This document shows, piece after piece, positions 1 to 64,000 of a stretch of DNA of 64,000 nt. Under the pieces are notes generated by a model. That model was given only the letters and a program-made list of their open reading frames with translations. It was not told the DNA's origin and made no database searches. The position numbers and the translations under genes were made by a program. Numbering within the stretch: position 1 is the first letter of the stretch; each line of letters starts with the position of its first letter. Where the stretch lies: positions 8,047 to 72,046 of the IMG/VR virus record IMGVR_UViG_3300021960_000054. One strand, written 5' to 3'. This stretch comes from a virus.

Positions 1-565
1 ATATAAACTTCTGACAATTATCTAAGTAGATACATTGAAACACCAATGCAACTCGCATTTCTTTAGTTGAGGTTGTTGATAGTCCTCTATGTTTTACTTT
101 GGCGTCAAAATATGAAAAGTAATCTTGCATATATGGAGTTTCTTCAACCGAACCATCAGCAAATTCAAATTCAGTACCCATATGTTTATGGTGAGGATTA
201 AAACAAGGATAGTAAACAATAGTTCTACAGTTTTCTTCAGCACTGTCGGTGTGCCAAGGTCCATCCATCTCTTTAGTTTGACCTAAAAGATAACATCGCC
301 CAACTTGAATGTATGGATTGATGTCCAGTTTCTGACAAATTTTTTTCCATATCTCTTTTACTATAGGGTCCATCTTAGTATAATATAGATTGTTGTGATA
401 ATCAGAAACAAAGTATGACCGGTGTGCATACTTACCTTCAGCACCAGCGCCATACTGCCACAAAAACTGACGCTGGAAATACTCTGAGAAGAATTTTCTC
501 ATCTCCTCAGAGTGTCCCGCATTTTCAAACATCACTTCAGGTAGTTCATTATTAAGTTTTGTCAT
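1..565 (-). CDS. 2OG-Fe(II) oxygenase-like protein (3' end runs off the window)
   Basis: Manually translated from ATG at 565: MTKLNNELPEV...GPWHTDS...KHRGLS...MRVALVFQC. Shows the HxD...H...R pattern. Confidence 0.75.
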   Translation of the reverse strand, partial: MTKLNNELPEVMFENAGHSEEMRKFFSEYFQRQFLWQYGAGAEGKYAHRSYFVSDYHNNLYYTKMDPIVKEIWKKICQKLDINPYIQVGRCYLLGQTKEMDGPWHTDSAEENCRTIVYYPCFNPHHKHMGTEFEFADGSVEETPYMQDYFSYFDAKVKHRGLSTTSTKEMRVALVFQCIYLDNCQKFI

Positions 566-567
566 TA

Positions 568-1080
568 CTAAATCATTTCTATTGCTAGTTCAGTCGTTTC
601 GTTTACTCTACGAGTCCAACCTTTGCCAAATGTATCAAAGGTACTCAAGGATTCATAGTAACTCTGTCTCTTAGATTGATAATCTCGGATAGCACCTTCA
701 ATACCATTCTCATCAACGTAGTTTGCCACTGCTTTAAGTGTATTAGGACCAATGCCACCATCCGCCACAGTACCAATCATTCTCTGTAGATATTTGGCGG
801 CACGACCTGTACCAGCATTCACACCAAAATCAAAAACACACAAATCAAGACCACTAGGTAAATCATCACCTTTGACGCGATCCCAATAGTTCTTTTTATA
901 GATAGGTGCAACATCTTCAACCGTCAAGTCTTTCATGTTCTTTTCACCACCCCACTCCTCATAGACACGTTTGGTGACGCCGAGATTGGTTTCACCTCCA
1001 GGGTCTTTTGGATGATTAACATAACCACCCTCATGGTGTAGAATAGTTTCTAAACACTTATCATAATTTTTATTTGCCAT
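568..1080 (-). CDS. Glycoside hydrolase family 108 lysozyme with C-terminal peptidoglycan-binding domain (endolysin)
   Basis: HEGGYVNHPKDPGGETNLGVT signature; ADGGIGPNT and FGKGWTRRV motifs. Confidence 0.92.
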   Translation of the reverse strand: MANKNYDKCLETILHHEGGYVNHPKDPGGETNLGVTKRVYEEWGGEKNMKDLTVEDVAPIYKKNYWDRVKGDDLPSGLDLCVFDFGVNAGTGRAAKYLQRMIGTVADGGIGPNTLKAVANYVDENGIEGAIRDYQSKRQSYYESLSTFDTFGKGWTRRVNETTELAIEMI

Positions 1081-1086
1081 CTTAGT

Positions 1087-1248
1087 TTATCCTTTTGTGA
1101 TGATTGTCCACGCACCATATGCAATAGCAATACCAGCGGCAATCTTTGCTAGTGGTGATAAGAACAGTACTAGGCAACCTAGAACGATTAGTCCAGCGCC
1201 ATCCCAACTTGTTCTTTCTTTAATTCTATCTTTAATCCAACTTGTCAT
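1087..1248 (-). CDS. Small two-TM membrane protein, holin candidate
   Basis: Manually translated MTSWIKDRIKERTSWDGAGLIVLGCLVLFLSPLAKIAAGIAIAYGAWTIITKG; GAGGAG RBS; directly upstream of the lysozyme. Confidence 0.6.
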   Translation of the reverse strand: MTSWIKDRIKERTSWDGAGLIVLGCLVLFLSPLAKIAAGIAIAYGAWTIITKG

Positions 1249-1263
1249 TTTAGTCTCCTCTTG

Positions 1264-2010
1264 TTAAGCGCATTTCTGCATCTTTTTATCGACACTCTCA
1301 AATATACCCTTGTACTCTTTTCGGTTTTTACTTAGTATATATTCACGAACTAGTCCACTTCTGACAATATCTTCTTCTGTGAAATTAACTGTCTCAAAAG
1401 ATTTCATAGTTTTTATAATGTCCATAAATTGAATAATACCATTTTGTTCAGTCTGCTTAACTAAATCGGTTTGCATAAAGTCTCCACAGAATGCAATACG
1501 AGAATTTTCACCCACTCTAGTAATGATTGTGTCTAATTCATGAAAGTTTAAGTTTTGACACTCATCAACAATAATAAAAGCATCTCGTAATGTTATACCT
1601 CTAATATATGAAGTTGGTACGAACTCCAATATATCTTGATATTTAGCAAGTTCATATGGGTTCTCAATATCAGGAAACAATTCGTCAAATAAAGAATAGT
1701 ATGGTTCAGTATAAACTGACATTTTTTCTTCCTGCGATCCAGGTAAGAATCCAATATCCCTTGTCGGTAACATTGACCTAACGATATAAACTTTTTGCTG
1801 GTCCACTCTCCTAGATAGGACTGCTTGCATTGCCAGATATATCATAATGAATGTTTTACCTGTGCCTGCACATCCATGTAGCATCAAATGTTTTTCGTCA
1901 TTGAATGCTTCAAATGTTTTTCTTTGATTTTCCGTAATAGGAAGAACCTTCTTCATTGAAGTCTTTGTTAAACATTTTGCTTTTACTGCTAGGGATTTAG
2001 ATTTTGACAT
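1264..2010 (-). CDS. phoH: PhoH-family ATPase
   Basis: GCAGTGKT Walker A, IGFLPG, YIRGITL, IIVDECQN, GDFMQTDL, DIVRSGLV. Confidence 0.95.
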   Translation of the reverse strand: MSKSKSLAVKAKCLTKTSMKKVLPITENQRKTFEAFNDEKHLMLHGCAGTGKTFIMIYLAMQAVLSRRVDQQKVYIVRSMLPTRDIGFLPGSQEEKMSVYTEPYYSLFDELFPDIENPYELAKYQDILEFVPTSYIRGITLRDAFIIVDECQNLNFHELDTIITRVGENSRIAFCGDFMQTDLVKQTEQNGIIQFMDIIKTMKSFETVNFTEEDIVRSGLVREYILSKNRKEYKGIFESVDKKMQKCA

Positions 2011-2062
2011 GTGTTCTCCTTTATGTAACTGTCATCATAACAAAGAAACATCACAGACATAA

Positions 2063-3076
2063 TTAACTAAATGGACATTTACCTCCTGATTTTTTCTGAA
2101 ATATTTTTCCCAACATTCTATAACCTTTTGATGACCCCCAATTAGCATTAATTGCGTTTGTTTGAACTCTCTCTTGATAGTTGTCATTATAGTCAATATC
2201 ACGAACCTCATAAGGCAATTGATGTTTAGGAAAAATATTAAATAAACATAATGGTTCTTTAAACTGAAGATTTATTTTTGCTCCTTTATGCTTTATCACC
2301 ATAAACATATTAAAAGTATTATAATAATCTGTTTGAATAATTCCAGGAAGCACTTCGAAAGGATTCCAACGATAAGGAAGTGGCATCACCATAGTACACA
2401 TACCAGGAGGAGTTTTAATTCTCCATGGAGATGAAACTTTAATTACCGCTTTGGAATATTCCTCTGGTAAATCATTAACCATAGTTGAGTATTGATGAGG
2501 AGGATGTGTAGTAAGAGTCCACTGGTTGCGTACTTCATTTAATTGATAATGCTTCCAGTCTCTAACTTCGTCTACATTAAATCCTATACCATACAAATAT
2601 CGCAACCATTCTGCGCTTGATGATGGATCATCATTCAGATTTTTTAGAGACAGATGATCCGCTCCATCTTTACCATCGGCATATGCACTCAGTATCGATG
2701 ATGTAATTGATGCGGCAGTGGTACCATCTAAACTAGTTTCAATTAAGGCGGCGCCCCAAAAAGGAACAACATACCCATGTGTTAATATGTCTTGCATACC
2801 AGGACACGTTTTAATAGTCTCTCCTGTAGTTCTCCACTCAACGGGATTACCAGTAGGTAAAAGTTTATTGTGATTACTTTGTGCAGTACGATGATGCATG
2901 GGTTCATGCGTTTTAGGTAAATCTCTATACCACTGAGGTATTGCTTTAGAAGCAGGCACAATAGGTGCCCAATCTGCAAGACCTTCAACCGCAGAATAAA
3001 ATTCAATCTTTGCGTTTGGATATGACTTCTTTCGCAACCAAGTACCAAAGTCATACATTACATCGCGCACACTCAT
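2063..3076 (-). CDS. Conserved phage protein (KxCP motif; dUTPase-like C-terminal beta region)
   Basis: TIKTCPGMQDILTHGY...PWRIKTPPG...VLPGIIQTD; paralogous to 15057-15731 and 27681-28460. Confidence 0.55.
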   Translation of the reverse strand: MSVRDVMYDFGTWLRKKSYPNAKIEFYSAVEGLADWAPIVPASKAIPQWYRDLPKTHEPMHHRTAQSNHNKLLPTGNPVEWRTTGETIKTCPGMQDILTHGYVVPFWGAALIETSLDGTTAASITSSILSAYADGKDGADHLSLKNLNDDPSSSAEWLRYLYGIGFNVDEVRDWKHYQLNEVRNQWTLTTHPPHQYSTMVNDLPEEYSKAVIKVSSPWRIKTPPGMCTMVMPLPYRWNPFEVLPGIIQTDYYNTFNMFMVIKHKGAKINLQFKEPLCLFNIFPKHQLPYEVRDIDYNDNYQERVQTNAINANWGSSKGYRMLGKIFQKKSGGKCPFS

Positions 3077-3369
3077 CGTTTTTTATTTCTATGTTTGTTA
3101 AGCACATCTCTGGTCTTTACTTCGGCGTTTGTTTTACTGCGATAACTGTCTAGATTAGAACCAGGATTCTTTTCAGCAATTCGTGACATGACTTCTTTGA
3201 AACCATCCGACTGCTTATCTTTAATCGAAACACCACCCACAATATTAGGTGCAGTAACCATTTGGTCTAGTTGTGGATTTGTTTTTTTAAAATCGTCCAG
3301 TTCGGATATCTTCATGAAGTGGTCTTCAACTTCTCCGGTTGCGTGATTGATAAAACTATATGTTGGCAT
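3073..3369 (-). CDS. FmdB-like small regulatory protein of T4-like phages
   Basis: Starts MPTYSF; ends GFKEVMSRIAEKNPGS. Confidence 0.6.
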   Translation of the reverse strand: MPTYSFINHATGEVEDHFMKISELDDFKKTNPQLDQMVTAPNIVGGVSIKDKQSDGFKEVMSRIAEKNPGSNLDSYRSKTNAEVKTRDVLNKHRNKKR

Positions 3370-3940
3370 AATGTACATCTCTATTTAGTGATTGATTGTT
3401 GTACCATTGAGGTACATCTCTTTTTTTCCAGTTAGCAAAAGTCTTTTTTGCCTCACGATAAAAGTTGCGATAAGCACTGATGCTATCACCTTCTACCATG
3501 CATTGTGGGAACTGCTTCATTGCTTGAGGCGGTTCTGTAAAATTAGTATTGGGAATATTTGTCGGTACAGTTCTTAGAAGTTCTGACAGAAGCGTATAAC
3601 TAGCATGGGTCTTTCCGTATCTATAGATGAACTCTTTATGCAACTCAGACCAGAGGTCGTACAACCACTTATAATGAGAGACAGACTGGCGAACCCAAAT
3701 AGCAGACGGGTGATTGACATGACACGCTTTATATACAATTTGCTCTGCATTGTCGTTCTGTAAACGCCATCGTTTTACTTTTCTGTTGTTCTTACTATAA
3801 TCAGTGTACTCTACGCCGTCAAGCACCCTGTGGGCGGTTGACATGAGTTGTGCATACTCAACAAGCATCTTACTGACATGTTTGTCTACATGCCACTCAG
3901 CGCACGTTTTAGGGTCATTATGTAGATAGAATATATTCAT
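3356..3940 (-). CDS. denV: Pyrimidine dimer DNA glycosylase / endonuclease V-like
   Basis: MNIFYL...HVDKHVSKMLVEYAQLMSTAH and YKACHVNHPSAIWVR motifs. Confidence 0.8.
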   Translation of the reverse strand: MNIFYLHNDPKTCAEWHVDKHVSKMLVEYAQLMSTAHRVLDGVEYTDYSKNNRKVKRWRLQNDNAEQIVYKACHVNHPSAIWVRQSVSHYKWLYDLWSELHKEFIYRYGKTHASYTLLSELLRTVPTNIPNTNFTEPPQAMKQFPQCMVEGDSISAYRNFYREAKKTFANWKKRDVPQWYNNQSLNRDVHYANI

Positions 3941-3969
3941 CATCACCTCGTTGTATCATTAACTATATT

Positions 3970-3998
3970 AATATATCATAAAAGAAACACTTTGTCAA
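3970..3998 (-). promoter_or_regulatory. sigma70-type promoter
   Basis: TTGACA-N17-TATATT. Confidence 0.7.
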
Positions 3999-4001
3999 GT
4001 A

Positions 4002-4271
4002 CTAACTTCTCTCTTCAAGTTTCTTCTGTAGTTTCCTCCAACGCTTAACTGCTTCTTTTTTCTTACGTTGTTTTGCTTCTGCTGGTTTCTCATAGTACTG
4101 TTTTGCTTTTAGTTCTTTGAGTATTCCAGATTTTTGTACTTTCTTCTTAAACAGACGCAATGCTTTTTCAACATCGCCGTTGCGTACTGTTACTTCTAGA
4201 CCCCCATCGCGAGGTCTGTCATCGTTTTTAACGTATCGTCTATTACTGTTGTAGTTATTTTTATATGCCAT
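4002..4271 (-). CDS. rpsU: Phage-encoded ribosomal protein bS21
   Basis: VTVRNGDVEKALRLFKKKVQKSGILKELKAKQYYEKPAEAKQRKKKEAVKR is a typical S21 sequence, here with an N-terminal extension. Confidence 0.92.
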   Translation of the reverse strand: MAYKNNYNSNRRYVKNDDRPRDGGLEVTVRNGDVEKALRLFKKKVQKSGILKELKAKQYYEKPAEAKQRKKKEAVKRWRKLQKKLEERS

Positions 4272-4283
4272 CTTGATAATGTA

Positions 4284-4913
4284 TCACACTCCTTTACTCA
4301 TGTCAAGTACTTTTTTTAATCTTGTTACATCTTTACCAAAATTAAACGCAATTGTAAGTCTACGTTGTGTATAATTCTGTTGTTGCATGGGAACTCTATG
4401 AAACATATATCCAGGAAAAAGAACTAACTTTCCAGGTTGCGGTAATACAGTATATATTGGTTTTGTAAATTCAGTTCGCTTCTCTTCAATTGTATAATAT
4501 CTCTGATGAAATGTATATTCATTTGGATTTATAAATTGGGTTGGTGTTAAGTCAGGAGTGGCATAGTATATTGCACATAAATCATGAGTTCCATGATGGT
4601 GACTTTCTTGCCAATGTTCATTTTCATAAAGATTGTACCAAAAATCTTCTACAAGATACTCATCCGATTTCCATCCAACAGTTTCTAAAAATTCTGTGCC
4701 CGCTTGAGTGACCTGCTCAAGTAAGTCTATATTATTTGACATTATCTCATCATTCAATTCCACGTTATTATATGATGAAGTAACATCGCACTGCCAACTG
4801 TTTAAGTCTTTAACTCTATCAACAGTACTGACAACATTAGATACTAATTTTTCATTATCAATATTAAGCGTCACTTCACCTATAGGGTGAGCAAATAACG
4901 AATTCATAATCAT
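4284..4913 (-). CDS. 2OG-Fe(II) oxygenase (TIGR02466-like)
   Basis: WYN...HHH...AIYY...LVLFPGYMFHRV...RLTIAFN. Confidence 0.85.
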   Translation of the reverse strand: MIMNSLFAHPIGEVTLNIDNEKLVSNVVSTVDRVKDLNSWQCDVTSSYNNVELNDEIMSNNIDLLEQVTQAGTEFLETVGWKSDEYLVEDFWYNLYENEHWQESHHHGTHDLCAIYYATPDLTPTQFINPNEYTFHQRYYTIEEKRTEFTKPIYTVLPQPGKLVLFPGYMFHRVPMQQQNYTQRRLTIAFNFGKDVTRLKKVLDMSKGV

Positions 4914-4917
4914 ATTA

Positions 4918-5505
4918 TTATTCCAAATCTTCTTTTACTATATCTTTTCTTGTTAAATCTCTCGCTAAGTAATCATCTTCTGAGATAGGAGCAAAAATAC
5001 TTCTTTTAATTACTTTGTATTGTCCTCGTTCCACAACATGTTTTGATTGCTCATGCCCACCGGTCATCATAATTACTGCAATTCTACCTGCGGCCTCGCT
5101 TCTAACTCTTTTAACCCAACCCCTTTCATTTATGACCTTTGTATCCTCATGGTCAGTAATGAGAACAACATCACCAGGCATAACTTCACAATCAGGACTC
5201 CACTTATTTCCCCATTGGTCAAGAAAGTTTCCATCTTTATCAAAATCAACATCACATCTAAATTTAAATCCTGCAGGAGGTTGAGGTCTTAAACCTGCGT
5301 CTGCTTGCTTTCTTAATATTCTAGAATCCTCAGAAACTAAGATATAGGGAGACGCCGCAGAGTGTACTTCATGATTGTGCAAATGTCCAACTCTAGTAAC
5401 TTGACTATCTCCATTAATGTTAGGTTTAACTCTACTACCACCAGTCGTGTATTGAATTTTCTTATTACCAACAATTCTACGTTGGGTAATATCATAATCG
5501 CTCAT
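4918..5505 (-). CDS. Hypothetical protein
   Basis: 195-aa ORF with GAGG RBS. Confidence 0.6.
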   Translation of the reverse strand: MSDYDITQRRIVGNKKIQYTTGGSRVKPNINGDSQVTRVGHLHNHEVHSAASPYILVSEDSRILRKQADAGLRPQPPAGFKFRCDVDFDKDGNFLDQWGNKWSPDCEVMPGDVVLITDHEDTKVINERGWVKRVRSEAAGRIAVIMMTGGHEQSKHVVERGQYKVIKRSIFAPISEDDYLARDLTRKDIVKEDLE

Positions 5506-5525
5506 TTTTCATACCTCTCAAAAAA

Positions 5526-5533
5526 TATAAATA
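5526..5533 (+). promoter_or_regulatory. T4-type late promoter
   Basis: TATAAATA upstream of the ORF at 5567. Confidence 0.75.
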
Positions 5534-5566
5534 CTTTCATACAGATTATTTATACGAGGAAAAATA

Positions 5567-6274
5567 ATGTCTAAGAAATTTACAGATATTAAAGACGCAA
5601 TTGTAAAAGAACAAATTGCAGATTTAAATGAAGGTGTTTATGATCCAGGTATTTTCAAAGCATTCTTCTTAGCAGGCGGACCTGGTTCAGGTAAGTCTTA
5701 TGTTCAAAAACAAACAACTGGCGGTATGGGTCTCAAAGTAGTTAACTCGGATGACATTTATGAGAAGATGTTAAAAGATGCTGGTATGGATACAACACCA
5801 GAAGATATCTACTCAGACAAAGGTCAAGAAATTCGCGGACAGGCAAAGAAAGTGACAAAAGCAAGACAATCAAATTTTTTAATGGGTCGTCTTGGTGTTG
5901 TTATTGATGGTACTGGCAAAGACTTTGAGAAAATTCAAAGACAAGCGGCGTCACTAAAGCAACTCGGTTATGATACTTATATGATTTTTGTTAATACTTC
6001 AGAAGAAGTTGCACAAGAAAGAAATCAAGCAAGAAAAAGAACACTACCAAGAGAAGAAGTCAAATCAATGTGGATGGATGTTCAAAAGAACATTGGTGCA
6101 TTTCAGCGTTTCTTTGGTAGCAAGAACTTTATCATTCTCGACAACAATGGTCCTAATGATGATATTCTACAAATGGTCTTTAAGAGAGTTCGTAACATGG
6201 TCAACACTCCAGTTAAGAACTACATTGCAAAGCAGTGGATTGCTAACGAACTAGAAAAGAAAAGAAGGAGATAA
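5567..6274 (+). CDS. P-loop kinase (zeta-toxin/AAA_33-like), probably virion-packaged
   Basis: FLAGGPGSGKS, VNSDD, VIDGTG, RNQARKR; late promoter; DLNE-GVYDP propeptide-like N-terminus. Confidence 0.8.
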   Translation: MSKKFTDIKDAIVKEQIADLNEGVYDPGIFKAFFLAGGPGSGKSYVQKQTTGGMGLKVVNSDDIYEKMLKDAGMDTTPEDIYSDKGQEIRGQAKKVTKARQSNFLMGRLGVVIDGTGKDFEKIQRQAASLKQLGYDTYMIFVNTSEEVAQERNQARKRTLPREEVKSMWMDVQKNIGAFQRFFGSKNFIILDNNGPNDDILQMVFKRVRNMVNTPVKNYIAKQWIANELEKKRRR

Positions 6275-6284
6275 TTCTCCTTCT
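6263..6284. terminator. Hairpin between convergent genes
   Basis: AGAAGGAGA-TAAT-TCTCCTTCT perfect inverted repeat. Confidence 0.6.
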
Positions 6285-6286
6285 AC

Positions 6287-6484
6287 TTAGTTGTCACCCA
6301 ACATTATTCTTTTTGCCTCTTCATGGTAACCCATTTGTGATAATGCATGTGCCGCTCTTGCACGTCCTACAGTCTCACTAATTGTGATTGCAAATACTAA
6401 ACCCGCAATAAATGCAGTTCTAATCACCTCACATGCTTTGCATGTGTATTCATAACTGTTGTGTAATGCTATGCCAATCGACAT
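6287..6484 (-). CDS. Small hypothetical protein
   Basis: GGAG RBS; GRARAAHALSQMGY. Confidence 0.6.
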   Translation of the reverse strand: MSIGIALHNSYEYTCKACEVIRTAFIAGLVFAITISETVGRARAAHALSQMGYHEEAKRIMLGDN

Positions 6485-6490
6485 TTATTT

Positions 6491-6652
6491 CTATCTCCTG
6501 TATTTTATATAATTGTTATAGTACGCAAGCGCATCATCGTCTTGTAGATGTTTTGTATCATTAGAAAATTCAGTTCTAATAAAACGAATAATGTCCGAGT
6601 TTGGATTTGATCCTACTAATGTATTGAATAAATTTTTGAACAAGTTCTTCAT
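6491..6652 (-). CDS. Small hypothetical protein
   Basis: MKNLFKNLFNTLVGS...; AAGG RBS; downstream of the late promoter at 6761-6768. Confidence 0.55.
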   Translation of the reverse strand: MKNLFKNLFNTLVGSNPNSDIIRFIRTEFSNDTKHLQDDDALAYYNNYIKYRR

Positions 6653-6760
6653 GCTATTAACCTTAAACGCCCGCACCACTTTTGACTTGACCCCTTGGCA
6701 CAAGTCATATATACTAGTGTATAGTGTGATGATGTTGTACAGTATTGCACTGCACAAATC

Positions 6761-6768
6761 TATTTATA
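6761..6768 (-). promoter_or_regulatory. T4-type late promoter
   Basis: TATAAATA on the minus strand. Confidence 0.65.
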
Positions 6769-6858
6769 CAAGAGACTATAAAAAAGGTCAATAGTATTGA
6801 TGTTTTTTTAGAATAACACATGTGACAAAAACGCACAAGTAACATAATGGAGCATATA

Positions 6859-7524
6859 ATGAAAGTAAAGTTGATTTCATATTCACAACCACCACTCGGT
6901 GACATTGAAGGTTTAGATGATGTACAAGACTTAATCGCTTATTGCGCGAGAGTATCAAACCCTAGCGGACAGATGAACTCCGCAACATCTAAAAAACTTC
7001 TATCATATCTAGCAAAGCATAGTCATTGGTCACCTTTTGAGATGGTGTCTGCTTGTTTAGAAATTGAGACTACAAGAGATATCGCAAGACAAATTCTAAG
7101 ACATCGTTCATTCAGTTTTCAAGAGTTTAGTCAACGGTATGCTAATCCAACAGAAGATTTAGAGTTTGTAATTAGAGAAGCGAGATTGCAAGATGAAAAA
7201 AATAGACAAAACAGCATCGCCACAGAGGATGAAATTCTACAAGAAGCATGGGCGGCAAGACAAAGAAGTGTTATTGATGAAGCAAATAGTGCTTATCAAT
7301 GGGCAATCGAAAACGGTATTGCTAAAGAGCAAGCAAGAGCAGTCTTACCAGAAGGTAATACTATGTCACGTTTGTACATGAATGGTACACTTCGTTCTTG
7401 GATGCATTACATTGAACTTCGTGCCGCCAATGGAACACAGTTAGAGCATATTGAAATTGCGAAAGCATGTGCAGAAGTGATTGCAGGTATATTTCCACTT
7501 GCCGAGGACTTAGTAAATGATTAA
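6859..7524 (+). CDS. thyX: FAD-dependent thymidylate synthase ThyX
   Basis: HWSPFE, RHRSFSFQEFSQRY, KEQARAVLP, TQLEH. Confidence 0.96.
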   Translation: MKVKLISYSQPPLGDIEGLDDVQDLIAYCARVSNPSGQMNSATSKKLLSYLAKHSHWSPFEMVSACLEIETTRDIARQILRHRSFSFQEFSQRYANPTEDLEFVIREARLQDEKNRQNSIATEDEILQEAWAARQRSVIDEANSAYQWAIENGIAKEQARAVLPEGNTMSRLYMNGTLRSWMHYIELRAANGTQLEHIEIAKACAEVIAGIFPLAEDLVND

Positions 7525-8065
7525 TCGCATTGGATATACGGGTTCTCCTGGTTCATGGGTGGGGGGAAATCAATATGAAGTCTACAAATCAGATACGATT
7601 ATTAACAATCAAGAACTTCTAATAGAACATCTACTAGAATTTCATCATAATACAGAGTATAGAACAAGTAATTTTGATACTTATAATATATTCACAGAAT
7701 GGACTACCGATACAATGTATGATTTGTTTACAAATGTTAAAGATGTGGTTCGCACTCATTTACCAAAGGGAAGACTTTGGTTACAAGCATGGGTAAATGT
7801 ACACAAACAGAATGAGTGTCTAGATTGGCATCATCATCATTTCCCTTTTCATGGATACATATCAATCGATCCAAAGAATACAACTACAGAGTTTGCAAAA
7901 TGGAAAGTAAAGAATAGCGTAGGAAATATATATTTTGGACACGGCGGAAAAGCAAACGAGCATAAGGTTACAGTTAATGAACCATACGATGACTATCGCA
8001 TTACAATAGGATTCGATGTGCAGTCGGTTGCAACTCAAGGAAGAAATAAATTTATACCGATATGA
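7517..8065 (+). CDS. 2OG-Fe(II) oxygenase-like protein
   Basis: AWVNVH...LDWHHH...HGYISI...EHKV...RITIGFD. Confidence 0.7.
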   Translation: MINRIGYTGSPGSWVGGNQYEVYKSDTIINNQELLIEHLLEFHHNTEYRTSNFDTYNIFTEWTTDTMYDLFTNVKDVVRTHLPKGRLWLQAWVNVHKQNECLDWHHHHFPFHGYISIDPKNTTTEFAKWKVKNSVGNIYFGHGGKANEHKVTVNEPYDDYRITIGFDVQSVATQGRNKFIPI

Positions 8066-8078
8066 TAAAGGAAAAAAG

Positions 8079-8681
8079 ATGATTGAAGAAATATTTCCAA
8101 CACCAATTATGGTCGTGGACTTATCTGAAATGTTAGATATGACAGATGTTCATGAAAGATGCCTAAAGATTATTAGTCAACCCAACCATGTATGCGAACA
8201 CGGACTAGTACCAAAAGGAGTGAGTTCGTACAATTCTAACACACCAGTTATTACAAATGATAGCATCAAAGATGTGAAAAACATAATTATGATGCAAGTA
8301 AGACAACTAGAAAAAGCATTAGCAATTTATCCATTAGAGTTTACTAATAGTTGGATTAATATTATGCCAAAAGAAAGTACCATTGGGGCGCATCTACATC
8401 CATATTCAGTTATCAGTGGAGCGTTCTATTTGAATGCTGGAGAAGGTGCAGGTGAATTTGTGATTGAAAATCCTTTATATCATAGTCAAATGATGATGCA
8501 ATCTCAAGGTAAGTCTGAATACACAAAAGTTTTTCAGTCGATTGAGGCAAAGACAGGACGACTAATTCTGTTTCCTAGTTATCTAAAGCACCACGTTAAA
8601 GGTAATAACTATGAAGGACGCACAGTCATGAGTTTCAATACCAATTACGATAGAAGAATTGACCTCAAAGGTTCAATATAA
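8079..8681 (+). CDS. 2OG-Fe(II) oxygenase (TIGR02466-like)
   Basis: SWIN...HLHPYSVISGAFY...ILFPSYLKHHV...RTVMSFN. Confidence 0.88.
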   Translation: MIEEIFPTPIMVVDLSEMLDMTDVHERCLKIISQPNHVCEHGLVPKGVSSYNSNTPVITNDSIKDVKNIIMMQVRQLEKALAIYPLEFTNSWINIMPKESTIGAHLHPYSVISGAFYLNAGEGAGEFVIENPLYHSQMMMQSQGKSEYTKVFQSIEAKTGRLILFPSYLKHHVKGNNYEGRTVMSFNTNYDRRIDLKGSI

Positions 8682-8746
8682 ATTAAAAAAAATTATAAGT
8701 CGTTGTTTTAACACAACATTTATTTTCACTTTTATGTGGATTTCTC

Positions 8747-8775
8747 TTGACATTACGGTAAACATCTGTTATATT
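8747..8775 (+). promoter_or_regulatory. Early sigma70-type promoter
   Basis: TTGACA-N17-TATATT preceded by GTGGATTTCTC. Confidence 0.8.
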
Positions 8776-8817
8776 GTATATGTAAGATGAGATTGAAACT
8801 TAAACGGAGAAAACATT

Positions 8818-9249
8818 ATGGCGTATATTTCACAAGAAACTAAGAAAGAACTTGCTCCTGCTATTAAAGCGGTTGCTAAGAAGTACGGTGTCAAAGTTAC
8901 TATCGGTGTTAACCATCACTCTTCTTTAGTTGTTCGCATCAAAGAAGGTGTGCTTGATTTTATCGGTGCCGCTAATGCTCATAACAAAGTTGTTGCACAG
9001 CGCCGTGGTTATGGTGACCAAGAATTTAGTGTGAGTGACAACTTCAGCATTAATCCTTACCATGATGAGCGTCATTGGACAGATGTTGGTTTTGAAACTG
9101 AAGCAAAGTTTGTTGCTGAAATGGTTGCGGCAATGAAAGGTAACAAGTGGTACGACAACAGTGATGCAATGACTGACTACTTCGACACTGCTTATTACCT
9201 TGACCTGAATGTTGGTCGTTGGGATACACCTTACGTTTATACTGCTTAA
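8818..9249 (+). CDS. Conserved early hypothetical protein
   Basis: MAYISQETKKELAPAIK...WYDNSDAMTDYFDTAYY; GGAG RBS. Confidence 0.75.
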   Translation: MAYISQETKKELAPAIKAVAKKYGVKVTIGVNHHSSLVVRIKEGVLDFIGAANAHNKVVAQRRGYGDQEFSVSDNFSINPYHDERHWTDVGFETEAKFVAEMVAAMKGNKWYDNSDAMTDYFDTAYYLDLNVGRWDTPYVYTA

Positions 9250-9267
9250 TTGAGGAGACTATATATT

Positions 9268-9555
9268 ATGAATGCAAAATTAACCGCGGTGCTTAAAGCA
9301 CTTTCATCAATCGATAACCAGGAAGACTTGAACGTGATTGCTCAAGCATGGAAAAATCAAATGAACATCATTGCGAAATCTCGCAAGCGTACCGTTGCTA
9401 AAGGTATGACCATTGAATGGACCAATCGTGGGTTCACTCAAAAAGGAACTGTTCAAAAAGTTAACCGTACTACTGTTGATGTTATTGCTACGGGCGCAAC
9501 TCCGTTCGGTAAGACTGTCACTCGCGTTCCAATGTCGATGATAACTGCAGTTTAG
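9268..9555 (+). CDS. Hypothetical protein (SH3-like C-terminus)
   Basis: GAGGAG RBS; GTVQKVNRTTVDV...RVPMSMI. Confidence 0.7.
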   Translation: MNAKLTAVLKALSSIDNQEDLNVIAQAWKNQMNIIAKSRKRTVAKGMTIEWTNRGFTQKGTVQKVNRTTVDVIATGATPFGKTVTRVPMSMITAV

Positions 9556-9702
9556 GAGGAGGTTTTAATGTTACCTGATTAAAAGGTTTTATTTGTTTCT
9601 GAAAAGGGGACACCCTATATAGCATTCAGATAATGCAAAACCGTTGCCACTTCGGTAATAATAGTGGTAAAAGTAAAAAAAGTTATTTACCATAAAAAGT
9701 AC

Positions 9703-9731
9703 TTGACTTTAGTAACAACATATAGTATATT
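9703..9731 (+). promoter_or_regulatory. sigma70-type promoter
   Basis: TTGACT-N17-TATATT. Confidence 0.65.
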
Positions 9732-9771
9732 AAAAAACTTCGGAACTACTTAGACGCAACAGGAGATTACG

Positions 9772-9996
9772 ATGCGCTACTTGAAGAAACATGAGATGCG
9801 GATGGAAGACTTACCATCTTATAATTTTAAAGGGTTTGTATACGCACCCACTACACACGCTGGTCGTGTCTATCATACTGTCTATAGTAACTATAGATAT
9901 GTGACAGACTTATCAGGTCCCACCAATGCAGTATTTTCTAAAAAGGAATTTATCGATGTCATCCAAAAAGGATTTAACCGATTCCGTAATCGGTAG
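9772..9996 (+). CDS. Hypothetical protein
   Basis: AGGAG RBS. Confidence 0.65.
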   Translation: MRYLKKHEMRMEDLPSYNFKGFVYAPTTHAGRVYHTVYSNYRYVTDLSGPTNAVFSKKEFIDVIQKGFNRFRNR

Positions 9997-10267
9997 TCTA
10001 GTTTGCACTTCGGAGGATACGGAGGATGGCGGTGCCATCTTTCACTTCGATGGATCGGATTCAGATATGAATGAGATTATTAGAGTTGGTATGCTACAAG
10101 TAATTAAGCAGGACAAACTAGAAGTCGCTGACTATCTTGCTCCTAACTTTGATGACCTACCAGAAGAAGAACAAATCCAGAATTATTTCTTTGCATTCGC
10201 TGTAAAGGAAGGTCTGACAAATCTTCTTAAAGACACTGCCGATAAGCAACAGATGAAATTATTTTAA
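9956..10267 (+). CDS. Acidic hypothetical protein
   Basis: AAGGA RBS before MSSKKD. Confidence 0.6.
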   Translation: MSSKKDLTDSVIGSLVCTSEDTEDGGAIFHFDGSDSDMNEIIRVGMLQVIKQDKLEVADYLAPNFDDLPEEEQIQNYFFAFAVKEGLTNLLKDTADKQQMKLF

Positions 10268-10295
10268 CTTTTGCCAAAAAAGATGTGGATTTCCC

Positions 10296-10324
10296 TTGAC
10301 ATTTATCTAATAGTTCGATATAAT
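10296..10324 (+). promoter_or_regulatory. Early sigma70-type promoter
   Basis: TTGACA-N17-TATAAT, perfect consensus. Confidence 0.85.
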
Positions 10325-10359
10325 GTATATACAAGATGAGAAATGAGAGAGATTATATT

Positions 10360-10698
10360 ATGAAACAAGTTACTGAAACACACATTACTGATTACATTGA
10401 CTTCATCATGGATGACTATGTTGACTGGTGCGGTCAAGCAAAAATCGGTTCTGACCAAATGAAAGAAACTAAGTTCTTTGCAGAAGAAGGTCGCAACTAC
10501 ATTAAGATTGTTCACGCTAAGGTGGGCGGTCAACAAAGCGTTCATTCTTTTATTGTAAAGAAAGCAACTAAGAAGTTCGTTGAAGGTGATGTACTCATGG
10601 CGGCGTCATGGAAAGCACCAGCAACAAACTTTGCGAGAGCGACAGTCTTTGATGCTGAAAGTCTCAAAGGTCGTGTTCGTTGGTCTGGCGTTTGTTAA
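10360..10698 (+). CDS. Conserved early protein of T4-like marine phages
   Basis: GRNYIKIV...SVHSFIVK...GDVLMAASWKAPA motif. Confidence 0.75.
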   Translation: MKQVTETHITDYIDFIMDDYVDWCGQAKIGSDQMKETKFFAEEGRNYIKIVHAKVGGQQSVHSFIVKKATKKFVEGDVLMAASWKAPATNFARATVFDAESLKGRVRWSGVC

Positions 10699-10719
10699 TT
10701 AACTATTGGAGATTATATT

Positions 10720-11019
10720 ATGAAAAAAGTTGCAGTTATTCACACCGCATTTGAAAAGACACCTCGCACAGTTGCATTTGTTGAGGTTGAAGATACCGTA
10801 ACAGTTGATGATGCACTTGAGTATGCATATCGTTGGACACAGAATATCATGGATAGTTGGTCTAAGAAAGGTCCCTGTGACGGCAATGAATTCGTTACCG
10901 TTGTTGGAGACATGTCTGATGGTTATGGACTACGTTCTACTTCGGTTGGTGACCAGATATTAGTTGGCACTAAGAAGTACACTGTAGCACCTGTGGGGTT
11001 TGAGGAAATGGTAACATGA
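10720..11019 (+). CDS. Hypothetical protein
   Basis: GLRSTSVGD motif; GGAG RBS. Confidence 0.7.
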   Translation: MKKVAVIHTAFEKTPRTVAFVEVEDTVTVDDALEYAYRWTQNIMDSWSKKGPCDGNEFVTVVGDMSDGYGLRSTSVGDQILVGTKKYTVAPVGFEEMVT

Positions 11020-11219
11020 TGACACTTGATGAACTAGATGAATTTTTGCTTGAACTTGAAACTGACGTTGAAAAGAAAATTGAATGGACACTAACTAATC
11101 ATGTATCACTTGCAGAAGCAAAGAAATACACCGGTGGCATTCAATTATCAATCAACGGTCTGAAAGAAAAGGTCAAAGAACTAAAATTAATTGAAGCATT
11201 CAATGATGAAACCGTCTAA
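11016..11219 (+). CDS. Hypothetical protein
   Basis: ATGA overlap with the previous gene; GAGG RBS. Confidence 0.6.
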   Translation: MMTLDELDEFLLELETDVEKKIEWTLTNHVSLAEAKKYTGGIQLSINGLKEKVKELKLIEAFNDETV

Positions 11220-11268
11220 GTGTATGATTATTAATAGAAACTATTTTTCATTATTGCCCAAAAAACAC

Positions 11269-11297
11269 TTGACAAAGCACTTATAATAGGGTATAAT
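11269..11297 (+). promoter_or_regulatory. Early sigma70-type promoter
   Basis: TTGACA-N17-TATAAT. Confidence 0.85.
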
Positions 11298-11330
11298 GTA
11301 TACATGATGATGAGAAATGAGGTAGAAAAT

Positions 11331-11660
11331 ATGAAGAAAGTTTTAATGATTGCCGCTCTTGCGTTAACAGCAACAACTGCGAATGCTACTGACCTCAGTC
11401 AGTGGAAGATTCCAGCGAACAGTGTTCTTAATGATAGCGTTAATGCAGTAGGTGCGCCTTTGTGGTTAGAGCATCTTGCAAACGGTATTGATGTTCGAAA
11501 TGTTCTTGGCGCAGTAGTCGGTACTGTGATTGATCCTCGCGGATATCCAGACAGTGCTTACCCTGGCGGAAAGCGTCCTAATCTTAATGTTCAACTTGGT
11601 AATATGAAAACAGGAAAATGTTACAGCGATCCAAAAGGCAATGGCATCTGGTGTCCCTAA
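11331..11660 (+). CDS. Exported protein (signal peptide)
   Basis: MKKVLMIAALALTATTANA signal peptide. Confidence 0.75.
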   Translation: MKKVLMIAALALTATTANATDLSQWKIPANSVLNDSVNAVGAPLWLEHLANGIDVRNVLGAVVGTVIDPRGYPDSAYPGGKRPNLNVQLGNMKTGKCYSDPKGNGIWCP

Positions 11661-11785
11661 TAGGGATATCATTATTGATGAGTGCTTGTACTACAACAGA
11701 ACTTGCAATTGACATGTATCAGAGTTGTAAGTATAGAGATAAATGTCCAGTTGAATTAGTAGGAGATTGGTTAAATGGTAAGTAG
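11618..11785 (+). CDS. Small lipoprotein
   Basis: Manually translated MLQRSKRQWHLVSLIGISLLMSA-CTTTELAIDMYQSCKYRDKCPVELVGDWLNGK; AGGA RBS. Confidence 0.55.
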   Translation: MLQRSKRQWHLVSLIGISLLMSACTTTELAIDMYQSCKYRDKCPVELVGDWLNGK

Positions 11786-12383
11786 AACTTTAGCAATACT
11801 TGCATTAACTAGTAGCACGGCACTAGCGAATTCCCCATGTGATTATGACCAGACAGTAGAAACGAACTGGTCACACACAATTGAAAAAACTTCTAACATT
11901 GATAAGAAAGTATTTCCTTATGTTGACGATACTCGCAAATGTGTAATGAAGTTTGATGTTACAATCAATGGTACTGTACATCCAACTTCAGGTAGTTATG
12001 TGTTCGGTCCTGATGCGACAGAGAACTACGCATGTGAGCAAGCAACAATCAAAGGTAAGAAAAGTATCATCGGTAAAGTCTCTCCAGAAATACTTACTGC
12101 AAAGACAGAGATGAACTGTGGCGTAAAGAATAAACCACAAGAAGTTGCTAATGTGCAAATAGCAAAACAATTACCTACACATGAACCAGCACCGAGAGTT
12201 ACTTCGGAAGTGGTTCGTAGGGAAGTTAGAGTTGTCAATCAACCTCAAGTTATTGAGCGTAGAATTATTGTGCAACCAAATGTAGTCTATACCAGAAGCG
12301 GTAGCAGTTATGTTTCGCATAATCCAGTTGATAATGCTATCAGAGGTGTGGTTAACTTAGTATTAGGAAATGGAGCATATTAA
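11775..12383 (+). CDS. Exported Cys-containing protein
   Basis: MVSRTLAILALTSSTALA signal peptide. Confidence 0.7.
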   Translation: MVSRTLAILALTSSTALANSPCDYDQTVETNWSHTIEKTSNIDKKVFPYVDDTRKCVMKFDVTINGTVHPTSGSYVFGPDATENYACEQATIKGKKSIIGKVSPEILTAKTEMNCGVKNKPQEVANVQIAKQLPTHEPAPRVTSEVVRREVRVVNQPQVIERRIIVQPNVVYTRSGSSYVSHNPVDNAIRGVVNLVLGNGAY

Positions 12384-12385
12384 TT

Positions 12386-12529
12386 ATGAAATATGTGATT
12401 GGATTTTTAATTGGTGCTGTTGTAATTTACAACTACCCAGACTTGATTGCAAACATGGACCCTATGGGATGGTTTGTAGATAGTGGTCTTCGTGACCGCG
12501 CTGTTGATGTACTAGAAGGAGTGAAATAG
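12386..12529 (+). CDS. Small membrane protein
   Basis: Manually translated MKYVIGFLIGAVVIYNYPDLIANMDPMGWFVDSGLRDRAVDVLEGVK; GGAG RBS. Confidence 0.6.
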   Translation: MKYVIGFLIGAVVIYNYPDLIANMDPMGWFVDSGLRDRAVDVLEGVK

Positions 12530-13191
12530 TGAAACAGTATAATATGATGATTATGGGTGCGGCGTGTCTTTCGATGGCGGCGTGTAGTTCAACTAACGTA
12601 GCGACAAAGAACACTGCACCTCCAGGTACAGTTGACGTTGCGTCATACGAATATAAAGCGAGTGCGGTGAAAGACAATGTTGCAGTAATTCCTAAATGGT
12701 TTACTGAGTTGCCATCAAACGATAAAGCAATCTATGCTGTCGGCACATCAGTAACGCCTGACTTACAATTGTCTGTAGACATGGCAGTACTGAATGCAAA
12801 GACAACTCTTGCTGACCGTATCAATGGACGTGTTCGCAGTCAGACAAAGAACTTTATCTCAAAGATTGGTTCTGATGAAACTGACACTGCAATCTTGTCT
12901 GAACTTGAAAAGACAACTTCTAATCTTGTAGCAGATGTAGATGTTGCTGGATACAAAGTATCAGAAAGTAAGATTGTATCAAGCGGTACACAGTATCGTG
13001 CATTCGTTCTACTAGAGTATTCTGATTTGCAAGCAAGTAAAATTCTGATGAACCGTCTGCGTAAAGACCGTATGTTGTTGTCAAAGATTTCTTCAACGAA
13101 TGCGTTTAAAGAACTTGATGATAAAGTCAATGATGCAAATGCACAAGTGACTGCAGAGAATGAAGCAGTCGTAAAGGTGCTTACACAATGA
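12529..13191 (+). CDS. LPP20-like lipoprotein
   Basis: Lipobox MAAC; IPKWF...IYAVGTS...AVLNAKTTLADRI. Confidence 0.75.
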   Translation: MKQYNMMIMGAACLSMAACSSTNVATKNTAPPGTVDVASYEYKASAVKDNVAVIPKWFTELPSNDKAIYAVGTSVTPDLQLSVDMAVLNAKTTLADRINGRVRSQTKNFISKIGSDETDTAILSELEKTTSNLVADVDVAGYKVSESKIVSSGTQYRAFVLLEYSDLQASKILMNRLRKDRMLLSKISSTNAFKELDDKVNDANAQVTAENEAVVKVLTQ

Positions 13192-13409
13192 GCAATCAAC
13201 GACTAGCAAAGTTGCAACGCAAAGCAACATTCAATGACAGCGGTTCCATGTTGCGTCAAGTTATCAACTTCGCCAAAGAAGCAGAAGAACTGCTAGAGAA
13301 GCAAGGTGAAGAAGATGCCGCATTCTACTTTGGTCAATTGAAAGATTGGTTGATTGACCATCCGACTAAAGCGTTCAGCGAGAAGACCCACAAAATTCTA
13401 GGGTTGTAA
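13188..13409 (+). CDS. Hypothetical protein
   Basis: ATGA overlap with the previous gene. Confidence 0.65.
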   Translation: MSNQRLAKLQRKATFNDSGSMLRQVINFAKEAEELLEKQGEEDAAFYFGQLKDWLIDHPTKAFSEKTHKILGL

Positions 13410-13413
13410 GTTT

Positions 13414-13500
13414 GCGCCCGTGGCGGAATAGGTAGACGCAACGGACTTAAAATCCGTTATCGATTACGGTGTGTGGGTTCGAGTCCCTCCGGGCGCACCA
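13414..13500 (+). tRNA. tRNA-Leu (UAA)
   Basis: GCGCCCG/CGGGCGC acceptor stem, ACGGA-CT TAA AA-TCCGT anticodon arm, long variable arm, GTTCGAG, encoded CCA. Confidence 0.95.
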
Positions 13501-13525
13501 AATATATATTACAAGGAGATGATAA

Positions 13526-13741
13526 ATGTTACACAAGATATCTGATTTATGTGATAGAATTGATGCCATAAAGTTTCAAGCGGATAGATTGCGAGAAGCA
13601 AAATATGGTCCAAACAAAAGAGACGGCGCAGAAGTACAAGCACTCATTGATGATATTCAAGCGATGTGTTATACTGTTGCGAATGACAAATCGAAATACC
13701 AGAGAGTGTCTTACTTAGAAGGTGGACAGTTTCAAGAGTAA
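13526..13741 (+). CDS. Hypothetical protein
   Basis: AAGGAG RBS; lies between tRNA genes. Confidence 0.65.
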   Translation: MLHKISDLCDRIDAIKFQADRLREAKYGPNKRDGAEVQALIDDIQAMCYTVANDKSKYQRVSYLEGGQFQE

Positions 13742-13747
13742 AAGTAT

Positions 13748-13824
13748 CTGCCCGTAGTTCAGTTGGATAGAACAACGGATTTCTAATCCGTAGGCCGTGG
13801 GTTCGAATCCTACCGGGCAGGCCA
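13748..13824 (+). tRNA. tRNA-Arg (UCU)
   Basis: CTGCCCG/CGGGCAG stem, ACGGA-TT TCT AA-TCCGT, GGTTCGAATCC, encoded CCA. Confidence 0.95.
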
Positions 13825-13828
13825 ATTT

Positions 13829-13902
13829 AGGGGAATGGTGTACTGGTATCACGGTAGTCTCCAAAACTACAGAATGAGGTTCGATTCCTTGTTCCCCTGC
13901 CA
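13829..13902 (+). tRNA. tRNA-Trp (CCA)
   Basis: AGGGGAA/TTCCCCT stem, GTAGT-CT CCA AA-ACTAC, GGTTCGATTCC, encoded CCA. Confidence 0.95.
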
Positions 13903-13920
13903 AATAGATGAGGACGTAAC

Positions 13921-14238
13921 ATGAGTAATGCATACGGAAAAACAAGGTTCGATTTAGAACATGCGTTGAATGATATTCGCACAACGGCAACGGACATTCA
14001 GACTGTTGCGGATATGATGTACGACAGTACTCTTATCTATAATGAAGACCGAACCCATACTGTTCTTAGTGGTCTAGCAGAAGTGTTAGAAGCAAAGTGT
14101 GAGAAAGCAGATATGATATTCAAAATGCTTTTTGAACTAGACGAATACAATCATCAGTATTACAAAGATGCTGATGGAACTTTGCGTTGGCGAGACACAG
14201 ACCAACCATTAGAGTCCCAACTGTGGGATAAAGTTTAA
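13921..14238 (+). CDS. Hypothetical protein
   Basis: GAGGA RBS; RFDLEH motif. Confidence 0.65.
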   Translation: MSNAYGKTRFDLEHALNDIRTTATDIQTVADMMYDSTLIYNEDRTHTVLSGLAEVLEAKCEKADMIFKMLFELDEYNHQYYKDADGTLRWRDTDQPLESQLWDKV

Positions 14239-14315
14239 CGGAGATTAGCGCAGTCTGGTAGCGCATCTGCTTTGGGAGCAGAGGGTCGTTGGTTCGAATC
14301 CAGCATCTCCGACCA
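14239..14315 (+). tRNA. tRNA-Pro (UGG)
   Basis: CGGAGAT/ATCTCCG stem, TCTGC-TT TGG GA-GCAGA, GGTTCGAATCC, encoded CCA. Confidence 0.95.
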
Positions 14316-14334
14316 ATATTGAAAAGGAATTAAT

Positions 14335-14472
14335 ATGTCACAATGGCATGGTGGTAAAGGTTCAGGTCGTAGAAAACAAACAGATGACAAATCATATTCT
14401 GAAAACTACGACCGTATATTCGGAAAGAAAAAGAAACCTAATCCCAATGATAAAAGGAAAGTGAAGGAGTGA
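14335..14472 (+). CDS. Small basic conserved phage peptide
   Basis: Manually translated MSQWHGGKGSGRRKQTDDKSYSENYDRIFGKKKK...; AAGGA RBS. Confidence 0.65.
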   Translation: MSQWHGGKGSGRRKQTDDKSYSENYDRIFGKKKKPNPNDKRKVKE

Positions 14473-14473
14473 T

Positions 14474-15055
14474 ATGAAAGAAGTAAACATACAACATGCG
14501 TTTGCAGACTTCTTCGTGCATGAAGAAATTTTTATTAACAATGACGATATCTGTAAATTCATCTACAAGCAAAAAGAAAAGAGTGAAGGTCCTAGTATCT
14601 GGTTTGATGGAACAGAACCTGAACTGGCACAGTTCTATGGTGTTGTGCAAACATATCTAGATGCAATGCATACTAAGTTATCTTTGTATCCTAAACTAAA
14701 GCAAAGACTATTTCAAGCATGGGCAAACATCAATATGAATGAATTTATTTCTGTTCCTCATAGTCACAGTGAAAGAGCATATGCAGTTATCTCTGGAGTA
14801 TATTATCCAAAGGCAGATGAGAACTGTCATCCAATTGAGTTTGCATCTAACAATCGTTCAGTTGAGCATGTGATTTTTCCTGAGGTTGTAGATAAAGAGA
14901 ATGAATTCAATTGCGGTCACAAACGCATTGTACCTAAGACCGGAACTCTTTTGTTATTTCCTTCTTGGTTAATACACTATGTTGTACCGGCGGGTACTGC
15001 AACAGAAGATAGAATTTCATTAGCATTCAATGCTGACATGGTACCTAAAGATTGA
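14474..15055 (+). CDS. 2OG-Fe(II) oxygenase (TIGR02466-like)
   Basis: AWANIN...HSH...ISGVYY...LFPSWLIHYV...RISLAFN. Confidence 0.88.
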   Translation: MKEVNIQHAFADFFVHEEIFINNDDICKFIYKQKEKSEGPSIWFDGTEPELAQFYGVVQTYLDAMHTKLSLYPKLKQRLFQAWANINMNEFISVPHSHSERAYAVISGVYYPKADENCHPIEFASNNRSVEHVIFPEVVDKENEFNCGHKRIVPKTGTLLLFPSWLIHYVVPAGTATEDRISLAFNADMVPKD

Positions 15056-15056
15056 T

Positions 15057-15731
15057 ATGAACATAGAATTCAAATCATTAGACAAAGATAATTTATATCC
15101 TCCTGTGCCTGCGACACAAGTTATTCCGGAGAGATTTAAAAAGATACCGAATACAAATACAGAATATGATTTAATGACTGTGAAGAATTGTATGCCTATG
15201 ATAGAACATCTATCCAATGGTTATGCAATCAGACTGAGACATAGTATCGACATAAAGCAAAAGTTTCAACCTTATGCAGAAGGGTTCGATGAGCGAAATA
15301 CATTTACTGTTGGTCAAGTAGGATTAGGTAATCATCCTCATGAGCAATTACCTATAACTATAAACGGTAAGAGAAATGATTATATAAAACTTCCTAATCT
15401 ATGGACTATCAAAACTCCAGATGGATACTCTTCTATGTTCTATTCTGTTTTTGGTGAAGAGAGATTTAAAATATTCAGTGGTGTTGTTGCCACAGACAAG
15501 TATACTCTTCCTGTATTGTTTCCTGGAGTTATTACAACCACAGAAGATTTTACAATTGAAGCAGGGACAGCAATTGCTATTGTATTTCCTTTCAAGAGAG
15601 ATAGTTGGACATCAACCACTACTGAATGGAGTGTCGATAATAAGATACAAGAGATGGAAGATATGAGAACCTTTAATGAAAATGCACATCATTATAAAAA
15701 TTCAGTGCATGTAAAAAGTAAATTTAATTAA
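15057..15731 (+). CDS. Conserved phage protein (paralog of 2063-3076)
   Basis: PVPATQVIPERFKKIP...TVKNCMPM...GY...WTIKTPDGYS...GVVATD...PFKRDSW. Confidence 0.6.
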   Translation: MNIEFKSLDKDNLYPPVPATQVIPERFKKIPNTNTEYDLMTVKNCMPMIEHLSNGYAIRLRHSIDIKQKFQPYAEGFDERNTFTVGQVGLGNHPHEQLPITINGKRNDYIKLPNLWTIKTPDGYSSMFYSVFGEERFKIFSGVVATDKYTLPVLFPGVITTTEDFTIEAGTAIAIVFPFKRDSWTSTTTEWSVDNKIQEMEDMRTFNENAHHYKNSVHVKSKFN

Positions 15732-15751
15732 AAAAAATTACAAGTCATTGA

Positions 15752-15780
15752 AATGCAACGATAAAAAGTTGCATTTTTTT
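15752..15780 (+). terminator. Rho-independent terminator
   Basis: AATGCAAC-N-GTTGCATT followed by a T run. Confidence 0.6.
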
Positions 15781-15791
15781 GTGGATTTCTC

Positions 15792-15820
15792 TTGACATTA
15801 GTGTAAAAGTAGGGTATATT
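15792..15820 (+). promoter_or_regulatory. Early sigma70-type promoter
   Basis: GTGGATTTCTC-TTGACA-N17-TATATT. Confidence 0.8.
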
Positions 15821-15857
15821 ATATAAGTAAGATGAGTTGAAAGAGAGAGAAAAAAAA

Positions 15858-16118
15858 ATGATGTTTATTGATGCTGTTGAAAACAAAATGATTGCTGTTT
15901 ACAAAGACGTTGGTGAGTGTGTCGGTCACGCTAAGACCGCTAAGATGCTGAAATACATTCTTCAAACTCACAAGATTGAGAACGAGACTTTCTACTACGG
16001 AAGCACTATGGACTTCGCTGATGAAGTAGGGTTCGCCCACTACGATGATGCTAAGAAGATTGTTGATGAGTGTTTCGATATGATTAAATGTGAAATGGTT
16101 GCTGAGGAGTTAGCATAA
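15858..16118 (+). CDS. Early hypothetical protein
   Basis: First gene after the promoter; GSTMDFADEVGF. Confidence 0.65.
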   Translation: MMFIDAVENKMIAVYKDVGECVGHAKTAKMLKYILQTHKIENETFYYGSTMDFADEVGFAHYDDAKKIVDECFDMIKCEMVAEELA

Positions 16119-16336
16119 TGCAGATTTTAGAAATCAAAGAAATTGTTGCTGAAGAAGTTAATGATATGTTCCGTGATATGATTGAGACTGGTCAAGGCAT
16201 CGGTAGCAGTGATATTACTGCTTGTATGAATGCTTGTGTTCCTGCGGTGAATGGTCGCTTCGATATTGACCTTCCTTTGTTGTGTCACTTGATACATGAT
16301 GCAATCGGTAAGTTAGAAGAAGAGGTAATGGCATAA
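16118..16336 (+). CDS. Early hypothetical protein (acidic)
   Basis: TAATG coupling; GAGGAG RBS. Confidence 0.65.
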   Translation: MQILEIKEIVAEEVNDMFRDMIETGQGIGSSDITACMNACVPAVNGRFDIDLPLLCHLIHDAIGKLEEEVMA

Positions 16337-16545
16337 TGATTGATTGTTTTGTAAATGGCAGTGTGAAGTTGTCGAAAGGAACTACCTTGAAAGAATTCAT
16401 GGAGTTCATGTGGGACTTGAAAAGTTTTGATGGTCTTAATGTTGTTGACAAGTGGGTAGGGTTTGGCGCACTGCCAGATATCAAACTTGTTCTAGAGAAT
16501 GGTCATCAGATTAGTTGTAAGCGATTATGGCAAGAGAGAGTGTAA
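16336..16545 (+). CDS. Early hypothetical protein
   Basis: TAATG coupling; GAGG RBS. Confidence 0.6.
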   Translation: MIDCFVNGSVKLSKGTTLKEFMEFMWDLKSFDGLNVVDKWVGFGALPDIKLVLENGHQISCKRLWQERV

Positions 16546-16790
16546 TGAATCCTATGAGAGATTTTGTTGTTGGTGAGTGGGTAGTACTGAAAGGTATTTC
16601 TCGCCACGGCAAGCAACGCATTGACCAACACGGTAAAGAGTGGGAAGTTCGTGATGTAGGAACATTCAACGGCATTCGCTGTATCAGTGTTCTAAGTGAA
16701 AGTAAGACTTTCAAACTGGCGCCAGGACATAAAATACGCGACATGCGTTGGATACATATTAAAGATGATCCAAACTTTGAGGTGATTTAA
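16545..16790 (+). CDS. Early hypothetical protein
   Basis: LKGISRHGKQRIDQHG...RWIHIKDDPNFEV. Confidence 0.65.
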   Translation: MNPMRDFVVGEWVVLKGISRHGKQRIDQHGKEWEVRDVGTFNGIRCISVLSESKTFKLAPGHKIRDMRWIHIKDDPNFEVI

Positions 16791-16791
16791 A

Positions 16792-17094
16792 ATGATTAGT
16801 TATACAAAAGAATTTAATGATATAAAGTTCACACCATTCTTAGATGGTGTGCAAGCACTTATTGACTATGGTGCATATGAACTATCTGTTGTTAGACATT
16901 CTAGTTCATACGGTAGTGACAAAGGACTCTACGAGATTGGTGTCTTTGATAAACTAGCAGGTATGGTTTCTCTTCCTGGTATCACTCTTGCCGAAGATAC
17001 TATCAAAGGATACTTGACAGAAGAAGATGTTTCTGCTATAATGAAGAAAATGGAGACACTAACAACTAATGAAGGAGTGCAAATTGCAATCTAA
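16792..17094 (+). CDS. Early hypothetical protein
   Basis: YELSVVRHSSSYG...GLYEIGV...IKGYLT motif. Confidence 0.7.
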   Translation: MISYTKEFNDIKFTPFLDGVQALIDYGAYELSVVRHSSSYGSDKGLYEIGVFDKLAGMVSLPGITLAEDTIKGYLTEEDVSAIMKKMETLTTNEGVQIAI

Positions 17095-17338
17095 ATATGT
17101 TTTGATGATTGATCCCACACCAAGAGGTTGGGCATACGGGTTTCCGAAAGCATTACCACAACATGCGGTTGGTGGTTCCGGTACAGACTTATTCGTGTTA
17201 GAAAGTTTTAATCTAACAATGTGGGTTACCGCTCATGGGTATCCAAAAAACCAGTTTCAGCATTATCGTTTGTTTGTACAAGAAGTTGATGATATTGATG
17301 AACAGTACAAAGCAACTGGAACTTATTTAAGAGAGTGA
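17069..17338 (+). CDS. Early hypothetical protein
   Basis: MIDPTPRGWAYGFPKALP; start uncertain. Confidence 0.6.
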   Translation: MKECKLQSKYVLMIDPTPRGWAYGFPKALPQHAVGGSGTDLFVLESFNLTMWVTAHGYPKNQFQHYRLFVQEVDDIDEQYKATGTYLRE

Positions 17339-17344
17339 TGAACA

Positions 17345-17614
17345 ATGGTTTGGATTAAAAAGTATCACAACGACAAGCGCGATTACATTATTAAAACTCA
17401 TGAGATTGAGATTCCAAATACTGTGATTGAAGAGAAAGCACCTGAGTATGATTTGCATAAGAAGTATGAAGTTGTACTCATGCAAGACCAAAACGAACTG
17501 ACAGGTCAAGTCTCATACTTCTGGTTCGAAGAACAGAAGCAAAAAGTAATCTCACCGAGATTTAATAATCAACAAATAGCAATGCATTGGATGAAAGAAA
17601 ATGATAGACAATAG
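17345..17614 (+). CDS. Hypothetical protein
   Basis: ORF within a tightly packed operon. Confidence 0.55.
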   Translation: MVWIKKYHNDKRDYIIKTHEIEIPNTVIEEKAPEYDLHKKYEVVLMQDQNELTGQVSYFWFEEQKQKVISPRFNNQQIAMHWMKENDRQ

Positions 17615-17885
17615 ACCACGCGGTATTCCGTCTTCAGCAAAGAAGCATATGAATAAAGCATTCGAAGAGATTGAACAATACGCAGTTAACTATACAGACA
17701 CAGAGCATCTTATTGCTCAACTTCTCATTCGTATGGGTGATTGGTTTGAAGATCCCGATCCGTATTACGATGAATGGTTCGCACAAGCAAATCAAGAAAG
17801 TCTTGAGATGATGTTCAATGCAATGCAGAGATGTAATCGTGACAACTTCTCATCAAGAGCAAAGTCTCATGCCTCTGTCGATTGA
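17601..17885 (+). CDS. Hypothetical protein
   Basis: ORF within a tightly packed operon. Confidence 0.55.
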   Translation: MIDNRPRGIPSSAKKHMNKAFEEIEQYAVNYTDTEHLIAQLLIRMGDWFEDPDPYYDEWFAQANQESLEMMFNAMQRCNRDNFSSRAKSHASVD

Positions 17886-18072
17886 TATCAAAGAACGCTT
17901 GTTTAGACAAGTCGTATCTTGTGTTCATAACGATGAGCAATATCATTATGTTTGCCCACGCTGTAGTTCATGGGAATACAAAACAGAACTCATTTCAGAG
18001 TTTACTTGTATTCAATGTGAGTTCGTGACGCAAGACATACATTACACAAAACTCTTGTCTTCAAAACGCTAA
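17869..18072 (+). CDS. Zinc-ribbon protein
   Basis: CPRC...CIQC. Confidence 0.55.
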   Translation: MPLSIDIKERLFRQVVSCVHNDEQYHYVCPRCSSWEYKTELISEFTCIQCEFVTQDIHYTKLLSSKR

Positions 18073-18083
18073 AGGAAAAAACT

Positions 18084-18413
18084 ATGATTAAACTTATATC
18101 TGAAACAGACGATGCACATAAAGCATACACTGCAGTAGAACGAATTGAGATGACGGTATCTTCAGATGCATCAGTCGATGAAATGTTAGATGTGTATAAA
18201 CAATTTCTCAATGCGTGTGGATATCATGTAGATGGTTATTTCGAACAGGTAAACGATGAAGAAGAAGTAGAGAGTGATTTTTGTCCTGTCGTGCTTGACT
18301 TCACAAAGAAAGAACAAGAAGTATCATGGGAAGTCCCTGCGGATCAGACTTTGTATGAAAGTCATGAAGCATTCATGAAACGTAAAGCGAGAGAAGAAGA
18401 CAATGACAACTAA
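18084..18413 (+). CDS. Hypothetical protein
   Basis: AAGGA RBS; EMLDVYKQFLNACGY. Confidence 0.65.
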   Translation: MIKLISETDDAHKAYTAVERIEMTVSSDASVDEMLDVYKQFLNACGYHVDGYFEQVNDEEEVESDFCPVVLDFTKKEQEVSWEVPADQTLYESHEAFMKRKAREEDNDN

Positions 18414-18630
18414 GAAATTAGAATTGAAGTTTGCTGATACATTCTTTGATAGTCTAGATGACAGTGATATGACTGAAGAAGAAAAGCAAGAACTCATCAA
18501 CGAGATTGGTCTCATGTTCGAAAGCGGTGAACTCATGTCTAGCGCACATGAACTTGAAGAAGATGAGATTCCAGATGAAGTTCGTGACGCATATGAAGAG
18601 TATGTACAGAACAATAAGTCATGGCACTAA
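18403..18630 (+). CDS. Highly acidic small protein
   Basis: D/E-rich 75 aa. Confidence 0.6.
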   Translation: MTTKKLELKFADTFFDSLDDSDMTEEEKQELINEIGLMFESGELMSSAHELEEDEIPDEVRDAYEEYVQNNKSWH

Positions 18631-18631
18631 C

Positions 18632-18817
18632 ATGAGCGTAACACTTGCTAAAGTGAGAGTGTATGATGAAGATACATTTCATAGAACAGGCGAAACAAAG
18701 ATAGTGTACATGTACGTTAATCATGAAGGACTACAAATCAGCGATGCATTCGATACAGTGAATGATGCTCGTTTGTGGTATTCAGAAATGATGAAAGACT
18801 ATCCGTATAGTAAATGA
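18632..18817 (+). CDS. Hypothetical protein
   Basis: MSVTLAKVRVY...; fills the operon gap. Confidence 0.5.
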   Translation: MSVTLAKVRVYDEDTFHRTGETKIVYMYVNHEGLQISDAFDTVNDARLWYSEMMKDYPYSK

Positions 18818-18833
18818 AGAAGAGCGAAGTTCA

Positions 18834-19187
18834 ATGTCTACTGCATTAGTCAAAGTAGAAAAACATCCAATCACAAATTATCTAGGACCGCAGTTCGTAC
18901 TTGTCGATGAGAAAATTGTATTCGATACGCGAGAAGCAGTCAAGACACATCTACCTGAAATCTGCGGTAGAGTGTTAGCAAGAGCATGGATAGACAAAGC
19001 ATTCTATGCACAACTAGAAAAGAACACACTAGAAACATTCAATACTCTAGGTGTATACTTACCTTCTGATATGTTTATCGAATTCAAGAAAGGTAAGACA
19101 AGAGCATCTATCATCGTCTACGAACAAACAGGAAGATTAAAAGTCCGCGTCTGTTCTTTAGAGATGACGTTAATAGCAAGAAGATAG
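18834..19187 (+). CDS. Protein with nitrile hydratase alpha / NHLP-leader-like segment
   Basis: GRVLARAWIDKAFYAQLEKNTLETFNTLGVYLP. Confidence 0.55.
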   Translation: MSTALVKVEKHPITNYLGPQFVLVDEKIVFDTREAVKTHLPEICGRVLARAWIDKAFYAQLEKNTLETFNTLGVYLPSDMFIEFKKGKTRASIIVYEQTGRLKVRVCSLEMTLIARR

Positions 19188-19206
19188 AACTAAGAAAGCA
19201 GAACAA

Positions 19207-19617
19207 ATGAAACAACATCCCAGAGCAAATCTAACAGGCGGTTATGTAAAAGCAGGATACGAGAATGTAAAGATAAGTGAAGTGAAAGATTACTTTCTCA
19301 TTCATGGTAAGAACAATTCTAATCCTGATGTATACAGAAGTCTTGCAGAAGTGGAACAGTATATCAACAGTCTTACTTCAGAGAAACATAAGTCACGCAT
19401 AGTGATTGTGCCTTTCTCTGTTAGTGAAGAAACTTTCGACAGAGAGATATATGATATTATACACTTTGTATATGATAGATTACAACCTGAAGAATACACT
19501 AAGTGGAAGATGGGTGAATCCTCAATCTTACATTGGGGTATTATTCAACGCTATAAAGAACGCTATTACAGTGACAGAGAAGAAGCACTGAACCGCCGTG
19601 CGATGCGCCGACTTTAA
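19207..19617 (+). CDS. Hypothetical protein
   Basis: Last gene of the plus-strand block. Confidence 0.6.
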   Translation: MKQHPRANLTGGYVKAGYENVKISEVKDYFLIHGKNNSNPDVYRSLAEVEQYINSLTSEKHKSRIVIVPFSVSEETFDREIYDIIHFVYDRLQPEEYTKWKMGESSILHWGIIQRYKERYYSDREEALNRRAMRRL

Positions 19618-19798
19618 AAACGTAATTTTTACTCCGGAAAAATTTTTGGAAACAGCATAGGGGGTAGTGCGTTTTCAGTTTTCGTGCAGTCGAATGTTTG
19701 CCGTACTCTGAGTCCGTTGGAACGTGCCGGCGCTAAGAGCGAGACTTAACCCCTCCGCACTCACAAAAATATTGCATATGTAGGGGGGTGTACCCTTC

Positions 19799-19827
19799 AG
19801 TATATCACAGTGAGTAACAGTTGTCAA
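19799..19827 (-). promoter_or_regulatory. sigma70-type promoter firing into non-coding DNA
   Basis: TTGACA-N17-TATACT with TGn extension and an upstream T tract. Confidence 0.7.
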
Positions 19828-19844
19828 GTAAAAAATAAAAAAAA

Positions 19845-19889
19845 GCGACACCCTACAACCCTTTGTCAGTAAGGGTTACAGGGCATCGC
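19845..19889 (-). terminator. Long rho-independent terminator
   Basis: Minus strand GCGATGCCCTGTAACCCTT-ACTGACA-AAGGGTTGTAGGGTGTCGC (19 bp including G-U pairs), then a T run. Confidence 0.8.
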
Positions 19890-19933
19890 CGAGACAACGT
19901 AGGGAGAAAGGGAGAGAAAAACCCTACTAGTCT

Positions 19934-20182
19934 CTAACTTGCAGTCGCGTCTACTCGTTCTACGCCACACAGTTTGTAACCGGTGACCTTGCGACCGTCT
20001 TTGAGTGGGATCACACCATAGGGTGTCTTTGTTTTAATTTCCCACATATACGTTGAGATGCGGTACATGTTCACGCCTGCTATCTCACACTGTTGTTTGA
20101 ACTCATCTATAGTAGCAGTATAGTTATCTGCTTCTTTCAGTACGTTCAGTACTTTTTCATATTGACCCATTGCTTTTGCCAT
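19934..20182 (-). CDS. Winged-helix-like small DNA-binding protein
   Basis: YEKVLNVL...MYRISTYMWEIK...KDGRKVTGYKL. Confidence 0.6.
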   Translation of the reverse strand: MAKAMGQYEKVLNVLKEADNYTATIDEFKQQCEIAGVNMYRISTYMWEIKTKTPYGVIPLKDGRKVTGYKLCGVERVDATAS

Positions 20183-20185
20183 TAT

Positions 20186-20368
20186 CTACTCCTTATCATA
20201 TGTAACGAATGCTACACCAATCATTGCGAAACCTGCTAATGCGAACAGCAGTACTTCAGTGAGTGACAGTGCGTTCTCCATACACTTGCCATCACAGTCG
20301 CTACCTACAGCGCCTAGTACTAATAGAAATCCGGTGATGCCTAATGCACCCGCGATTATATTACGCAT
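20186..20368 (-). CDS. Two-TM membrane protein
   Basis: Two hydrophobic segments; GAGG RBS. Confidence 0.65.
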   Translation of the reverse strand: MRNIIAGALGITGFLLVLGAVGSDCDGKCMENALSLTEVLLFALAGFAMIGVAFVTYDKE

Positions 20369-20501
20369 ACTGACGTACCTCTACTAAGTTCATTGCGTTA
20401 ACACCAAATGTGCCGTCTGCGAGAATAGCATCACACTGCTCTTCTGTCAGCGCGGTAACTATCTGCGTTTCACCATTCAATTTAAATTCAATTTCAAACA
20501 T
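20361..20501 (-). CDS. Small hypothetical protein
   Basis: Manually translated MFEIEFKLNGETQIVTALTEEQCDAILADGTFGVNAMNLVEVRQYA; follows the promoter at 20533-20561. Confidence 0.55.
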   Translation of the reverse strand: MFEIEFKLNGETQIVTALTEEQCDAILADGTFGVNAMNLVEVRQYA

Positions 20502-20532
20502 ATTCACTCACTTTCATTCTCATTATATACAC

Positions 20533-20561
20533 AGTATATCACAGTCTTATACAGATGTCAA
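20533..20561 (-). promoter_or_regulatory. Early sigma70-type promoter
   Basis: TTGACA-N17-TATACT with TGn. Confidence 0.75.
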
Positions 20562-20569
20562 GCACTAAT

Positions 20570-20770
20570 TTACACTTTTGCCATATAATATTCATTCCAC
20601 GCATCGTCACACACACTGGTAATGATATCACCAGGGATGAAATCAGGTAACTGATTGTCAACAATACTATAGAACTCATTAATCGTCTGACACTCACTAA
20701 CCATAGTCTCAGTTATAACGTCATAGACACGCTCTTCGCAGTCCATTGCCCATGCTTTTACAGCACCCAT
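20570..20770 (-). CDS. Small acidic protein (MGAVKAWAMD...)
   Basis: AAAGG RBS before ATG at 20770. Confidence 0.65.
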   Translation of the reverse strand: MGAVKAWAMDCEERVYDVITETMVSECQTINEFYSIVDNQLPDFIPGDIITSVCDDAWNEYYMAKV

Positions 20771-20793
20771 AATAGAACCTTTCTGTAAGTAGA

Positions 20794-20874
20794 GAGACAT
20801 GCAGTTAAATCTAGCATCGCGCCAGTTGTGTCGGTGACACATGCAGTTAAATCTAGCGATGTTCCAGTTGTCTC
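20794..20874 (-). ncRNA. Putative structured leader RNA made of two 39-nt repeats (period 42) with complementary loops
   Basis: ACATGCAGTTAAATCTAGC repeated exactly; differences between the copies preserve pairing. Confidence 0.6.
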
Positions 20875-20901
20875 GTTATCGTTAATCTTTATCATGTATA
20901 C

Positions 20902-20930
20902 ATTATAGCAAAGACAATGGCAATTGTCAA
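20902..20930 (-). promoter_or_regulatory. Consensus sigma70 promoter
   Basis: TTGACA-N17-TATAAT with TGn. Confidence 0.85.
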
Positions 20931-21270
20931 GCATTATTTTCACTTTTTTTCACTTTTTTTTAAAATAGTTGGTAAGTGTTGTATTTTTGCAACAGTGTAA
21001 GTTACTGTTTTTGTGTGGTTCTTTTCCCTTGACAACGGCGCTCGTATGTGCGAAAAAGCAACTTACTATTTCTAAACGTATTTAATACTGTTTATTCGCC
21101 CTTTTCGATAGTCACTGTATACACAACGATACACAAAACTATGCTAAACTTACCGATAATTCATGCTAATTCACAGTCTTTCACTCTATATGAATACTAT
21201 GTGAACTAGTTAAACAGTATGTGAATAAGACCGATATAAGGTAATGTTACTTCTATTGTTTGAGTGATTA

Positions 21271-21495
21271 TCATACCCATTCTACTTCTATACCAAAGAC
21301 TGGACTAGTTTCTTGCTTCTGTGTGATGTGATTGAACCCGCTATTGAAGTAAGTAGTCATATTGATTACTGTCTTATCTTTATAGTCTTCTTTCAGCATT
21401 GCGAAACATGCTTGTACTGCTTCGTTCTTCTTATCACCTGTGATTGGATGTGTCGTATAGTTTACGTCATTCATTGTGATTGTTTCTACAGTCAT
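21271..21495 (-). CDS. Hypothetical protein
   Basis: TAATG coupling with the upstream gene. Confidence 0.6.
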   Translation of the reverse strand: MTVETITMNDVNYTTHPITGDKKNEAVQACFAMLKEDYKDKTVINMTTYFNSGFNHITQKQETSPVFGIEVEWV

Positions 21496-21656
21496 TATTT
21501 TACCTTCTTATACATTGTTGCGATTTTCATGATTGTGTATGCGAGAAGTGATATTATCGTTGCCGCGCTTTCATTGAATACATCATACATTACGAATGCG
21601 AGTGAAAGCGCAACGATGAGTGGTATTGCTTCTTGCTGTATGTCTTCTCTGTTCAT
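21495..21656 (-). CDS. Small two-TM protein
   Basis: MNREDIQQEAIPLIVALSLAFVMY...; ATGA overlap with the HNH gene. Confidence 0.55.
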   Translation of the reverse strand: MNREDIQQEAIPLIVALSLAFVMYDVFNESAATIISLLAYTIMKIATMYKKVK

Positions 21657-22072
21657 GCGACTTTCTTTATGAATACATGAGGTAACGATAAGTAGTCTCG
21701 ATTGTCTCTCGTCTTTAGACGATGACAGCAAGCGCACAGTGTTTGCAGATTGCTCTCTTCATTGTTGTCGTGATTACCATCAATGTGGTCGACTTCTAAC
21801 TGCCATTCAGGATCAATGATTGTTGTTGTGCATTTACCGTGACCTAGACGATTATCGATGTTTTCACAATACGTCTTGCGATGCTGTTTGTATACCCAAC
21901 CACCAATGGCGTAATTCATAGCGTGATGCTTGGTGCAGACGTAACCCTCTTCAACACCGAATTCTTCACGAACCCATGTTGATTTGCGCCATTTTGGATT
22001 AGCAGTTGTGCTTGTATTTTGTGCGTTTTTACCGCAATTGGGAACTTGACATTTGGGACGATTGGTAACCAT
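21653..22072 (-). CDS. HNH endonuclease with Cys-rich N-terminus
   Basis: LEVDHIDGNHDNNEESNLQTLCACCHRLKT. Confidence 0.88.
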   Translation of the reverse strand: MVTNRPKCQVPNCGKNAQNTSTTANPKWRKSTWVREEFGVEEGYVCTKHHAMNYAIGGWVYKQHRKTYCENIDNRLGHGKCTTTIIDPEWQLEVDHIDGNHDNNEESNLQTLCACCHRLKTRDNRDYLSLPHVFIKKVA

Positions 22073-22108
22073 TTGAAACCTCTCTATTACAATTCATCTT
22101 ACTTATAT

Positions 22109-22137
22109 AATATAACAGAACTTTACATAAATGTCAA
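22109..22137 (-). promoter_or_regulatory. Early sigma70-type promoter
   Basis: TTGACA-N17-TATATT followed by GTAAGATG. Confidence 0.75.
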
Positions 22138-22220
22138 GTAAAAAGAAGCATAAAAATCATAATAATTGCGAAACAAATGGATATGACTATAAGCATCCAT
22201 AAGTATTCGAACTCATTCAT
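22134..22220 (-). CDS. 28-aa single-TM peptide
   Basis: MNEFEYLWMLIVISICFAIIMIFMLLFT; ATGA overlap with the upstream gene. Confidence 0.45.
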   Translation of the reverse strand: MNEFEYLWMLIVISICFAIIMIFMLLFT

Positions 22221-22429
22221 TGCTCTTGTGATTGCTCTTCTGCTTGATGTTTCCAGTGCTTTATGAACTCGTATGACCCATCTCGCATCTTTTGAATGTG
22301 TACATAACCGTGTTCTTCTAATGTCTCTGTATAACGCTCTAATGCGTCTTTAGTAGATTGCCATTTACCGAAACGCCATGCGCTGAAAAGCATTGCTGTT
22401 GCTAATATTGTGTGAATATACGGGTCCAT
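22217..22429 (-). CDS. Small membrane-anchored protein
   Basis: AAGGAG RBS; late promoter TATAAATA at 22449-22456. Confidence 0.65.
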   Translation of the reverse strand: MDPYIHTILATAMLFSAWRFGKWQSTKDALERYTETLEEHGYVHIQKMRDGSYEFIKHWKHQAEEQSQEQ

Positions 22430-22447
22430 AAATTCTCCTTATTGGTA

Positions 22448-22987
22448 TTATTTATATTTTACTACTATATTCATTACAAGTCGCCTAGAAGCATCTACCG
22501 GACTGCTAGAAGCATGATTAAGAAGACTACTGAAGTGTATTGCATTATTCATTGTAGGTGGTATTTCGAAATTCTCACCTGTCTCAGGAAAGAAGAACGT
22601 ATTACCGTCTGCCGCGTTGATATAGTATAGAATGCTATGAAACTTGTCTGCATCAGGCGCATCTGTATTAACATCGGTGTGCATTGCATGAAATGGTAAT
22701 GCTGAAGTTGCTCTTATTCGCGGAAACAGCATATTTACCTTCGCACGGATTACCTCACAATCAGGAATGTCAAGTGCAGTGAGTATTGCATCTACCCACT
22801 TGACGCCTGGTTGATACATAAGACTATTGCCGGATTGAATAACTCTTGTAAATTGTGGACTATCATCACCAATGTAGTCATCTACAGTATTCTCTGAATA
22901 TGACCAAAGAAAATCGGTGCGAGATACCGCTTCAAGTATCTCGCTATGTAATGCTTCACTGAGTACATTATCAAAAGTTTTAAACAT
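22448..22987 (-). CDS. 2OG-Fe(II) oxygenase-like protein
   Basis: IRAKVN...HTD...ILYYINAADGNT...HASSSP...RLVMNI. Confidence 0.8.
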   Translation of the reverse strand: MFKTFDNVLSEALHSEILEAVSRTDFLWSYSENTVDDYIGDDSPQFTRVIQSGNSLMYQPGVKWVDAILTALDIPDCEVIRAKVNMLFPRIRATSALPFHAMHTDVNTDAPDADKFHSILYYINAADGNTFFFPETGENFEIPPTMNNAIHFSSLLNHASSSPVDASRRLVMNIVVKYK

Positions 22988-22989
22988 TA

Positions 22990-23193
22990 CTACACCGTTG
23001 GGTCTGGATTGTTTTTCGCGTCTTGTACTGCTTTGCGCTGATTAGCACACCATTTAGCAAGTTCAGACATCTTTTTTCTTGCTCTTGTACCTGCAGACTT
23101 ATTACCTTTTTCGTGAAATGTCTGTAGTTCTAATTTAGTCTCTCTTACGAGGTCATCTAGTTCAAATACTGCATCTTGCCAGTCATTACTCAT
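22990..23193 (-). CDS. Histone H1-like (Hc1-family) small DNA-binding protein
   Basis: EKGNKSAGTRARKKMSELAK motif. Confidence 0.7.
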   Translation of the reverse strand: MSNDWQDAVFELDDLVRETKLELQTFHEKGNKSAGTRARKKMSELAKWCANQRKAVQDAKNNPDPTV

Positions 23194-23653
23194 CTTCATC
23201 ATCCTTTTTAGTAAATTGATTAGGTTGTACATCAGTCAGTAGCGTTGGAAATGCTTTGCGTACAATCTCTCTTGTGATGTTTGGATACATCTCTTCCAAC
23301 TTTTTATCTTTAGCGGCGCACACTAAATCTGCTTCAGTATAGTGAATACCTTCTAAGATTTGCACGAAAACCATCTCTTTTTTCATGCGAGGTAGTGGGT
23401 CTGTCTTGGCGCATCTTGCCAAGCGTCTACTCTCAGTATATAATGAGGCGCTAGAAAGACCAATCGGTTCTCTAGGGTCTCTTTTAAACGGTGGCGCCCC
23501 TTCGGGCAGGTCTAGTTCGATGTTCTTATCAAACGCTAGTGCTAAAACTGTTCTTAGCGGTCGTAGGTTGTATGATTGTAACAGTCGAATACGCTCTGCT
23601 TTGGTTTGAGCATCATTTACTTCTGTCAAAATTTCTGGAATATTTCTTCTCAT
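23186..23653 (-). CDS. Conserved T4-like hypothetical protein
   Basis: LPEGAPPF...EMVFVQILEGIHYTEA; late promoter TATAAATA at 23691-23698. Confidence 0.7.
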   Translation of the reverse strand: MRRNIPEILTEVNDAQTKAERIRLLQSYNLRPLRTVLALAFDKNIELDLPEGAPPFKRDPREPIGLSSASLYTESRRLARCAKTDPLPRMKKEMVFVQILEGIHYTEADLVCAAKDKKLEEMYPNITREIVRKAFPTLLTDVQPNQFTKKDDEDE

Positions 23654-23682
23654 TGTTAATTCACCTTTATTGAATGTTGTTG

Positions 23683-24303
23683 CTAATCTATATTTATACG
23701 CTTCAGCACATCGACATTACCTGCTATACTAATGCGTGTGATGCCTTCTTGTGTGAATGGAAATACTTGATGCTCTAACCAAGAAGGAAAGATTAGCATC
23801 TCTTTTGCTGATGGTACAAAATCAATTGCTTTATCGCTCAAAGCATGGTCTTCGCCATATCTAAATCTAATTACTCCTGCTGTTGGTGAAGTACCTTCTT
23901 GCGTTGGGTGCTTCGCTTCTAACTCATAGTCAATAGGATTATCAATGTATATTACAAACGATAGGTCTCCTGTATGAAAGTGTGGCGGGTTCCATTCAAA
24001 TGCTTTCTGAAAGTTAACCCATATACCTGTTATTTTAGATGTGTGTACATAATGAGGATAGTTATGATAAGGTTGTTGGTCCATCTTAGTCATATACAAA
24101 CCACATCTCTCTAAGATTTCATTTTCTGTCTCAGCATCTATACTCAGCGCACGTTCATCTACTATGTTACCTGCTAATGATTGATTGTACTTTTCTGTTG
24201 CAACATTTATCGAAAATTGCAATCTCTCTAAACACTCATCGGTGATTTCTGTTTTAAACAGAGTTGGACCAAAGCGGTGTAATGTTCCATAGTCTTCAAT
24301 CAT
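23683..24303 (-). CDS. 2OG-Fe(II) oxygenase
   Basis: WVNFQK...NPPHFHTGDLSFVIY...IFPSWLEHQVFPF...RISIAGN. Confidence 0.88.
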   Translation of the reverse strand: MIEDYGTLHRFGPTLFKTEITDECLERLQFSINVATEKYNQSLAGNIVDERALSIDAETENEILERCGLYMTKMDQQPYHNYPHYVHTSKITGIWVNFQKAFEWNPPHFHTGDLSFVIYIDNPIDYELEAKHPTQEGTSPTAGVIRFRYGEDHALSDKAIDFVPSAKEMLIFPSWLEHQVFPFTQEGITRISIAGNVDVLKRINID

Positions 24304-25883
24304 TTTTCATTTCCATATATCTCGTTACCAATAACAAAAATATCACTAGGTACTAATTGCATATACTCTTTCATCTGCGCTTCATCATATACGATTGGAA
24401 AACCTTGAGCATTGAGTGATGTGTTAACTATTGCAGGAGTACCTGTCAGTTCATATACTCGTTTTACTAAATCATACAACCAACCATCATCTTCATTGAC
24501 TGTTTGATATCTAACACTGTTATCAACATGTACTACTCCTTGTAGTGCTTTTCTGTTTTTTACTTGTGCAGTATGTAGCATGTAAGGAGACTTCGTTTTT
24601 GTATCTAGGTAGTTCTCCAGTTCTTCTTCTAAGATGATGATGCCATATGGACGCCACCACTCTCTACTTTTGATTTTTCGTATGTTCATCAACTTAGGAA
24701 CATTAATCTGATCCGTTCGATAGAATATAGACCTTCGACCTAATGCTCTAGGTCCTATCTCTGATGAACTTTGAAAGTTACAAACTATGTTACTGTGAGA
24801 AATATAGTCTGCCATAATGTCTATAGTTTCACTAGACGGCGTATATAAAGTTTCATCTGTGTACTGACCCGTAGGAAAACTTAATATAAGGTCATTCATG
24901 CTTGCTATCTCATGCATCATACCAAGAGACAGTCCTTCATCACCCACGCATGGAGGAATCATCACATTAGGAAACTCTTTAGACAATCTCTCATTAAAAC
25001 ATACGTTGTGTGCAACACCTCCGCTGTATGTGAAGCGTTCATTCTTATCAAAATGCTCTTTACAGAATTCTATCATGTAATCGAAAAGAACCTCTTGCCA
25101 TGTGTGTATCCAATCAATCGCATCAAAGTTTGGCGTGATGCCTATGCTGTCTTGGGTGCATTCACTAATAAATTCAGGTTTCTTTAAATATTGATGCTGT
25201 TCGAACAAAACTCTATTATACATCTGTGCGGTAACTTCTTTGAATGAAAACTTTCGCAGATATTTTGCATAACTCTCATTAAATTCTCCATAGGACATAA
25301 GTCCCATTAACTTACCAACTTGGTCGATTGTTCCTCCAGGTCTAGCGACAGGATTACTGATAAACAATAGTGATGCAAGAGCATATAGTCTACCAATACT
25401 GAACATCTCTGTTGACACATGTTCTACGGTCTTTTTGTCTCCGTCAAATACACTGATATGTTCATGGTAATCTCCATGACCATCGATAACTAGTGCCTTC
25501 TGTGTATCACCAAATAACCAATCTGCACATCTTCTGTGTGCATAGTGATGTAATACACGATAGTATTTCTTTGCTCTAACAGGAAGAAACGGAAATGCTT
25601 CTTCTATTAAATCTTGCGATACCTCTCGCACAGGACCGTCAGTAAACTTCCAGTCCCAGTCAACGCCTTTAGGTTGTAACATGTCAAATGCAAATACATC
25701 TAAGTTCTGCCAATCAATATTGAGAACTTTTAAATCATTTGCAATCTTAGCAAATTCATAGTGTTCATACGCATACTTTTTTACTTGCTTAACTCTCTCT
25801 AGCAATATATACTTAACTTCAGTACCATCATAGTATGTCGCATTTGCATCATGACCTTGCACATGTAACGTCAGTATTTTCAT
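24300..25883 (-). CDS. Carbamoyltransferase (NodU/CmcH/TobZ family)
   Basis: GHDANA, HHYAH, VIDGHGD, GKLMGL, SGGVAHNV, GDEGLSLG, EIGPRALGRRS, REWWRPY, HVDNSVRYQTV, NTSLN. Confidence 0.92.
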   Translation of the reverse strand: MKILTLHVQGHDANATYYDGTEVKYILLERVKQVKKYAYEHYEFAKIANDLKVLNIDWQNLDVFAFDMLQPKGVDWDWKFTDGPVREVSQDLIEEAFPFLPVRAKKYYRVLHHYAHRRCADWLFGDTQKALVIDGHGDYHEHISVFDGDKKTVEHVSTEMFSIGRLYALASLLFISNPVARPGGTIDQVGKLMGLMSYGEFNESYAKYLRKFSFKEVTAQMYNRVLFEQHQYLKKPEFISECTQDSIGITPNFDAIDWIHTWQEVLFDYMIEFCKEHFDKNERFTYSGGVAHNVCFNERLSKEFPNVMIPPCVGDEGLSLGMMHEIASMNDLILSFPTGQYTDETLYTPSSETIDIMADYISHSNIVCNFQSSSEIGPRALGRRSIFYRTDQINVPKLMNIRKIKSREWWRPYGIIILEEELENYLDTKTKSPYMLHTAQVKNRKALQGVVHVDNSVRYQTVNEDDGWLYDLVKRVYELTGTPAIVNTSLNAQGFPIVYDEAQMKEYMQLVPSDIFVIGNEIYGNEK

Positions 25884-26716
25884 TAAAATTCCTCAATGCT
25901 CTCAATCAGCAAATTCATTCGCTTTGAGATAAACAAGTCAAGCAACTTACGCTTGCTACCTTGCATAGCACTGTTTAGTTGTTCTAAGATAGTCGCTTGC
26001 ATGTCTTTAGGCGTCTGCTTTAAGTCTACAAGGATAGTGTTCTCTTTAAAACGCTCATAGTCTACAGGTGGGTTCTGTATAAATTCAATCATCTTCTTCT
26101 TACTCATAGGTTTCTGTCGACCGCCTGTGACGAATACATCACCCGGAGATAGAATGTTTGGTACTCCATCGCCTCTATCACCTTTAAGAATATGTTCAAG
26201 TAGGTAACCTTTAGGGTCATTGCACTTGAGAAACTTCTTTAAGATAGGAGAGAATTGCTCGACATTACTATACTCTTGCAACTGTTGAAAGTCTTTGTCG
26301 CCTGATAGAATGAGAATGGGATCGCCACCCAAGTCGCGCCCATGCTCATGGCAGATTGTACCGATGATATCATCTGCTTCTGCATGTTCTACTTGCAATA
26401 CTTTGTAAGGAGCGTTCTCGCGTATCTCATCACGCACTTCATTTAGTGCAGTGAAGATTTCATTCCAATCATACGAGGACTTCTCACGGTCATCTTTGCG
26501 TGATGCTTTATAGTGTGGGAAGATTTGCTTGCGCCAATAGTTCTTGTCATCACAACAAATAATCAAATCACCATATTTCTTACTAAACTTCTGTTTATAC
26601 ATTCGTAATGAATTGAAAATCATATGACGCACAAGATTAGGATCAACTTTTGTTGCTCCTTGTAATTGCATCATCAAATTAGATATCATCACTTGGTTCA
26701 AATCGACTAAAATCAT
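25883..26716 (-). CDS. rnh: T4-type RNase H (5'-3' exonuclease)
   Basis: MILVDLNQ, YWRK..FPHYKASR, EADDIIG, SGDKDFQQL, GDRGDGVPN. Confidence 0.93.
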   Translation of the reverse strand: MILVDLNQVMISNLMMQLQGATKVDPNLVRHMIFNSLRMYKQKFSKKYGDLIICCDDKNYWRKQIFPHYKASRKDDREKSSYDWNEIFTALNEVRDEIRENAPYKVLQVEHAEADDIIGTICHEHGRDLGGDPILILSGDKDFQQLQEYSNVEQFSPILKKFLKCNDPKGYLLEHILKGDRGDGVPNILSPGDVFVTGGRQKPMSKKKMIEFIQNPPVDYERFKENTILVDLKQTPKDMQATILEQLNSAMQGSKRKLLDLFISKRMNLLIESIEEF

Positions 26717-26776
26717 AGTATATCTCTCTTCATTGTTAATACTTATTATCGCACATTTTCATGTGTTTGTCAAGCA

Positions 26777-27169
26777 TTAATCCTCATAATCTTCATTTAA
26801 TTCATCCATCATTAACTGCAATCCAACCTGAGAGATTTCTCCTGCTCTGTTTTTAATGACTTTAAACTTGCAATATTTGTCTACTAGGTCTTGAAAATCA
26901 TGATGCACTCTTCCGTGTCTCATAAGACAACTACGCAATGCCTCTAATGCAAATGCGTAATCTTTAAGAAACTCAGGGTCTTGTACATCAACTCCATTCG
27001 CTACCATTTCTTTAGCACCTGCCATAAGAATACTTTCTGCGAGGAAATTGCTCACTTCAGTCGCTTTTGTCCTTTGCATATCTTCGATTAGATTTGCAGT
27101 TGCTTCTGCTTCAAGGTTAGCGGTTCGACTGTTCACCTTCGGGAATTGAATGACATTATCCTCCGACAT
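26777..27169 (-). CDS. Hypothetical protein
   Basis: DNVIQFP N-terminal motif. Confidence 0.7.
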   Translation of the reverse strand: MSEDNVIQFPKVNSRTANLEAEATANLIEDMQRTKATEVSNFLAESILMAGAKEMVANGVDVQDPEFLKDYAFALEALRSCLMRHGRVHHDFQDLVDKYCKFKVIKNRAGEISQVGLQLMMDELNEDYED

Positions 27170-27680
27170 ATTTGTATTTACCTCTCACTAGAACTGTACG
27201 GGTCTTGGTTTGCTTCTCATATTCTAGATTGCGCTTGTCCACTAGAATACCTATGCGTCTGCTTATTGTGATGCCTACATTCTTAGGTAGATATTCCGTA
27301 ATGTCATCCATCTCCATTAACATATTACGAACCTCTTTAATAACAACTCTCTTCTTAGCATGTTTTAGACTATCTACCGCCTTAAAGATTTGTTTGTCTA
27401 TAGTAGTATGTATATCTCGGCGTTTTGGTTTCCTAGGAGATGAATTAGGCATCACCCATTGAGTATTTTCGCTTTCATAGACTTTAGTACCATCTGGATA
27501 CAGTCGGTGCGCCTTGTCTATAGTGTGCATCATATACACTTTAGTACCATCTTCGCGAACTTTGAGAAGCACTTGTTCCATCTTAGGACCAACGTATTTA
27601 CCATGTTCTTCATAATGGTCTTTTAGTCGTTGATCCAACCAAGATGGTGCATCATCGGTTACCTTTTTACTCTTTGCCAA
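27156..27680 (-). CDS. Hypothetical protein, possible C-terminal winged helix
   Basis: TTG start with GGAG RBS; basic C-terminus. Confidence 0.55.
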   Translation of the reverse strand: MAKSKKVTDDAPSWLDQRLKDHYEEHGKYVGPKMEQVLLKVREDGTKVYMMHTIDKAHRLYPDGTKVYESENTQWVMPNSSPRKPKRRDIHTTIDKQIFKAVDSLKHAKKRVVIKEVRNMLMEMDDITEYLPKNVGITISRRIGILVDKRNLEYEKQTKTRTVLVRGKYKYVGG

Positions 27681-28460
27681 TTACTTCTCCGTATCGTATG
27701 TCTTGTCTCGTAGAAACTGTTTTGGTCTGCGATATCTTACTCTATTAATAATTTCATCAAAGTTAAACTTTCTGATATTAAGCGGTGTGTGAACATTTCT
27801 ATGTGAATATTCAGAGACACGTTTCACATCGTCATGAGACATAGTATGCAATCTGACGCTCTCTCCATTAGGAGTATTGATGCGAACATACATTACAGTC
27901 TCACCTTTTTCAAAGATTAGTCCATCATCTAAATTCATCTTGTCTTTAGTTTCTTTAGGAACATGAAATCCAAAATGCAGTGGTCTCTGCCAAGCATGAA
28001 TATCAAAACGTCCATTCATATATCTAATCTCTTCGCGGGTACCGTGTAATATGGGTGGAAGAGTTTCAATAATAGTGTTAGGAGTATCAGACACAAACAT
28101 GTTGTTTAAGAATAATTGAACTGCAGTAGAGTCCACAGCATCTTCATATACAATACTCATAAGACTACTTACATCTGCAGTTAAAGACGGCATAGGCGAA
28201 TAAATCACCTTACCATCTATAACATTCAGACAAATATCAAATGGCATTGTAATAGCAAACACATTCTTGTAGAAATTATTGAATGCTGGACAGTATCGAA
28301 CATCACCTTGCGCGAGTTTTGGACCAGACACTTTTTTGGGTCTGTCTGTAACGGTTTCGCGCCAATTGCTATCTCTCAGAGAACTAGTCCAACAAGTCCA
28401 ACCAACATCAATATGTTTTGGTTTAAACAACCTTATCACCATATTGTTCAAGATATGCAA
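27681..28460 (-). CDS. Conserved phage protein (distant paralog of 2063-3076)
   Basis: VRYCPAF...FAITMPFD...GRFDIHAWQRP...KGETVMYVR. Confidence 0.6.
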   Translation of the reverse strand: MHILNNMVIRLFKPKHIDVGWTCWTSSLRDSNWRETVTDRPKKVSGPKLAQGDVRYCPAFNNFYKNVFAITMPFDICLNVIDGKVIYSPMPSLTADVSSLMSIVYEDAVDSTAVQLFLNNMFVSDTPNTIIETLPPILHGTREEIRYMNGRFDIHAWQRPLHFGFHVPKETKDKMNLDDGLIFEKGETVMYVRINTPNGESVRLHTMSHDDVKRVSEYSHRNVHTPLNIRKFNFDEIINRVRYRRPKQFLRDKTYDTEK

Positions 28461-28689
28461 TCTTCACACTGTCAACGCGAAAACTACGCCAAGCATCCTT
28501 ATCTAAGTCCCAACATTTAACAACCTCTTTGTTAGTTGGTTTGGATGCTTTAGTCTCTTTTGCAAACTCTACATGCGGCATGAACTTCTCGCTCAATGTG
28601 CATTTCATTTGACGCTCTGTGCCGTCTTTCTTTGTGAATGTAACTTTACAGATACCATCACGCAAGTCATTAATCAATTCATCATACAT
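28423..28689 (-). CDS. WYL-2/SH3-like beta-barrel protein
   Basis: VTFTKKDGTERQMKCTL...WDLDKDAWRSFRVDSV. Confidence 0.8.
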   Translation of the reverse strand: MYDELINDLRDGICKVTFTKKDGTERQMKCTLSEKFMPHVEFAKETKASKPTNKEVVKCWDLDKDAWRSFRVDSVKIAYLEQYGDKVV

Positions 28690-28693
28690 ATAC

Positions 28694-28924
28694 TTATTCT
28701 CCTTCAAGTTTTCGTTTGAGTTCATTATACCCTCCAATGTACTCATTGTCAATAGTAATTATAGGAAAAGTTCGCGCTGTGGGGAATTTCGCCACTACAT
28801 CATCTCGCGTAAATTCTTCACCTAGTGTTACTGCAGTATACTCTAGACCTTTTTGGTTGAGTAATTGTTTTGCCATATCACAATACGGACACTGTGGTTT
28901 AGTCCATACACCTATATTCATCAT
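28694..28924 (-). CDS. nrdC: Glutaredoxin
   Basis: CPYC active site, TFPII, IGGY. Confidence 0.9.
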   Translation of the reverse strand: MMNIGVWTKPQCPYCDMAKQLLNQKGLEYTAVTLGEEFTRDDVVAKFPTARTFPIITIDNEYIGGYNELKRKLEGE

Positions 28925-29601
28925 GCCGCTCCTTTATTCTCAATAATCTTAATTCGATTTATATATGTCTCGCGCACTTCATTGTACTTATTCGCTTCGT
29001 GCTTATTAACATATGCATCTAAGTCCACACAGTCCTTAACCTGTATGCCAAATTTTTCTTCTTTATCCATTGTCACCCATGTCTTCACTACATTCTGCCG
29101 GCGGTCCATAAATGTATATAGATAACACTCTGCGCCTCTAATGTATTTTTTACTCAACAACTTTAGAAAGAAGTTTGAGCGAGTACCAACAACACCAACA
29201 TATTCACTATTCTTATAGAACTCTTCGTCTAGTTTGAATTTATCATATGTTGGTACCATGGCAACCGCATATCCAATTGCACTTTTAGTTATATCTTCCT
29301 TAACTGATAGTTTGTTCAACTCTTTCAGAAAGTCGGACATCTCAGACAAAGGACGCCTCTCATGAATAACTGAAAAGTACTTAATAACATCTAGTGCTTT
29401 AAGGCGATGTTCTTCGGTTACTTCTGGACCTACGAACTTAGTCACAAACTGAATGACTTTATCTTTTGTTGAACGATACCCTGGAGTATCACCAGCATAA
29501 CCTGTATTAGAGTTACCTTTGAACTCTCCATCTTGTTCGATGATTGCTACCGAGCAAGATACAATATCAATTAATTTATATAGATTGTTGTCCGTAGTCA
29601 T
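28921..29601 (-). CDS. Hypothetical protein with C-terminal OB-like fold
   Basis: SEYVGVVGTR...HEANKYNEVRETYINRIK. Confidence 0.6.
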   Translation of the reverse strand: MTTDNNLYKLIDIVSCSVAIIEQDGEFKGNSNTGYAGDTPGYRSTKDKVIQFVTKFVGPEVTEEHRLKALDVIKYFSVIHERRPLSEMSDFLKELNKLSVKEDITKSAIGYAVAMVPTYDKFKLDEEFYKNSEYVGVVGTRSNFFLKLLSKKYIRGAECYLYTFMDRRQNVVKTWVTMDKEEKFGIQVKDCVDLDAYVNKHEANKYNEVRETYINRIKIIENKGAA

Positions 29602-29770
29602 TGTCCATAAACCCTTGTTCGTTTTCAATCATCTCTTGTGCTTCTGGCATGTCTTGTTCAGGATACGGATCGCAATCACACCCACCACAATCAATGCATG
29701 TAAAACAAGAATAGCAAGAGAACTCATCTGCCGCATAGTTGTTGCCTTTACATTTAGCACATGTGTACAT
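29576..29770 (-). CDS. Cys-rich small protein
   Basis: CAKC, CYSC, CIDC, CDC. Confidence 0.5.
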   Translation of the reverse strand: MYTCAKCKGNNYAADEFSCYSCFTCIDCGGCDCDPYPEQDMPEAQEMIENEQGFMDNDYGQQSI

Positions 29771-29772
29771 AA

Positions 29773-29964
29773 TTAATACCCCATCTCGACTTCGCGTTGA
29801 TATTGAAACTTCGCCGCCTCTTCTTCAATCCACTCTTCAAACAGAGCAATCTCACCTGCTAAACGGTCGCGTTCAGTATTGACTTTTGCTTTCAATTTCT
29901 TGTCAGCGATAGTAACAACTACCTCGTCAAGAAGTTCTTTCATTTTGATATCATCTACAGACAT
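29773..29964 (-). CDS. Hypothetical protein
   Basis: GAGGAG RBS; promoter TTGACA-N17-TATATT at 29991-30019. Confidence 0.65.
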   Translation of the reverse strand: MSVDDIKMKELLDEVVVTIADKKLKAKVNTERDRLAGEIALFEEWIEEEAAKFQYQREVEMGY

Positions 29965-30027
29965 TATATATTCTCCTCATTACAGTTATTAATATAACAC
30001 AATCTATATTGAATGTCAAGCACTTTC

Positions 30028-30294
30028 TCACTGAAATGCGATTAAAGATAACAACAGAGAGTTTAGTGCGAATCCAATTGCATTAGATACAATATAGAGT
30101 GCATCTTTAGCATAGATTGCTCGTACTAGGAACAAGAACAGTCCTAACCATACTAGTAGTATGAAGTTCAGTGGTGGTAGATTGGTTGACCAACCCATCA
30201 GTACTGAAATTGATGTTGGAGCAGTCGCTCCGTGTATTAGGATCATTCCGATCCACCCACATATTTCTGGGATTTTATTTTTCACATTATTCAT
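30028..30294 (-). CDS. Three-TM membrane protein (SemiSWEET/PQ-loop-like)
   Basis: GWIGMILI...P...GLFLFLVRAI..KDALYIVSNAIGF. Confidence 0.65.
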   Translation of the reverse strand: MNNVKNKIPEICGWIGMILIHGATAPTSISVLMGWSTNLPPLNFILLVWLGLFLFLVRAIYAKDALYIVSNAIGFALNSLLLSLIAFQ

Positions 30295-30345
30295 AATATA
30301 ACTCCTTTTCTTATTGTATTATAGTAACACACTTTTTTAGAGTTG

Positions 30346-30438
30346 TCAAGTAAAATCTGCAATAAATGCCATAATACCCATTATAAAAACAACTATAATA
30401 AACAGTTGTGCAATCCGGCAGGCGATGTAGTCACTCAT
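30346..30438 (-). CDS. 30-aa single-TM peptide
   Basis: MSDYIACRIAQLFIIVVFIMGIMAFIADFT; GAGGAG RBS. Confidence 0.5.
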   Translation of the reverse strand: MSDYIACRIAQLFIIVVFIMGIMAFIADFT

Positions 30439-30439
30439 T

Positions 30440-30640
30440 CTAAATCTCCTCGACAGTAATACGGTATTTCTTACCATTCATATCGCACAGGTCGATAGTC
30501 TTTTTGGTAGAAACAAAGTAACCCTTAGTAGGATGTAAGTCCCATTTGATAGGGTCAATCAATCCGATAATATTATCGGGATCATACTTCAATAGTGCTT
30601 TACGAACTACATCAGCGATTTTATCACAGTAAGCAATCAT
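30440..30640 (-). CDS. Early hypothetical protein
   Basis: AAGGAG RBS; follows the promoter at 30672-30700. Confidence 0.65.
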   Translation of the reverse strand: MIAYCDKIADVVRKALLKYDPDNIIGLIDPIKWDLHPTKGYFVSTKKTIDLCDMNGKKYRITVEEI

Positions 30641-30671
30641 AATATATCTCCTTTTCTCATCTTACATAGTC

Positions 30672-30700
30672 ATTATAACGTATCAATTGGCAAATGTCAA
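30672..30700 (-). promoter_or_regulatory. Early sigma70-type promoter
   Basis: GTGGATTTCCC-TTGACA-N17-TATAAT, then GTAAGATGAG. Confidence 0.85.
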
Positions 30701-30763
30701 GGGAAATCCACAAAAAAAACGGCAAAAATGCCGCTTTTCTTTAGATACTGGGTGTGTAGGGGT

Positions 30764-31105
30764 TTATTCTGCTACTGTCATATTGTGATTTCTTTGTGAT
30801 ATTGGTGAAACGCCTCTTGGACTCTGCTCCGCAACCACTGTTGCTGGTTCTGGTAGAGTATAAGTACACTTAAACTCATTATTAGACCAATCCCATTGGT
30901 TTCCAGTGTCAGCATTCCATTCTAGTTCTACAGACTTTTGTTTGAAACTGTCTTCTGCATCGATATATCCAATCATAATACTCTCGTTTGCAATGTTCTC
31001 AGTGAAACGACTAGGAACTTGACGCACTTCAGCGGGAAATATCTTACCGTCTGATATTCTCTCTAAGTCTACAATTCTATTATTCATTTCTGTTGATAGT
31101 GTCAT
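30764..31105 (-). CDS. Hypothetical protein
   Basis: ORF preceded by GATAAATA late-like motif. Confidence 0.55.
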   Translation of the reverse strand: MTLSTEMNNRIVDLERISDGKIFPAEVRQVPSRFTENIANESIMIGYIDAEDSFKQKSVELEWNADTGNQWDWSNNEFKCTYTLPEPATVVAEQSPRGVSPISQRNHNMTVAE

Positions 31106-31113
31106 GAAACTAT

Positions 31114-31578
31114 TTATCCTCTATCGATATATTTATCGTCATATGGTTCTTCTGGTGCGGCACTAAATCCAATACCCCTCTCTGTGAGTACTTTATAGTT
31201 TAATTTATGCGCTTCTTGTATATCATCTTTTGACTGACCTTTGTAAGGTACTGCATAACATTGTGCAATCATCATGTCGTTGATTGAATTACCCATGCTA
31301 TCGACTAACTCACCAAGTATACGTCCAAACTTACCTTTGTCATCTTTATATGTTCTTAGCGTAAATACATGTCCCACTGGAAATCTATCTTCGATAAACT
31401 TTGTTGCTAGTTTACCGTAGTGCTTTTCTTCTAAATCTCTTGTGCGACTTTCTGGTGTATCGATACCATGCAATCGTACACGCTGTTTGCGTAACCATAC
31501 ACCGAATCCTAAATCAATGTCGATATCTACTGTGTCGCCATCGACTACTCGTAACATTGTTGCTCTGTACTCATGCAT
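31114..31578 (-). CDS. Thermonuclease (SNase family)
   Basis: RVVDGDTVD, RLHGIDTPESRT, GKFGRILG. Confidence 0.9.
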   Translation of the reverse strand: MHEYRATMLRVVDGDTVDIDIDLGFGVWLRKQRVRLHGIDTPESRTRDLEEKHYGKLATKFIEDRFPVGHVFTLRTYKDDKGKFGRILGELVDSMGNSINDMMIAQCYAVPYKGQSKDDIQEAHKLNYKVLTERGIGFSAAPEEPYDDKYIDRG

Positions 31579-31580
31579 TA

Positions 31581-31781
31581 CTATTTACTCCCACCGATGT
31601 ATCCCCCGATGACGCCAATCAACCCTGTTACTGACATTTTCATAAGTGTAATAACACTCTCATCAACTGGTCTGTTTTCTTCTAGTGCTACCCAATAGTC
31701 ACCGATAATGATAACTCCTAGTAGTAATAGTACGCCACCTGTAATCAGTAGCACTACAACATCTTTAAAATTCTTAATCAT
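31581..31781 (-). CDS. Two-TM membrane protein
   Basis: Hydrophobic segments; GLIGVIGGYIG. Confidence 0.65.
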   Translation of the reverse strand: MIKNFKDVVVLLITGGVLLLLGVIIIGDYWVALEENRPVDESVITLMKMSVTGLIGVIGGYIGGSK

Positions 31782-32815
31782 TTCTCCACCTTTTTCGTTT
31801 CTTCGATAACCTCATGATGTAAGATTCCCGAATTCTTCTCTTTGAAGTATTTTCTTTTTTTAAACTTCTCCCACAACTCACGTTCATCTTCTGTTACAAT
31901 AAGTTTGACTTCTTCGACTTCGTTGCTTTGCACCTCTTCTTCAACTCGGTCACCTTCGGTCGCACTCTCACTACTTTCTTCAGTCTCGGTACTTTCTTCC
32001 GGTAACTTGACTTCATGTGCGTCTACCTCTGTAAAGTTTGCGATATTATCATTGTCAACTTTTACTTTACGATAGTCTCTTATTGATTGGTTCGCGGCAA
32101 TAAGTAGTAATACCGCTAATGGATCAAATACAAATATCAAAAGTAAAATAACGTAACGTACTGCTTCGTCAAAGTGGTCTTTTGCTTCATCACCATAGAT
32201 GAGTTCAGCAATATACTTGAGTGGTCCAACTTCTGCTTCAATTGCAAGTTGTTCTTTACTTAACTCTAATTTCTTACTATTTAGTTCTGCTATATTATCA
32301 CTTGCTTCTTTAATGATACTATTCAGTGATGCACGTTCTTCTTTTTGTGTCTCTCGTACTGCAATTGCGCCATCTTTACCTCTGATACGGTCATAGTCAA
32401 TCAGTGTTTGTACTGACTTATCTAGTTGTTCAATAACTGTATCAGCATCAACGATACGCTTGTTTTGTCTATCAATCTGCTTTTCGATTTGTGTGATTTC
32501 AAGTGTATTGTCACCTGCGCTGATGGTTTGGTCTAAGTGTGCTTTTGATAGAAATCCAAAGATTCCCATTGATGTTATAAATACTAATACTACAACAGCA
32601 ATCGTTAGATACGACTTCAACAGTACTGGAGTTCTCTTCCAGTTGTTATATAACCACGATGCTGTAACAAGTTTTGATACTTCTAAAACACCACCCATCA
32701 ATAATACAGGTATCTTCGCGGCACTAAAAATAGCGGCGAGTCCTAGTAATGAGTAAAGTGCCGCAACTGCAGATATGCTAATTGCGGACAATAAAGTCAG
32801 TAATGCTAATATCAT
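31778..32815 (-). CDS. Membrane protein with long coiled coil
   Basis: YSLLGLAAIF, LEVSKLV, ITSMGIFGFLSKAH, EVGPLKYIA, FDPLAVLLL; TATAAATA at 32915-32922. Confidence 0.75.
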   Translation of the reverse strand: MILALLTLLSAISISAVAALYSLLGLAAIFSAAKIPVLLMGGVLEVSKLVTASWLYNNWKRTPVLLKSYLTIAVVVLVFITSMGIFGFLSKAHLDQTISAGDNTLEITQIEKQIDRQNKRIVDADTVIEQLDKSVQTLIDYDRIRGKDGAIAVRETQKEERASLNSIIKEASDNIAELNSKKLELSKEQLAIEAEVGPLKYIAELIYGDEAKDHFDEAVRYVILLLIFVFDPLAVLLLIAANQSIRDYRKVKVDNDNIANFTEVDAHEVKLPEESTETEESSESATEGDRVEEEVQSNEVEEVKLIVTEDERELWEKFKKRKYFKEKNSGILHHEVIEETKKVEK

Positions 32816-33372
32816 AGGCGTTCTATTCCTGCTTTACAGATATAATAAGCATCAACAATATCAGTCACGGGTGAATCCAAAGTGTCTTGTCCTAGTATAT
32901 CTTTCAACTGATAGTATTTATATTCATTCAGGAATGCTTCATACATTTTATCTTTGTTGGCGTTTCCCTTACCACTAGCAAACTTCTTTACTTCAGATGG
33001 GGATATTGTTGTATAAGGAAGATTATTTTTGTACAGACGCATCTTCATTGCACCCGCATTCTCACCAATATGAAACACACGACCTTTTGCGCCCATAGCA
33101 TAATCTTCGATAGTGATATGTTGAATTGCATCTAGTCCAAATGAGGTATCATACTTACTTAAACACTCAATGACCCATGATGCAATATTGTCATAGCGTT
33201 CTTCTGGACAGTTCCATGGTTTATGTAGGTCACCATAGATATTGTTCCATGTGCCCTCATACTTCTTTTTGGTTGTAAGATAATAGAACTTACATAAGAT
33301 AAAACTACATTTCTCATCCGGCGAAATGCAAATCGCCGGACTACTTAATGAATAGTCTATGCCCACATACAT
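32812..33372 (-). CDS. RuvC-like Holliday junction resolvase
   Basis: VGIDYSL, IEDYA, VKKFASGKGNANK, DIVDAY. Confidence 0.8.
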   Translation of the reverse strand: MYVGIDYSLSSPAICISPDEKCSFILCKFYYLTTKKKYEGTWNNIYGDLHKPWNCPEERYDNIASWVIECLSKYDTSFGLDAIQHITIEDYAMGAKGRVFHIGENAGAMKMRLYKNNLPYTTISPSEVKKFASGKGNANKDKMYEAFLNEYKYYQLKDILGQDTLDSPVTDIVDAYYICKAGIERL

Positions 33373-33789
33373 TTATTTATTGAACTGTAAACGATATTTT
33401 CTACCGTTATGCATAAACGTAACAATAGAATGACTATAGACTGTTACAGCATCTTCTTGATACCTAGTTTCAATATTACACACACGCCTTGTGCTTGCGC
33501 CTGCATTCTTATCGTTTGCGATAATAGCACCTGTCAATGCACCGATGCCAGTAGCGGCGTTCTTACCACCACCTTTTCCAATTTGATTACCAATGACACC
33601 ACCGATAATTCCACCTAGGATCATATCTCCGGTTGTGTCATTGCGAACTACTTGATTGGTACACACTTCGACTGAATATGGTGTTTTATTGATTACTGTT
33701 TTTTCAACATCTCTTACATCTAAGATTTCACCTGCATAAGCACTCGTTGCAAACATTGCAATGATTGAACTAATCAAAATATACTTCAT
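33373..33789 (-). CDS. Glycine-zipper 2TM exported protein
   Basis: Signal peptide; GGIIGGVIGNQIGKGGGKNAATGIGALTG. Confidence 0.8.
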   Translation of the reverse strand: MKYILISSIIAMFATSAYAGEILDVRDVEKTVINKTPYSVEVCTNQVVRNDTTGDMILGGIIGGVIGNQIGKGGGKNAATGIGALTGAIIANDKNAGASTRRVCNIETRYQEDAVTVYSHSIVTFMHNGRKYRLQFNK

Positions 33790-34184
33790 TATAAATCTCC
33801 TTGTTTACGATTTTCACTGAACCAGGCGTCAAATGCTCCACCTGGATAACGCTTTTCTAATTTACGCACGTTCTCTTCTAAAACATCTTGAGGGTCTAAA
33901 TCCAATGCGCTACATGCATTAACCCAATACCAAAGGATATCCCCCAACTCTCGTTTGAGGTGAAAAATGGTATCATCATCCAGATTCTTTCCTTGGAACA
34001 CACACTTTTTGACGATTTCACTAAATTCACCTCCTTCACTAGATAATCCAATACTTGCCGTTAGTAGTGTACTAATATTACATTTGTGGTCTAACTCTTG
34101 TAATTTTCTTTCCAACTGTGTCAAGTTTTTACTTTCTTGACTAGTTACTTCACTCACAAATTCACGATATTCATTCAATTTCAT
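33789..34184 (-). CDS. mazG: MazG-like nucleotide pyrophosphohydrolase
   Basis: GLSSEGGEFSEIVKK, ELGDILWY, NVRKLEKRYP. Confidence 0.88.
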   Translation of the reverse strand: MKLNEYREFVSEVTSQESKNLTQLERKLQELDHKCNISTLLTASIGLSSEGGEFSEIVKKCVFQGKNLDDDTIFHLKRELGDILWYWVNACSALDLDPQDVLEENVRKLEKRYPGGAFDAWFSENRKQGDL

Positions 34185-34189
34185 TTTAA

Positions 34190-34333
34190 TTATTCCTCTT
34201 CATAATCTTCTGTTTCAACTTCTGCGCCACAAAAGGGACACAACGTAACTTGATAATAATCCTCATCCATGTTGTGTGCTAATCTAAATTCAGCATCACA
34301 GTCTATACATGCATATGTTTTCGGTCTCGCCAT
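34190..34333 (-). CDS. Small zinc-ribbon protein
   Basis: Manually translated MARPKTYACIDCDAEF...LCPFCGAEVETEDYEEE. Confidence 0.7.
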   Translation of the reverse strand: MARPKTYACIDCDAEFRLAHNMDEDYYQVTLCPFCGAEVETEDYEEE

Positions 34334-34342
34334 TTTTGCTCC

Positions 34343-35443
34343 CTATAAAGTAAATCCAGCAAAACTGTCTTTCTCAACATCTTGCTTAATACCTCCAATG
34401 ACATAGGATTCGATTTCAGTTTCTTGAGGGGCATTTTGAAGACCTGAACTATTTAACCAATGAAGAGTCCATGGTAGTGGGTTGTCTCCTGGTTTGATAT
34501 CATAGATTGCGTTCAGTCCAATTGCTTTCATACGCTTGTTTGCTACCCATTCAACATAGTCTGATAATAGTTTCTCATTGAGACCAATCATCGCTCCATC
34601 TTTGAATAGATACTTCGCCCACTCTTTTTCTTCATCTACTGCTTGACGATACATGTCATACATGAATTCTTGTTCTTCATTAATAACATCAAGCATTTCT
34701 TTGTCATTTTCGTTATTCTTGTAATTCTTAATAATATGTTGACTAATAGCAAGGTGTTGACTTTCATCTCTCGCAATGAATGAGATAATCTTTGCGCTAC
34801 CTTCCATTTGCTTCAACTCTCCAAATGCAAAAGTACACGCAAATGAAACATAGAAGCGAATACCTTCTAAGATATTTACTGTAACTAATGCTCTCCATAA
34901 TTTGCGTTTTAATTCTTTTGTGGTACCTTCACCATTCAATTCATATCGTTTTGCATAATCAATGAAATCATCATAACACTTTGTAATACTATCTGCACGT
35001 TTCATAATTTTTTCATCATCAACAACTGTGTCGAAAACCTCTGATGGGTTTGCATACAAGTTCTTAATCATGTATGTATAACTACGACTGTGAATAGTCT
35101 CCATGAAGTCCCATGCAATAATACAACCTTCTAGTTCTGGTAGAGAACAGTAAGGCATAAATGCTAACGCAGGTCCTCTACCTTGAACACTATCAAGCAA
35201 AATCTGATACTTTAGATTAGATGTGAAGATGTGCTTTTGTTCAGGACGCAATTCATTATAATCATTGCGGTCTTTCTGCAATGAAATTTCTTCTGGACGC
35301 CAAAAGAAACCAAGTTGCTTCTGTGTCAGTTTATCAAAGACAGGATACTTGAATTCATCATATCTTTGCATACCTTGGTCCTCACCAAAGAACATTGGTT
35401 GTTTTTTGAAATCTACTTTGTTTTTGTTAAATACACTTGTCAT
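34343..35443 (-). CDS. nrdB: Ribonucleotide reductase class Ia beta subunit
   Basis: FFWRPEE, ETIHSRSY, LEGIRFYVSF, RDESQH, APQETEI. Confidence 0.97.
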   Translation of the reverse strand: MTSVFNKNKVDFKKQPMFFGEDQGMQRYDEFKYPVFDKLTQKQLGFFWRPEEISLQKDRNDYNELRPEQKHIFTSNLKYQILLDSVQGRGPALAFMPYCSLPELEGCIIAWDFMETIHSRSYTYMIKNLYANPSEVFDTVVDDEKIMKRADSITKCYDDFIDYAKRYELNGEGTTKELKRKLWRALVTVNILEGIRFYVSFACTFAFGELKQMEGSAKIISFIARDESQHLAISQHIIKNYKNNENDKEMLDVINEEQEFMYDMYRQAVDEEKEWAKYLFKDGAMIGLNEKLLSDYVEWVANKRMKAIGLNAIYDIKPGDNPLPWTLHWLNSSGLQNAPQETEIESYVIGGIKQDVEKDSFAGFTL

Positions 35444-35454
35444 TACTTTTTTCC

Positions 35455-37761
35455 TTAAATTGCACAGGCATCACATGCTTCATCTTCACCGAAATACTCT
35501 GGTGGGTTATCGAACTTTTTCGTTGTTTCTTCTACTACAGTTTCTTCATCATCATCTTTCTTACCATCATAAGTGTTTTGATAGTAAGCAGTCTTCCATC
35601 CATACTTATAGGTTGTAAGTAGGTCTTGCGCCATTACTGAGATTGGCACTTCATTATTCTCGTAGTTTTCTGGATTGTACGACCAGTTACCACTGATTGC
35701 TTGGTCAAAATACTTCTGCATCATCGCAACGACTTTGATATACCCTTCGTTGCTTTTCATATCCCATAATAGAGTGTATGAATTCTTTAGCGTAGTATAC
35801 TGTGGAACAATCTGTTTAAGAGTCCCCTTTTTGCTTTTCTTAACGGACAGGTATGCTCTAGGAGGTTCGATTCCATTAGTTTCTCCTGACACAACGGAAC
35901 TGCTCTCTGATGGCATCTGTGCGGACAGAGTTGAGTTGCGGAGTCCGTATGCTTTGATGTCTGCTCTAAGATTATCCCAATCACGACTTAACTTTCTGTT
36001 GCAAATTTCATCGACCTCTTTCTTGTATGTGTCAATAGGTAGAATACCATCTGCATACTTAGTTCGGTCGTAATACTCACATTTACCTTTTTCTTGAGCA
36101 AGTTTATTAGATGCTCTCAGCAAGAAATACTGAAAACTCTCAGATAGTTCATCTACAAGTTCCCATGCTTTAGGGTCATCATATTTGACTTTGTTCTTTG
36201 CTAGGTAATGTGCTAGACCTATATATCCAACTCCTAAAGACCGTCTTGCTCTAGTTGATTTCTCAGCGGCAATGACAGGATACTTCTGATAGTCAATAAT
36301 CTCATCTAGTGAGCGAACTGCTAAGTCACACAAATCTTCTAACTCATCTGTATGCTTCAACTGACCAATGTTGATTGCAGATAGAATACACAAAGCAATC
36401 TCAGCATCCTCATCATCGATATGCTGAATAGGTGTAGTTGGTAGTGTAATCTCTTGACACAGATTACTCATATACACACGGTCTTTGAATGAACTATGAG
36501 TATTACAGTGGTCGATGTTCATAAGATAGATACGACCGGTCTCTGCACGTTCTTTGAGTAGATTAATCATCAACTCTCTAGCAGGTACAGTCTTCTTAGG
36601 TACAGAATATGCTCTCTCATACTTGAGATACATCTCATCAAACTCAGGTGTACCGAATGCTTCATATAGACCAGGAGCATCATGCGGCGAGAACAAAGTA
36701 ATGTTTTCGCTCTTCAAAAAACGCTCATAGAATAACTTACTCAACTGAATTGAATAGTCAAGTTTGCGAACACGATTATCTTCAGAACCTTTGTTGTTCT
36801 TTAGTACAAGAATATCTTCAATCTCTTTGTGCCAGATAGGAAAGTGAGTAGTAGCAGACCCACCGCGCACACCATTCTGTGTACAACATCTTACTGTCGC
36901 TTCGAACTTTTTGAGGAAAGGAATGACACCAGTATGTTGTACTTCACCTCCACGAATTTTAGAATTGATTCCACGAATTCTGCCAGCATTAATACCAATG
37001 CCCGCCCGTTGTGAAACATAGTATCCAATAGCACTATCAGAATTAAAAATGGAATCAAGAGTGTCATCAACGTCCACAAGAACACAAGATGCAAACTGAC
37101 GTATAGGGGTCCTGACACCTGACATAACAGGCGTTGGAATATTGATTTTGAATAGTGAGATTGCGTTGTAGTATCTTCTGACATATGATAGTCTTGTCTC
37201 CTTAGGATATTGTGCGAATAAAGTTGCGGCGATGAGCAAATACATAAACTGAGGTGTCTCATAGATATCACCGTTGCTTCTGTCTTGTACTAAGTACTTG
37301 TCAACCACTTGCTGTAATCCAGCATAAGTGAAGTTTAAGTCGCGCTGATGATAAATCATAGCATCTAGTTTAGACCACTCATCTTCATCGTAGTATGATA
37401 GTAATTCCTTATCATACACACCACGGTCGATGTTATGTTTCACATGCTCTAAAAGAGGAGGATATTCATATTCACCAAACACATTTTTGCGTAATCCGTA
37501 CAGCAACAATCGCGCCGCAACATATTCATAGTTGGGTGCTTCTAATGAAATCAAGTCGGAAGCAGATTTCACAAGAATTTTTTGAATGTCTTTAGTTTCA
37601 ATCCCATCAAAGAACTGAATACCCGAATTCATCTCTACCTGTGACGCGGACACGCCATGTAAACCATCACATGCTTCTTGTGTAATTTTCTGAATTTTTC
37701 TAATATCTAATGTTTCTTTCCGACCATCATTTTTGATGACATGAATACTTGGTTGATCCAT
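35455..37761 (-). CDS. nrdA: Ribonucleotide reductase class Ia alpha subunit
   Basis: ATP cone, SCVL, SNLCQEI, MPSESSS, C-terminal CDAC. Confidence 0.97.
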   Translation of the reverse strand: MDQPSIHVIKNDGRKETLDIRKIQKITQEACDGLHGVSASQVEMNSGIQFFDGIETKDIQKILVKSASDLISLEAPNYEYVAARLLLYGLRKNVFGEYEYPPLLEHVKHNIDRGVYDKELLSYYDEDEWSKLDAMIYHQRDLNFTYAGLQQVVDKYLVQDRSNGDIYETPQFMYLLIAATLFAQYPKETRLSYVRRYYNAISLFKINIPTPVMSGVRTPIRQFASCVLVDVDDTLDSIFNSDSAIGYYVSQRAGIGINAGRIRGINSKIRGGEVQHTGVIPFLKKFEATVRCCTQNGVRGGSATTHFPIWHKEIEDILVLKNNKGSEDNRVRKLDYSIQLSKLFYERFLKSENITLFSPHDAPGLYEAFGTPEFDEMYLKYERAYSVPKKTVPARELMINLLKERAETGRIYLMNIDHCNTHSSFKDRVYMSNLCQEITLPTTPIQHIDDEDAEIALCILSAINIGQLKHTDELEDLCDLAVRSLDEIIDYQKYPVIAAEKSTRARRSLGVGYIGLAHYLAKNKVKYDDPKAWELVDELSESFQYFLLRASNKLAQEKGKCEYYDRTKYADGILPIDTYKKEVDEICNRKLSRDWDNLRADIKAYGLRNSTLSAQMPSESSSVVSGETNGIEPPRAYLSVKKSKKGTLKQIVPQYTTLKNSYTLLWDMKSNEGYIKVVAMMQKYFDQAISGNWSYNPENYENNEVPISVMAQDLLTTYKYGWKTAYYQNTYDGKKDDDEETVVEETTKKFDNPPEYFGEDEACDACAI

Positions 37762-37777
37762 TTCTGCTCCTGTTTCT

Positions 37778-38287
37778 TTAATTGTTTTTATTTGGTAATA
37801 CGAAAAATAAGTAATCTAAATCGTAAGTTGCCGCAACATTTGGGTGTGTTACTTTCCACCATGCGTCATTTGATAGAACTGAAATACGTCCTGGATAACT
37901 TGCAATAATATCTGAAGGTTCACATTCAGTATATGCTATAATCTCTCCACCCCAATCCTTTGACCATGATTTAGCAAAACACACTAATACCTGTAAAGCA
38001 TCATTATAACCTCTCATAGGAACAGGATATGCATCATGCGTATACTTAATTTTACTCACATATGTTGGTTTTATATCTAAATAGCGTCTAAGTTTGGGGT
38101 CACTTTCACCTAGAAGTTGTATAACATCTTTTGCTAATTCTTCTGCGTCTATTGTATCAAATGATTCCATCTCTTCAATTTGCTGTTGCTGAATTACCAA
38201 ATCATACACACTCAAATCTGGTTCTACATCTTTGATAAAACTTATAGGTTGTTCTTTTCGCCTTAATTCTAATTCGCTTGTTGGCAT
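37778..38287 (-). CDS. Degenerate 2OG-Fe(II) oxygenase-fold protein
   Basis: WSKDWGGE...YPGRI scaffold without aligned HxD/H ligands. Confidence 0.55.
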   Translation of the reverse strand: MPTSELELRRKEQPISFIKDVEPDLSVYDLVIQQQQIEEMESFDTIDAEELAKDVIQLLGESDPKLRRYLDIKPTYVSKIKYTHDAYPVPMRGYNDALQVLVCFAKSWSKDWGGEIIAYTECEPSDIIASYPGRISVLSNDAWWKVTHPNVAATYDLDYLFFVLPNKNN

Positions 38288-38288
38288 T

Positions 38289-38798
38289 CTATTCTCCTAA
38301 TTTATACGCAATCGTATGACGGTATCCATTATATAAATGGTTATAAGAAGATGCTCTATGAACTATGTTGCCATCAAAGAAAACTGCGCGACCGGCAAAA
38401 GGCGTTATCGCATAACACGCATCTTTATTGTCATCATAGAAAATAGTCTCACCACCATACTTTACATCATAATTTAAATTTAAATATATTAAACAGGTTG
38501 TGTGACATCCATCAATATGCGGAAAACTAGGTTCGTTTGGTTTCCATGCATTGATATATGCTCTTACGATTTTTAATTCTAAACCTGTTAGTGTTTTTGC
38601 TTGCGATAGAATTCTTTCATCTAGAAATCCACGCATCTCATCATTTAGTTCTGCGGTCATACCGCTCAAATATTTTTCCTCATTGTAAATATCATATTCT
38701 ATAATATTCCAACGCAATTCTTTACACTGATTAGTAAAAAAGTGGCATCTTTCTGCTTGTATAAAATGGTCTACAATATCTATTCGCATTTCTTCCAT
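38289..38798 (-). CDS. 2OG-Fe(II) oxygenase (prolyl-hydroxylase-like)
   Basis: RAYIN...PHIDG...YGGETIF...IVHRA...YRHTIAYK. Confidence 0.85.
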   Translation of the reverse strand: MEEMRIDIVDHFIQAERCHFFTNQCKELRWNIIEYDIYNEEKYLSGMTAELNDEMRGFLDERILSQAKTLTGLELKIVRAYINAWKPNEPSFPHIDGCHTTCLIYLNLNYDVKYGGETIFYDDNKDACYAITPFAGRAVFFDGNIVHRASSYNHLYNGYRHTIAYKLGE

Positions 38799-39793
38799 TC
38801 ACCAAACCTCATTCTTGCACTTAGACCTCTATGTGTGTTTTTACTTATAATGTCCATAATGTCTAACTTGCTTTTTCCTGCTATAATCATATCATTAATG
38901 TCTTTTTCGCCGATAGTCTCAGGCCATATCACAATAGTATCGTCATTGTCGATGTGTTTCCACATTCTTTTAACAATTTCTGGATTGCGTGGTTCATTAT
39001 CATACACAAAAACATAGTCATTGTATGCATAATCAAGTTTATCTAAACCGCTTGCATCTGCGCCTGCCATTGCAATACTATTATCTATAAACATGGAATC
39101 GATTGGACCCTCTACAACGTAAACTTTTTCGGAAAGATTAACTTTGTCTAACCCATATAGTTTAGGTGCAGTCTCATCAAGCATAATAGTGATATACTTT
39201 GGTTTCTCTTTACCGAATGCACGACCTTGAAATCCTATCAGTTTACCCGTCTTGTCATAGAATGGTATGATAAGTCTAGGGTGGTCTTGGTCTACATTAG
39301 TAAACTTATTTGGTATTATTCGGTTGACGAATGTGCAGAACTTGTTGACTAGATATAGTTCTTCCCATCGCTCTTCTGGTATCTTTCTCATCTCCATATA
39401 CTTGCGTACTGGATGCTCTAAAGATAGTCTAGAAACGGTTTTAACGGTGTCTAGGAGGGTTGTTTGTTTGATTACGACTGACTTATACTCAGGTTCATCA
39501 AACATAGTACGAGAGGTCTCACCATTCTTATATCTTGCAAGAATGTATTGTTTATAGACTTCAGCATCTACTCTTTCAAGTAATTTACCGAATGTAGTGG
39601 ACAGTCCGCAGTTGTGGCATCTATACAACATCATATCTTTGACGCGATAGAAGTACCCTCTTGCTTTTGTCTTTTTCTTCGTGGAATCACCACAAACAGG
39701 GCAAGAAAAATTATAAAGATAATCTTTCTTCTTCTTGAAATTCCTCAGTTTGTGGGAAATCGAATGAATATAATCTAGGTCTGTCATTAACAT
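38780..39793 (-). CDS. 61: DNA primase (T4 gp61)
   Basis: CPVCGDS, CHNC, QGRA, VVEGPIDSMF, DNEPRN, KDINDM. Confidence 0.95.
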   Translation of the reverse strand: MLMTDLDYIHSISHKLRNFKKKKDYLYNFSCPVCGDSTKKKTKARGYFYRVKDMMLYRCHNCGLSTTFGKLLERVDAEVYKQYILARYKNGETSRTMFDEPEYKSVVIKQTTLLDTVKTVSRLSLEHPVRKYMEMRKIPEERWEELYLVNKFCTFVNRIIPNKFTNVDQDHPRLIIPFYDKTGKLIGFQGRAFGKEKPKYITIMLDETAPKLYGLDKVNLSEKVYVVEGPIDSMFIDNSIAMAGADASGLDKLDYAYNDYVFVYDNEPRNPEIVKRMWKHIDNDDTIVIWPETIGEKDINDMIIAGKSKLDIMDIISKNTHRGLSARMRFGEWKKCE

Positions 39794-39844
39794 AATACAT
39801 AATATACTCTAAAAAGGTTACAAAGTCAAGTAAAAAATTATCTT

Positions 39845-40267
39845 TTACCCAAATAATTTCAATACTGGCATGGCAGATATGAGATAACCAACGACCATCG
39901 CGCCGCCAATCATAATCCAGCGCCATTGCTCTAGTCTGTTTAGTCTATCGCTCACAGCAATATGGTGTGCTTGTTGCTCTTCGCGTAACTTTTTAATTTC
40001 ATCCATGATGAGTGAGTGTGATTTTTCGATTTCGGTTGACATTTCTTGTTTTTGCTTCTCTATTCTCTCATGAATGATTTCTACATTGTGACCCAAATGT
40101 TTATCTGTAGTCTCAATTTTATTTTCTTGCACTGCTATCATACGGTTAATTGAGGTCGCTACTTCCGACAACTTCTCTATGGTTAAATCGAGTTTGCCGA
40201 TAACCAAGTTAAGTTGTGTAATATCTCTCTTTATGAGTTCAATTTCGGTGCGTACTTCTTCTGACAT
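39845..40267 (-). CDS. Coiled-coil protein with C-terminal TM
   Basis: RLNRLEQWRWIMIGGA. Confidence 0.65.
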   Translation of the reverse strand: MSEEVRTEIELIKRDITQLNLVIGKLDLTIEKLSEVATSINRMIAVQENKIETTDKHLGHNVEIIHERIEKQKQEMSTEIEKSHSLIMDEIKKLREEQQAHHIAVSDRLNRLEQWRWIMIGGAMVVGYLISAMPVLKLFG

Positions 40268-40268
40268 A

Positions 40269-40544
40269 TCATTTCTCTAAACTATTTATTCTTTCTTCTA
40301 ACTCATCAATCTTTTTAGTTATACGAGGATATCTTTTTCTCCAGATATCATCTGGTTCTTGTAACCAAGTCCAACCCCATCGATTAACGAGATAATCTAA
40401 TGCTTCATCAAACTTTGAGTATGCCCATAGTCCCATACGGGTATCGCGAAACCATGCAAGAAACGCGGCACCTAATAAAGCACCAGCGATTGCTGTGTAA
40501 ATCCACAACGTATCGCTGAACATTTTAGAGATTAACTCTCCCAT
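40269..40544 (-). CDS. Membrane protein
   Basis: LWIYTAIAGALLGAAFLAWF. Confidence 0.65.
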   Translation of the reverse strand: MGELISKMFSDTLWIYTAIAGALLGAAFLAWFRDTRMGLWAYSKFDEALDYLVNRWGWTWLQEPDDIWRKRYPRITKKIDELEERINSLEK

Positions 40545-41014
40545 GTTCTCGGTGCTGATGATTTAATTGCAAAGCGTCCAAATAGACGAACTGCATAGTA
40601 TGCGGCATACTTCTTCCATGATGCTACGAGTGGTTCAGTCTCACCCATTGCTTGCAAGAAAACACAATCTGCAATCTTACGACATGCTTCTAAGTCTGAT
40701 GCACTAATCTCACCGCGTCTTGCGTTGATACGCTCATACATGATATCATGAATAACTGCAGGTCGTGCAACATCAAACGGTGCAATGAATGCCCAACATG
40801 CTCTAGGAACTGATGCCAAGTCTGTAACGTATCCAAGAGGTACTGTAATCTTACCTGATGATGTGATTTTGATATCAACTTTACATTCTTTTAATTTCGC
40901 AATCTCACTATCTAATAGTGCCGCGGCATGAAATGTAAGAGGTTTTTCAAGTCTCCATTTGTTAGGTCGTTTAAATGCTCCTACGAGCAGTCCATTCCAT
41001 TTTTTATTTGACAT
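40532..41014 (-). CDS. DUF1353-family protein
   Basis: VPLGYVTDLASVPR...AVIHDIMY...AD..FLQAM...AVRLFG. Confidence 0.8.
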   Translation of the reverse strand: MSNKKWNGLLVGAFKRPNKWRLEKPLTFHAAALLDSEIAKLKECKVDIKITSSGKITVPLGYVTDLASVPRACWAFIAPFDVARPAVIHDIMYERINARRGEISASDLEACRKIADCVFLQAMGETEPLVASWKKYAAYYAVRLFGRFAIKSSAPRTWES

Positions 41015-41378
41015 TCTCTTCCTCTTTCTGTGGTTCATAATACTTGCGATATTGTATAATTATTTCTTTTTGTGTCGCAAGATACCCTTTTATATCTGCT
41101 ATATTTAGTGCTAGTGCTTCGTACCCATCTGTTGTCATTGCAAATAGAGCAATAGGTTTACCTTGCTTCTCTAAATCTGCGAATACTGCTTCTGCATTTT
41201 CTCTTGTGACAACAACCCACTCAACTTTTTTCATGTCAAGCGGTTCTGGATTAGGTAAGTTCAGTCTAGGTTTCTCTACTGCTACCTTCTGTGTCTCAAT
41301 TGTTTTAACACTAGGTAGAAAACTGCAACCAGTTAATGCTACGAGTAATAGACTACTTAGTAAGATTTTCAATTTCAT
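41004..41378 (-). CDS. Outer-membrane lipoprotein, o-spanin (Rz1-like)
   Basis: Lipobox LTGC, Pro-rich linker; overlaps the upstream i-spanin. Confidence 0.7.
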   Translation of the reverse strand: MKLKILLSSLLLVALTGCSFLPSVKTIETQKVAVEKPRLNLPNPEPLDMKKVEWVVVTRENAEAVFADLEKQGKPIALFAMTTDGYEALALNIADIKGYLATQKEIIIQYRKYYEPQKEEENVK

Positions 41379-41724
41379 CTAATACACCCATGGACCCTTT
41401 ATTAATAATTCTTTCAATTAGTTTTGGTTTCTCTACTGCAAGAAAATTCAAATCATGCTTCGCAAGTTTCTTTTGCAACTCATCTTTTGCTTTGTTTACT
41501 TCGTTAATTTTATCGTTAAGAGCAACATTTGACTGAAGTATCTTTTCGTAGGATTCTTTTGTCTGTGCTATTACTGCTTTTTGTTCTTCTACTGCAGTCT
41601 CAAGTTTTGCTTGATTGAGTACAAGTATTTCATTTTCATGTTGTAACTTCTTAACATAGTAAATGGCGCCAGAGGCGCCAACTAGTGCTACAATAATGAA
41701 TACTATTTTAATCTGTGTAAACAT
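41353..41724 (-). CDS. i-spanin (Rz-like)
   Basis: N-terminal TM followed by a coiled coil; adjacent to the lipoprotein. Confidence 0.7.
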   Translation of the reverse strand: MFTQIKIVFIIVALVGASGAIYYVKKLQHENEILVLNQAKLETAVEEQKAVIAQTKESYEKILQSNVALNDKINEVNKAKDELQKKLAKHDLNFLAVEKPKLIERIINKGSMGVLDEIENLTK

Positions 41725-41725
41725 A

Positions 41726-42187
41726 CTACTCCTGTATATTAAATTTTAAGTTTGCGTGGTCAGGATATGTTACCGCAATACTACCTTCTGGACAGTCATA
41801 GTCAATATAAGCAATCAATGTTGCTATACCTTGTGCCACTGGTTGGTCGGTTTCTATTGACATTTTATAAGCAAATGTATCCACTTTATCGCTTGCCGGT
41901 CCCATAAATTTACCAATACTGCTTGACGCCGGATGAACAATGTCTTCGCTATCTCTTACAGTGAGTGTAAAGTCTGTAACTGTGCAGTCATCTCTGTGTT
42001 TCTCTCTTGCAACAGTTACTTTATAGTCACCATCGTATGGCACTACACTAAAATGCTCAGGTGCCCATGTAAGAATGTCTTTATTTTCAAATTTATCCCA
42101 TACAGTATAACCACCACCAAGCATTGCTAATGTTGCTGTTACAACACCAATACCTTTTGTTATATTTTCAACATCAAAACTCAACAT
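41726..42187 (-). CDS. Membrane-anchored hypothetical protein
   Basis: N-terminal TM and beta-rich domain. Confidence 0.6.
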   Translation of the reverse strand: MLSFDVENITKGIGVVTATLAMLGGGYTVWDKFENKDILTWAPEHFSVVPYDGDYKVTVAREKHRDDCTVTDFTLTVRDSEDIVHPASSSIGKFMGPASDKVDTFAYKMSIETDQPVAQGIATLIAYIDYDCPEGSIAVTYPDHANLKFNIQE

Positions 42188-42941
42188 CGATCCATTCCTT
42201 TAGTGATGAAACTTTTTCTGTTCTTACTGGTCTTTGAAGTTTTTTCCAACGACCACCACCATTAGGATTATATCGAATTGCTTTTTGATTACCTGTATCT
42301 GCACATTGTAGAATAATCATACCATCTGGATTTCTTCGTGCAAAGTTATAGATACTTGCTTCCGCGTCATCTTCGGTGTTTAAGTATTTGTTCCAGCGTT
42401 CAAACTTCTTTTTACCTTTAGCAAAACGTCTGAATACTTCTGGTGTTACTTTAAATAATGCAGTCTTGCGCTTCTTCTTACGAACTACAACAGTACTACT
42501 ATCATCTCCAGTACCTGCTACTGCAGGACCGGTCGCATTTGCCGCGGCAACTTCCCAATGCTTTCGAATTTCTGCTTCTGCTAGATAGAACCCAGGACGA
42601 TGCTCTGCCATGTCTAATTTTTCTAGCAATACACTATCGGTCTCAAAAAACTCTTCTTCTTTAACTAACTTCTCTCTTACAAGTAGTAGTGCCGCGGCGT
42701 AGTTTGCAAGACGCGACTTGACGAAAGGAACTTTCTCTAAAAGTCCTCGTAGACGAAATACTAATCTGTGTAGGAGAGTGTATGCACTTTCTTGCTCATT
42801 ACGAACAAACTTACGCATTGAAATAAGTTGTTCACCCTTTTCGTTAATAATGCCTAAACGATACGCTTCAGTATCTTCATACTTCATCGTGAATAGTCTT
42901 AACATTCTTAGGGCAATTAGATTGTCTACTAATTTACTCAT
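42174..42941 (-). CDS. Conserved T4-like late protein
   Basis: AYRLGIINEKG...AYTLLHRLVFRLR...ANATGPAVAG. Confidence 0.7.
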   Translation of the reverse strand: MSKLVDNLIALRMLRLFTMKYEDTEAYRLGIINEKGEQLISMRKFVRNEQESAYTLLHRLVFRLRGLLEKVPFVKSRLANYAAALLLVREKLVKEEEFFETDSVLLEKLDMAEHRPGFYLAEAEIRKHWEVAAANATGPAVAGTGDDSSTVVVRKKKRKTALFKVTPEVFRRFAKGKKKFERWNKYLNTEDDAEASIYNFARRNPDGMIILQCADTGNQKAIRYNPNGGGRWKKLQRPVRTEKVSSLKEWIDVEF

Positions 42942-43304
42942 TTATAACTCTCTTAACTCCTGTACTATATCTTGGTCTAATGTAATATCTATGTGTTCTT
43001 TATCAGTCATATAGTTCAGAAACACAAGAAATGTTTTCAGACAAGACAACATATCAGTTTCTACTTTTAAAAAAAGCATTTTCTTTGTTGCTTCAGGACC
43101 AAAGACATTATATAAAACTACCATATGATTAATTACTAGTCTGCTTCGAATTTGTCCTGTGTCCAGATACTTCTTAAAAAGTCTCTTTATATATTTAATA
43201 CGCTTCAGGTCTTCTTGAAACTCTTCAAGGTCCATGCAATGTGGATTATTATATGCTTTCATTGCATAGACCAAGAAGTTTTTATCTGTCAATTCATTGT
43301 TCAT
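42942..43304 (-). CDS. Conserved T4-like late protein
   Basis: NFLVYAMKAYNNP...EDLKRIKYIKRL...INHMVVLYNVFG. Confidence 0.75.
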   Translation of the reverse strand: MNNELTDKNFLVYAMKAYNNPHCMDLEEFQEDLKRIKYIKRLFKKYLDTGQIRSRLVINHMVVLYNVFGPEATKKMLFLKVETDMLSCLKTFLVFLNYMTDKEHIDITLDQDIVQELREL

Positions 43305-43328
43305 TATATAGTAATTTATAACGAATAA

Positions 43329-44420
43329 TTATACGATTTTTGCGTATACTTTAGTGGTCCCAAATGGAGTTTTTTCATACTCAATCTGAAGATTTAAACC
43401 TTCAGCAGGATTTTCACTATCAAGCGCATCAATCGCAGTACTAACACTTTTACCTGTAATACCACCATACTGTGTCAGAGGAGTAGACGCGGTGCCTTTA
43501 TCTTCTGTCATAGCAGGAATATCAAAAGTTAAACCAAGAGTTGCTAGTTTACCTTGAAGTTGTACTAACGCACCTTTAGGGTTGACATATTCGCGAATAC
43601 CAACAGCACCAACAAGAGCATTTAGTTGTTGTAAACTATCAGGATTCTTAATATCATTGAGTGCTAAGTCAGTACCATCACCTGTTGGAACTTGCGAGTA
43701 ACCATCTTCCAACAAGTCGGTGATTGTCTCAACAACATTTCTACCACTAGAGTTAAACGTAATGATATCCATGCTTTCTTCAAGTGAATTTACTTCTTCA
43801 ACTTCAACAGTTTCGCGCACTCTCCCGCTGATAACATCAGATACAGTTTGGTCAATTGTTCTGCTTTCATTCTGACGTTTCAGAACTGCGGCAACTTGCT
43901 TATGATTAGATAAACCTTTTGCAAGTTTCTCAATTGCTCTAACTGCACCACTCATGTTACCACCAGCATAGCGTTTGTCTGATGCGATACCAATTGCTTG
44001 TTTAACTTGCATTGGTGTGTATGACTTCTCATCAACTTCTACGCTTTCAGATTTTTCTTTTTCGCGGTCTGCTTTCATCTTTGCTTTTTCAGCATCGATA
44101 CCTGCTTGTGCTTTCTTCAAACGCTCACGGTCTTGTTGCTTTTTCTTAATCTTAGCAAGTTTAGCATCTGCGGCGTCTGCACGTCCAGCAGTAGATACAC
44201 GAACATTACCTTGTTTGTTCACTACTGCTTTCTTTGCTAGATTGAATGCACCTTTACCTACTTTGGCAACGCCTTTGGCAATGCCACTGACGATACCTTC
44301 TTCTAGTTCATTAAGTTCCTCATCGCTGAGAGTTTCAAGAAACTTATCGAAATCCTCTTCGTTCAAACTCAAGAAGGAATCAAAAGTTTGTTCGGTGAGG
44401 TTTTGTTTAAATGATTTCAT
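43329..44420 (-). CDS. Probable internal head protein (multi-module)
   Basis: MKSFKQNLTE propeptide; several xxE boundaries. Confidence 0.6.
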   Translation of the reverse strand: MKSFKQNLTEQTFDSFLSLNEEDFDKFLETLSDEELNELEEGIVSGIAKGVAKVGKGAFNLAKKAVVNKQGNVRVSTAGRADAADAKLAKIKKKQQDRERLKKAQAGIDAEKAKMKADREKEKSESVEVDEKSYTPMQVKQAIGIASDKRYAGGNMSGAVRAIEKLAKGLSNHKQVAAVLKRQNESRTIDQTVSDVISGRVRETVEVEEVNSLEESMDIITFNSSGRNVVETITDLLEDGYSQVPTGDGTDLALNDIKNPDSLQQLNALVGAVGIREYVNPKGALVQLQGKLATLGLTFDIPAMTEDKGTASTPLTQYGGITGKSVSTAIDALDSENPAEGLNLQIEYEKTPFGTTKVYAKIV

Positions 44421-44432
44421 TGAAACCTCCTA

Positions 44433-44897
44433 TTATGCTATTGTGCAACCATTGTTTGACAGAATTTGCCAATTTGAACCATTAAAGATTAGAGTGGCGC
44501 TATCACCAGCATCTTCCATTGTGATGCTTGTACCATTCAAAAAGTTTGCTGGATCGATTTGTACATCGCCACCATCAACAATTAAAGTCAGAATTTTAAT
44601 CTGTCCTTGCACACCATCAGCAAGTGTTAGTGCATTAACACCATCTGTTGTAGCAGTTGATGTGATGTTGCTCATTGCTGATGTGACATTAATAGCGAGA
44701 GTTGCACCAGCGGCACTTACTGCCTCTGCTGTTGCATCAAATGCAAGAAATCCGTCTACTTTTACATTACCAGCAATGTTCTCCAGAAAGTTCTGGACTG
44801 TTAGTTTTTTGTTCGTACCACCTTGTACAATGTGAAACAAGTCAGCGGATGCACCACTGCTTGCGGCGGTTAGTTCACTAATTTTTTGGTCTGCCAT
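44433..44897 (-). CDS. Virion structural protein
   Basis: MADQKISELT...TLADGVQGQIKIL; Ala/Thr-rich beta protein. Confidence 0.65.
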   Translation of the reverse strand: MADQKISELTAASSGASADLFHIVQGGTNKKLTVQNFLENIAGNVKVDGFLAFDATAEAVSAAGATLAINVTSAMSNITSTATTDGVNALTLADGVQGQIKILTLIVDGGDVQIDPANFLNGTSITMEDAGDSATLIFNGSNWQILSNNGCTIA

Positions 44898-44962
44898 GTT
44901 AGTCTCCTATTTGCAGTTATTATTCACACTAATGCTTTGTTACAAACATTAGCAAATCTAGG

Positions 44963-44990
44963 TGGGCGCAACTAAATGGCGCCCATTAAT
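44963..44990 (-). terminator. Hairpin terminator
   Basis: TGGGCGC...GCGCCCA inverted repeat. Confidence 0.6.
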
Positions 44991-45539
44991 TTATGCACTA
45001 ATTGTAAGTGTATCTGTTACACCAGCGATAGCAAGGGATGCGTTAACTGCTTCTTGGTCAGCAATATTACCACCTTGCGGTAAAATGCTCTGGTCAGCAA
45101 TTGACAATACATCATCTTCTGCAAGTGCGGCAGATGCGGCACCAAACGTAGCACGGAATGTCAACTTGTTAGTTGATGAACCGGACTGATAAGTTGCAGT
45201 AGTTGTTGCTGATGCACCACCACCTGCTTGGTCGTTAGCAATTTCAAGAGTTGGTGAACCTGTTACGGTGACCTTCTCGTTATATACTACAGTAACGTCA
45301 ATATTACCGCCAGCGGCATGACTGTATGCTGTTGATTTGAAGATTACAGATGTGATATCTGCAATATTCAATTTAGTAGAACCAGACAATTGTCCAATTG
45401 CTACTAATACTTCTTCTAGACCCGTATTTGGATCACGATAGACCCATCCGCGACTATCTGCGAATGTGTCTCTTTTCTGTGCTGTGGTTAACCATTTAGG
45501 TTTCGCCTCATTTGCGTCTGTTGCGCCCCAAGATGCCAT
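44991..45539 (-). CDS. Virion structural protein with Ig-like domain
   Basis: MASWG...GWV...EVLVAI; VYNEKVTVTGSPTL...YQSGSSTNKLTF. Confidence 0.7.
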   Translation of the reverse strand: MASWGATDANEAKPKWLTTAQKRDTFADSRGWVYRDPNTGLEEVLVAIGQLSGSTKLNIADITSVIFKSTAYSHAAGGNIDVTVVYNEKVTVTGSPTLEIANDQAGGGASATTTATYQSGSSTNKLTFRATFGAASAALAEDDVLSIADQSILPQGGNIADQEAVNASLAIAGVTDTLTISA

Positions 45540-45562
45540 TTTAACTCTCCTATTTGTTTATG

Positions 45563-46084
45563 TTAGAAACCAAGTTTCTTTAGACTATTTATAGTATTTT
45601 TTGCGCTAGTATGATGAATACCTATACCACCTTGCGCTTCCCATTCTCTAATGTTTTTGATGTAATCATCAATTAAGATGTTTGCTACACCATCACTCAT
45701 AGCATATTTTTGTTTGTCTTCTCGTTTTACTAGATTGATACGCTGTTTAGGTATCATTAAATGTCTTTTAATCCAAGAATTCTTTCCGTCTTTACAATTC
45801 TTATCCCAGTTTGCATATGCAGATAGAATGTATGGATGACTAGATTTGACGTACCGAAACAACTCGGCACCATCTGTCATCCACTGAAGATTATGCCAGA
45901 AGTCACTTTTCTTTTCTACTTGTGCTTTGATTTTACCCTTTGCACCGTGGTTCAGGTCAGGTGACGTAAAGTCTTCACCGGTTGTGTCTTTAATACCTCT
46001 AATGAAATCACAAAGAACTCCATCCATATCTAGATATATCTTCTGTTGACCTTTTGCTTCGAACTGTAGTAATGATAATGTCAT
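45563..46084 (-). CDS. HAD-superfamily phosphatase (5'(3')-nucleotidase-like)
   Basis: YLDMDGVLCDF, ILSA, LIDD..KNI.EW...GGIGIHH. Confidence 0.85.
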   Translation of the reverse strand: MTLSLLQFEAKGQQKIYLDMDGVLCDFIRGIKDTTGEDFTSPDLNHGAKGKIKAQVEKKSDFWHNLQWMTDGAELFRYVKSSHPYILSAYANWDKNCKDGKNSWIKRHLMIPKQRINLVKREDKQKYAMSDGVANILIDDYIKNIREWEAQGGIGIHHTSAKNTINSLKKLGF

Positions 46085-46336
46085 CTAGTAATCATCTTCC
46101 TCTTTAGGTTTATCTTTAATATTATGTGTGACTTTCATTGTAGTCTCTCTGTTGTTATTGTCGAACTTCAATTCCATGCGATTTGTTATCTCATGGTCAG
46201 GTGTCTCTTTTAACTTCAACTCTAGTATAACAGATTTGTCACAAAAGTCAAGTCCTAAATCACGAACTTTCTTAATAAAGTTAAACCACAAATCTTCTAC
46301 TTTAGGAACATCGTCCCTTGTAAATTGCTTTGCCAT
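46085..46336 (-). CDS. Hypothetical protein
   Basis: ORF in the late cluster. Confidence 0.5.
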   Translation of the reverse strand: MAKQFTRDDVPKVEDLWFNFIKKVRDLGLDFCDKSVILELKLKETPDHEITNRMELKFDNNNRETTMKVTHNIKDKPKEEDDY

Positions 46337-46360
46337 AACACTAACTGAAAGTGACTGATA

Positions 46361-46582
46361 CTAATCAGTCTCTTTATCTGCTTTCCAATTTGCGTCAATA
46401 TAATTATAGAATGCTTTTTTATCAGCGGAAGATAACTCCGAAGGTGACTTAACACCACGCTTTGATAGTTCTTTAGCAAAGAACTTCTGATATGCACTCT
46501 GGTCTTCAGTCTTAACACCTTCGACTTCTTCTCTTGTTCTCTCTTTAAGATTGAACGGATTATTAACTCCTAAACCAAACAT
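46361..46582 (-). CDS. Small probable internal head protein
   Basis: AYQKFFAKELSKRGVKSPSELS..DKKAFYNYID. Confidence 0.65.
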   Translation of the reverse strand: MFGLGVNNPFNLKERTREEVEGVKTEDQSAYQKFFAKELSKRGVKSPSELSSADKKAFYNYIDANWKADKETD

Positions 46583-47151
46583 TATTTTTCTCCTTTAGGT
46601 TTTTCGCCGCGCTCTTTCTTAGAGATTGCGATTGCCGCTTGTTGTGCGGCACTTACTGCTTCTTCTTTATGGTCAATGTTCGCATATAGACTTTTCATAT
46701 CTTCATGCGTTGCTGATAATTTATTTTGCATCCACTCAGGAAACTCACCGCCACTTGAAAGATGCTCTTTCATTTTACCAGCGGCATATGACATAAACTC
46801 TAACTGTTGCATTGCCATTGAACCCTCATCAGGTGATGCTGGTTCGTCTTGTTCGTTTACGCTTTCACCGCGCACTTGTTTAGCAAGGTCTGCGTCTGCT
46901 TTACCCCATGTACCAGAAGATTTAGTGACAAATGAATTAACTCGCGCCATACCCCATTGTTGTGGAGTGGTTCCTGGACGATGACCACCTTTCCATGCGG
47001 CAACTCCTCGTTTGTATACTTGCTTCAATACACCAAGAGGCATACCAGACTTATCTGCTTTTGCTTTTAGTCCTGCGTCTGCGCTTTCTGTCAATTCTTC
47101 AGAATACACTTCTTGCAGAATTTGTGACATTGTTTTTCTATAGTTTGTCAT
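46582..47151 (-). CDS. Probable internal head protein (multi-module)
   Basis: ELTE-SADAGLKAKADKSG...VYKRGVAAW..GHRPG..PQQWGMARVNSF; FPEWMQNKL module. Confidence 0.7.
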   Translation of the reverse strand: MTNYRKTMSQILQEVYSEELTESADAGLKAKADKSGMPLGVLKQVYKRGVAAWKGGHRPGTTPQQWGMARVNSFVTKSSGTWGKADADLAKQVRGESVNEQDEPASPDEGSMAMQQLEFMSYAAGKMKEHLSSGGEFPEWMQNKLSATHEDMKSLYANIDHKEEAVSAAQQAAIAISKKERGEKPKGEK

Positions 47152-47420
47152 CTTTGTTCCCATATCTTGATTACAAGATTTCCTTTACCTTTTATAATTC
47201 TATGATATTCCATCTCTGGAATTTTATAAATTTTTCCTTTTTCTAGTTTTTTAGCAATTTTGTTGTCTAACTGTAACAACCAATCTTCGCCTTCTAGAAT
47301 AGTTATCTCTCTATAGTATTTATCCCTATGCCAAACCAAAGTATCAGGATCAACATCCTCATCAAATGTTCGTATATCATCTACTTGTTTGTAGGGTTTA
47401 CCAGAAATAGTTCCCGCCAC
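47148..47420 (-). CDS. Cupin-like protein
   Basis: LVWHRD...IPEMEYHRIIKG; start uncertain. Confidence 0.65.
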   Translation of the reverse strand: MAGTISGKPYKQVDDIRTFDEDVDPDTLVWHRDKYYREITILEGEDWLLQLDNKIAKKLEKGKIYKIPEMEYHRIIKGKGNLVIKIWEQR

Positions 47421-49989
47421 CAGATAGTCCTAACTGCTTCGCATAGTAAGGCATACGGCATGCCCAATATCCAGGTTTAGTTTTATCTTTCTTTGTGCTA
47501 CACTGATGTCTTGCGGCGAATGACTTTCTCGCTTCAGGATCATTCAGTTTTATTTTCAGACCGGTGGTGTCACCCCACGAAACTTTTTTAATGTTTCCAC
47601 TTGATGGGTCTTTTACATATACATAATACTTTTTAGGTCCACCCGCTTTAGGTTTGTTTAACTCAGGTTGCTCTTCTTCCATCATAGGACAATCAAGAGG
47701 CACATGTTGTCCTTCATATAATGCATGTGAACCAATGTCGGATTCAAGCAACTCAATGTCGAAACTATCTAAGAGGTCTCGGTTAAGGGTTTTCTTCCAC
47801 TCATTAAATTGCTCATAGTACATCTCAGAACCAATGCGATATTCATTAGTCTCAATCAACTGTGAGATTGGTTCATAACTTTCTTTTTTAGATTTCATTG
47901 CTTGAAGGCGCTTCATTTCTAATTTACGCATAGTTGGAAGTAAACGAATAGACAATCTATCAATAACTTTCTTCTTACTCGCAATGAACTTTTCAATTTG
48001 TTGCTTTTGCGCCATACCTAATGTGCTATATGGTTTACCTTTAGTAAATCTCTTACGCAACTTATTTCTTGCATGTCGCCTTGCTCTCTTCTTTAACTTT
48101 TCAGGAGAAGACATACGCTTCAATGCAATCATTCGTTTACGTTGAATACGCTTAGACATTCGGCGCATCATCATTGACCGTTTCATACGTTGCGCTGGTG
48201 TTAATACTTCATCCATATTAATCCACTGATAGTCAGCGGCAAGCATTTCGTCATCATCAGGAATCTCATTAGAGTCCACATCAACGCCATCATCTTCATC
48301 TTGGTCATTGGGAATTCCATCACCATCTTTATCTGGATATACATCTGCAAAATCTTCGATTTCGTCATAAGCATCGAATAAATCTGCGATTTGCTTTTCT
48401 AAACTCTCATCATCAACTTCATCAGGATCAGGAATATCAAGTTCTTTATCTTCATCACTCTCTTCTAAAAATAAGTCAATGTTCCACTCTTCGCGCAACT
48501 CATCTTCTTCGTAGTGAGATAAACGACTATCATGCTCAGTAACATCTTTCGCCATTGTGCGATACCACAATTTAATTTGCGGGTCTAATAGTCTCTTACC
48601 AACAGTAAATTTTCTAGCATCTCTGAACATCTTTTGAAGACGCTGTTGAACTTCTTGCTTGTTTGAACCAGCAACTAGCATCTTACCGACACCTTCAACT
48701 TCGACTTCAAAAGCAACTTCTGCTTGCTCTGTAAGACCTAAGTGTTCTTTGAATGATTTGCGGGTTTTCTCTACTTCTTTAGATACTTTATCTAAGACTT
48801 CTTTTGCATTCTTCCCATCAATACCTAAAATAGGTGCTTCACCATCGCCCAAAATCCAGTCTCCTGATGGGTCGTCTGGTGTTGTTCCTTGGACTGCTCC
48901 GCCTTGTTCTGGATAGTCTGCAATTGCTGGTACTGTTTTATGTGATGCTTCGCCGAACATCGCTTTGAACTTCTTAGTGTGCGTTGAAGGTTTTGTCTTT
49001 GCTGTCGCATCTCCAGGTGCTGGTTTGTAAGCACTTGGGTCGTCATCTGATTTTTCTGCGCCCTTCTTGAAATGTGCATCTCTGGTAGATTTGGTAGACT
49101 TGGACTTGAGTCCTGCAAAGTATTTTGCTGGTTGTGTACCGTCTTTATCGGCGATATCTTTATCTTGTCTAACTTCGGTGTCATCGTCTTTCGCTGATTT
49201 CTTTTCTGTAAGGTCGGATATCCACTTTGTATGTACATTACCATCTGCTCCTTTGCAGTACAGGAAGTTTGTTCCTTGTTCTACGATTTCAAATTCTTCA
49301 TTTAAATTTAAGTCTACTACAATATCACCAACATTAAAAATGTCGCCTACTAGATATGCTTCTCTGAATGCAATACGCTCAAATTCCACATCTTCTTTAA
49401 TTGAAAATACTTTACGAATTTCGTTATAAATTGCTTTCTTGTCTGCATCAGATAGTTTAGATGCTAATGCACCAGCAAACTTCTTATAGTTACCTTGCTT
49501 CGCATAGTCGCGCAATAGAGTACCAGAGATACCCTCAACACCTTTTGCATTAGGGTCGCGCTTGCCTGCAGACTTTGATGAGATGGAATTAAAGTTAAAT
49601 TCTTTTCCGTTGTATTTTTTGATGAGATTGACCATCTCACCTTCGCGGTCGTCACCAAATACTAATGTGATATCTGTATAACCGTCCGCTTCTAATTCTT
49701 TTGCAATCTCAATGATTGTTCTTGCTCTAGATGATTTAACTGCAGAACCAAATGCCTTCTTTGCATACTTGACTTTATCTTTGTATGACAGAGGGTCTTT
49801 CTTATTGTTCTGAGTATGTGATAGATAAATTCGTGCGTCTGCACCAGATGCTTTCGCTTCTTTTGTTACTGCATTCGCGAGTTTTTCATGTCCTGCTGTA
49901 GGAGGATTCATGCGACCAAAAGAAAATACAACTTTCTTTTCTTTTGCTTCCTTCAGTTTTTGCTGAAGGTCTGTAAACTTTAATGTCAT
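47398..49989 (-). CDS. Multi-domain protein with N-terminal HIGH-type nucleotidyltransferase (cytidyltransferase/NMNAT-like)
   Basis: FSFGRMNPPTAGH and ISGTLLR motifs; further basic and acidic modules. Confidence 0.8.
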   Translation of the reverse strand: MTLKFTDLQQKLKEAKEKKVVFSFGRMNPPTAGHEKLANAVTKEAKASGADARIYLSHTQNNKKDPLSYKDKVKYAKKAFGSAVKSSRARTIIEIAKELEADGYTDITLVFGDDREGEMVNLIKKYNGKEFNFNSISSKSAGKRDPNAKGVEGISGTLLRDYAKQGNYKKFAGALASKLSDADKKAIYNEIRKVFSIKEDVEFERIAFREAYLVGDIFNVGDIVVDLNLNEEFEIVEQGTNFLYCKGADGNVHTKWISDLTEKKSAKDDDTEVRQDKDIADKDGTQPAKYFAGLKSKSTKSTRDAHFKKGAEKSDDDPSAYKPAPGDATAKTKPSTHTKKFKAMFGEASHKTVPAIADYPEQGGAVQGTTPDDPSGDWILGDGEAPILGIDGKNAKEVLDKVSKEVEKTRKSFKEHLGLTEQAEVAFEVEVEGVGKMLVAGSNKQEVQQRLQKMFRDARKFTVGKRLLDPQIKLWYRTMAKDVTEHDSRLSHYEEDELREEWNIDLFLEESDEDKELDIPDPDEVDDESLEKQIADLFDAYDEIEDFADVYPDKDGDGIPNDQDEDDGVDVDSNEIPDDDEMLAADYQWINMDEVLTPAQRMKRSMMMRRMSKRIQRKRMIALKRMSSPEKLKKRARRHARNKLRKRFTKGKPYSTLGMAQKQQIEKFIASKKKVIDRLSIRLLPTMRKLEMKRLQAMKSKKESYEPISQLIETNEYRIGSEMYYEQFNEWKKTLNRDLLDSFDIELLESDIGSHALYEGQHVPLDCPMMEEEQPELNKPKAGGPKKYYVYVKDPSSGNIKKVSWGDTTGLKIKLNDPEARKSFAARHQCSTKKDKTKPGYWACRMPYYAKQLGLSGGGNYFW

Positions 49990-51227
49990 TTTTTCACCCA
50001 ATTTTTTGCGGCAGTGAAGTTAGCACGACTGAACTCTAAACGGTTCACTAGTTTAACTGCATTACCTTTAATTCTGTCAACTGCCACAAAACCTTCTGGT
50101 TCGGTGGTCTTTAGTCCATTATCTGTTCTCAGAAAAGTACCGATTGATTTTACTTTCGATAGTTTCTGCACCAATACATTTTTAGCGTCCATTATATAAG
50201 TGTATAACAAAGTTGCGTTTTGCAAGTCTTTCTCTTGCTGATGAATTTTTTTCAATCCTTCAAGTTTAATCTCATTATATTTTTGTTTACCTGCATCAGA
50301 CTTCACACTTTCAATCTTCTTGTCTAACTTAGTAGTCCAATAGTTCTTAAAGTCAGAGACCATTTGATTACTATCAGGCAAGTCATCTGCACCCCTAAAA
50401 TAAGAGTTTAGATGAACTTTAAAATTAGTTTCGATAGCAAATTGGTTCTTCTCATCAAAGTTCGCAGACATCTTATCCAAGTAGGATGAGACATTAGGTA
50501 GCAAACTTTCAATCCGTTCGATATAACCATTGAGATTTTCGGTTTCATCTTTAGTCATTGTGACTGTGCCTGAAACATCTTTATATGAGGCATCATCGAA
50601 CCAGACCGTCTTCTGCTTTCTCAACTTACTTATATTTATATTAAACGATGCTTTCATCGTTTCTAGTGTCTTACCTTTATATTCTGTATGAAAGATAATA
50701 CCCATCTTTGTACTTTGTACGAACTTACCAAGAGGTCCACTCTTAGGAATAGCATAGACAATAGTGTTAGGTTGAAACGTGATATAATCTTCACCATCAA
50801 TAGTCTTAGTTGACAAATCAGATTTAGTGTACATCATGTCACCTTGAATGACACCTTTGATACCTAACTTAGATAGTTCTTTTAATGCAACTTCTAATTT
50901 CTCTACTAGTCCACCTGTGTGGTTTTTCTTAATATCTGCAGATGTGTAGTTTAGTTTAGGGTTTTTATTAAAGACTGATTTAGTAGCAACAAAGAACTTA
51001 CCATTCTCAGGATTAACACCACAGAAAATAGCAGGTGCGCCATCCCACTTTGTGGTGATGTTAACACCGGTGCGAACACTTGAACTAAGCATGTCACGAA
51101 CACCTTTAAGGAATTCGACTGCGTTCTTTGCGCCATCGGCACCGTCTGTGATAATAGTTTCCTCAATATGCGTCAAGTGCGTATTGCGGTTCTCAGTTAA
51201 CTCTGTATGTGCTTTAAATCTAATCAT
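49986..51227 (-). CDS. Ligase-superfamily (KxDG) nucleotidyltransferase-like protein
   Basis: NTHLTHIEE; TTKWDGAP, ATKS, QGDMMY, EGFV, VKLV motifs. Confidence 0.65.
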   Translation of the reverse strand: MIRFKAHTELTENRNTHLTHIEETIITDGADGAKNAVEFLKGVRDMLSSSVRTGVNITTKWDGAPAIFCGVNPENGKFFVATKSVFNKNPKLNYTSADIKKNHTGGLVEKLEVALKELSKLGIKGVIQGDMMYTKSDLSTKTIDGEDYITFQPNTIVYAIPKSGPLGKFVQSTKMGIIFHTEYKGKTLETMKASFNINISKLRKQKTVWFDDASYKDVSGTVTMTKDETENLNGYIERIESLLPNVSSYLDKMSANFDEKNQFAIETNFKVHLNSYFRGADDLPDSNQMVSDFKNYWTTKLDKKIESVKSDAGKQKYNEIKLEGLKKIHQQEKDLQNATLLYTYIMDAKNVLVQKLSKVKSIGTFLRTDNGLKTTEPEGFVAVDRIKGNAVKLVNRLEFSRANFTAAKNWVKK

Positions 51228-51317
51228 GCTATTATTATACCATATCTTTCCTATTTGTCAAGTGTTTTTTACCACTTTTTATATAATACTTTAGTAGTGT
51301 GACATATTTATCACACT

Positions 51318-52514
51318 TTATCCTAATAACTTCTTACCGGTCGCCGCTTTGGACACATAATCAAGCAAAAAATGAGTTGGTGCTACTCCGCCTTGTTTAT
51401 TTCTAATATTTAGTTTGAAATCAAAGTACTGATTTGAGAATTTCATATCAATACGTTTTGCGGTACCATTTGTAATACCACCGTAGTACAATGTAAATTT
51501 AGAAGCACTTACGTTAGAGTATGCTTTATTCTCATTCACTCCAACCCACCAGCAATATGCTTTCTCGCCACCTTGTCCGTGAACCATCCAGTAGTTCGCT
51601 CCAATAGCACTCTGAAGCAGTGATGTTAATAGGGGTTTGTCGATTTCATTAGTTACATCTATGATATGTGAATTTGTTCCTGTTGCTTTCTTACCAGTTC
51701 CATATAGATTGAATACTGCACAGAATGTTGCATTGTCAATACCTAATGCTCTAAGAAGTTTTACTCCCATTTCATTAGTGATAATTCCATTCTTAACTTC
51801 TACTTCCGTAAATGGTTTACCAGGACCTTTCACACCAGTATTAACAAATGTCAGTGTGCTTGAAAATTTTGCAGATAGATATGTCTCAGTTCTATTGGCG
51901 TGAAAACAAGTGATATCTGTTAGTTTCTTTCCAACGTCAGCGGCATTACCAGGACCAATCATTACTTTACCACCATTCATGATGAACGGACGACTTTCAT
52001 TGGCGCCACCCATTTGCTTAATAGATTGAATTGGAGATGGGTTCTGTTTACAGACAGCGGCAAGAAGTTCATCTGCAAGTTTATTCATCATTGCTGGTTT
52101 CTTACCATTTGCTTTATCGACTAATGCGTTTGATAAGTCGCGCTCAAACTTGAGTCCTAAATTTTCTTTCTTACCACCTGCAGGTTGTCCACCAAACTCT
52201 TCAGTTTTTGTAAGTTTTGTCACAGGAATTGTTACTGTTCTTGCTTGTCCTGTATAATGACCTTTCAACTGAATGGTATTACCTTTTTGTCCAGCAAACG
52301 AAAGCATTAGATTTGCGAGTTCAGTAACTTTACTTGGCATCACTCCAGGAGTTCTCAATGTCTCATCATTATTGATTATAATTCCGGTTGCTTCGAATGT
52401 ACCATCTTCTGTATGAAATGTAGAAGATTTGCCATCAAGTTGCATTACTTTGTTCGCCAGAAGTTCTGGTCGATACGCATATTTTGCAATGTCAGGTACG
52501 TTTAATGTTGCCAT
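51318..52514 (-). CDS. PD-(D/E)xK nuclease-like late protein
   Basis: GLKFERDL...KLTDIT...YLSAK; GATAAATA late-like motif just upstream. Confidence 0.5.
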   Translation of the reverse strand: MATLNVPDIAKYAYRPELLANKVMQLDGKSSTFHTEDGTFEATGIIINNDETLRTPGVMPSKVTELANLMLSFAGQKGNTIQLKGHYTGQARTVTIPVTKLTKTEEFGGQPAGGKKENLGLKFERDLSNALVDKANGKKPAMMNKLADELLAAVCKQNPSPIQSIKQMGGANESRPFIMNGGKVMIGPGNAADVGKKLTDITCFHANRTETYLSAKFSSTLTFVNTGVKGPGKPFTEVEVKNGIITNEMGVKLLRALGIDNATFCAVFNLYGTGKKATGTNSHIIDVTNEIDKPLLTSLLQSAIGANYWMVHGQGGEKAYCWWVGVNENKAYSNVSASKFTLYYGGITNGTAKRIDMKFSNQYFDFKLNIRNKQGGVAPTHFLLDYVSKAATGKKLLG

Positions 52515-52539
52515 ACTCTTATTTATCCTTCTCCAAGAG

Positions 52540-52962
52540 TTAGATGTTTTTTGTCTCTTGCATCCAATATGCTTTGGCAAGATTTACTTGCAATCTATAT
52601 GCTTCTTTTTCCCAAGGTAGTTCATAATATGGACAGTCTGCAGAAACGGAAGATGTCTTCCAACGAGTAGCACTTTCGCAGTCCATCTCTTTTTGAACAT
52701 ACTGCTTAACGTGAACCATTTCGTGTGCTAGAGTGACCATCAAATCGCGAATGTCTAAATGATTTGCTAGTTCTATTTCATAATCTCTAATACTCTCAGT
52801 TAACATACAATAACCAACAGCATCACCAGTCATCTTTTTAATATGGATTTCAATTTCTATATTTCGAATTCTTGGCATAAGTTTCTTAATGAAGAAATAA
52901 CATGCGTCAGAAACGAGGTCGCGCTTAGTTTTGTTACCGCCTTGAACATGTACACAATGCAT
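52540..52962 (-). CDS. Zincin metallopeptidase
   Basis: TLAHEMVHVKQY...PWEKEAY; promoter TTGACA-N17-TATACT at 52995-53023. Confidence 0.8.
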   Translation of the reverse strand: MHCVHVQGGNKTKRDLVSDACYFFIKKLMPRIRNIEIEIHIKKMTGDAVGYCMLTESIRDYEIELANHLDIRDLMVTLAHEMVHVKQYVQKEMDCESATRWKTSSVSADCPYYELPWEKEAYRLQVNLAKAYWMQETKNI

Positions 52963-53071
52963 AAAACTACCTCTCTATTCTTTATTATAGACATAGTATA
53001 GCAAATATAAATCGATTTGTCAAGTACTGTTGTGGAAAAACAACAATATTTAATCGTTATATATCAAGTAT

Positions 53072-53284
53072 TTATGCGTTTTTTAGAAAAAAAGTTGGGA
53101 CTCGGTCTTCACCAAAACCACTTCCGGCGTTTAGTTGCTCACAACATCGCTTACTTATTCCCCTACACGCAAACAATTGAATATCATCACCGTACTTATG
53201 GTCATGTACATACCAACAGTTGTCTTCGCCGTTGTGGAATAACTTATATCTTGAAGGTTGAGAAGTCTTTGTATTTCTTGTCAT
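53072..53284 (-). CDS. Small conserved hypothetical protein
   Basis: LNAGSGFG...PTFFL motif downstream of gp41. Confidence 0.55.
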   Translation of the reverse strand: MTRNTKTSQPSRYKLFHNGEDNCWYVHDHKYGDDIQLFACRGISKRCCEQLNAGSGFGEDRVPTFFLKNA

Positions 53285-54671
53285 TGCGTTGCTCTTTCAG
53301 TTTATCAAATCCGTTCTGTTCTACTACCTGTACGGTATCAGGTGCTTTCGGTTTCATGTTCTCTACTAGGTCTTCTTGTGCAGATTCCTCTACATCATAT
53401 AATTGCATTTTTGCTCTATCGATACCCAATACAAAACGCTTGTATTTTGTAGGGTCATTGTATCGATTTTTCAATTGCTTCACTAAAATTTGATTATGCT
53501 GTTCTAGTTCTTCATTTGAAATTAATGCAAACATGAAATCACAAGTTGCTGGTAGTCCGAAACTTTCTGAGGTATCTTCAAGTCCAATATCAGTACTTGA
53601 GAATCCTTGTCTGGTAGTCTGTGTCGCAGAGATAATAGGAACATTATGCTCTACTGCTAGACCTCGCAGTTCTTCTGCGATTGATTTGATAATAGTGTAG
53701 GAGTTCTGAGATGCTCCTGCTTTGAAACGCTGAGATGCACAGATGTTTAGATAGTCAATAAAGATAGCATCAGGTTTGAAACTCTTCTTTAATGCTAGTT
53801 CATTTATCAATGCATCAAAATGACCTTTATGTGCGGTCGCTGTTGGATACTCTTTAACAATCAGTTTACCATGTGTCTCTCTTTGCAGTGACGCAAGTTT
53901 CTTGTCAAACATACTTTTAGGAAGTTCTTCAAGTGTTTGAATATCCATATTCAAAAGATTAGCATCAATACGTTCTGCAATACGCTCTTCTGCCATCTCC
54001 ATAGTAATGTACAAAACATTCTTATTGTGCATCATATAGTTTGCGGCAAGATGGCACATAAATAAGGATTTCCCAACGCCAGTTCCTGCTAGTGCTACAT
54101 TAAGTGTTTTGCTTGGTAGACCACCTTTTGTAATCAAGTCAAAGTACTTGAGATTGAAAGGTATCTTTTCTTCTTTTGTGTGATAGAAATCAAATCGGTC
54201 ATTCGATTGTTCGAAATAATCATGACCAACATTTGGGTCAAACGACACTGAGAGAGCATCAGATAATAGAGATGGAAGAGCATCAGGAGTTCTATTCTTA
54301 TCTCTTCCCTCTATTATCTGAATGCCGTCTGCAATGGCATTGTAGATTGCTTTATCTTTACAAAACTTTTCAGTGGCATCTGTCATCCACTGCAAGTCTG
54401 CAGATTGTTCATTTAGTGAATTGATAATTTCAACTGCTTTATTGAATTCAGGTTCAGGAACATTATGTGCTTCATTCAGCGTAATAATTAATTGCTCAGA
54501 AGATGGAAGTTTATTATACTTCGCAAGTGCTTCTGAGATTGCTGTGAATACAATTTTTTCTGAACTATCATGAAAGTATTCTGCTTTCAGGAACGGTAGT
54601 ACCTTACGAACATACTCTTCTTGGTTTAAGAGGTTCGATAGAATAGTTCTTTCAATCCGTGCCGTTTGCAT
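53244..54671 (-). CDS. 41: Replicative DNA helicase (T4 gp41)
   Basis: AGTGVGKS, ITMEMAEE, IDYLNI, ATQTTR, SESFGLP. Confidence 0.96.
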   Translation of the reverse strand: MQTARIERTILSNLLNQEEYVRKVLPFLKAEYFHDSSEKIVFTAISEALAKYNKLPSSEQLIITLNEAHNVPEPEFNKAVEIINSLNEQSADLQWMTDATEKFCKDKAIYNAIADGIQIIEGRDKNRTPDALPSLLSDALSVSFDPNVGHDYFEQSNDRFDFYHTKEEKIPFNLKYFDLITKGGLPSKTLNVALAGTGVGKSLFMCHLAANYMMHNKNVLYITMEMAEERIAERIDANLLNMDIQTLEELPKSMFDKKLASLQRETHGKLIVKEYPTATAHKGHFDALINELALKKSFKPDAIFIDYLNICASQRFKAGASQNSYTIIKSIAEELRGLAVEHNVPIISATQTTRQGFSSTDIGLEDTSESFGLPATCDFMFALISNEELEQHNQILVKQLKNRYNDPTKYKRFVLGIDRAKMQLYDVEESAQEDLVENMKPKAPDTVQVVEQNGFDKLKEQRNDKKYKDFSTFKI

Positions 54672-54933
54672 ATATCATTTCACCTTCTTCTAGTTTTTCT
54701 TGAATTTGTTCTACAATAATATCACCCACAATAGAAGTGAAATCATCTTCGACTTCAACTCCTTCAGGTATTTTAATCAACTCATATTTAAATCGCATTG
54801 CTCTATGACCAGTTTCATCTGGTTCTGCGAACTGAATACGACCTACACGATATAGAACACCTGCATACTTACCTTCATCAATTTTAGTTGCAATGTGTTT
54901 ATCGCTTTCAACGTAACTAAACTTCACCGCCAT
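54652..54933 (-). CDS. gp40-like head vertex assembly chaperone
   Basis: Position between uvsX and 41; [12 protein letters not shown]...VGDII. Confidence 0.6.
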
Positions 54934-55939
54934 ACTTAAACTTTCCTTTTGCAAATTCATCTAATTGTGTCATCACTTCTTCAGTAAAGTACTTCTCGGG
55001 ATTATCTAAAATCTGCTTACCATACATCTTAGACCCATCTGGTAGTTCGATACGAGTTGCTACTTTCTTGAAGATACCTGCTTCTTCAGCAAGTTCTAAT
55101 AGACCATAGTAGCGTGATAGACCACCCTTGTAGCGTAGTGACACATCAACTAGAGAATTCTCTTTAGTCAAGCGTGACTTGTTTAATCGACAGTGAATGA
55201 TGTTACCAATGACTTCTGTACCATCTTTCTCTTTCTTCTTAGATAAGAATACAATTGTTGATGCGGCGTACTGAAGACCTGACCCACCACCCATGACTTT
55301 CTGTGGGAACATAGTACCCATCTGGTCGTATGTGTGATTAGTAACAATCATTGGTACTTTTGCTTTACCTAATTTCAATGTCAGAACACGAAATGCCGCT
55401 TTAGTTAACTGCGCCCTTGTCATGTCTCTAGTCTCTTTACCATCTGCAGTATCTTCAATTTCTTTTGTTGTTGATAACATACCAAGACTATCAAGTACAA
55501 ACATCAGAGGTTTACGGTCTGCTTCTGATTGTTCGATGTACTTGTCAAGAATTTTAATGCCTTGTGTGCGAAACTCTTGTACAGTAGTCACAGGCATCAT
55601 GACGATACGATTTGTATCGATACCTCGTTCTTCAATCATGTCTTTAGTCAATGCACTTTCAGTTTCAAAGTATACGACACCCGCATCAGGATTCGTATCT
55701 AAGAAGTACTTGACTAGACCGAGGGCGAAAAAGGTCTTTCCAGTTGCGGATTCACCAGCGATTGCTGTAATCTTGTTAGCAGGCAGACCACCATAGATAC
55801 TACCACTCAGTAGTGCGTTAAAGATGTAAGACCCGGTGTCGATGAAAGTTGAAACGTCTCCCGCTTCTACTCCGTCAGCAACAATGCCAGCATACTCATT
55901 CTTACTTTCTTTAACGATATCTTTTAAAAAATCATTCAT
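54917..55939 (-). CDS. uvsX: RecA-like recombinase UvsX
   Basis: [37 protein letters not shown]. Confidence 0.95.
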
Positions 55940-55988
55940 TTATTGTTCCTCATTATTTAATATACTATACACCATTTTCTTGTCAATG

Positions 55989-56225
55989 TCAAGGTAATTT
56001 TTGGTCAGCATATGGCGAAACTGAAGGATCAACATACAAATTAATCATTTCAATCTGGTCATGATAATCTGCAACAATCTTTAACTCTTTTTCAATTTCT
56101 TCTAAAATATCACCATGCTCACCAATACCGACAGGGTTCTTCATCAATACATGAATGTTCATTACATGCTTGTCGATGTGACCTTTGGCATGTGCAAGTA
56201 GTGCTTTTTTAATTTGCTCTTCCAT
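55989..56225 (-). CDS. Conserved hypothetical protein
   Basis: NPVGIGEHGDI motif. Confidence 0.75.
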   Translation of the reverse strand: MEEQIKKALLAHAKGHIDKHVMNIHVLMKNPVGIGEHGDILEEIEKELKIVADYHDQIEMINLYVDPSVSPYADQKLP

Positions 56226-56234
56226 AATAATCTC

Positions 56235-58766
56235 CTATGCAAAAAAATCTTCTAGTGTGGGGACATGCTCTAATTGCCATTTGATACTATCAGCAATAAA
56301 CCGTAATGGGTCTAAGAATGTTTTCTCAAACTGCATGTCATAATCAATATATCTATGCATGTCAAACTCAGTTGGTAGAGTTGACAGAAACGATATAATA
56401 TTCTCGCCGATTGGATTCGGCATCTTACAGTGAATGAACTTAATCTTCTCACCATCTTTGATTTCAGGATAACGATGAGTTATCTTCTTGTCTTTCACAG
56501 TTTGATTATACATCAGCGCACCACGAACATGCATGGGAGTACCTTTCGTATAAACTTTTATGTCAGACGCATACTTCTTAATACCATTCACAGAGCGAGG
56601 AAATGCAATCTCTTCTGGTGGTAGTGTTAAGAATTCTTTTCTAGTATTCTCAATATATTCCAGCAAGTCTTCTTGAGTACCATTTACAATAACTTTAATC
56701 GCTTCACGCAAATACACGCGAACCGGAGCAGGAGTTGAAGACTTAACAACTTCTAACCCCATAATCTTGAGTTTGGGTTCAGAGTATTGAACACCCTCTG
56801 AGTTGTGTACATTTAATACATATCTTTTCTTAGCAGTCCAGATGCCTCGGTCAGCGATAACTTCTCGCTTCATAAACATCTTTTGCTGATATGCATTCAT
56901 ATAAGAAGCAAGGTCTTGATAACTCTTATCAATAAACGGTTCCAACTTCTCGGAACCCACTCTATCAAGAAATCTAACAATCTTAGGCGTGAGTTCACGA
57001 CTTTGATCCTTCGATAGAGGTTCTCCCTCATTAAACACTTTTTGTACCAGTCCACTAAGATTAATGTAAACCGAATCCGTATCGCTTGCAATGACATAGT
57101 TCGCTCCATCAGTTTTCAGCAAGTTATTAAAGTACTTGTTCAAAGCACTCTCAATCCATCTGATAGACAATTGACCAGATAGAGTAATACCTTCTGCTTG
57201 TTTGATATCAAAATATCGAAAGTATTGATTACCTAACGCACCATAAGCAGAGTTCAATGCAATCTTCTTTGCAAGTTGAATGTTACCATATCTTGCAATA
57301 TCATTTAGAAGTGACTTGTTCTTAGTAACTTGATATTCTTGTTCTGCGTCAAGCATTTTCTTTTTAAAGAACTTTCTACTTTCATAGAGTTCTTCCATCA
57401 TAGCAGGTAGAAACCCTTGCTTATCTATTTTGAAACACTGACCATTTGCCGCCATCGTTAGATTTCTTTGCTTGAGATGTGCAGTGTCTAATTTCTTTTC
57501 TAGTAGTTCATCAACAGTACATGTTACACGTTCATTAACAAGTGTATCTGGAGAAATATTATACTGCATAATCAAATGAGGATATAGAGAGTTCAAGTCA
57601 AAAGACATAACCCAATCATGTGCGCCAATAACAGGGTCTTTTACATATGCACCAGCATATGCTTCATTCTTCGCAAACGACCTCTTAGGCGGAATCACAA
57701 CACCTCGTCTACGCAAGTGATTATAGATGAGCATATCCCAACAGCGAACTTGGGAGAATACATCTTCATAGTTAACACGAAAGTCATACGCCATCGTCAA
57801 CTGCAAATCAATCAGACCGAGTTTATCTTCTAACTGTGCGACAAGTTCAACGTCACGAATGTTATAGTCAACAAACTTATCCCAATCTTGCTCATAGAAC
57901 TCTTTGAAGTTTTGATACTCAGAGTGGTCAAGTTTCTCAGAACCAAGTTCTACATTTGCAATAAAGTCAAGTTTGAAACTCTCATAACCAATACCACGAT
58001 ACTTGCGGAAGAGTTCAAGGTAGTCAATGCCAGCGATACCAAAGATATCATAATATTGTTGCTCACGACCTTGGATCGTGACCTTGCTACCTTTCACAAT
58101 CTTCCAAGGCGAGAGATAGCGCACAGCATCATCGCCTAGAAGTCGGTCAATTCGATTTACAATGTAAGGAATGTCAAAGAAGCGACTGTTCCAACCAGTG
58201 ACAACATCAGGTTTATATTCTTGAATGAAAGCAATGAAATCTTTCAGCATCGTTTCTTCACGCATGAAGTACCGATAGTCTACTTCTTTATTGTCACCAT
58301 GATATTCTCTAGTACCCCACGTTGTCAACTTTTTAGTGAGACTGTCTCGCACAGTGATAAGCAAGATTTCTTCATTTGCAGTTTCAATGTTAGGGAAACC
58401 ATACTCAGTTGAAGTCTCAATATCAAGCGAGAGAATAGAGATTTGACTAGTATCGAAAGCAATTTCATCTTGCTCAACAAAGTTATCTGATATCCATTGA
58501 TAGAGATATTGAGTTTGACCATAGACTTTGAAGTTTGAAACATCGCGATACTGGTCGCAAAACTCTCTTGCTTCTTTTACAGAACCTGGTTTGAATTCTT
58601 CAACATACTCGCCTTCGATAGTCTTCCATGAGGTAGGTTTGTTTGCTCTCAAGTACAATGTCGGCGAGAAGTCTTTGTACCTTTGCATGATACGCTGACC
58701 GTCATGACCGACACCGCGAACTAGAATATTGTTACCCCATTGCTGGACGTTTGTATAGAATTTCAA
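56235..58766 (-). CDS. 43: DNA polymerase B (T4 gp43), TTG start
   Basis: LDIET, GWNSRFFD, SFDLNSLYP, KIALNSAYG, SDTDS, KKRY. Confidence 0.97.
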   Translation of the reverse strand: MKFYTNVQQWGNNILVRGVGHDGQRIMQRYKDFSPTLYLRANKPTSWKTIEGEYVEEFKPGSVKEAREFCDQYRDVSNFKVYGQTQYLYQWISDNFVEQDEIAFDTSQISILSLDIETSTEYGFPNIETANEEILLITVRDSLTKKLTTWGTREYHGDNKEVDYRYFMREETMLKDFIAFIQEYKPDVVTGWNSRFFDIPYIVNRIDRLLGDDAVRYLSPWKIVKGSKVTIQGREQQYYDIFGIAGIDYLELFRKYRGIGYESFKLDFIANVELGSEKLDHSEYQNFKEFYEQDWDKFVDYNIRDVELVAQLEDKLGLIDLQLTMAYDFRVNYEDVFSQVRCWDMLIYNHLRRRGVVIPPKRSFAKNEAYAGAYVKDPVIGAHDWVMSFDLNSLYPHLIMQYNISPDTLVNERVTCTVDELLEKKLDTAHLKQRNLTMAANGQCFKIDKQGFLPAMMEELYESRKFFKKKMLDAEQEYQVTKNKSLLNDIARYGNIQLAKKIALNSAYGALGNQYFRYFDIKQAEGITLSGQLSIRWIESALNKYFNNLLKTDGANYVIASDTDSVYINLSGLVQKVFNEGEPLSKDQSRELTPKIVRFLDRVGSEKLEPFIDKSYQDLASYMNAYQQKMFMKREVIADRGIWTAKKRYVLNVHNSEGVQYSEPKLKIMGLEVVKSSTPAPVRVYLREAIKVIVNGTQEDLLEYIENTRKEFLTLPPEEIAFPRSVNGIKKYASDIKVYTKGTPMHVRGALMYNQTVKDKKITHRYPEIKDGEKIKFIHCKMPNPIGENIISFLSTLPTEFDMHRYIDYDMQFEKTFLDPLRFIADSIKWQLEHVPTLEDFFA

Positions 58767-58796
58767 GAACTCACCTCACATTTACATTATTATAAT

Positions 58797-58825
58797 ACTA
58801 TACACGATTGCGTATAGTTTGTCAA
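58797..58825 (-). promoter_or_regulatory. gp43 promoter with overlapping palindrome
   Basis: TTGACA-N17-TATAGT; inverted repeat at 58797-58818. Confidence 0.65.
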
Positions 58826-58840
58826 GTCTTTTGTTGTCTT

Positions 58841-59146
58841 TTACCCCTTTAGGAGTTGAGATGGTGATGGTGGTACTACTAGTCCACTGCCGAATGCTTT
58901 GTTGTATCCGTTCAGTAGTTCGTTGTTTGGTTCTGCAACATAAACAACCGTATGTTTACCAATTTCTAAATGGTTGTCTGTATATGGACAATAAGGACCC
59001 ATCTGAACAGACATGTTACCATTTTGTCCTGGCGCCATCATTACAATAGCAGGTTTAACTACATGGATGTGAGTATCATTTTCGCTTTGTACTTTAGCAA
59101 TAATCTCTTCACCGTTAATCATTTTAATCAATTTAATATTAAGCAT
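58841..59146 (-). CDS. Sm/SH3-like conserved T4-like protein
   Basis: IKLIKMINGEEIIA...YNKAFGSGLVVP. Confidence 0.75.
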   Translation of the reverse strand: MLNIKLIKMINGEEIIAKVQSENDTHIHVVKPAIVMMAPGQNGNMSVQMGPYCPYTDNHLEIGKHTVVYVAEPNNELLNGYNKAFGSGLVVPPSPSQLLKG

Positions 59147-59372
59147 TATCATCTTCCTGTAATAGTTCTTTTAAGACTGCAATTGCGCCAACAGTACTAT
59201 TTGCTTCACGCTCTAATTGCGCGATTGCACCTTGATATTGCTTAATTGCTGATTTCTGTTGTTCAAATATTTCTTCTAGTTCAGATACTTTAGTTTCGAT
59301 GATTGATGTAGAAACATTCATCTTTTCAAGTTTATCCGTGACTGGTGTTTTTTGTGCCATCTGGTTCTCCAT
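59139..59372 (-). CDS. Coiled-coil hypothetical protein
   Basis: Heptad pattern; GAIAVLKEL. Confidence 0.6.
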   Translation of the reverse strand: MENQMAQKTPVTDKLEKMNVSTSIIETKVSELEEIFEQQKSAIKQYQGAIAQLEREANSTVGAIAVLKELLQEDDNA

Positions 59373-59381
59373 AATTTAAAA

Positions 59382-59405
59382 ATGAGCAGTTTTATCACAT
59401 GCTCA
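59382..59405 (-). terminator. Terminator after hsp20
   Basis: TGAGCA...TGCTCA followed by TTTT on the minus strand. Confidence 0.55.
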
Positions 59406-59424
59406 GGTGGTGCCCTCCGAAGGA

Positions 59425-59880
59425 TTATTTAATATCAATCTTCTTAGGTAGTTTCTCTTCAGGAATGATACGCTCAAGTTCAACCCTCAACATACCATCT
59501 TTGAGTTCTGCTCCATTGACAACAACTTCATCAGCAAGAGTAAACTTTCTAGTGAAAGAGCGATTAGAAATACCTTTCCAAATCGACAACTTATCTTTAG
59601 TGTCCTCTTGTTTTTTTGATTTGATTGTCAGACAACCTTCTGCAAAATCAATTTCAATATCATCTTTACTGTAACCAGCGAGTGCCATTTCGATAGTGTA
59701 TTTGTAACCATCTTCAGCATCTTTGATGATATTGTATGGAGGAAATCCACTGGACTCTGCTTGATGTGTCGCATAATCCCACAACCTATTAAAGGTGTGG
59801 TCGAATCCAACAGCATAAGGGGTTAATAAGTTTTGGTCAAACGACTGTAGCGCCGACCTTAGTGTCGTTAAATTAGTCAT
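59425..59880 (-). CDS. hsp20: Small heat shock protein (Hsp20/IbpA family)
   Basis: FPPYNII, IEMALAGYS, GISNRSFTRKF, LKDGML. Confidence 0.93.
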   Translation of the reverse strand: MTNLTTLRSALQSFDQNLLTPYAVGFDHTFNRLWDYATHQAESSGFPPYNIIKDAEDGYKYTIEMALAGYSKDDIEIDFAEGCLTIKSKKQEDTKDKLSIWKGISNRSFTRKFTLADEVVVNGAELKDGMLRVELERIIPEEKLPKKIDIK

Positions 59881-59946
59881 GTTTTAATCTCCTATTAAGC
59901 AAGACTTTTTGTTTATAAAATGAAGACCCTACCATAGGCATCTTCA
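59881..59946 (-). promoter_or_regulatory. ROSE-like RNA thermometer in the hsp20 5' UTR
   Basis: UCUUGCU paired with the AGGAGA SD, plus an upstream hairpin. Confidence 0.55.
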
Positions 59947-59998
59947 TGTATATTATATAGTCACGTTTTTTCATAATTCAATACTTCACCTTCGGTAA

Positions 59999-60406
59999 TT
60001 ATGCTTCGTGCTTTTTCTTACCGATATTATATTTAGTTTCTAAAATCCACTCATGCTTCTCTTTAAACGCAATTACTTTAATCTGCGAAAGAGGTGCTTG
60101 ATTTGTAATTTTTGCCTCATTAATAACCGCAACTAATCCCCAATCGTTTAATAGTTTAACGATTGTGTTTCTACGATATTCATCTTCTTCTGAAAAATTT
60201 GTTTGTTTACCATCTAGTCCGAACAACTCTTTAAAGTGTACGATAAAGTATCTACCTTGCTTATGCAAGATATGACAAGACTGATATAATTTTTTATCTT
60301 TTTTAGAAGCGATCCCAATTCGCGAAAGCGTTTCTCTAATTTTTAGAAAATCATCAGGTTGAGATAGCGTAACCTCAACCATATTTTCAACTGTCCACTC
60401 ATTCAT
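59999..60406 (-). CDS. regA: Translational repressor RegA
   Basis: DDFLKIRETLSRIGIAS, LYQSCHILHKQGRYFIVHFKELF. Confidence 0.96.
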   Translation of the reverse strand: MNEWTVENMVEVTLSQPDDFLKIRETLSRIGIASKKDKKLYQSCHILHKQGRYFIVHFKELFGLDGKQTNFSEEDEYRRNTIVKLLNDWGLVAVINEAKITNQAPLSQIKVIAFKEKHEWILETKYNIGKKKHEA

Positions 60407-60786
60407 TTTACTCCACCTTTATTATTAATCTTTTCTTTTATAAGTTCAATTTGCTTTTGAGAAAGGACAGATAACGCGGAGACTGCTTTGGGATATGAGT
60501 AATTGTAGTATGCTTTAACATATTCTAAGTCTTCACTCTTATCTGCTTTCTGCCATTTATCAAATCGCTTTCGCTTACTAATACTATTTAGTAAAAAGTC
60601 AAATTGTAACTTTTTAGAAAGGTGGTGTCTTTGGTTCATCTCATTCGCTTGAAGCACAGTATCAATACCCATGCTCAATCCACGATTGACAATGAATGGA
60701 TTGTATTCTTTTTCTGTTAAATCATCAACAATCATATTCTCTTTAGTATTGCTGATTGCTTTTATATAATCAAATGGTGTTGTCAT
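60403..60786 (-). CDS. 62: Clamp loader small subunit (gp62)
   Basis: PFDYIKAI, YNPFIVNRGLS, ANEMN, KRKRF. Confidence 0.92.
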   Translation of the reverse strand: MTTPFDYIKAISNTKENMIVDDLTEKEYNPFIVNRGLSMGIDTVLQANEMNQRHHLSKKLQFDFLLNSISKRKRFDKWQKADKSEDLEYVKAYYNYSYPKAVSALSVLSQKQIELIKEKINNKGGVK

Positions 60787-61445
60787 CTATTCACATCCCA
60801 AAAAAAGACTTGGTTCATTCTCCAGTTGTCGGTGTATGTCTTGTGATTGGTCATAAACCCACCATGCATATACCATCCAGGATAAAGAACTAGTCTGTTA
60901 TACTCTGCAGGAATTACATCATAATTAAACGGATCAATATCAACTCTAATATCATCATCTTCGACATAATCAATTTCTATATTATCAATATCATAAATTG
61001 CAGTACCACCTTGACTGAATTTATCCAAGTATACGATACCAGCAAATTTTGTTTGAGAGTCCATATGAGGATATTGCTGAATATTAGAAGGTGGAGTATT
61101 AATCCACTTGAACAAATTAAACCGCAATGGTTCATCTCTAGTAATCAATTTAAAGTCATCAAAAGTTTGTTCGATGATACCCCAAATTTGCTTTTGTGCT
61201 TTACTATCAAAGTTTCTGTTTTGTTCAATTGTCAGTCTGCAATCATAGTAGTCTTTAAAATTTCTACTAGTATCACTACGCTTCCAATCTTCAACCCAAG
61301 TATCAGACAGCATCCAATGAATGTCATCCGGTCTCTTGTAGAAATTATCGACAACTACTACTTTACCCGAATTCGTATCATAGATATCAACATCTAAGAT
61401 ATCATTAGGTTCGAACAATTCATTATGTAGATAAGGTGTAGGCAT
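60783..61445 (-). CDS. 2OG-Fe(II) oxygenase-like protein (DUF6445-like)
   Basis: VDNFYKRPD...PHMD...GGTAIY...YNRLVLY...HG...RMNQVFF. Confidence 0.75.
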   Translation of the reverse strand: MPTPYLHNELFEPNDILDVDIYDTNSGKVVVVDNFYKRPDDIHWMLSDTWVEDWKRSDTSRNFKDYYDCRLTIEQNRNFDSKAQKQIWGIIEQTFDDFKLITRDEPLRFNLFKWINTPPSNIQQYPHMDSQTKFAGIVYLDKFSQGGTAIYDIDNIEIDYVEDDDIRVDIDPFNYDVIPAEYNRLVLYPGWYMHGGFMTNHKTYTDNWRMNQVFFWDVNR

Positions 61446-62392
61446 TATTGAAACTCACAATCAACCATAACCTCAGTAAAGAATGCAACCATGTTAACTT
61501 CTTGGTCTGCAACATGAACATTTTTATATTGATAGTCAGCAATCTTTAGAACCACTAGAGGAATGCTTTGTGGTTGCATATGCTCACTCATAGTGTCATA
61601 TACTTTTCTGTATATGTCTTGAGCGTCAGTTGTATGAATGGTGTCAGCGACCCATTTACGCATCTTCTGAAAGTCTTTAGTCTTACAGTAGTTGACAACT
61701 GCTTTAATCTCTACATCTCCAGTATTGCTTGCTGATGATGCATCGATACGACCCGCGGTAGATATCTTCTGTAGTTCATTGAGGGTGCGTCTAAAGTCAG
61801 GAAAGAATTTCTCAACAATCTTTGCGACAGGACCATTCTCAAACTCAACGGACTCTTCTTTTAGAATTTGCGTAACTCTCTTAAAGAAGTTTCCAGCAAG
61901 AGCAGGTTTCTCTTCTTTGGGAATGTTAAACTCAATCACAGAACACCGTGAGTGTAAGGCAGGAATAATCTTGTTCTTATAATTACAAGTGAAGATGAAC
62001 CGACAGTTCTTACTAAACTCTTCGATAAAGTTACGCAGTGCAGGTTGTGTCACCGCGGTCAAATAGTCTGCTTCATCATAGATTACAACTTTACCCCCAC
62101 CACCAAATGAGACAGTGCTTGCAAAGTTTGTAATTTTGTTTCGTAAGGTGTCGATATCACCTTCACTTGAACCGTTGAGAATAATCCAATCATACCCCAT
62201 TTGCTGGCATAGTGCTTTAGCAACCGTAGTCTTACCTACGCCAGCAGACCCACACAACAACAAGTTTGGTATCTCACCTTGATTAACAAAGTCGAGAAAA
62301 GTCTTCTCTAAATGTTTAGGTAAGATAGCATCTTCTATAGTCTGTGGACGATACTTTTCGACCCACAGAAATTCATCACTTTTAATATCCAT
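61445..62392 (-). CDS. 44: Clamp loader large subunit (gp44)
   Basis: LWVEKYRP, GSAGVGKTT, DEAD, LHSRC, FPDFRR. Confidence 0.96.
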   Translation of the reverse strand: MDIKSDEFLWVEKYRPQTIEDAILPKHLEKTFLDFVNQGEIPNLLLCGSAGVGKTTVAKALCQQMGYDWIILNGSSEGDIDTLRNKITNFASTVSFGGGGKVVIYDEADYLTAVTQPALRNFIEEFSKNCRFIFTCNYKNKIIPALHSRCSVIEFNIPKEEKPALAGNFFKRVTQILKEESVEFENGPVAKIVEKFFPDFRRTLNELQKISTAGRIDASSASNTGDVEIKAVVNYCKTKDFQKMRKWVADTIHTTDAQDIYRKVYDTMSEHMQPQSIPLVVLKIADYQYKNVHVADQEVNMVAFFTEVMVDCEFQ

Positions 62393-62413
62393 TATATAAT
62401 CCTTGTTGTTAAA

Positions 62414-63079
62414 TTAACCTTCGTATGTGCTATCAGTCTCCAATGCAACCCAATATTGTAGGTTCTTATTAGCATTGACCCAATGCGAGATATTCTTGCT
62501 TGAAACAGTCAAGTCATACTCACCAGGAATCATACGCAGGTTATCACGCTTAAAGTAGAAGTTGAACTTAGTTCCATTACCTTCAGCAACTTCAACATTA
62601 AATTGATTTGATGTTTGGTTCTTCTTATCAGTTGCGATAAGATTAATTGTATCACCATCAGACACAAGACCGATATCGTTCAACTGCATAATATTTGATG
62701 CTTTGAGCAAGTCAGTATATGTGGACTGTGAGATGCGAACACGCACTTCACTTGATGGCATAGTAATGCTCTTAGTTGGTGATACGACCAAACTAGCATC
62801 AGCATACCAGAACTTAGAACTAGACTTACCTTGTGCGATAGTCAAATAGTTTTCACCTAGAGAAATCTCTGGTGCTTCATATAGTGACAATACACTCAAT
62901 AGAGAGTTCAAGTCATAGATAGCAAACTCTCGGTCGAAAGTTTCTTCTACTGTTGCTTCTGCTAAAACATTTTTCATTACTGAAATTGTTTGCAGTGTGT
63001 TACCTGGTTTAATAAGTAGGTTCTCATTAATCTCAGAGAAGTTTTTTAAAACTTCAAAAGTTTGTTTACTAATTTTCAT
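62414..63079 (-). CDS. 45: Sliding clamp (gp45)
   Basis: MKISKQTFEVLKNFSEIN, FAIYDL, YWVALE. Confidence 0.95.
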   Translation of the reverse strand: MKISKQTFEVLKNFSEINENLLIKPGNTLQTISVMKNVLAEATVEETFDREFAIYDLNSLLSVLSLYEAPEISLGENYLTIAQGKSSSKFWYADASLVVSPTKSITMPSSEVRVRISQSTYTDLLKASNIMQLNDIGLVSDGDTINLIATDKKNQTSNQFNVEVAEGNGTKFNFYFKRDNLRMIPGEYDLTVSSKNISHWVNANKNLQYWVALETDSTYEG

Positions 63080-63360
63080 TACAAATCCTCATCATGTATA
63101 TACAGTTGTATTAGTGCGTAGTGTAGAACCTTCAACAGGTCTTTACGGGCATCACTAGCGGTACCCTTTTTGCCGTATCGTTGTGCATACTTTAGTACGT
63201 TACCGATACAGAAACCAGTGCCGTGTCCACCATCAATGATGAACTCGGTTGCTTGAAACTTGTCTTTTGAATAGTGACCATTCCGATAGGTGCTATCAAT
63301 GTATGTTTGAAACTCTTCAATAAGTGTCTTCTCATTAAATTTATAATCGATTGTCTTCAT
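63079..63360 (-). CDS. DUF3310-like protein
   Basis: HYS...GFCIGNVLKYAQRYGKK...DLLKVLHY. Confidence 0.8.
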   Translation of the reverse strand: MKTIDYKFNEKTLIEEFQTYIDSTYRNGHYSKDKFQATEFIIDGGHGTGFCIGNVLKYAQRYGKKGTASDARKDLLKVLHYALIQLYIHDEDL

Positions 63361-63383
63361 ATTCTCACTTTTCTCATGGTAAA

Positions 63384-63409
63384 AGTGGGTGGGGTTGCCC
63401 CCACCCATT
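63384..63409 (-). terminator. Rho-independent terminator
   Basis: TGGGTGGGG-CAA-CCCCACCCA followed by CTTTT on the minus strand. Confidence 0.7.
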
Positions 63410-63428
63410 AGGTGACTATAATGATGAG

Positions 63429-63686
63429 TTATGCGCCACGCATCGCAGTTACACCAGCGGCGATGACTGCCTTTGATGGTGTACCAACACGATATGATAC
63501 AGTACGCTTACCTGTTACAGGGTTCGCATAAATCATATTACCTTCAGCGCGAAGTTCACTGATACGGCGAGACACGTTGACTGTATCAGTCCGTGCTTTC
63601 CGTGCAAGTTGCTTGCGGGTGAAGGACTCACCAGTTGAAAGGGCATTCATGATTTTTGTCTTTACAGACGTTTTTACTTTTGACAT
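63429..63686 (-). CDS. HTH DNA-binding protein
   Basis: FTRKQLA...VSRRISELRAEG..IYAN...YRVGTPS. Confidence 0.75.
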   Translation of the reverse strand: MSKVKTSVKTKIMNALSTGESFTRKQLARKARTDTVNVSRRISELRAEGNMIYANPVTGKRTVSYRVGTPSKAVIAAGVTAMRGA

Positions 63687-63764
63687 ATTATATTCACTCC
63701 ATTAAGTTATGTTAAATGTCGAGGTGCCAACATGACACCTCTATCAATTGTTTTAAGTATACTC

Positions 63765-64000
63765 TTAAAACGGTACTTTGTCAACGCTTTCTTCGGCGGC
63801 GACAGTATTTTCACCGATAGGACTACTGAAGTCACTTCCGGTGTCTGCATCAACCTTTGTGTAAAGGTCTATAAATGCAGTTTTGGTTTCATCGTCAAAA
63901 CGATTAACGCACAACTCAATCGCTTTCATACGATTTTTGAAAATGCCATATGCTTTGACGATGTGAACAAGTCGGCGAGTTGAGATAATCTCATCAATGC
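63765..64000 (-). CDS. cobS: CobS-like AAA+ ATPase (C-terminal fragment)
   Basis: Manually translated IDEIISTRRLVHIVKAYGIFKNRMKAIELCVNRFDDETKTAFIDLYTKVD. Confidence 0.85.
   Translation of the reverse strand, partial: IDEIISTRRLVHIVKAYGIFKNRMKAIELCVNRFDDETKTAFIDLYTKVDADTGSDFSSPIGENTVAAEESVDKVPF

Follow-up and report, generated by a model that had tools for sequence, protein, structure and literature searches.

A tandem repeat of two similar units lies between a consensus-strength early promoter and a small acidic gene on the minus strand of the window, the name used here for the whole 64,000-nucleotide stretch of DNA that was analysed. The locus raises two questions: whether this repeat folds into an RNA structure that selection maintains, and what such an RNA would do in the leader of the transcript. 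On comparative sequence evidence, the element is very probably a real, apparently undescribed structured RNA in the 5′ leader of an early transcript, because its relatives keep the pairing through matched double mutations.

Promoter and leader layout

The transcription unit contains the following features, in the order in which they would be transcribed.

20902..20930, minus strand: early sigma-70-type promoter, TTGACA, a 17-nt spacer with TG, TATAAT
20875..20895, minus strand: A/U- and purine-rich 5′ stretch of about 21 nt, from the probable start site to helix P1
20794..20874, minus strand: the whole element, 81 nt, two 42-nt units with pseudo-two-fold symmetry, from sequence and repeat analysis
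20778..20784, minus strand: Shine-Dalgarno-like (SD) AGAAAGG, beginning 10 nt after the end of P1 and ending 8 nt before the AUG
20570..20770, minus strand: p66, open reading frame of a 66-aa acidic early protein, pI 4.05, 13 D+E against 3 K+R
20533..20561, minus strand: next early promoter, TTGACA-17-TATACT, directly after p66, 11/12 consensus matches
19844..19890, minus strand: strong intrinsic terminator, a 20-bp stem then a T run, ending the unit after p48, p60 and p82

The perfect TTGACA-17-TATAAT promoter read by the earlier note on the minus strand is present, with its −35 TTGACA at 20930-20925, its −10 TATAAT at 20907-20902 and a score of 12/12 consensus matches. The small acidic ORF that the same note placed behind promoter and repeat (20770-20570) is also confirmed. 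All relatives with covered upstream DNA have this promoter architecture in common (TTGACA or TTGACT, 17 nt, TATAAT, TATAGT or TATACT). Transcription probably starts near A20895. The 5′ stretch that follows is unpaired in predicted folds and is 14-23 nt long among relatives. P1 begins about 22 nt past the presumed start site and ends 23 nt ahead of the AUG, and the element lies 22 nt past the start site at every promoter carrying it, the two in tandem at locus L009 among them. Both the SD and the AUG are outside the element. No SD-sequestering helix is common to the 12 leaders compared, and no terminator-like site is found between 20794 and 20570.

Metatranscriptome contigs from four runs in three studies include the region; such contigs cannot prove transcription or give the strand or the ends of an RNA. 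In two of the studies, contigs stop at 20866 and 20867, inside the element, which is a weak hint of an RNA end. The interval 21008-21071, upstream of the promoter, is covered by no contig of the four runs. Neither these contig ends nor this gap is counted as evidence.

Architecture of the element

Repeat analysis describes the element as two 40-nt copies that are 83% identical, with a period of 42. The 18-nt word common to the units occurs only twice in 64 kb (allowing up to three mismatches) against an expectation of 0.17, and 1/100 shuffles reaches two occurrences. The parts of the element are listed from its 5′ end.

20869..20874, minus strand: P1 5′ strand GAGACA, pairs with 20794-20799
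20864..20868, minus strand: unit 1, invariant ACUGG; either CUAG is a possible partner for its CUGG, via a G-U pair
20857..20861, minus strand: P2 5′ strand CAUCG, within the variable 7-mer of unit 1, pairs with 20815-20819
20842..20856, minus strand: invariant CUAG plus AUUUAACUGCA of unit 1, from the alignment of relatives
20827..20841, minus strand: P3, central hairpin UGUGUC, loop ACC, GACACA, from covariation
20822..20826, minus strand: invariant ACUGG of unit 2, from the alignment of relatives
20815..20819, minus strand: P2 3′ strand CGAUG, within the variable 7-mer of unit 2, pairs with 20857-20861
20800..20814, minus strand: invariant CUAG plus AUUUAACUGCA of unit 2, from the alignment of relatives
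20794..20799, minus strand: P1 3′ strand UGUCUC, pairs with 20869-20874

The three complementarities named by the earlier note (GAGACA/UGUCUC, UGUGUC-ACC-GACACA and CAUCG/CGAUG) are thus all present on this strand. Its observation that the units differ in ways that create pairing is also borne out: the differences between them yield the inter-unit helices P1, P2 and P3, and these covary. The helices present two copies of an invariant module, with A-CUGG on one strand and CUAG-AUUUAACUGCA on the other, arranged with pseudo-two-fold symmetry. Each module combines the 5′ portion of one unit with the 3′ portion of its partner.

Covariation and conservation among relatives

The comparison set consists of 12 element sequences (11 distinct) from about seven lineages, taken from metagenome and virome relatives. 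Over the 17 pairs of P1, P2 and P3, changes on both sides are seen in 10 pairs and changes on one side only in none. Cells of the alignment pair in 98.9% of cases, compared with 21-46% when the partners are slid by 1-3 columns. By helix, both sides have changed in 3/6 pairs of P1 (98.5% of cells pair), 4/5 pairs of P2 (100%) and 3/6 pairs of P3 (98.5%). In L019 and L009a the strands of P2 are swapped between the units. In a shuffle test, 0/500 shuffles reach the observed values for four of five measures; the fifth, 'further pair types', is reached by 296/500. The full 25-pair model gives the same picture as the 17 pairs, and RNAalifold recovers P1, P2 and P3 independently.

In these alignments, P1, P2 and P3 hold the predicted element together: the sequences drift and the pairing is preserved. 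Three pairings that the earlier note proposed from a single sequence, namely the outer stem, the central hairpin and the one between the two variable 7-mers, have been kept by compensatory changes.

The segments between the helices behave differently from the helices themselves, of whose 34 positions 2-12 differ from the window in 10 of the 11 other sequences. ACUGG is identical in both units (10/10 positions) of all 11 other sequences, that is, in 24/24 units, and this invariance includes a fixed G-U where an A would pair equally well. For CUAG and the linker of both units, 30/30 positions match the window in eight of the 11 other sequences; two others score 29/30 and 28/30, and L016, which has an insertion, 24/36. 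The linker, described earlier as invariant, is unchanged in 10/12 sequences. Its length varies by a 6-nt gain in the second linker of L016 and by the loss of 1 nt from one linker in L032 and L009a. Conserved loop or junction nucleotides framed by covarying helices are present in a 5′ UTR.

Fold energy and topology

The fold of the element is not thermodynamically special. Its single-sequence minimum free energy (MFE) is -22.2 kcal/mol, with z = +1.11, and 176/200 shuffles fold at least as well. Energies also do not choose between a rod and a four-way junction: the rod is assigned -16.8 kcal/mol, the four-way junction without the kiss -14.7, and a single-sequence MFE with yet another pairing -19.5.

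The earlier note had drawn a four-way junction locked by a loop-loop kiss. The 7-mer pairing at the heart of that drawing covaries; however, it is nested between P1 and P3 and needs neither a kiss nor a four-way junction, and the fold favoured by RNAalifold is a nested rod. The data allow two topologies, of which the four-way junction with kissing loops is one. The hairpin drawn within each unit, CUGG with its own CUAG, has a similar standing: the words are invariant, but RNAalifold pairs the CUGG of one unit with the CUAG of the other. Since the CUGG/CUAG stems never vary, covariation speaks neither for nor against them.

Distribution and searches for relatives

The covariance model R1 scores the window element at 113.8 bits, which is its only strong match in the 72-kb record; no second copy is found there. 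Across the window and 12 metagenome loci there are 15 strong matches, at 81-117 bits, and a further variant is matched at 83.8 bits in three virome contigs. In all 12 metagenome and three virome loci that carry it, the element precedes a p66 homologue. L009 and L010 contain an extra copy of promoter and element about 170 nt further upstream, without an ORF of its own, in which the helices have diverged and still pair. Five p66-homologue loci have no element: L014 (65% identical), L111, L003/L024 and L004/L025. In L111, the best R1 match reaches 10.4 bits with filters off. The element is also missing from more distant homologues of the gene. R1 has no match in five virome records with the 50-kb-type gene either, but these contigs end short of the element's expected position, which makes that result uninformative. 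The distribution is very narrow, with one phage clade and one gene family, and the phage carrying the element belongs to an uncultured marine/estuarine T4-like lineage.

Neither the leader nor p66 has a match among GenBank phages at the nucleotide or protein level, and a 20-kb megablast returned only short unrelated patches at 80-82%. In IMG/VR, exact-word scans turned up neither the 18-mer nor the strict unit, and looser two-unit patterns found L030-L032 only, besides a chance match inside a coding region (L029). Two other candidates were set aside: a weak R1 match in L107 (19.6 bits), inside a HAD-type coding region, and a match in Neobacillus, the lone one in 185,579 species genomes to a unit pattern with 20 specified bases, which has no model match and is ascribed to chance.

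A permissive cmscan of 19000-23000 against Rfam 15 (E up to 10) left the element unmatched, in agreement with the earlier statement that no known RNA family has this architecture. The sole match in that interval, snoR53Y at 19294-19352, was rejected at 27.9 bits against a gathering score of 43. In a literature search, with supplementary motif lists outside its scope, no paper describing the motif was found; among the papers listed for the 11-mer, in both orientations, it appeared only in unrelated primer lists.

p66 and the swappable cassette

The p66 homologues are 31-91% identical and fast-evolving. The AF2 model of p66 is that of a predicted four-helix protein (pLDDT 86.4), for which Foldseek gives no match at E<=0.001. 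Pfam and PHROG contain no family for it, and a profile search with the p66 family returns 35 clusters, all unnamed and without Pfam domains. p66 is unlikely to bind RNA because it is too acidic.

In L032, the interval between two nearly identical early promoters has been exchanged as a single cassette, bounded by the promoter at 20533..20561, which is identical there. Within the cassette, the element is altered in all three helices and p66 is 41% identical, and outside it p48, p60 and p82 are 97-100% identical. The four operon proteins give chance-level matches only in Pfam and PADLOC (E<=0.1), and no ToxN-like or other defence-related protein was found among them. For p82, the best-conserved of them, a weak AF2 model (pLDDT 67.6) has no Foldseek match at E<=0.001; the nearest named Atlas clusters of p82, MarR_2 and FUR, score 0.86, below the tool's own trust level. 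The top Atlas score of p48 is at most 0.84.

Possible functions

The best guess, held tentatively, is a bivalent leader RNA read by a dimeric factor and tuning the fast-evolving early gene downstream. The two identical modules would act as recognition surfaces, one for each half of a dimeric phage or host protein. Binding on the leader, with the base of the element 23 nt before the AUG and 10 nt before the SD, would tune the translation or stability of the p66 mRNA. In this way, the output of a consensus-strength promoter would be capped. Sequence-specific reading is suggested by ACUGG and CUAG with its linker, which are near-invariant while the helix sequences drift. A link in cis to p66 is suggested by the element's position ahead of a p66 homologue wherever it is carried and by the cassette swap in L032, and a role in cis by its placement right behind the start site, ending about 23 nt before the AUG. 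Against this mechanism, the operon proteins offer no recognised partner, p66 itself being too acidic; the element is also clear of the SD and AUG, the five p66-homologue loci do without it, and the additional promoter and element in L009 and L010, with no ORF behind them, argue for an RNA whose action does not depend on how far away a ribosome-binding site is.

A weaker possibility is that the leader, or a processed piece of it, is itself the product and acts in trans. The element would then found a new class among bivalent regulatory RNAs of phages, with a symmetric, domain-swapped and covarying scaffold that carries two identical 15-nt invariant loops. It could be an antisense RNA with two seeds, its identical single-stranded loops clamping a target mRNA at two sites, or a decoy soaking up a dimeric host protein, e.g. 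a defence nuclease. The seeds of sRNAs have the same signature of invariant single-stranded loops carried by covarying stems, and p66 homologues can occur without the element. The free-standing promoter and element in L009 and L010 also fit this reading.

Candidate targets exist for the antisense version. The window contains three strong loop complements in mRNA sense: two of them lie 317 nt apart on one mRNA (50048-50061, -17.2 kcal/mol, and 49727-49744, -17.1 kcal/mol) and the third at 14782-14796 (duplex -18.0 kcal/mol). Against these three extra loci at or below -17 kcal/mol, 24 order-2 Markov resamples average 0.46 and never exceed 2. The excess in energy is nevertheless modest, as the best match in random resamples ranges from -15.1 to -19.9. 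All three sites are inside ORFs, and two of them spell A-V-K in frame. In nine relatives (about 75% identity), whose contigs end before the expected position of the element, the downstream site is absent, and in four of these nine the upstream site reads CTTG in place of CTAG. These targets leave the invariance of ACUGG unexplained, and the decoy version finds no ToxN-like or other defence partner among the four operon proteins. If the RNA did act in trans, it might clamp the candidate sites around the start of a nucleotidyltransferase-like gene (47398-50001) or, alternatively, capture a dimeric host defence protein. The leader of an early mRNA would then double as a weapon or timer, and the duplication of promoter and element in L009 and L010 would raise the dose.

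An unlikely reading is that the element works in cis without any factor, as a 5′ stabiliser against RNases, a site of RNase III-type processing, a translational enhancer or standby site that displays A/U-rich loops, or an RNA that modifies the transcribing polymerase in the manner of put. The constant distance of 22 nt from the start site of every carrying promoter, the tandem pair of L009 included, fits such a role, as does the rod-like, largely double-stranded shape; the RNA-library contig ends at 20866/20867 add a weak hint of an RNA end only. However, a stabiliser or enhancer would not need 40 invariant nucleotides. RNase III wants a long helix, which loops of 11 nt and 1 nt break here. 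Read-through would not help, because the sole terminator ends the operon before a convergent gene block.

It is improbable that the element is a riboswitch-like sensor, in which two identical internal loops or junctions form pockets for a small ligand or ion whose binding alters what becomes of the mRNA. The combination present in this 5′ UTR, unchanging junction nucleotides between covarying helices, is the classic signature of an aptamer, and pseudo-symmetric aptamers with two sites exist, namely guanidine-II and tandem glycine. An expression platform is nevertheless lacking, with no terminator-like site between element and ORF and no conserved SD-sequestering helix in the 12 leaders. The restriction to one phage clade and one gene family and the missing Rfam match also count against a sensor.

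Very unlikely is a function at the level of DNA, in which a DNA-binding protein would recognise the invariant words as operators or iterons and the pairing would be incidental. Four copies of YAACTG are spaced by exactly 21 bp, the unit period of 42 bp corresponds to whole helical turns, and two more copies of CTAG..TTTAACTGCA are found on the other strand near 50 kb. Such sites leave the 10 double compensatory changes in three helices unexplained, the spacing is not kept (second linker of L016 +6 nt, one linker of L032 and L009a -1 nt), and YAACTG is not enriched in the window (92 against 83.7 expected).

A leaderless small ORF for a tandem-repeat peptide (MIKINDNETTGTSLDLTAC...), which would start at an ATG at the presumed start site and has a 42-nt period that is a multiple of 3, an open frame in the window and several differences between the units that would be conservative in the peptide, is refuted by stops in all three element frames of L032, a stop in the window's open frame in L009a, the missing ATG and indel-shifted frame of L016, and changes that are compensatory at the RNA level; with no conserved reading frame, the element is not a peptide gene.

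Significance

Few structured RNAs are known from the early leaders of phages, and most come from model phages, whereas this element comes from an uncultured marine/estuarine T4-like lineage. The covariation is unusually clean for such a small sample. Natural RNAs seldom have such a design, in which the two halves of a tandem duplication pair and turn two identical recognition modules outward with two-fold symmetry. If a dimeric protein reads the element, the recently recognised capping of strong early promoters at the RNA level would extend beyond anti-CRISPR operons and into T4-like phages; an action in trans would make the element a phage sRNA or decoy of a new kind. With 81 nt, the element is of a size that permits direct structural and biochemical work, for which the compensatory variants are ready-made controls.

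Comparison with known systems

Several known RNAs have features in common with the element. ToxI, the RNA of type III toxin-antitoxin systems, consists of essentially identical units, each with a fold of its own, that are excised singly by the ToxN-type nuclease encoded next to them behind a terminator; phage pseudo-ToxI copies can act as decoys, and their copy number can expand. Both ToxI and the element are tandem direct repeats behind a strong promoter (about 34-45 nt in ToxI, a period of 42 in the element). In contrast to ToxI, the units of the element are 83% identical, with differences that complement one another and let the two units pair; there is also no ToxN/AbiQ-like gene among the four downstream proteins and no terminator behind the repeats. 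As for an RNA anti-CRISPR, a solitary CRISPR repeat, 42-nt units whose longest common word is 21 nt bear little resemblance to a repeat-spacer array.

The guanidine-II (mini-ykkC) riboswitch similarly places two similar units in one leader, with loop-loop pairing, pseudo-two-fold symmetry and two sites. Its kissing loop ACGR is the invariant, ligand-binding part and its stems vary, whereas in the element the loops AACAUCG and CGCGAUG vary and covary, the flanks are invariant and ACGR loops are absent. Unlike guanidine-II, the element has no visible SD sequestration and no Rfam match. In the phi29 pRNA, loops pair between molecules and form a ring on the packaging motor of small protein-primed phages. 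It is likewise a phage RNA from an early promoter in which covariation keeps two loops complementary; however, pairing within one molecule is the simplest reading of the element, and its phage is T4-like. HK022 put is a two-stem antiterminator RNA that acts in cis just downstream of early promoters, and the thrS operator offers two similar leader domains to a homodimeric protein. The element resembles neither in sequence or structure, has no internal terminators to overcome, unlike put, and has no tRNA-like features that could be found, unlike thrS.

Of the worked examples, the Aca-bound 5′-UTR hairpin of anti-CRISPR operons comes closest. In phage acr-aca operons, 5′-UTR RNA motifs are bound by a dimeric regulator, which limits translation (PMC13551039). 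Each such motif is one inverted repeat, about 20 nt long, with a likeness to the DNA operator of the regulator, an HTH or RHH protein encoded in the same operon (PMC13551039). Compared with these motifs, the element is larger, with 81 nt, three helices and two 15-nt invariant loops, and its words are absent from its promoter. No HTH or RHH match was found among its operon proteins by Pfam or, for p82, by Foldseek with a weak model. The two are alike in position: a structured RNA comes directly after the transcription start of a strong early promoter in a phage, and about 20 nt separate its end from the start codon of a small gene, which in the Aca case is of anti-defence type. In both, covarying stem pairs adjoin conserved ones.

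Phage and gene layout

A gp43-type DNA polymerase (54% identity to cyanomyovirus polymerases; 2684 phage records match it), a ribonucleotide reductase, a DnaB-like helicase and four tRNAs mark the source virus as a T4-like myovirus. The 72-kb IMG/VR record, of which the window is a part, is about 40% complete (CheckV) and holds one copy of the element; the phage comes from estuary and marine samples. An 80-aa phage protein at 22990-23232 (minus) has a Pfam match (PF07432, E 2.8e-14) to Hc1, a family of chlamydial histone H1-like proteins. The features around the element, a leader RNA ahead of gene p66, are as follows.

20930-20902, minus: early promoter, TTGACA-17(TG)-TATAAT, 12/12 consensus
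between promoter and units, minus: unpaired stretch, about 21 nt
20874-20794, minus: two 42-nt units
downstream of the units, minus: AGAAAGG, then the ATG of p66 at 20770
from 20770, minus: p66, a 66-aa acidic protein, pI 4.05
20561-20533, minus: second early promoter, immediately after p66
after the second early promoter, minus: three small ORFs, p48, membrane-like p60 and p82
19890-19844, minus: terminator with a 20-bp stem, at the end of the three-ORF stretch

The perfect TTGACA-17-TATAAT promoter reported at 20930-20902 in the earlier note is thus borne out. The element lies about 22 nt after the inferred start of its transcript and 23 nt before the p66 AUG. Contigs from four metatranscriptome runs in three studies cover 19816-20941, and contigs of 403 nt (20539-20941) and 147 nt (20776-20922) span the whole element. 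These contigs show presence in RNA libraries and carry no information on RNA strand, ends or level. Contigs from two studies (283 and 270 nt) end at 20866-20867, inside unit 1 and just past the 5' strand of the outer stem; contigs do not define RNA termini, so the position marks at most a site of interest.

Covariation and fold

The element stands beyond chance by comparison among relatives and not by folding energy, which is no better than that of shuffled leaders (z +1.11). Of 18 loci returned by a protein-guided scan across metagenome contigs, 12 carry the element (L009-L013, L015, L016, L018-L022). In two (L017, L023) the contig ends before the leader, three (L014, L024, L025) are p66 homologues without the element, and L026 is not a true homologue. 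Pattern scans of IMG/VR added one further variant, in three contigs (L030-L032).

Pair counts come from a set of 12 sequences, 11 of them distinct, representing about 7 lineages. Both sides have changed in 3 of 6 pairs of the outer stem P1, 4 of 5 pairs of P2, formed between the variable 7-mers, and 3 of 6 pairs of the central hairpin P3. One-sided changes are absent from these pairs, and pairing is kept in 98.9% of cells across the three helices, against 21-46% in slid controls with partners moved by 1-3 columns. For four of five pairing measures the observed values are reached by 0/500 shuffles; the remaining measure, "further pair types", does not discriminate (296/500). Among relatives, P1 changes from GAGACA/UGUCUC to GAGAUA/UAUCUC, GAGACU/AGUCUC or AGACU/AGUCU, P2 from CAUCG/CGAUG to CAACG/CGUUG or UAUCG/CGAUA, and P3 from UGUGUC/GACACA to AGUGUC/GACACU, UGUCAC/GUGACA or UGUCCC/GGGACA. 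The two P2 strands are exchanged between units in L019 and in one of the L009 copies (L009a). ACUGG is identical in 24/24 units of the same sequences, and CUAG-AUUUAACUGCA almost always.

The outer stem and the central hairpin proposed in the earlier note, and the complementarity between its two loops, are confirmed by ten double compensatory changes across P1, P2 and P3, and a part of the homologous loci keeps the repeat: 12 metagenome loci and the IMG/VR variant carry it, with covarying helices. The linker of the repeat, invariant in the earlier note, is nearly always identical among relatives, though not in every unit.

The nesting of P2 between P1 and P3 leads RNAalifold to draw a rod. P1 is followed by an internal loop with A opposite AUUUAACUGCA, a 13-bp helix (CUGG/CUAG, P2, CUAG/CUGG) with two 2-nt bulges, the A/AUUUAACUGCA loop again, inverted, and P3. 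In the alternative topology, local CUGG/CUAG hairpins sit on a four-way junction and are joined by a 5-6-bp kiss. Both use the same invariant letters, and covariation is therefore unable to separate them. Of the kissing four-way junction first proposed, P1, P3 and the complementarity of the loops stand; the kiss belongs to one of two topologies equal by covariation. By nearest-neighbour energy the rod comes to -16.8 kcal/mol and the kiss-free junction to -14.7; folding the single sequence reaches a minimum of -19.5 kcal/mol, with UGCA:UGCA pairing. In either topology, each recognition module combines the 5' portion of one unit with the 3' portion of its partner unit. On the opposite strand the G-U of CUGG/CUAG would become an A-C mismatch, which fits the promoter direction, as judged from invariant letters only.

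Four copies of YAACTG lie exactly 21 nt apart (20802-20870, minus), giving an inner half-period in each 42-nt unit; across the window the motif is not enriched (92 found versus 83.7 expected). In a HAD-type gene of a related phage (L107, 1501-1583), GGTGTC-GCT-GACAC-TACTGG resembles P3 plus ACUGG by chance (19.6 bits with R1, the covariance model of the element).

Evolution and gene context

p66 evolves fast (31-91% identity, alignment A2). The last gene of the unit, p82 (19934-20182, minus), keeps 81-100% identity over the part that aligns (the full 82 residues or the first 73) in 16/16 loci having it, with its neighbours diverging down to 41-64% in the same loci; it has no family match and its predicted structure model is weak. 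The flanks of L032 are nearly identical to the window (promoter, next promoter, p48 98%, p60 97%, p82 100%), and between its two promoters lie an altered element and a p66 at 41% identity to that of the window. Element and p66 thus move as one cassette between early promoters.

L009 (1170-1500) and L010 (360-690) carry a tandem pair of early promoter plus element. The upstream copy lacks an ORF of its own; it differs from the window at 12/34 helix positions with pairing retained, and its helices have also diverged from the downstream copy. In L014 (p66 65% identical), the element is replaced at 1270-1356 by a 23-codon hydrophobic ORF (MIKNIIIMMLLTTAMLALFSAMI) that begins at the inferred transcription start, and in L111, L003/L024 and L004/L025 leaders are short and plain, or absent. 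The element family is therefore restricted to a part of a single phage clade.

Relatives with and without the element also share conserved intergenic DNA ahead of the promoter (window 20931-21100, minus; L009 1020-1180; L014; L032 200-350; L111 1620-1700). It reads GGC(G/A)AATAAAC..., ...GAACCGCCGT..GTCAAGGG..., then A-rich tracts, and may be either the recombination-prone, PeSL-like promoter/terminator block of hyperplastic regions in T4-like phages or some other non-coding element.

Possible functions

What has to be explained is two identical, strictly invariant modules, fixed G-U included, on a scaffold where pairing alone matters. The most likely reading, held tentatively and at well under even chances, is a bivalent operator bound by a dimeric protein, which would act on the RNA to limit or time p66 output. 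Against it count the free-standing L009 copy, an element that does not overlap the SD, and a search for a partner protein that found none.

The main rival, action in trans, is possible but distinctly less probable. The invariant CTAG..(A)TTTAACTGCA word recurs as near-copies at 50048-50061 (+), 49727-49744 (+) and 14782-14796 (-), on the strand opposite to the local genes, and those mRNAs are therefore complementary to both element loops, matching the 15-nt loop word. The first two, 317 nt apart, lie on either side of the likely ATG (49989) of a nucleotidyltransferase-like gene (ORF 47398-50001). Three loci reach <= -17 kcal/mol, and 24 resamples average 0.46 such loci. This energy excess is modest. 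Each of the three sites is coding, and in 75%-identity relatives, whose contigs stop short of the element's expected place, one site is missing and the other drifts synonymously.

A cis element working independently of any factor is unlikely, and a riboswitch is marginally more so; its classical form with a visible platform was rejected, as no terminator follows the element and no SD-sequestering helix is common to the 12 leaders. DNA-level sites are very improbable: operators in DNA alone leave the ten double changes unexplained, and spacing is altered in L016, L032 and L009a.

A peptide gene was rejected on stops in all three frames in L032, a stop in L009a in the frame open in the window, and the missing ATG and frame-shifting indel of L016. 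A ToxI-type array was rejected because the differences between the units are mutually complementary and no ToxN-like gene or terminator follows the units.

Comparison with known systems

The Rfam 15 scan gave no match, which rules out a known RNA family and agrees with the earlier note, whose author recognised none of this architecture. That scan, a full-text search for the loop word and topical literature searches (supplements outside the search) found no description of the motif. Phage early operons with structured leader RNAs are known; by Rfam 15 and literature text without supplements this family is new, with an unusual two-fold, domain-swapped design. Promoter-bounded cassettes (PeSLs) are described for hyperplastic regions of T4-like phages in passages of PMC4122927 and PMC2839356, and the L032 cassette swap matches the pattern given there. 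The dimeric protein proposed to bind the p66 leader would resemble the Aca1 and Aca2 regulators, which, according to the relevant part of PMC13551039, limit anti-CRISPR operons by acting on their leaders.
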